Assembly (NCBI RefSeq): GCF_049969415.1
Contig: NZ_JBMFOX010000020.1
Location: 1 to 22,516 of the forward strand
Direction: 5' to 3'
Origin: Candidatus Hadarchaeum sp.
GTDB taxonomy: Archaea; Hadarchaeota; Hadarchaeia; Hadarchaeales; Hadarchaeaceae
Length of the DNA: 22,516 nt
The notes beneath the pieces are model-generated. The model was not told the DNA's origin. It saw nothing but the letters and a program-made list of their open reading frames with translations, and searched no databases. The translations under genes and the position numbers were made by a program. Within the stretch, counting starts at the first letter, position 1. The number at the start of each line of letters is the position of its first letter. This document shows, in pieces, positions 1 through 22,516 of the stretch.

Positions 1-231
1 CCCCACCTTTTGGCCAATATGATTCCTGAGGGAGCCTCGCTGGAGATCACGGTACCCTACTTGGTCGGTTCGGCAAGCGCCACGATTCAGATCGGGTCGC
101 AGGCATCGATAGTCGCTCCAATTAATCTCTCATTAACGCCCGCCTTCTGGGTGGCCATCGTTACCACGATACTGGGCATTGCGGCTAGGGTTAGCCAGCG
201 CCGGTACAAGAAGCATGAGGAACAGAGCTAA
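1..231 (+). CDS. 3' end of a hypothetical membrane-anchored protein (5'-truncated by window edge)
   Basis: Frame 1 is open from base 1 to TAA at 229-231. It ends in a hydrophobic helix (AFWVAIVTTILGIAA) followed by a basic tail (RVSQRRYKK), typical of a C-terminal membrane anchor. Confidence 0.6.
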   Translation, partial: PHLLANMIPEGASLEITVPYLVGSASATIQIGSQASIVAPINLSLTPAFWVAIVTTILGIAARVSQRRYKKHEEQS

Positions 232-370
232 GCAGAATATAAAGAGTTGATTTGGAATCAGTTGAGTTCAAACTATTTCTTAATTTGCATATTAATTCCG
301 GCCGAAATTTTTCAGCGCAATTGGGTTCAGTTCAATGCAAATGTGTTTAAACTCTTGACTCAATGAAATT

Positions 371-390
371 CACAAGTTATTTAAATAAAA
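371..390 (+). promoter_or_regulatory. Putative archaeal TATA-box promoter for the ABC permease genes
   Basis: TTTAAATA at 380-387 lies inside the perfect palindrome TTATTTAAATAA (377-388) in an AT-rich intergenic region. Confidence 0.45.
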
Positions 391-402
391 TGTAGTAAGA
401 AA

Positions 403-1581
403 ATGTGTATGACTAAAAATTCTCAGGGAACGTGGAAATCTTGTTATCCCATCCGGACTGGTGATGCTTCAGCACAAAATTCATCTTGTCTTTCTAAAGG
501 CCTCGATTCATTAAGGCAAGATGCAAGAGGTTCCGGACCGATTGCTAGGGGAAGGTTTCTGATATTTGATTCAAGTAAATCGAGAATTGTCTTTCCTATT
601 CTTTCTATAGTGGGCGCTTTGCTTCTGGGTGCAGTTTTCATTTCTTTATCGGGCCATGATCCCGTTGCGGCCTACGCGGCGCTCTTTATGGAGGCCTTCG
701 GGAGCGTGAACGGTATAACCGACACGTTGGTCAAAGCGGCCCCTCTCTTGTTGGCCGGCGTGGGTCTGGTGGTGGCCTACAAAGCCTCCATCTGGACCAT
801 AGGTGCCGAGGGACAGATTTTGATAGGCGCGCTCGCGGCAGTCTGGTTGGGCCTAAACGTGAAGGGAGTTCCGGGATCCCTGTTGATTCCGGTTATTATG
901 GTGGCCAGTTTTCTGGCGGGAGCGGGACTAGCGATGATTGCCGGAGTTCTCAAGGCCAAGATAGGAGTTAACGAGATCATCACCACGCTTATGTTGAATA
1001 ACATCGCCTCATACTTCATCCTTTACTTGGTCAGCGGCCCGATGAAAACGCCTGAAGTCGGTTACAATCAGACCAGAATAATTACCTCTGAGGCCTTTTT
1101 ACCCATCATCATTCAGGACACCCGGCTGCATGCGGGTGTTTTGTTGGCAATTTGCGCCGCTATCTTTGTTTACGTTCTGGTGGAAAAGACTTCACTGGGC
1201 TATAAGATCAAAGCGGTCGGTCACAGCCCTAAGGCAGCCAAGTATGCGGGGATTAGCATGTCTCGGAATATCCTGATTGTGATGTTCGTGAGTGGAGGTC
1301 TCGCTGGCTTAGCGGGAATGGGTGAGGTGTTGGGGGTACACCACCTACTGATGCTTGACATCTCACCAGGTTATGGTTACACGGCCATTCTGGTGGCCCT
1401 TCTGGCTAGGCTGAACCCCATCGCGACCATCGCTTCTGCCTTTCTCTTTGCCGGGCTACTGAACGGCTCAGTTGCCATGCAGAGAGGAGCCGGCGTGCCG
1501 TCCTCTCTGGTCCTGATCATACAGGCACTGGTCGTCATATTTGTGCTAGCAAGTGAATATGCGACTAGGGAAAAAAGGTGA
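403..1581 (+). CDS. ABC transporter permease, nucleoside/simple-sugar (BPD_transp_2, NupB/YufP-like); true start probably near 559-562
   Basis: Multiple TM helices and family motifs 'WTIGAEGQ', 'GVNEIITTLMLN', 'LGYKIKAVG..P.AAKYAG', 'SGGLAGLAG', 'GYGYTAILVALLA'. The first ~50 codons are low-GC and do not resemble the family. Confidence 0.9.
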   Translation: MCMTKNSQGTWKSCYPIRTGDASAQNSSCLSKGLDSLRQDARGSGPIARGRFLIFDSSKSRIVFPILSIVGALLLGAVFISLSGHDPVAAYAALFMEAFGSVNGITDTLVKAAPLLLAGVGLVVAYKASIWTIGAEGQILIGALAAVWLGLNVKGVPGSLLIPVIMVASFLAGAGLAMIAGVLKAKIGVNEIITTLMLNNIASYFILYLVSGPMKTPEVGYNQTRIITSEAFLPIIIQDTRLHAGVLLAICAAIFVYVLVEKTSLGYKIKAVGHSPKAAKYAGISMSRNILIVMFVSGGLAGLAGMGEVLGVHHLLMLDISPGYGYTAILVALLARLNPIATIASAFLFAGLLNGSVAMQRGAGVPSSLVLIIQALVVIFVLASEYATREKR

Positions 1582-1590
1582 GGGATTGGG

Positions 1591-2526
1591 ATGGTCACCG
1601 AAGCGGAAATCATCACCGGGCTTTTGTCGAGTACGGTGAAGCTGGCGGTCCCGCTACTGTTGGCGGCTATCGGGGAAATTTTCTCGGAGCGTTCCGGTGT
1701 CCTTAACCTGGGGATGGAGGGGATGATGTTGGGCGGGGCCTCGGCCGCCTTTATCGGGTCCTATTACTTCAACCTGTGGATTGGCCTTTTGTTGGGGATG
1801 CTGGTCGGAGGAATCATCGGGATCATTATGGCCTTTATGAGCGTAGTCCTGAGGCGGAACCAAATCGTGGTCGGTGTCGTATTGACAATCTTCGGATCCG
1901 GTTTGAGTTCTTTCCTGTTCCGAATGTCTTTTATTACTGCAACAGCTTACCCCACGATAACCGGATTTCAAAGCGTGGATATCCCTATTCTTAGTCAGAT
2001 ACCTTGGCTAGGTCCAATACTATTCCAGAACAACGTCTTGGTTTACTTGGCTCTGCTGACGGTGCCGGTGGCCGGAATTTTCCTTTACAAGACTACCCAT
2101 GGTCTAAAGATAAGGGCGGTTGGTGAAAACCCAAGGGCGGCCGATTCACTGGGCGTAAATGTGATCCGTGTTCGCTTCATTTGTGTGGTTTTTGCCGGAT
2201 TGATGGGAGGACTTGCTGGAGCTTATCTTTCCATCGGGCATATGAACATCTTTCGAGAGGGTATGACGGCGGGCCGGGGCTACATTGTCCTTGCTCTGGT
2301 CATATTTGGAACTTGGTCCCCCTACAGGGCTTTGGCAGGCTCGTTGCTCTTCGGTGGAATAGATGCTCTGGGCTCTCGTTTTCAGATTTTCAAATTTGGT
2401 ATCCCCTATCAGTTCGTGTTGATGTTACCTTACGTGCTCACCATTGTTGTCCTCATTCTGGTGTCGCTGAGAAAAGGTTTGGTCCGGGGAGCACCAGCAG
2501 CCCTGGGAACCCCCTACGAACGCTGA
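1591..2526 (+). CDS. ABC transporter permease, nucleoside/simple-sugar (NupC/YufQ-like)
   Basis: Motifs 'PLLLAAIGE.FSERSGVLNLGMEGMML', 'GLKIRAVGENPRAADSLGVNV', 'MTAGRGYIVLALVIFG.W.P', and C-terminal 'PAALGTPY.R'. Confidence 0.92.
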   Translation: MVTEAEIITGLLSSTVKLAVPLLLAAIGEIFSERSGVLNLGMEGMMLGGASAAFIGSYYFNLWIGLLLGMLVGGIIGIIMAFMSVVLRRNQIVVGVVLTIFGSGLSSFLFRMSFITATAYPTITGFQSVDIPILSQIPWLGPILFQNNVLVYLALLTVPVAGIFLYKTTHGLKIRAVGENPRAADSLGVNVIRVRFICVVFAGLMGGLAGAYLSIGHMNIFREGMTAGRGYIVLALVIFGTWSPYRALAGSLLFGGIDALGSRFQIFKFGIPYQFVLMLPYVLTIVVLILVSLRKGLVRGAPAALGTPYER

Positions 2527-2798
2527 GAGGTCCTTTGGCCGGCATCAAGTTTTTTCTCGTATCTTACCATTCCATAGACCTCGATTTTGACAATACGATG
2601 GTAGGGGATGTAGACCTCTCCTTCAGGAGAATTCACTTTCATGAATCCGGGCCCCAGCTCCACTATCTCGCTCCCCTTGATCTCGCGTTTGTTTTCCGGA
2701 GCGCCACGGTGGATGATGGTAATCTTCGCATCACCGAGTTTTTCCCTGCCGCCCCACCTGATCTTATTTAGAACTTCCCGGGCCCCTAATGGAACCAC
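2514..2798 (-). CDS. DUF504 / MJ1316-type small protein (predicted RNA-end recognition domain)
   Basis: 94 aa with 'REVLNKIRW', 'HRGAP' and the diagnostic 'IPYHRI' motif. GGTG site upstream of the GTG start. Confidence 0.8.
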   Translation of the reverse strand: MVPLGAREVLNKIRWGGREKLGDAKITIIHRGAPENKREIKGSEIVELGPGFMKVNSPEGEVYIPYHRIVKIEVYGMVRYEKKLDAGQRTSQRS

Positions 2799-2814
2799 CC
2801 AAACACCGCTGGCT

Positions 2815-3459
2815 TCAAATTAGCTCAAGGGCAGAAAGTATCAGCTCGTGGGCGTTGTCCTCTGCTGAGGGTCCGTGTCCGGGGTAAAGGCTTTTTGGCT
2901 TGATCTCGGCGAGCCTTTTCAGCGATTTGGCTAGCGCGCGGTAGTCTCCGGTGGGGAGGTCGGTTCTTCCCACGCCTTCGTAGAAAACGGTGTCGCCGGA
3001 AAAAAGCGCGCCGAGCCGAGATTCGTACAGACAGATGCTGCCCTGGGTGTGGCCGGGAGTGTGGATGACCTCGAGCACGGATTTTCCCAGCTCGATGCGG
3101 TCGCCATCGTGGAGTTCTCTGGCCACCTCCACGGGTTCAGGATAAGCCCCGAAAAAGTGGGCCATCGTGACGCGCCGGTCCCCGTTTCGAAGCAGCGCGG
3201 CCTCGGATTCATGGATGGCTATCTTGCATCCGGCCTTTAGGAAGTTCCAGTCGCCGCCGGTGTGGTCAAAGTGGCAGTGGGTATTGATGAGGAGGTTGAT
3301 ATCTCTCGGCTTCAATCCAAATTTCTCCAGGTTCTGAAGGACCGTTTTAGAGTTTTGCCCTGTTCCAGCATCGATGAGCGTGATGACGTCGTCGATGATC
3401 AAATAAATGTTGGAATCGAATCCCAAACCACCGATTTGATGCAGCTTCATGGAAATCAT
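2815..3459 (-). CDS. MBL-fold metallo-hydrolase (glyoxalase II-like); start may be ATG 3450
   Basis: THCHFDH metal motif, 'HTPGHTQGS', 'LFSGDTVF', 'GRTDLP.GD', 'YPGHG'. Confidence 0.9.
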   Translation of the reverse strand: MISMKLHQIGGLGFDSNIYLIIDDVITLIDAGTGQNSKTVLQNLEKFGLKPRDINLLINTHCHFDHTGGDWNFLKAGCKIAIHESEAALLRNGDRRVTMAHFFGAYPEPVEVARELHDGDRIELGKSVLEVIHTPGHTQGSICLYESRLGALFSGDTVFYEGVGRTDLPTGDYRALAKSLKRLAEIKPKSLYPGHGPSAEDNAHELILSALELI

Positions 3460-3553
3460 CCTAAACCGTCATCACCAGTAAAAATAGCTTTTACGAAATA
3501 AAAATCACGTTGGCTTACTTTGGTTTTTGAGGAAAAAGTTGGTTGTATAAGTT

Positions 3554-3578
3554 AAAAAAACGCCGCTTTATTTTGCGG
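3554..3578 (-). terminator. Putative terminator (short stem plus U7)
   Basis: Minus strand reads CCGC-AAAATAAA-GCGG-CG-TTTTTTT, downstream of the radical SAM gene and the candidate small ORF. Confidence 0.45.
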
Positions 3579-3700
3579 TCCACCGAACTCGCCCATTCTT
3601 CAACACCTCTGAAATTTGGTAGACATGATGCATGTGATTCATTCACCGGTAATTTAAGACCTAGCCAAAAGTAAAAGTTTGAAAACGGAAGATTCTGAGT

Positions 3701-4804
3701 TTAGGTTATTACATTTTTCAGGCCCACTTTTGCAGCGATTTTTAATGCTTCGGAGAATTCCTCCGGCCTTAGCCCCCTGTTTATTTCCTCAAACTGATCG
3801 GCGCGATAGCAGGCCCGATACTGATCCATGATGTTGACCCTGACCATGGGACCGAGATTTTCGGCAATCCATTTCAAGATTGGCCGGGTGCAGCACTCGA
3901 CGTGATTTGGCAGCACGAGGTGGCGGATTATGAGTTCAGCGTCTTCGAAGGCCAACCGGTGATTGCGCGCCACGATTTCGAAATACCGAGGAACTTTGGA
4001 GTAACGCTGCGCGCAGTTGTCGTTGCCGTACTTGAAATCGGCCAAGTAAATCTCTTGGGTGCCGGAGAGCAGCGCCATCGATTCTGGGGATAGATACATG
4101 TTTGAATTCCACACGCTGGGAATGTTGGCTTCGCAGAGCTTCAACGCCTCCAAGATGGTGTGCAGGTTCGGGGTTGGCTCGCCGCCCACAAAGTTGACAT
4201 TTCTGGCTCCTTCCTTGGCGGCATTTTCAATCAGCCGGGCTAGGGCACGGGGCGAGACCGGGGCGCCTTCATCTGGGTACTGCGAGATGTCCCAGTTCTG
4301 GCAGTACTGGCACTTGAAGGTACAGCCGCTGAAGAAGATGGTGTAGCTAGGTACCAGCTCCGGCTCCTCACCGTGATGCATAAATTCCGAGGCGATCCGA
4401 GACACCGCACCCACGCCACAGGCACCCTTCTTTCCCGCAGTTCGGTCAACCTCGCATCTTCTCTCGCAGAAGTGGCAGGATTTCAGAACCCTTTGGGCCA
4501 GCTCGATTTTCAGATCCAGAAGCGAGGTCTCCGGAGTTTCCAGTTCATCTAGGCCCAGCCGATTTTCGTCCAGCTGGGAAAGAACGCTGCGCAGTTCTTT
4601 CAAACTCTTTTCATGAGCATTCCAGAGCTCTTCGGTTCCTGAGGAAAGGGCCACGCCGGCGTCTATCCGTTTGCATACCAGAAACTTGGCCGGGAGCCTC
4701 TTCTCCATCACCGCGAAATAGCGGCGCAGCGCAGACCTCGCCTTCGGGTCTTGGAGCACTTCAACGGCATCTGGGCGGAGAACACGCCACAAAGAAGCCA
4801 CCAA
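3701..4804 (-). CDS. Radical SAM protein, PflX-like (pyruvate formate-lyase activating enzyme-related)
   Basis: CxxxCxxC motif (CTFKCQYCQNWDISQ), extra N-terminal Cys cluster (CHFCERRC..G.C), 'HHGEEPELVPS.TIFF', 'NVNFVGGEPTP', 'DFKYG', 'IIRHLVLPNH'. Confidence 0.88.
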   Translation of the reverse strand: MVASLWRVLRPDAVEVLQDPKARSALRRYFAVMEKRLPAKFLVCKRIDAGVALSSGTEELWNAHEKSLKELRSVLSQLDENRLGLDELETPETSLLDLKIELAQRVLKSCHFCERRCEVDRTAGKKGACGVGAVSRIASEFMHHGEEPELVPSYTIFFSGCTFKCQYCQNWDISQYPDEGAPVSPRALARLIENAAKEGARNVNFVGGEPTPNLHTILEALKLCEANIPSVWNSNMYLSPESMALLSGTQEIYLADFKYGNDNCAQRYSKVPRYFEIVARNHRLAFEDAELIIRHLVLPNHVECCTRPILKWIAENLGPMVRVNIMDQYRACYRADQFEEINRGLRPEEFSEALKIAAKVGLKNVIT

Positions 4805-4851
4805 TTAGCATTAAATAAGCTGCGGTGTTAAAGAATTTCGCAGAGGATGAT
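4805..4851. promoter_or_regulatory. Compact divergent promoter region (radical SAM gene / prs operon)
   Basis: Only 47 bp separate the divergent starts. TTAAATAA at 4811-4818 and TTAAAG at 4828-4833 are TATA-like, and GAGGATGA precedes ATG 4852. Confidence 0.5.
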
Positions 4852-5718
4852 ATGATCGTCATATCCGGTTCCGCCTCGCCAAAGCTCTCGGCCAAGGTGG
4901 CGAGCCTGCTCGGTGCCGAGCTGATCAGCGCCGAGGTCAAACGTTTTCCCGACGGAGAACTTTACGTCAGAGTCGATGCCGAGTTGAAGAGAAAACCGGT
5001 GGCGGTCATCCAATCGACCTGTCCGCCTCAGAACGACAACTTGGTTGAGCTCCTCCTCCTGCTGGACGCTGCGAAGGATCTCGGGGCAGAGAAGGTCATC
5101 GCCGTGGTGCCCTACTTGGCTTACTCCCGCCAGGATAAGCGGTTCAAGCCCGGGGAGGCCACAAGCCTGCGCACCGTGAGCAAGTTGATCAGTCAGTCGG
5201 GAGCAGAGGAGTTGATCACGGTTGATATTCACCAGGAGGAGACCCTCGGCAATTTCTCCATTCCGGCATTTAACCAGACCGCGATGCCACTGATCGGACG
5301 CTATCTCAAGGGTCTGAACCTCAAAGATCCGCTCATCATCGGCGCCGACCAAGGATCGATAAAGCGGGCCACCAAGGTCGCGCTGGAGCTGGGGGCCGAG
5401 CACTATTTCTTGGAGAAACGGAGGATTTCGCCCGAGAACGTGGTGGTTTACCCCAAGAATCTGGAGGTTCAGGGTCGCGACGTCGTGATGGTCGACGATA
5501 TCGTCAGCACCGGCGGCACCATCATCGGCGCGGCCAAAATACTGCAGGAGCAGGGCGCGCGGGAGGTTTACGTTGCCTGCGCCCATCCTGTTTTAGCCGG
5601 AAATGCCGCGCAGAGGCTGAAGGACGCGGGTATTAAACAGATTATCGCCACGGACACGATAGAAAAGGACGTGAGCGTGGTTTCGGTCGCGCCGTTGATC
5701 GCAGAACTCTTGAAGTAG
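4852..5718 (+). CDS. prs: Ribose-phosphate pyrophosphokinase (PRPP synthetase)
   Basis: 'RFPDGELYVRV', 'VPYLAYSRQDKRF..GE', 'TVDIH', PRPP-binding 'VDDIVSTGGT'. ATG 4852 follows an SD-like GAGGATGA. Confidence 0.95.
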   Translation: MIVISGSASPKLSAKVASLLGAELISAEVKRFPDGELYVRVDAELKRKPVAVIQSTCPPQNDNLVELLLLLDAAKDLGAEKVIAVVPYLAYSRQDKRFKPGEATSLRTVSKLISQSGAEELITVDIHQEETLGNFSIPAFNQTAMPLIGRYLKGLNLKDPLIIGADQGSIKRATKVALELGAEHYFLEKRRISPENVVVYPKNLEVQGRDVVMVDDIVSTGGTIIGAAKILQEQGAREVYVACAHPVLAGNAAQRLKDAGIKQIIATDTIEKDVSVVSVAPLIAELLK

Positions 5719-5727
5719 GTTTTTGGG

Positions 5728-6759
5728 ATGTCAAGGCTGATGTTTGTCCTCTCCGGTGAGCATAAAACGCTGCCGGCGGCGGAGGTGGAGGCGGCTATCA
5801 AGGCCGAGCGCAAGTCGTTCAAGTTGGTGGAGCAGCTCGACCAGCTCTTGGTGCTGGAGACTAAGGCCAATCCTGAGATCTTGGCTTTACGCTTGGCGAT
5901 GTGCCGCGAGATCTGTTATCACCTCTGCACCTCCGGAGCCACCGAGGAGGAAATTTTGGAGGCGGTCGGCAGCTCGGACATCGTTGACCTAATCCCCCAC
6001 GGAAAGACTTTCGCGGTCAGGATTGAGCGGGTGAAGCGGAGTTCTCCCTCGATTGACACGATCGAGCTGTCAAAAAAGGTTGCGGGAATGATTGCGGAGG
6101 CGGTCGACTTCAAGGTGGATCTGGCCAACCCCCAGCTGGAGCTGCTCGGCATTTTGACGGGAGATCACTGTGCCTTTGGAATCACAGCCGCGGTAGTTGA
6201 CCGGAAACAGTTCACTAGGAGAAGGCCAACCGCTAGGCCTGCTTTCCATCCCGGCACCCTGAAACCGGTGCTGGCTAGATGCATGGTGAACCTAGCCCGG
6301 ACACCACGCGGGGGGACCTTTTTGGACCCCTTCTGCGGTGTCGGCGGCATATTGCTCGAGGCGGGAATCATCGGGGCCAAGCTTGTGGGCGTCGATATCG
6401 ATGAGGGGATGATCAACGGCGCCAGAACTAACCTCGAGTCCATGGGTATCCAAGATTTCCAGCTGTTGGTCGGCGATGCCCGCAGGTTGTCCGCCCTAGA
6501 GGTGGACGCCGTAGCTACCGACCCCCCCTACGGCCGCCAGTCCAGCACGGCGGGGACCAAGCTCGAGGAACTTTACCGCGAGGCGCTGCCTTCGATTGCC
6601 GGGGTGCTGAAGCGGCGGGGATATCTGTGCATAACTTCGCCGGCGGAGCTGGAGCTGGAGGAGCTGGCCGTTGGCGCCGGGCTGGTGAAGGTTGAGCAGC
6701 ACGAGCAAAGGGTGCACCGCAGCCTGACGCGACAGATTTACGTTTTCCGGAAAAAATGA
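5728..6759 (+). CDS. trmG10: tRNA (guanine(10)-N2)-dimethyltransferase, THUMP + Rossmann MTase (Trm11/TrmG10)
   Basis: N-terminal 'LSGEH.TLP.AE', THUMP-like 'FAVRI', 'VDL.NP', 'RP.FHPG...P.LARCMVNL', SAM motif 'LDPFCGVGG', catalytic 'TDPPYGR', 'VHRSLTR.I'. Confidence 0.9.
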   Translation: MSRLMFVLSGEHKTLPAAEVEAAIKAERKSFKLVEQLDQLLVLETKANPEILALRLAMCREICYHLCTSGATEEEILEAVGSSDIVDLIPHGKTFAVRIERVKRSSPSIDTIELSKKVAGMIAEAVDFKVDLANPQLELLGILTGDHCAFGITAAVVDRKQFTRRRPTARPAFHPGTLKPVLARCMVNLARTPRGGTFLDPFCGVGGILLEAGIIGAKLVGVDIDEGMINGARTNLESMGIQDFQLLVGDARRLSALEVDAVATDPPYGRQSSTAGTKLEELYREALPSIAGVLKRRGYLCITSPAELELEELAVGAGLVKVEQHEQRVHRSLTRQIYVFRKK

Positions 6760-6804
6760 CCGCAGCTATTTAGCCTTGTGAGGAGTTCTAATTTTTGTGA
6801 CTCC

Positions 6805-7722
6805 ATGAAGCTGATCTTTCTGGGGACCAGCGGGAGCATTCCGACCTCACGGCGCAACATCCCGTCGGTAGCGCTGAAACTGAACGGAGAGATTTTGCTC
6901 TTCGATGTCGCTGAGGGGACGCAGCGGCAGATGGCCCGCGCCCACCTCAGCCCCATGAAGGTCTCCTCCGTATTCATTACCCACCTCCATGGGGACCACT
7001 TTCTCGGGCTGGCGGGTCTGATTCAGACGATGGCGCTACTCTTCCGCAGCGACCCGCTTGAGGTCTACTGCCCGGCGGGGGAGCGGGAGCGGCTGGAGGC
7101 CTACCTGAGAATCCCGCACTACACCCTCACCTTTGAGGTCATCATCCGGGAGCTCAAGCCTGGCGACGAGGTCCGCCGCAGGGGCTACCGGATACTGACC
7201 TCAGGGGTCGACCATCCCGTGCCTTCCTTGGCCTATGCGCTTGTCGAGGACGACCGCCCCGGCCACCTCGATGTTAAGAAAGCGGAGGCATTGGGGCTGA
7301 AACCCGGCCCGATTTTCGCTCGCCTGAAGTCCGGGCAGAGCGTTAGGCTGGAGAGTGGGACCATTGTCAGGCCAGAGCAGGTGATGGGTCCGGCCAGACC
7401 TGGAAGGAAAATAGTATATACAGGAGATACCAGGCCGAGCGAGGGCATGGTGGATTTTGCCCGGGGAGCCGATGTTTTAATTCATGATTGTACGCTGGGT
7501 GATGAACTGGCGGAGAAGGCTGAGGAGAATTTCCACTCGACCCCGAGCCAGGCGGCCGAAATTGCTCGGCGCGCGGAGGTCAAACAGCTGGTTTTGATCC
7601 ACATCAGCCCGAGGTATGACGACAGCTCCGCTTTGCTGGAGCAGGCGAGAAGAATCTTTCCGAACACATTGCTGCCAGACGATTTGACGGTTCTCGAAAT
7701 TCCGTTTCAAAATGACATTTAG
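6805..7722 (+). CDS. rnz: Ribonuclease Z (tRNA 3' endonuclease)
   Basis: 'FLGTSGSIPT..RN', 'FDVAEGTQRQ', HxHxDH (THLHGDH), GP-rich exosite arm, 'YTGDTRP', 'HST', 'HISPRY'. Confidence 0.95.
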   Translation: MKLIFLGTSGSIPTSRRNIPSVALKLNGEILLFDVAEGTQRQMARAHLSPMKVSSVFITHLHGDHFLGLAGLIQTMALLFRSDPLEVYCPAGERERLEAYLRIPHYTLTFEVIIRELKPGDEVRRRGYRILTSGVDHPVPSLAYALVEDDRPGHLDVKKAEALGLKPGPIFARLKSGQSVRLESGTIVRPEQVMGPARPGRKIVYTGDTRPSEGMVDFARGADVLIHDCTLGDELAEKAEENFHSTPSQAAEIARRAEVKQLVLIHISPRYDDSSALLEQARRIFPNTLLPDDLTVLEIPFQNDI

Positions 7723-7726
7723 TTGG

Positions 7727-7732
7727 TTTTTT
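7727..7732 (+). terminator. Oligo-T tract after rnz (possible archaeal terminator)
   Basis: T6 run starting 5 nt after the rnz stop codon. Confidence 0.3.
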
Positions 7733-7930
7733 GATGACGATTTCTTGCCATAGGCAGTCTTATATGCTGGTAGCACGAAAGGTTAATCAAACCATAGGGC
7801 AAACCACGGCAAAAAGCGACTTGGAGGCTCTTTTTTCGAGAGGTTACCTGGGTTTCAAGTTACCGCGGGAGGAAAGTAAATTAGGGCAAGACGGGAGAGG
7901 AAGAAGGGTGCCGAAGACCCCAGTTTACGC

Positions 7931-9892
7931 ATGGAGCTTGAGAGAAGTCGGCTAATTTTGGATGGCATTCAAGAATTGATTGCCTATCAGGATTTAGAGA
8001 ACAGAGTTTTGTGGGCCAACAAGGTATCGGGGGATTCGGTTGGTTTAGCCCCCGAAAAGCTGGTGGGCAGATTTTGCTATGAAATCTGGCACCGGCGGGA
8101 CCGGCCCTGCGAAGGGTGTCCGGTGGTAAAGGCGAGAGAAACCGGCCAGCCTCAGGAGGCCGAGATCACCACTCCCGATGGAAGGGTATGGTACATAAGG
8201 GGTTATCCAGTTCGTGACGAGAGGGGCCGGGTTTTGGGCGTTATCGAGATTACTCACGAAATAACGGAGCGGAAGCAGTTGGAGTTAGAGATGCAGAAGG
8301 CGCGGGAATTGGCCGAGGGCATCGTTGACACCGTTCGTGAGCCCCTGTTGGTCTTGGACGCCGATTTGAAGGTGGTTTCAGCCAATCGGACCTTTTACCA
8401 GACTTTTAAGGTAACTGCTGAGGAGACCGAAGGACGCCGTATCTATGAGCTCGGCAACCGACAGTGGGACATTCCCAGACTTCGGGAACTGCTTGAGGAA
8501 ATCATTCCTCCGAACACCTTCTTTGAAAATTTCGAGGTGGAACATGATTTTCCAAACATCGGGCGCAGGATCATGTTGTTAAATGCCCGTCGGATACACA
8601 CCAAGACCAACAAGACGCTGCTAATCCTCCTTGCGCTGGAGGACATCACCGAGCGCAGGCGGTCGGAAAGAGCATTGAGTGAGTCTGAGGAGAAATACCG
8701 GTCCTTGGTCGAATCCTCGGACGACTCGATATATCTGCTTGACCGGGAACTGAGATTCCTCTTCGCGAATCGGGCAGCGCTGAACCGGCTGGGGCTGACA
8801 TCAGAACAAGTGTTGGGGAAATCCTTTGCCGAGATTTATTCCGCAGAGGCTGCGGAGAGGCTTGCTGAGGCGGTGAAGCGGGTGTTGGAGACAGGCAAAC
8901 CTGTGCAGCAGGAGCACTGGAGCGAGAGACTTCATGGCGCCTTTCTCAGAACCTTAAGCCCAGTAAGAGACCCGAATAGTGGCGAGGTCACGGCCATCAC
9001 CGTGGTCTCCAAAGAGATAACCTCCCTCAAGATGATGGAGGCCTCCCTCCGTGAGGCAGGGGAAAGATTGAAGGCGATAATTGACTTTTCCCCGGATGCC
9101 ATCATCATCACCGATTTGCAGTACAAGATAATTGACTGCAACCTCTTCGCGCTGAAGTTGCTCGATATAGAAAGCAAGGAGGAGTTGATAGGCAGAGACA
9201 TGCTGGGGTTGATCTCTCCCCAGACTCGCAACGAAATTGTCCGGAGCATTCAGGAAGCCATGGAGACGGGAGTGGTAAGAGACGTGAGACATGAGCTGAT
9301 GAACGGCTATAGGATTCCGGCCGAAATTTCCGTTTCCGCAGTACCAGACGCGACGGGTAAACCATCGTCACTGGTTTTCGTGATAAAAGATATCACAGAA
9401 CAAGAGCGGGAAAAGGAGCGGAGACGGGAGTTCATTTACCGGGTGAATAACATCTCTCCCGGAGATTGCTGTCTCCACAACTCCCACCAGGCCTTGTACA
9501 ACATCTTCGCGCAGCTAACTCTGCAAGGTGTGCCTGGAATTTGCTTTACCCGGGAAAAGCCGGAGGATCTAGCCAAGTTTGGTATCACCAGAGACAAGGT
9601 GGTCGTTATTTCTTCAGTGCCTCTCGCCGGGTATGAGACGTTGGACGGACTCCAGCAGGTCAGCCTAAGGATTGCGGAATTTCTCAAAGAAAATCGGAAA
9701 TCGGTGGTGTTGCTGGACGGTCTCGAGTATCTTGTAAGCCGATGGGGTTTCGACACGGTTTATCGCTTTCTCCAAGAAAAGCGCTTCAGCTTTTTGGAGA
9801 GCGAAGCCGTTCTTCTCGTTCCCGTGAACCTGTCGGCCTTCAGCGACCGGGAGCGGGCCCTCATCTCCACCGAGTTAAAGGTTATCGGCTAA
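7931..9892 (+). CDS. Cytoplasmic sensor protein with four PAS/PAC domains and a C-terminal DUF835 domain; may start at ATT 7880
   Basis: Four PAS repeats ending in (D/E)IT motifs (EITERK, DITERR, EITSLK, DITEQE). The C-terminus has 'GICFTREKP', 'VVLLDGLEYL....GF..V..FL', 'L..RERALI..EL', matching DUF835. No H-box or HATPase motifs and no TM helix. Confidence 0.85.
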   Translation: MELERSRLILDGIQELIAYQDLENRVLWANKVSGDSVGLAPEKLVGRFCYEIWHRRDRPCEGCPVVKARETGQPQEAEITTPDGRVWYIRGYPVRDERGRVLGVIEITHEITERKQLELEMQKARELAEGIVDTVREPLLVLDADLKVVSANRTFYQTFKVTAEETEGRRIYELGNRQWDIPRLRELLEEIIPPNTFFENFEVEHDFPNIGRRIMLLNARRIHTKTNKTLLILLALEDITERRRSERALSESEEKYRSLVESSDDSIYLLDRELRFLFANRAALNRLGLTSEQVLGKSFAEIYSAEAAERLAEAVKRVLETGKPVQQEHWSERLHGAFLRTLSPVRDPNSGEVTAITVVSKEITSLKMMEASLREAGERLKAIIDFSPDAIIITDLQYKIIDCNLFALKLLDIESKEELIGRDMLGLISPQTRNEIVRSIQEAMETGVVRDVRHELMNGYRIPAEISVSAVPDATGKPSSLVFVIKDITEQEREKERRREFIYRVNNISPGDCCLHNSHQALYNIFAQLTLQGVPGICFTREKPEDLAKFGITRDKVVVISSVPLAGYETLDGLQQVSLRIAEFLKENRKSVVLLDGLEYLVSRWGFDTVYRFLQEKRFSFLESEAVLLVPVNLSAFSDRERALISTELKVIG

Positions 9893-9917
9893 GGGTACAG
9901 TGGTAAATAAATCGTGC

Positions 9918-9977
9918 GGGCTCAGACTGGAGTTTCCGTTCATTATTTTTCACGTAACCCTCTTTTCCTCATCGCCC
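9918..9977 (-). ncRNA. Box C/D 2'-O-methylation guide sRNA
   Basis: Minus strand: GGGC-G-[C: AUGAGGA]-AAAGAGGGUUAC-[D': GUGA]-AAA-[C': AUAAUGA]-ACGGAAACUCCAGU-[D: CUGA]-GCCC. It is 60 nt with a terminal GGGC/GCCC stem and 12/14-nt guides. The D' guide is complementary to archaeal 23S UAACCCUCUU. Confidence 0.85.
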
Positions 9978-10018
9978 ATCATTAATGTAGGTTCATTATC
10001 TTTTTAGGTTTAGGTAGT

Positions 10019-12291
<2,273 letters not shown>

Positions 12292-12333
12292 GTCCGACAC
12301 CGTGGTTCACGATTGAAATAAAAAGTGTCTGAG

Positions 12334-12350
12334 GTGTTTTAAATTTTATG
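12334..12350 (-). promoter_or_regulatory. Putative BRE/TATA promoter of sudBA
   Basis: Minus strand CATAAAA-TTTAAAAC about 45 nt upstream of the ATG. Confidence 0.45.
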
Positions 12351-12369
12351 CCCGCGAACTGGCCGGGAA

Positions 12370-12789
12370 TCAGCCCTGAACCTCTTCGCTGCTCAGCTCT
12401 TGAATCGGTTTACCTTCGTGGGTGCGGGGTGCGAGGTAATCAATTAGGCGTTCGATGTCGGGAGCCTCAAGGTGGACAATAATCGGTCCCAGCGGAGATT
12501 CTCCATCGGTGAAGCTGACCTTGCCGACGAAGGCCACCTGTTTGTTCAGCATGAATTCGGTGGTATTGCCCTTCCGGTTGGCGAGCATCGTCGACCTGGC
12601 CGTGTCTAGGATTGCCTGTTGCCGGAGCAGCTGATGGAGCTTGGAGAGTGCCTCGATTTCGGTAGATTCTCCCACCAGTTTTTGTCCCCAAAGTTGTAGG
12701 TTCAAGGTTGGAAATATGTTCTTCACCGCGGCCTCGACCCTCTCCCGCGACTCGGTCAACCTGATCTCGGTTTCCACCCTAAGTTTCAA
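12370..12789 (-). CDS. DUF54 / UPF0201 predicted RNA-binding protein
   Basis: 'TE..E.V..AV.NIFP', 'LRQQAILDTAR', 'LNKQVAFVGKVSF....SPLGPI', 'IDYLAPRT..GKP'. TTG 12789 follows a G-rich SD and overlaps the upstream stop. Confidence 0.85.
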   Translation of the reverse strand: MKLRVETEIRLTESRERVEAAVKNIFPTLNLQLWGQKLVGESTEIEALSKLHQLLRQQAILDTARSTMLANRKGNTTEFMLNKQVAFVGKVSFTDGESPLGPIIVHLEAPDIERLIDYLAPRTHEGKPIQELSSEEVQG

Positions 12790-13354
12790 CGGACTTACCC
12801 CCAACGATTTTTCCGAAGATTTCCTCCACTTTTTTACGTAGATCCTCTAGGCTCCCTTCGTTCACGATAATGAAATCGGCCAAGGCAAGGGCATCGCCTA
12901 GGCCCCAGCTCAGCTCCCGTTTATCCTTTTGTTGAAAACTTCTGATGTCGGCGGTATCGTCGTCTCTTCTTCGACACGAGGTTCTCAAATATCTCGTTCG
13001 CTGACTTGACCAGCACCCGAGGAGATGAAAATTCTTGCCGAAGGCCTTTCGGAATTCTTTGACTTCGGCCATGCCTCGGATGCCGTCAACGACGACCATC
13101 TGGTGGCCCCTGCTCAGTTTTTTTATCAGCGGGATGCAGCGCTTGGCCACGGCGCCCAACCCTTCCTTTTTACGGAGTTCGTTGGAAAGCCGCCCCACGT
13201 TTTTTTCGGTGATCTTTTTTCCGCGGCGTCTCAGCTCCTCCCAGACGATGTCCCCCATTCGGACGCTGGGGGCGCCCATGCTCGCGAGAATCCGAGCCAC
13301 TTCAGTCTTACCTGATCCGGGCAGCCCGACGATGCCTATGATCTGCGGAGCCAT
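12779..13354 (-). CDS. UPF0200 P-loop nucleotide kinase-like protein (dephospho-CoA kinase-like)
   Basis: Walker A 'GLPGSGKT', 'MGDIV', 'VVDGIRG..EV..F', 'D.REL.WGLG.....AD..IVNEG'. Classic archaeal neighbour of DUF54. Confidence 0.85.
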   Translation of the reverse strand: MAPQIIGIVGLPGSGKTEVARILASMGAPSVRMGDIVWEELRRRGKKITEKNVGRLSNELRKKEGLGAVAKRCIPLIKKLSRGHQMVVVDGIRGMAEVKEFRKAFGKNFHLLGCWSSQRTRYLRTSCRRRDDDTADIRSFQQKDKRELSWGLGDALALADFIIVNEGSLEDLRKKVEEIFGKIVGGKSVET

Positions 13355-13587
13355 TACAATTCGACCACGATCAGCGTAGTGGTGTTGGTCACGCCGGGAA
13401 TGCTCCTGATGTCGCCGAAGATGGCCTTCGTCAGTTTTTCCAGCGAATCGACCTCGATTCTGGCGACGATGTCATACGGGCCAGCGACGGCTTCGGCCTT
13501 TTTCACTCCTTCAATGAGCTTTACCTTCTTAAAAACTTCGGAAGTTTTGCCGGGCTCCGCGGAGATCAGGCTATATGCGCTTACCAT
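13354..13587 (-). CDS. Stand-alone Lrp/AsnC ligand-binding (RAM) domain protein
   Basis: 77 aa with 'AY.LI..EPG', 'V.GPYDIVA.IE', 'IRSIPGV..TTTLIV' and no HTH. SD GGAGGT at 13594-13599. TAATG coupling to the next gene. Confidence 0.88.
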   Translation of the reverse strand: MVSAYSLISAEPGKTSEVFKKVKLIEGVKKAEAVAGPYDIVARIEVDSLEKLTKAIFGDIRSIPGVTNTTTLIVVEL

Positions 13588-13652
13588 TCCGATACCTCCA
13601 ATTCATATCTTTCCCGCTTTCCTTAAAAAACCGCTGAGGGTCTCCCTTTTTT

Positions 13653-15011
13653 CTATAGCTTCAAAAGTTCTCTGATTTTGTTCAAACCGATTTCTTTGAG
13701 CCTTTCCCGCTCGGCCTCGTCCCGTCCTTCGACAGCGAAACGCACCTTTGGCTCGGTCCCGGAGGGCCTGACCAGCACCCAGCTGCCGTTTCTGCGGTTG
13801 ACCCGTAGGCCGTCAATTTCGACAATCTCTTGAATCTCATCAATGCTGGTCAGAAGATGATCGCGCATTGAACGCATGAATTCCTCCTTTATCTCATCGG
13901 GGCACTCGAAGTCGCTGAGGTACATCGGGTAGTCCGGCACCCCTTCCGAGATTATCTCCGAGATCGGCTTCTGCTCGGCTGACAGCAGCTCCAGAAGTTT
14001 GGCGGCGCAAAAGATGCCGTCCGCCCAAGGGCCCAGCTCGAGAAAAACCAGTTTACCGGGCTCTCCGGCGAAACAGGCGTGGTGCTCCAGCATGGCCTCG
14101 GTAAAATCACCGAGCCCGGTTCGAACGACCTTTCCTCCCGCTCGTGTCACGACTTCGTCAATGGCAACCGAGGTATTGATGCTGGTTACAACCTTCCCGC
14201 CGCTAGCCCGCGCCACGGCGAGTTCCGCGAAAAGGGCGATGATGGCATCCGGTTTCACGAAGTTGCCCTGTTCATCCACCACCGCAATCCTGTCGGCATC
14301 ACCGTCGTGCGCCAGCCCGATGTCGGCGTTCACTTCGCGCACCGTGGCCATGAGATCGGTGAGGTTCCAGGGCTGCGGCTCCGGAGACCTTCCCGGGAAG
14401 TGGCCGTCGGGATGGGCGTTGAGCGTTACGACCTTGCAGCCCAGCTCCCGGAGCAGCAGCGGTGTCACCAGAGAACCGGCACCGTTGGCACAATCAATTA
14501 CCACCTTAAGGCCGGACTTTACCTTCACCAGCTTCTTGATGGCTTGGAGATAAGGTGTAATTGGCTCGTATCTTCGCACCTGGCCCAGTTCATCCCATTC
14601 ACAAATTTTGCTCCCGCCGCTGAGGAAGATGCGTTCTAGGGAAACCTCGTCCTCGGTTAGAAATTCAGTTCCGTCTGAACGGTAGAGGGCGAGACCGTTG
14701 TCACCCGGCGGGTTGTGTGAGGCGGTGATGATGGCGCCGGCCCCTGCCCCCAAAGATCGAGTGGTAAAGGCGAGGCAGGGTGAGGGCACAATCCCGATTT
14801 CGATGACGTCCGATCCTCCGTAGATGAGTCCGGCGGTGAAGGACCGGGCCAGCATCTCCCCTGAAGTTCTGGTGTCCAGTCCTACCACCACCTCACCACC
14901 GTTGACGTATTCCGCTAGGGCTTGGCCGAGCTTCAGCATTAGTTCCGGAGTTACCTTCGTCGCTATCGGTCCCCGGATGCCTCTGGTGCCGAAAAGCTTT
15001 TTGCCGAGCAT
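13653..15011 (-). CDS. Alpha-D-phosphohexomutase (phosphoglucosamine mutase / PMM-PGM family)
   Basis: 'LFGT.GIRG', phosphoserine loop 'TASHNP', metal loop 'DGDADR', C-terminal 'RPSGTEPKVR'. Substrate cannot be fixed from sequence. Confidence 0.9.
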   Translation of the reverse strand: MLGKKLFGTRGIRGPIATKVTPELMLKLGQALAEYVNGGEVVVGLDTRTSGEMLARSFTAGLIYGGSDVIEIGIVPSPCLAFTTRSLGAGAGAIITASHNPPGDNGLALYRSDGTEFLTEDEVSLERIFLSGGSKICEWDELGQVRRYEPITPYLQAIKKLVKVKSGLKVVIDCANGAGSLVTPLLLRELGCKVVTLNAHPDGHFPGRSPEPQPWNLTDLMATVREVNADIGLAHDGDADRIAVVDEQGNFVKPDAIIALFAELAVARASGGKVVTSINTSVAIDEVVTRAGGKVVRTGLGDFTEAMLEHHACFAGEPGKLVFLELGPWADGIFCAAKLLELLSAEQKPISEIISEGVPDYPMYLSDFECPDEIKEEFMRSMRDHLLTSIDEIQEIVEIDGLRVNRRNGSWVLVRPSGTEPKVRFAVEGRDEAERERLKEIGLNKIRELLKL

Positions 15012-15161
15012 GCGTCATCCCATAAACACGTCAGTCCCAGTTAATCTATCTTTTTTACATTATATAGTCGCAGCTGATTTCAGTATCCCGAGTTCACAGC
15101 GCTTGTGTAGCAACTGGCCTCGGCGCAAGCTTTTTCTAAACTTAATCTCCTCGTTGTCGAA

Positions 15162-15596
15162 TTGGGGGTGGGGATAATCTCCGAGGTCATTGAATGGAAT
15201 GAGGAGCTGGAGAGGATAAGGGAGAGGAGGCTAAGGGAACTAATGCGAAGATCGAGCGGTGAGGATAGTCCAGCTTTGGGCAGACCGGCAGATCTCAACG
15301 CCGCCACTTTCCGAGAGTTGGTCAAGAGACATCCTCTCGTCGTCGTTGACTGCTGGGCGCCGTGGTGCGGGCCATGCCGTCTGATTGCTCCAATTGTTGA
15401 GGAACTGGCCCAGAAATATGCGGGAAGAATAACCTTCGGCAAGCTGAATGTGGATGAGAATCCCACGATTGCATCCGAGTACCAGATTATGAGCATCCCC
15501 ACTCTTTTGATGTTTAAACAGGGTCGGCTGGTGGACCGGATCGTTGGGGCCCTGCCGAAGAATGCCTTAGAAACTAGGATTGCTCGTCTGCTCTGA
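15162..15596 (+). CDS. trxA: Thioredoxin (start uncertain)
   Basis: 'WAPWCGPC', 'KLNVDENP', 'IMSIPTLL.FK.G..VDRIVGA'. Charged N-terminal helix (EELERIRERRLRELM) as seen in archaeal thioredoxins. Confidence 0.93.
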   Translation: MGVGIISEVIEWNEELERIRERRLRELMRRSSGEDSPALGRPADLNAATFRELVKRHPLVVVDCWAPWCGPCRLIAPIVEELAQKYAGRITFGKLNVDENPTIASEYQIMSIPTLLMFKQGRLVDRIVGALPKNALETRIARLL

Positions 15597-15602
15597 AAGT
15601 TT

Positions 15603-16535
15603 TCAGCCCTGGTAGTGGTAAGGCCTTTTAATGTGACCAAAAGCGTCGATGGTCGCGATGATCGCCTGACCCACGGCCACGCCAACCTGTTTGACCGGAG
15701 TTGCGGTCACATCACCGGCAGCGTAGACCCCGGGGATGTTGGTCCGCTGCCGGCTGTCCACGACGATGTAACCGTGATCGTCGACCTTTACCCCTGCCGC
15801 CTTGGCCAGCTGGCTGTTGGGGATTTCCCCCGCTTGGATGAAAACGCCGTCGATTTTCAACTCGCTGGTTTCCCCAGTTTTGTTGTTGAAGAGAACCACG
15901 CTTCGAACCACATTATCTCCCTTTATTTCCCTGACTTCGGTGTTCCACAGTATCTCCACGTTTCGCTTGAGCAGATCTTTCACATATGCTTCCTCTGCCC
16001 TTAGTCTCTCCCTACGGTGGGCCAGCTTGACGCCGCCAGCGATGTTTGCTAGGTAGATGGCAGAAACCGCGGCCGAGTTGCCCCCACCAACGACCAAGAC
16101 GTTTTTACCGCGGAAAAAGGCGCCGTCGCAGACGGGGCAATAGCTCACACCCCGGCCGCGAAACTCGCTTTCACCCGGCACCCCCAGCTCTCGGAGACTA
16201 CAGCCTGTGGCGATGATTACGGCGGAAGCCTCGTATCCCCCCTTTTCCGTTTTGATTCGTTTTTTCTCACCAGCCAAGTCAAGCCCAATAACTTTTTCAA
16301 ACTGTTTGATCGGCACCCCGAATTTTTGACAGTGTTCCGCCATCTTGGCCATCAGCTCCTGACCGCTTATGGAGGGGAATCCGGGGTAGTTTTCTATTAG
16401 CGGTGAGTCGGCAGCTGTTCCTCCGGGAATTTTCTCCTCGATGATTAAAGTTCTCAGCCCGCTGCGCACACCGTAGAGGCCTGCGGTCAGCCCGGCTGGA
16501 CCGGCGCCGATTACCACCAGTTCCCATTCTTCCAT
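15603..16535 (-). CDS. trxB: Thioredoxin-disulfide reductase (NADPH)
   Basis: 'IGAGPAGLTA', 'IENYPGF', 'GRGVSYCPVCDG' redox CxxC, 'GGGNSA', 'HRR' NADPH motif, 'GVYAAGDV'. Confidence 0.94.
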   Translation of the reverse strand: MEEWELVVIGAGPAGLTAGLYGVRSGLRTLIIEEKIPGGTAADSPLIENYPGFPSISGQELMAKMAEHCQKFGVPIKQFEKVIGLDLAGEKKRIKTEKGGYEASAVIIATGCSLRELGVPGESEFRGRGVSYCPVCDGAFFRGKNVLVVGGGNSAAVSAIYLANIAGGVKLAHRRERLRAEEAYVKDLLKRNVEILWNTEVREIKGDNVVRSVVLFNNKTGETSELKIDGVFIQAGEIPNSQLAKAAGVKVDDHGYIVVDSRQRTNIPGVYAAGDVTATPVKQVGVAVGQAIIATIDAFGHIKRPYHYQG

Positions 16536-16559
16536 GTTATCACTTTAAATCAAGCATTT

Positions 16560-16583
16560 TTCAATATAAATCGATTTTATCGA
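16560..16583 (-). promoter_or_regulatory. TATA box of trxB with an abutting inverted repeat
   Basis: Minus strand TTTATATT (16570-16563), about 30 nt before the ATG, immediately preceded by TCGAT-AAA-ATCGA (16583-16571). Confidence 0.5.
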
Positions 16584-16601
16584 CCGCCAAACGATTTGTG
16601 T

Positions 16602-17153
16602 TTAAATTAGGAACAGCATCCCGAAAATCAAAAAGACCCCGCCGGTTATTATTTTGAGATATCTTCTGGGGAGGAGGCACATCAGTTTTTGACCTATTGA
16701 AAAACCAACCCCCATGAGAAGGGCAAAGGCGACCGACATTCCGGCGAAGACCAGCAGCGGTGAGTTATATTTTACGGCAAGCGCGATGATCGAGAACTGC
16801 GTCTTGTCGCCAAGCTCCATCAGGGCCACCATCGAGAAGGAGGTCAGCAGTGCCGATTGGCCCTCTTTGAAGCACACTTTTTCATCATCTTTTAGGACCA
16901 AGGTTCTTATGCCGAACAAGATGAAGATGGCCGCGCCGGTTATTTTTAACAGCTGAAGCGGCAGCAGGTCCGCCAACGCTGTTCCAGCGAGGATGCTCAG
17001 GCCATCAACAATGAGAACGGCCAGCATGGCTCCGATAAAAACGGGCGGGCCACGATATCGGCAGGATAGCGTTATCGCAGCTAGCTGGGTTTTATCACCC
17101 AGTTCAGCGAGGGCGATTATACCAAATGTCGTTAGTAGTGGTGTTAGGTCCAT
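16602..17153 (-). CDS. GDT1/TMEM165 (UPF0016) family cation (Mn2+/Ca2+) transporter
   Basis: Two copies of the family signature E-x-G-D-K-T (AELGDKTQ, MELGDKTQ) and about 6 TM helices. Confidence 0.92.
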   Translation of the reverse strand: MDLTPLLTTFGIIALAELGDKTQLAAITLSCRYRGPPVFIGAMLAVLIVDGLSILAGTALADLLPLQLLKITGAAIFILFGIRTLVLKDDEKVCFKEGQSALLTSFSMVALMELGDKTQFSIIALAVKYNSPLLVFAGMSVAFALLMGVGFSIGQKLMCLLPRRYLKIITGGVFLIFGMLFLI

Positions 17154-17230
17154 TTGAATCTTAATAACTTACATTTAACTCCCATAAAGCCATTTGACTG
17201 ACCTGTAGAAAGAACCACAGGCCGGAGAGA

Positions 17231-17575
17231 TTACTCATTTTCTCCAAATTCGGCTGGAATGTCCTCGATGGATTTATTAATTCCGAAGGCGCGCAGCAGC
17301 GTGTTCATCTCTCGGTTTGCCTTTTCCTTGGCGGTGGTTGCATCGACTCCGGAGTTGATGAGTTCCTCCTCAATCAGATCCCGGTAGACGGCAATGTTGG
17401 ACATGAAGTCCTCTGGACCGATGCTGCCGATGGCAATTCCGGCGTGGATCATCACCAGCTGCCCGGGCGAAATGCCTTCAAAGCCAACCAAGACATCTCG
17501 TCTTACGCCCCCTAAGTCCACCGTGGCGATTTGGCCACGGACCTCAATTACCTTGGCAGGTACTCCCCAGCACAC
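17231..17575 (-). CDS. hypC: Hydrogenase maturation chaperone HypC (C-terminally extended)
   Basis: GTG 17575 gives the required N-terminal M-C-x-x-x-P (MCWGVP) and follows SD GGGGTG. Also 'A.VD.GGV.R.V' and 'V.IHAG.AI'. Confidence 0.88.
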   Translation of the reverse strand: MCWGVPAKVIEVRGQIATVDLGGVRRDVLVGFEGISPGQLVMIHAGIAIGSIGPEDFMSNIAVYRDLIEEELINSGVDATTAKEKANREMNTLLRAFGINKSIEDIPAEFGENE

Positions 17576-17576
17576 C

Positions 17577-18785
17577 TTAACCACCCCGCCGCGTCTCCAC
17601 TGTTAACCCACCTGCCCCCTGTCTCGCCCAGACATTACAGGTGCCTTCAGAAGATACCATGCACGGCCCCCATGGTTTGGCCGGAGAGCAGCCCTTCATG
17701 AACAGAGGACAGTCCACCGGCTTTGAGATACCGACGACGACTTCACCGCACTTGCATCCCGAAGGCAGATCGTCCCCTGTTTTGGCCTGAAGGTCAGTCT
17801 CGAACCTTGTTTCTGGAATGCCGAAGCATTTCAGGGCATCGAACTTTTCAAACAATTCTCCTTTGAGCCTCAAGCCACTCTGCGGTATGGTTCCCAGACC
17901 CCTCCAAACGGCATCAGTCCTCTCGAAGATGGACGCGATGGCATCCTTCGCGTAGACGTTTCCTTCCCAGCGGACCAGCCTCTTGTATTCTATCCTCGTC
18001 TCAGCTCGTTTTTCCTTGAGCATGAGCAATATTTGGGCAACGGCCATCAGCACGTCGATGGGTTCAAATCCGGCAACAACGGTGGGCAGGTGATGTTCTC
18101 TGGGGAGAAAATCCCAGGCAGAAGCCCCGATTATTGCCGAGACGTGGCCCGGGGCAATTATCCCTCGGATTGGGAGCAGCCCCCGATCTTGGTGGACCTT
18201 AATAGTGTATTTCATCGCCGGGGGCGTCAGCCTGATGGCGTTGAGAAATTTTAGGTTTTCTGGAACCAGTCCAGCCCTGAAAGACAGCGCATAGCTCGGC
18301 ACGGTGGTTTCGAACCCGATCGCGAAAAAAACGCTTTCCCTTCCCGTCCTTCTGGCTTCGGAAATGGCGTCCAGATAGCTGTAGACGACCCTGACCTCGC
18401 CACCGCAGGACTTAGCTTCCTCAAGGTTGGCAGGATAACTTAAGCTTGAGCCACGGAGCTTGAGGACATCCCCATAGGTGTAAATCCTCACCCCTTCCAG
18501 CGCCAATTTAACTGCAGCGTCGACGTAGCTGGCGGGGGTCACGCAGACCGGACAGCCCGGCCCGGCCACTAGGTCGAGAAAGGGCGGAAGTAAAGATCTG
18601 ATTCCGTATCTGGTCGTGGTCCATTCATGGGTCCCGCAGAAATTCATTATTTTTATCGTTTCAACATTTTCCCGGTCCTTGATCTCCTCGGCATGCTCAT
18701 TGATGGTTACCTTGAGCTTATCCGCTAGAGCCAAGTTCTGCCTGAAAACCTCCCTTATCTGGTCCTGATCCAGGGCCGCGACCAT
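17577..18785 (-). CDS. hypD: Hydrogenase maturation protein HypD
   Basis: Motifs CGTHE, GPGCPVCVTP, GFETT, PGHVS, GFEP.D, and C-terminal C.C...CPLF...C.P..P.GPCMVSSEG.C. Confidence 0.95.
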   Translation of the reverse strand: MVAALDQDQIREVFRQNLALADKLKVTINEHAEEIKDRENVETIKIMNFCGTHEWTTTRYGIRSLLPPFLDLVAGPGCPVCVTPASYVDAAVKLALEGVRIYTYGDVLKLRGSSLSYPANLEEAKSCGGEVRVVYSYLDAISEARRTGRESVFFAIGFETTVPSYALSFRAGLVPENLKFLNAIRLTPPAMKYTIKVHQDRGLLPIRGIIAPGHVSAIIGASAWDFLPREHHLPTVVAGFEPIDVLMAVAQILLMLKEKRAETRIEYKRLVRWEGNVYAKDAIASIFERTDAVWRGLGTIPQSGLRLKGELFEKFDALKCFGIPETRFETDLQAKTGDDLPSGCKCGEVVVGISKPVDCPLFMKGCSPAKPWGPCMVSSEGTCNVWARQGAGGLTVETRRGG

Positions 18786-18948
18786 GCGCCAGCACCATCT
18801 CGTCTATTGGGAAGGGTGTTAATAAAGCACCGAGTTCAAGAATCTCAATTTAGAATTTTTTAAATCCTAGTTTATTTTCGATGACAAAGTTTAAATGCAC
18901 TCGTTCATTAGTCTGAAAGAAGCAGGAAACGGGCGTGGTGGTGGAAGG
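18786..18948. promoter_or_regulatory. Divergent promoter region hypDC / hydBGDA
   Basis: Plus strand CAAAG-TTTAAAT (TATA at 18890-18896). Minus strand TTTATTAA near 18827-18819. GGTGG SD before TTG 18949. Confidence 0.55.
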
Positions 18949-19995
18949 TTGGAAAAATACCTCGTGGCCAAAGCAAGCTTCCTTAAACGGATAGATCAAG
19001 AAATCAGCGAGGGTAAGGAAGTCATCGCGCCGGTAAAGCAGGAGAATCAGGCCAACTTCCACAGGTTGAGGTCCACCAAGGAAGTTCTCTGGGGTGGTCC
19101 GCAGACGGTTCTCTCGGCGAAGGCCATTGTTTTTCCACCAAAGGAGGAGCTGCTCAGGTATGAGGTTAACGATGAAATCAGGGTTCAGCCCAGCGTTGAG
19201 ACGAAACCGCTAATCCTGCTGGGAGTGCACCCCTGTGACATCAACGGCATATCGCTGCTGGATAAAGTTTTCACGGAGAAGAATGTGGACGAGCACTACG
19301 TTAAGAAGCGGGAAAATCTCACCATCATCGGAGTTGAATGTTTGGAACCCTGTTCTCAGGAATCTTTTTGCTATCGCAAGGATTCCGTCTTTCCCTGGGA
19401 TGGATTCGATCTCTTCCTGACGGACATGGGAAGGAACTTTTTTGTTGAAGTCGGTTCGGCGAAGGGGGAAGCGCTTATCTCAGAGCTGGGAAGTAAGGCC
19501 ACGCAGGCCGATTTGGAAAAGGTCAAGAAGATCAGAAAAGAAAGGGACGCGCTGTTTGATCAGGAGCAGCGGAAGTTGAAGCCCAAGCTTTCAGATCTAC
19601 CCCGGCTGTTAAGGGAGAATTACGATTCGCCCGTTTGGACCGAGCGCGGTGCCAAGTGTTTTGGCTGCGGCTCCTGCAACATGGTCTGTCCCACCTGCTA
19701 CTGTTTTGACGTCCGGGACTGCGTCGAACTGGATTTGAAACACGGTAGCCGCTCAAGATGGTGGGACGGGTGCATGCTCACCGATTTCACTAGGGTGGCC
19801 ACAGGTGAGATCTTTCGGGAAGATCGGGGGGCAAGGCTCCGTCACCGGACGTACCGTAAGGATTGTTATCTCTTTGAAAAATGGGGGCGGAGTTTTTGTA
19901 CTGGGTGCGGCCGGTGCGGGAAAGCCTGTTTGACGAAGATAGTTGACCCTCTAGACATCGCCAATGAAATTTATGGAAGGAGCAGATCCAGATGA
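18949..19995 (+). CDS. hydB: Group 3b [NiFe]-hydrogenase (sulfhydrogenase) beta subunit, Fe-S protein
   Basis: 'GVHPCDI', 'CFGCGSCNMVCPTCYCF', 'R.WDGC...F..VA.G..FR', 'CTGCGRCGKAC'. TTG start after GGTGGTGG. Confidence 0.9.
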   Translation: MEKYLVAKASFLKRIDQEISEGKEVIAPVKQENQANFHRLRSTKEVLWGGPQTVLSAKAIVFPPKEELLRYEVNDEIRVQPSVETKPLILLGVHPCDINGISLLDKVFTEKNVDEHYVKKRENLTIIGVECLEPCSQESFCYRKDSVFPWDGFDLFLTDMGRNFFVEVGSAKGEALISELGSKATQADLEKVKKIRKERDALFDQEQRKLKPKLSDLPRLLRENYDSPVWTERGAKCFGCGSCNMVCPTCYCFDVRDCVELDLKHGSRSRWWDGCMLTDFTRVATGEIFREDRGARLRHRTYRKDCYLFEKWGRSFCTGCGRCGKACLTKIVDPLDIANEIYGRSRSR

Positions 19996-20807
19996 CGATA
20001 TACAAGCCGGAAATTGCGTTGATAAAAAGGGTTGAGGTGCTGACCGAGACGGAAAGGCTGTTTGATCTGGAGATGCTCTCGGGAAAAAGATTGGATCACC
20101 GACCGGGTCAGTTTGTGGAGCTATCTATTTTCGGCGTCGGTGAGGCCCCAATCTCGATCTCGTCAGCCCCTTCTGAGGATCCCACCTTCCAGCTTTGCGT
20201 TAGAAAAATTGGCAACGTAACCACGGCCATGCATGCCAAGAAGCCAGGGGATAAGGTTGGTATTCGGGGACCATTCGGCAACGGCTTTGACTTGAACGAT
20301 TTCAAGGGCTGGGACGTGCTGTTGATCGGCGCTGGCTTGGGGCTGGCCCCGCTCCGGTCGTTAATCTGGGCAGTCCTGAATTCGAGACAGGATTTCGGCA
20401 GGGTTTATATCATCCACGGTGCTAGAAGCCCCTCGTTGCTTCTATTCAAGGATGAGCTGAAGGAGTGGGAGAAAAGGACTGATGTTGAGTTTTACTCAAC
20501 AGTTGACGTGGCCGATGAGACATGGCGCGGAAATGTGGGCGTCATCAGCACGATAATTCCACAGGTGAACTTTGATCCTGAGAACACCCAAGCGGTGATA
20601 GTCGGCCCGCCCGTGGTTTACAAGTTCGTCATCAAAGAGCTGAAGAACCGAGGGATGGCAGATAAGAACATCTGGGTGGACCTTGAGAGGAAAATGAAAT
20701 GCGGGGTGGGCAAGTGTGGGCATTGCCAGATAAACAACCTTTACGTTTGTCAGGATGGTCCAGTTTTTCGATACGATAGGATTAGAAACCTACCGGAGGC
20801 GATATGA
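19992..20807 (+). CDS. hydG: Group 3b hydrogenase gamma subunit (FAD/NAD(P)-binding, 2Fe-2S)
   Basis: 'PGQF..LS..GVGEAPISISS', 'GIRGPFGNGF', 'GLGLAPLRS', 'LERKMKCGVGKCGHCQI....VC.DGPVF'. ATGA overlap with hydB. Confidence 0.92.
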   Translation: MTIYKPEIALIKRVEVLTETERLFDLEMLSGKRLDHRPGQFVELSIFGVGEAPISISSAPSEDPTFQLCVRKIGNVTTAMHAKKPGDKVGIRGPFGNGFDLNDFKGWDVLLIGAGLGLAPLRSLIWAVLNSRQDFGRVYIIHGARSPSLLLFKDELKEWEKRTDVEFYSTVDVADETWRGNVGVISTIIPQVNFDPENTQAVIVGPPVVYKFVIKELKNRGMADKNIWVDLERKMKCGVGKCGHCQINNLYVCQDGPVFRYDRIRNLPEAI

Positions 20808-20808
20808 G

Positions 20809-21552
20809 ATGAAACCAAAAGTTGCCTTCTTTGACTTTGCCTGTTGCGAAGGCTGCCAGCTGACCGTTCTTTCCATTGGGGATAAGCTTCTGGATCTCTT
20901 TGAGTCAGTTGAAGTGGTTAACTTCCGCGAGGCCTCCAGCTATAAGGGGCAAGATTACGACATCGCATTTGTTGAGGGTTCGGTTGCGACGCCAAAGGAC
21001 ATCGAGAGGGTAAAGGAGATCAGGAAGCGGGCTAAGGTGGTGGTGGCCCTCGGTGCCTGCGCCCACATCGCCGGCGTAAATGCCATTAGGAACTTCCACA
21101 ACCAGCAGGAGATCAGAAAAATGGTCTATGGAGATAAGGCTTGGGTATTCGACTCAATATTGGCCCAGCCGATCGACGCAGTGATCAAGGTGGACTATTA
21201 CGTCCCCGAGTGCCCGATCGACAAGGAGGAGTTCCTCCGCTTTGTCACCCAACTTCTGAACAAGATGAAGCCCTTCATTCCAGATTACCCTGTCTGTGTG
21301 GAGTGCAAGATGAAGGGAAATGTCTGCAATTATCATAAGCCGAATCCGATCATCTGTTTGGGCCCAGTAACGAGGGGAGGGTGCGGCGCCATATGTCCAT
21401 CGGCCGGCAACGCCTGCGAGGGCTGCCGTGGTTTAGTGCCGGATGCCAACTTGGAGGCGATGGAATGGTTGTTAAATGAATATGGCATCTCCGCAGAGGA
21501 CAAGTTCCGGTTCTATAGGATGTACAACGGTTTGATGGGGATGAAAAAATGA
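20809..21552 (+). CDS. hydD: Group 3b hydrogenase delta (small) subunit
   Basis: 'F..CCEGCQL', 'FVEGSV', 'ALGACA..AGV', 'VDYYVPECP', 'PVCVEC', 'CLGPVT.GGCGA.CP.....CEGCRG'. Confidence 0.92.
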   Translation: MKPKVAFFDFACCEGCQLTVLSIGDKLLDLFESVEVVNFREASSYKGQDYDIAFVEGSVATPKDIERVKEIRKRAKVVVALGACAHIAGVNAIRNFHNQQEIRKMVYGDKAWVFDSILAQPIDAVIKVDYYVPECPIDKEEFLRFVTQLLNKMKPFIPDYPVCVECKMKGNVCNYHKPNPIICLGPVTRGGCGAICPSAGNACEGCRGLVPDANLEAMEWLLNEYGISAEDKFRFYRMYNGLMGMKK

Positions 21553-22516
21553 GCGGCAAGGATCTGGATATATACATTCACCACCTCACCCGGGTCGAGG
21601 GCCACGGAAATATTCTGGTGGATGTAAAGAATGGCGAACTGAAGGAGGTTAAGCTTGAAATAATCGAGTCACCGAGGTTCTTTGAAGCGATGCTAGTTGG
21701 CCGGCGCTTTCCCGAGGCGGTTCACATCGCTTGCAGGATCTGCGGCATCTGTTCCATCTCTCACACGGCCGCCTCGATAAAGGCCGTTGAGGACGCGCTG
21801 GGAATCAAGCCGACGTGGCAGACGGAGACTCTGAGAAAAATATTAATGGATGCTGAGATGCTGGACTCTCACGCGCTGCACACCTTTTTCCTTGCTGCTC
21901 CGGATTTCTTTGGACTACCCTCGGTAATCCCGATGGCTTCCACCCACCGCGACATCGTTAAAACGGCAATCAATCTCAAGAAGCTGGCCCATGATATCTG
22001 CGACGTTATGGTGGGCCGACACACTCATCCGATTTCAATGGTGGTAGATGGCTTCACCAACTTGGTGACTGAGGAACAGCTGGCCGGACTTTTGATGAAA
22101 ATAAAACAGGCGCAGAAAGAAGACATTCCGCGGATGCTGGATTTCTTCTCCAAGCTAAAGTTTCCCGATTTTGAACGAAGGACCAATTACAGCTGTTTGG
22201 TCAACCCTGAGGAGTATCCCTTTTATGATGGGATGATAAAATCCTCCGAGGCCGGTGTTTTCAAGCCCCGGGATTACAAGCAGAAGATTGCCGAGCGCGT
22301 CGTGGACCACTCTACGGCCAAGCATGCCTTTGGTCCGGTGAAGCCCTACATGGTCGGTGCGCTTGCTCGGTTCAACACCAACTATAAACAGCTGCTGCCG
22401 GAGGCCCAGAAGGCCGCCGAGCTTTTGGGTCTGGAGGCACCGAGCTACAATCCTTACCACATAACATTGGCCCAGATGGTCGAGATTGTCCACAGCTTGG
22501 AGTCCATGACCTGCCT
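21549..22516 (+). CDS. hydA: Group 3b [NiFe]-hydrogenase alpha (large, catalytic) subunit, 3'-truncated by window edge; absent from the ORF track
   Basis: Manual translation from ATG 21549 (ATGA overlap with hydD): MSGKDLDIYIHHLTRVEGHG...ESPRFFE...RICGICSISH (L1 Ni-binding motif)...APDF...HSTAKH...YMVGALAR...NPY. Open to the window end. Confidence 0.95.
   Translation, partial: MSGKDLDIYIHHLTRVEGHGNILVDVKNGELKEVKLEIIESPRFFEAMLVGRRFPEAVHIACRICGICSISHTAASIKAVEDALGIKPTWQTETLRKILMDAEMLDSHALHTFFLAAPDFFGLPSVIPMASTHRDIVKTAINLKKLAHDICDVMVGRHTHPISMVVDGFTNLVTEEQLAGLLMKIKQAQKEDIPRMLDFFSKLKFPDFERRTNYSCLVNPEEYPFYDGMIKSSEAGVFKPRDYKQKIAERVVDHSTAKHAFGPVKPYMVGALARFNTNYKQLLPEAQKAAELLGLEAPSYNPYHITLAQMVEIVHSLESMTC

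Follow-up and report, generated by a model that had tools for sequence, protein, structure and literature searches.

A conserved box C/D sRNA of the Hadarchaeia with a D' guide predicted to target helix 69 of 23S rRNA

The locus and the anatomy of the sRNA

The stretch of DNA analysed here (the window, 22,516 nucleotides) is contig C20 of a Hadarchaeota MAG, labelled G000, a bin of 138 contigs and 1.47 Mb that is 95% complete. The element with which we are concerned, the window sRNA, occupies 9977-9918 on the minus strand and sits inside a 126-nt gap between two convergent genes. Its start lies 41 nt past the stop codon of sudA, a SudA/NfnB-like gene on the same strand (10019-11464; Pfam Fer4_20, 145 bits, and Pyr_redox_2, 132 bits) next to which follows a SudB/NfnA-like gene. 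The convergent neighbour on the plus strand (7931-9892) encodes a protein with four PAS domains and a DUF835 domain, and ends 26 nt from the sRNA. In many genera outside genus g1 a convergent ORF apparently ends only 2-3 nt from the 3' stem of the sRNA and, judged by eye, encodes a conserved C-terminal peptide of the ELEV-x-LQE type (L013-L023, L167-L186). The window sRNA itself is overlapped by no ORF of 40 or more amino acids.

Read along the minus strand from 9977 to 9918, the element of about 60 nt has the order GGGC-G-AUGAGGA-AAAGAGGGUUAC-GUGA-AAAAUA-AUGAACG-GAAACUCCAGU-CUGA-GCCC. The terminal stem, stem I of the C/D K-turn, is formed by GGGC (9974-9977) and GCCC (9918-9921). The C box AUGAGGA (9966-9972), whose fifth position is G, A, C or U across the family, is followed by the 12-nt D' guide AAAGAGGGUUAC (9954-9965), positions 2-11 of which are antisense to UAACCCUCUU of 23S rRNA. 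Then come the D' box GUGA (9950-9953), positions 1 and 2 of which pair with positions 6 and 5 of the C' box, a loop AAAAUA (9944-9949) that is free to vary in length and sequence in relatives, and the C' box AUGAACG (9937-9943). The D guide GAAACUCCAGU (9926-9936) is 11 or 12 nt long, the G at 9937 belonging either to it or to C', and the D box CUGA (9922-9925) is invariant in our alignment A1 (see below). The element has the hallmarks of a C/D sRNA, a RUGAUGA-like C box towards the 5' end and a CUGA towards the 3' end with a short stem joining the termini, and its spacers of 12 nt (D') and 11-12 nt (D) fit the length of about 12 nt found in this class.

A first-pass annotation of the window had placed the C, D' and D boxes and the GGGC/GCCC stem exactly here, and had taken AUAAUGA (9946-9940) as the C' box. 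That string is indeed present, but 9943-9937 is the better position for the C' box. The internal motif that is invariant in relatives, and throughout A1, is AUGA-N-C (9943-9938), 3 nt downstream of AUAAUGA; the register was moved because of this invariance and because the motif covaries with the D' box, and the move gives the D spacer its usual length of 11-12 nt.

The covariation is that of a structured internal motif. Among the 15 sequences of A1, the pair D'2-C'5 is U-A in 12, C-G in two and A-U in one, and D'1-C'6 is G-C in 14; the covariation score of the D'/C' pairs was reached by none of 500 shuffles. In the wider set (34 parsed members of 35) D'2-C'5 is U-A in 15, C-G in 11, A-U in two, G.U in two and unpaired in four, and D'1-C'6 is G-C in 27, A-U in six and unpaired in one. 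These are the two Watson-Crick pairs that adjoin the tandem GA of a K-loop, and covariation of this kind is the behaviour expected of a K-loop bound by L7Ae. Pairing in the terminal stem is complete across the 15 sequences (60 of 60 cells) and includes one compensatory change from G-C to C-G.

When the whole architecture, terminal stem included, was searched for under relaxed criteria, one locus appeared in the 1.47-Mb genome, the window sRNA, and none in the reversed genome or in any of five triplet-shuffled genomes, which places the element beyond chance. Neither strict nor relaxed pattern scans recovered any other C/D sRNA in G000, and a half-unit scan combined with 9-mer rRNA complementarity yielded noise (63 real matches compared to 77 in the reversed-guide controls). 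A possible second C/D sRNA lies at L229:137-197 (G000:C9:27036-27096, plus strand), with a GCGC-type terminal stem, a C box GCGAUGA/AUGACGA, CUGA, UGAUGA, an A/T-rich tract upstream and a 9-mer antisense to LSU at about nt 1940; its scores are sub-threshold (snoPyro_CD, 17.9 bits; our own model R1, 18.1 bits).

An Rfam scan of the window gave no match at the gathering threshold. With E up to 10 there were 15 matches; 12 of them come from C/D-box families that align over their full length to 9915-9979 of the minus strand, with snoU54 (25 bits) and sR20 (23.3 bits) scoring highest. The minimum free energy fold is unremarkable (z = -1.42), as expected for the C/D RNA class.

Transcription

Upstream of the sRNA a TATA-like box, UAAAAAGAUAA (9996-10006, minus strand), preceded by an A-rich, BRE-like stretch, is located at about -29 to -19 relative to the first G of the stem. 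Judged by eye, nearly all of the 33 members have an A-rich, BRE-like stretch followed by a TATA-like box at an equivalent distance, some 20-40 nt ahead of the stem, whatever the upstream gene. In 12 of 32 loci (genera g1, g8, g9 and g11) sudA precedes the sRNA on its strand, at distances from ~40 to ~780 nt, and in the other 20 it does not. Since the BRE/TATA-like element is conserved whatever the neighbour and the linkage to sudA is confined to 12 of 32 loci, a promoter of its own is favoured over the co-transcription with sudA that had been proposed at first pass and is unlikely to be needed; the window sRNA is probably transcribed from its own BRE/TATA-type promoter. Immediately 3' of the sRNA a T-rich tract, UUUAUUU (9905-9911, minus strand), may serve as an archaeal oligo-T terminator, and many relatives likewise have T-rich stretches behind the sRNA; a search for a terminator-like hairpin at the locus gave none. 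A sigma-70 promoter and terminator scan, which is inapplicable to archaea, returned a single 'GATAAT' match that does no more than overlap the TATA-like box.

Conservation and drift across the Hadarchaeia

A BLAST query of 96 nt, comprising the sRNA and 15-18 nt of flank per side, located the element in 14 of 40 relatives (E <= 2.3e-4), and the full-length matches begin and stop at the borders of the sRNA. The 15-sequence alignment of the sRNA (A1) is invariant in the stem, the boxes and all ten core columns of the D' guide; variation falls in the flanks, the D'-C' loop, position 5 of the C box and most of the D guide. The covariance model R1, built from A1, matches 58 of the 65 genomes of the class, including 23 of the 25 high-quality ones, mostly as one full-length copy. 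In G000 its single match, at 86.2 bits and spanning 9915-9979, is the window sRNA. The conservation of boxes and D' guide in related genomes, on which the first-pass annotation had staked its reading, is borne out. The element at 9977-9918 is a real, conserved box C/D sRNA.

The guide is not equally constant everywhere. The target UAACCCUCUU is invariant in those 23S loci of families f1, f2 and f5 that show it (12 of 25 rows), and the f5 guides carry one internal mismatch to it. Genus g8 has gone further, with a guide in G021 that sets an A opposite the target C and a guide in G014 that lacks any H69 match. In f4 the target reads UGACUCUCUU, and the f4 guide AAGGGGGUUA pairs with it only by way of three G.U wobbles. 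A search for compensatory change between guide and target across the class found none. The f5 mismatch, the decay in g8 and this lack of compensatory change indicate that the guide is not under selection in all members.

The 23S rRNA of the host lineage

Three distinct archaeal 23S genes, full or nearly so, are present in the G000 bin, on C19, C41 and C68, together with further 23S fragments on C73, C74, C80, C84, C85 and C87. By reading, the H69 flank is of the bacterial type on C74 and C85, and C73 and C80 hold other archaeal-type sequences. SSU genes or fragments of other organisms are found on C41, C62 and C69, and the rRNA loci of foreign organisms are L002-L008 and L037-L039; the presence of rRNA from several other organisms in the bin calls for care with any rRNA-based inference.

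The three exon blocks of C19 share 97.3-99.3% identity with the 23S gene of the same-genus genome G001, which has no introns, and the 23S genes of C41 and C68 are ~66-76% identical to C19. Removal of two insertions from C19 leaves an rRNA of 3053 nt that aligns without gaps to the G001 23S at 98.2% identity, and we take C19 to be the lineage's own 23S because of this gapless match to an intron-less relative. The two insertions, of 822 nt (intron 1, C19:17710-18531, which is L001:3541-4362) and 798 nt (intron 2, C19:19101-19898, which is L001:4932-5729), both encode a LAGLIDADG endonuclease (Pfam LAGLIDADG_3, 51 bits, and LAGLIDADG_2, 132.5 bits).

The D' guide and helix 69

Against the spliced 23S of its own lineage the D' guide forms ten contiguous Watson-Crick pairs with UAACCCUCUU (nt 2033-2042), and the fifth guide nucleotide upstream of D', a G, faces nt 2036 of the spliced 23S, which is the first C past the H69 loop. 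A guide of at least 8 bp to rRNA or tRNA with a target in the N+5 position is thereby found for the D' side of the sRNA; the D side has none. The guides of G001 and G016 pair with their own 23S over 10 of 10 positions in the same register, and in all three genomes H69 is the single best match of the guide in the 23S. When the D' guide was shuffled, 12 of 1000 versions reached ten pairs anywhere in 23S, 16S or 32 tRNAs, which taken alone is a modest p-value; the case for helix 69 is built on the invariance of the guide in f1 and f2, on the exact register and on recurrence of the element in other phyla. The H69 of G014 is unchanged despite the decay of its guide (L167:2001-2064 for G014; L184:2001-2064 for G021).

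The presumed E. coli number of the target, C1920, combines standard E. coli numbering with a published offset. In the alignment of Dennis et al. (2015; BMC Genomics 16:632) E. coli A1912 corresponds to A2178, and with the offset of 8 their C2186 becomes C1920. The ten pairs and the C1920 equivalent had both been put forward at first pass, and the numbering agrees with this offset. Taken together, the D' guide very probably directs Cm formation at the C1920-equivalent of 23S helix 69.

A target interrupted by an intron

The first-pass annotation had held that a host 23S lacking UAACCCUCUU would refute its reading. In the DNA that is the situation encountered, as the 10-mer is contiguous nowhere in the rRNA genes of the assembly; in the spliced rRNA it is intact. 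The 822-nt intron splits the ten nucleotides 8+2, such that exon 1 ends in ...GUAACUAUAACCCUC and exon 2 starts with UUAAGGUAGCG. With intron 1 inside the target, the full 10-bp guide duplex is available only after splicing, and 8 of 10 pairs are available before.

An intron at the same site is present in nine of 25 H69 loci (G000, G002, G011, G023, G025, G029, G037, G041 and G060). The guide is kept in the eight of these genomes whose sRNA was read, that is all except G041, with one substitution in G060. Local folding predicts that the exon-1 segment AUAACCCUC pairs with the 5' end of the intron, GGGGGUUGU, a pairing that is probably part of the splicing helix, and GGGGGUUGU resembles the sRNA guide GAGGGUUAC. 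One could imagine, as a speculative and rather doubtful proposal, that in intron-bearing Hadarchaeia the exon-1 segment is contested between the guide and the LAGLIDADG intron, so that Cm would be a splicing-dependent late mark of a helix 69 that has been spliced correctly; in the opposite direction, the splicing helix might form under the influence of the sRNA. A full-text literature search found no work that couples an rRNA intron to a methylation guide.

The D guide

The second guide of the window sRNA has no convincing target. Its best rRNA or tRNA match has eight pairs (LSU 672), a value equalled by 502 of 1000 shuffles, and this match shows no covariation in relatives. The D-guide stretch of A1 has only two invariant columns, and no target was found when the D guides of f1 relatives were compared with their own or a proxy 23S. 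The D guide of f1 is therefore best described as an apparent orphan, a class that is common in archaea and accounts for 28% of guides in six Pyrobaculum species (Lui et al. 2018). A 12-pair match of the D guide at C2:282 was rejected as chance; it is antisense to an IS240-type transposase gene and no RNA family is present there. The IS240-type DDE transposase gene is positioned at the contig end (L041:209-1105, which is G000:C2:209-1105, minus strand).

The members from the sister families f2 and f5 (L172, L175, L176, L179 and L180, each at ~2001-2063) are built differently. With the G000 23S as proxy, and a flank that is identical in the f2 and f5 23S fragments examined, their D guide, of the GCNNGCAAGGUAUU type, can form 10-11 Watson-Crick pairs with a second site, AAUACCUUGC, at a distance of 20 nt on the 3' side of the H69 target. 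By this pairing the f2 and f5 RNAs belong to the classic double-guide type, and in the f1 lineage the second target has seemingly been lost. The f4 D guides (L169, L173, L177 and L181), for example UUUUAACUCUCUUU, resemble the sense 3' strand of f4 H69, by which likeness they are largely complementary to their own D' guide; one of them makes 14 pairs with the proxy 23S around LSU nt 529, three of these being G.U. The two g8 genomes G014 and G021 share the same D guide, GCUAAACUUCCAU, which with the decay of their D' guide suggests that function may have shifted to a D target.

Guides to the same site in other archaea

Guides for this nucleotide are already on record. In supplementary file 1 of Dennis et al. 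(2015) C2186 is the D' target of at least Mma sR104, Mka sR47 and Sac sR20. In sR104 of Methanococcus maripaludis and sR47 of Methanopyrus kandleri the D' guide is AAGAGGGUUA, which follows the C box immediately and has the register found in the Hadarchaeal RNA. The window sRNA likewise carries AAGAGGGUUA 3' of its C box, one nucleotide before D', and complementary to the 3' strand of H69. The boxes of sR104 and sR47 are the canonical AUGAUGA and CUGA, whereas the Hadarchaeal ones are AUGA-N-GA with D' GNGA and C' AUGA-N-C. The D guides differ as well; in that file Mka sR47 is assigned to 23S G2163 and Mma sR104 is without a predicted D target, whereas the Hadarchaeal f1 guide is an orphan.

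Relatives of sR104 in the Methanococcales score 39-46 bits against the Hadarchaeal R1 model, like distant Hadarchaeal members, a range that arises partly by construction since the loci were picked by C box and guide pattern. Their D guide is ACUUACCCGA, which we take to be antisense to the nearby H71 region.

In Pyrococcus and Thermococcus the same antisense element recurs in Rfam family RF01273, sR34, where the consensus uAAGAGGGUUAG is followed by the D box in the N+5 register. Here the element takes the D position in the 3' half, whereas in the window sRNA it takes the D' position, and the second guide of sR34 is unrelated. Two Thermococcus loci score 76.5 and 66.9 bits against sR34; the window falls below the 40-bit gathering threshold of this family, which is absent from the 15 Rfam matches (E up to 10), and the guide element alone is common to the two. 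Compared by its listed targets, the crenarchaeal sR20 of Sulfolobus acidocaldarius is similar in its D' target C2186 and has a nearby D target, U2222 (Dennis et al. 2015). The Rfam family named sR20 (RF01140), which matches the window at 23.3 bits, has AAAGAGG at the start of the D' guide in common with the window sRNA.

A pattern of 16 fixed bases was scanned across species-representative genomes (~600 Gb) and gave at least 120 loci, with a few hundred chance matches estimated for a scan of this size. Of the 120 loci listed, 27 passed the architecture filter. Outside the Hadarchaeota these come from Methanothermococcus, Methanocaldococcus, unclassified archaea and a MAG of the Hydrothermarchaeota, and each has the element as its D' guide. 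Public contigs with this element bear the label Hadesarchaea or Hadarchaeota.

Given the assignments of Dennis et al. (2015) and Rfam sR34, guide and target were already known, and the novelty implied at first pass was overstated; what is new here is the Hadarchaeal member with its non-canonical boxes. In a literature search none of the 12 top-ranked papers, out of 1,226, joins Hadesarchaea or Hadarchaeota to box sRNA, fibrillarin or snoRNA. A P. furiosus RiboMeth-seq paper (PMC7758197) refers to a further publication for its list of sites, and in its passages no experimental mapping of the helix-69 position was found.

Protein machinery and the bacterial counterpart

G000 encodes the proteins of the C/D machinery, namely fibrillarin (317.5 bits), Nop5 (246.6 bits) and L7Ae (106.5 bits); the genes for fibrillarin and Nop5 are adjacent on C2, and there are two L7Ae-family genes. 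A profile search of G000 for TlyA (TIGR00478) gave a best score of 30.5 bits relative to a cut-off of 185.8 bits, so that no protein passes. TlyA is the bacterial 2'-O-methyltransferase for 23S C1920 (type II also for 16S C1409), and type I enzymes modify C1920 only, as stated in PMC12805891. Nucleotide and predicted chemistry are the same in the two systems, but TlyA is a stand-alone protein rather than an RNA-guided RNP and has no homology to the sRNA. The window sRNA is thus an analogue of TlyA by functional convergence only and not a member of that family.

Proposed mechanism and alternative explanations

From the computed anatomy, conservation, covariation, complementarity and protein machinery we infer transcription, RNP assembly and methylation in the following manner. 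L7Ae would be bound at two places, the C/D K-turn of the terminal stem and the internal K-loop of C'/D', after which Nop5 and fibrillarin would assemble on both. The 12-nt D' guide would then pair with UAACCCUCUU on the 3' side of helix 69. Fibrillarin positioned at D' would methylate the 2'-OH of the C that faces the fifth guide nucleotide, nt 2036 of the spliced 23S. In G000 the full 10 bp would form only on spliced rRNA, the LAGLIDADG intron site being inside the duplex. We consider it likely that this is the correct overall explanation, a box C/D sRNA whose D' guide directs fibrillarin to the C1920-equivalent of 23S through a duplex on the spliced rRNA. The headline of the first-pass annotation, a box C/D sRNA with a D' guide to C1920 in helix 69, accordingly gains support from conservation, the structure of K-turn and K-loop, the 10/10 pairing, the N+5 register and the RNP proteins.

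The alternative that fares best accepts a genuine C/D sRNP and denies the modification: the D' guide might act mainly or solely as a folding chaperone of helix 69 and domain IV, or be a guide in decay, and no Cm would be made. The g8 and f5 guides, which tolerate mismatches at or beside the target nucleotide while the RNA is retained, are in keeping with it, as is the target that is split and masked by an intron in nine of 25 H69 loci; weakened guides may still aid folding (Lui et al. 2018). The host's own genus and most of f1 have ten invariant core nucleotides, perfect pairing and an exact N+5 register, which is the constraint that a catalytic guide predicts, and we regard the chaperone or decay reading as unlikely.

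The D' guide might also have its real target in another RNA, be it a tRNA, another non-coding RNA or an mRNA, with the match to helix 69 a coincidence. Shuffled guides do reach ten pairs in rRNA or tRNA (12 of 1000), and the comparison included 32 tRNAs only, from an incomplete bin. This explanation would have to account for helix 69 being the single best match in the 23S of three genomes, for an H69 match in every Hadarchaeal sRNA that was compared with the 23S of its own genome, and for the presence of the element in complete C/D sRNAs of Methanococcales, Methanopyrus, Hydrothermarchaeota and Thermococcales. The obvious common and conserved target across those phyla is 23S H69, which for the non-Hadarchaeal lineages we infer, and a different target is very improbable.

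A 3'-UTR or terminator element of the Nfn-type sudA/sudB operon, or a chance collection of box-like motifs, could be suspected from the position 41 nt past the sudA stop codon on the same strand and from the 12 of 32 loci with sudA upstream, but is effectively refuted by the comparative data, with sharp-bordered conservation in the 20 loci that lack sudA, a promoter-like element of its own, no terminator-like hairpin found, covariation in the K-loop and an architecture that occurs zero times in six control genomes.

Implications

The predicted methylation guide adds an unannotated core RNA gene to the Hadarchaeota, and more lineages are now seen to possess the same guide for the helix-69 cytidine that TlyA methylates in bacteria. 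According to a 2021 review (PMC7994747), M. maripaludis has only seven C/D sRNAs, and H68-71, at the subunit interface, are a conserved hotspot of methylation. That an organism with seven C/D sRNAs keeps this guide strengthens the view that the position is among the more widely conserved RNA-guided sites in archaea. In practical terms, the covariance model and the corrected box register can be used to annotate the family. Finally, the one unusual feature, a target that extends across the insertion site of an rRNA intron, would provide a natural system in which to ask whether guide methylation comes before or after the splicing of archaeal rRNA.
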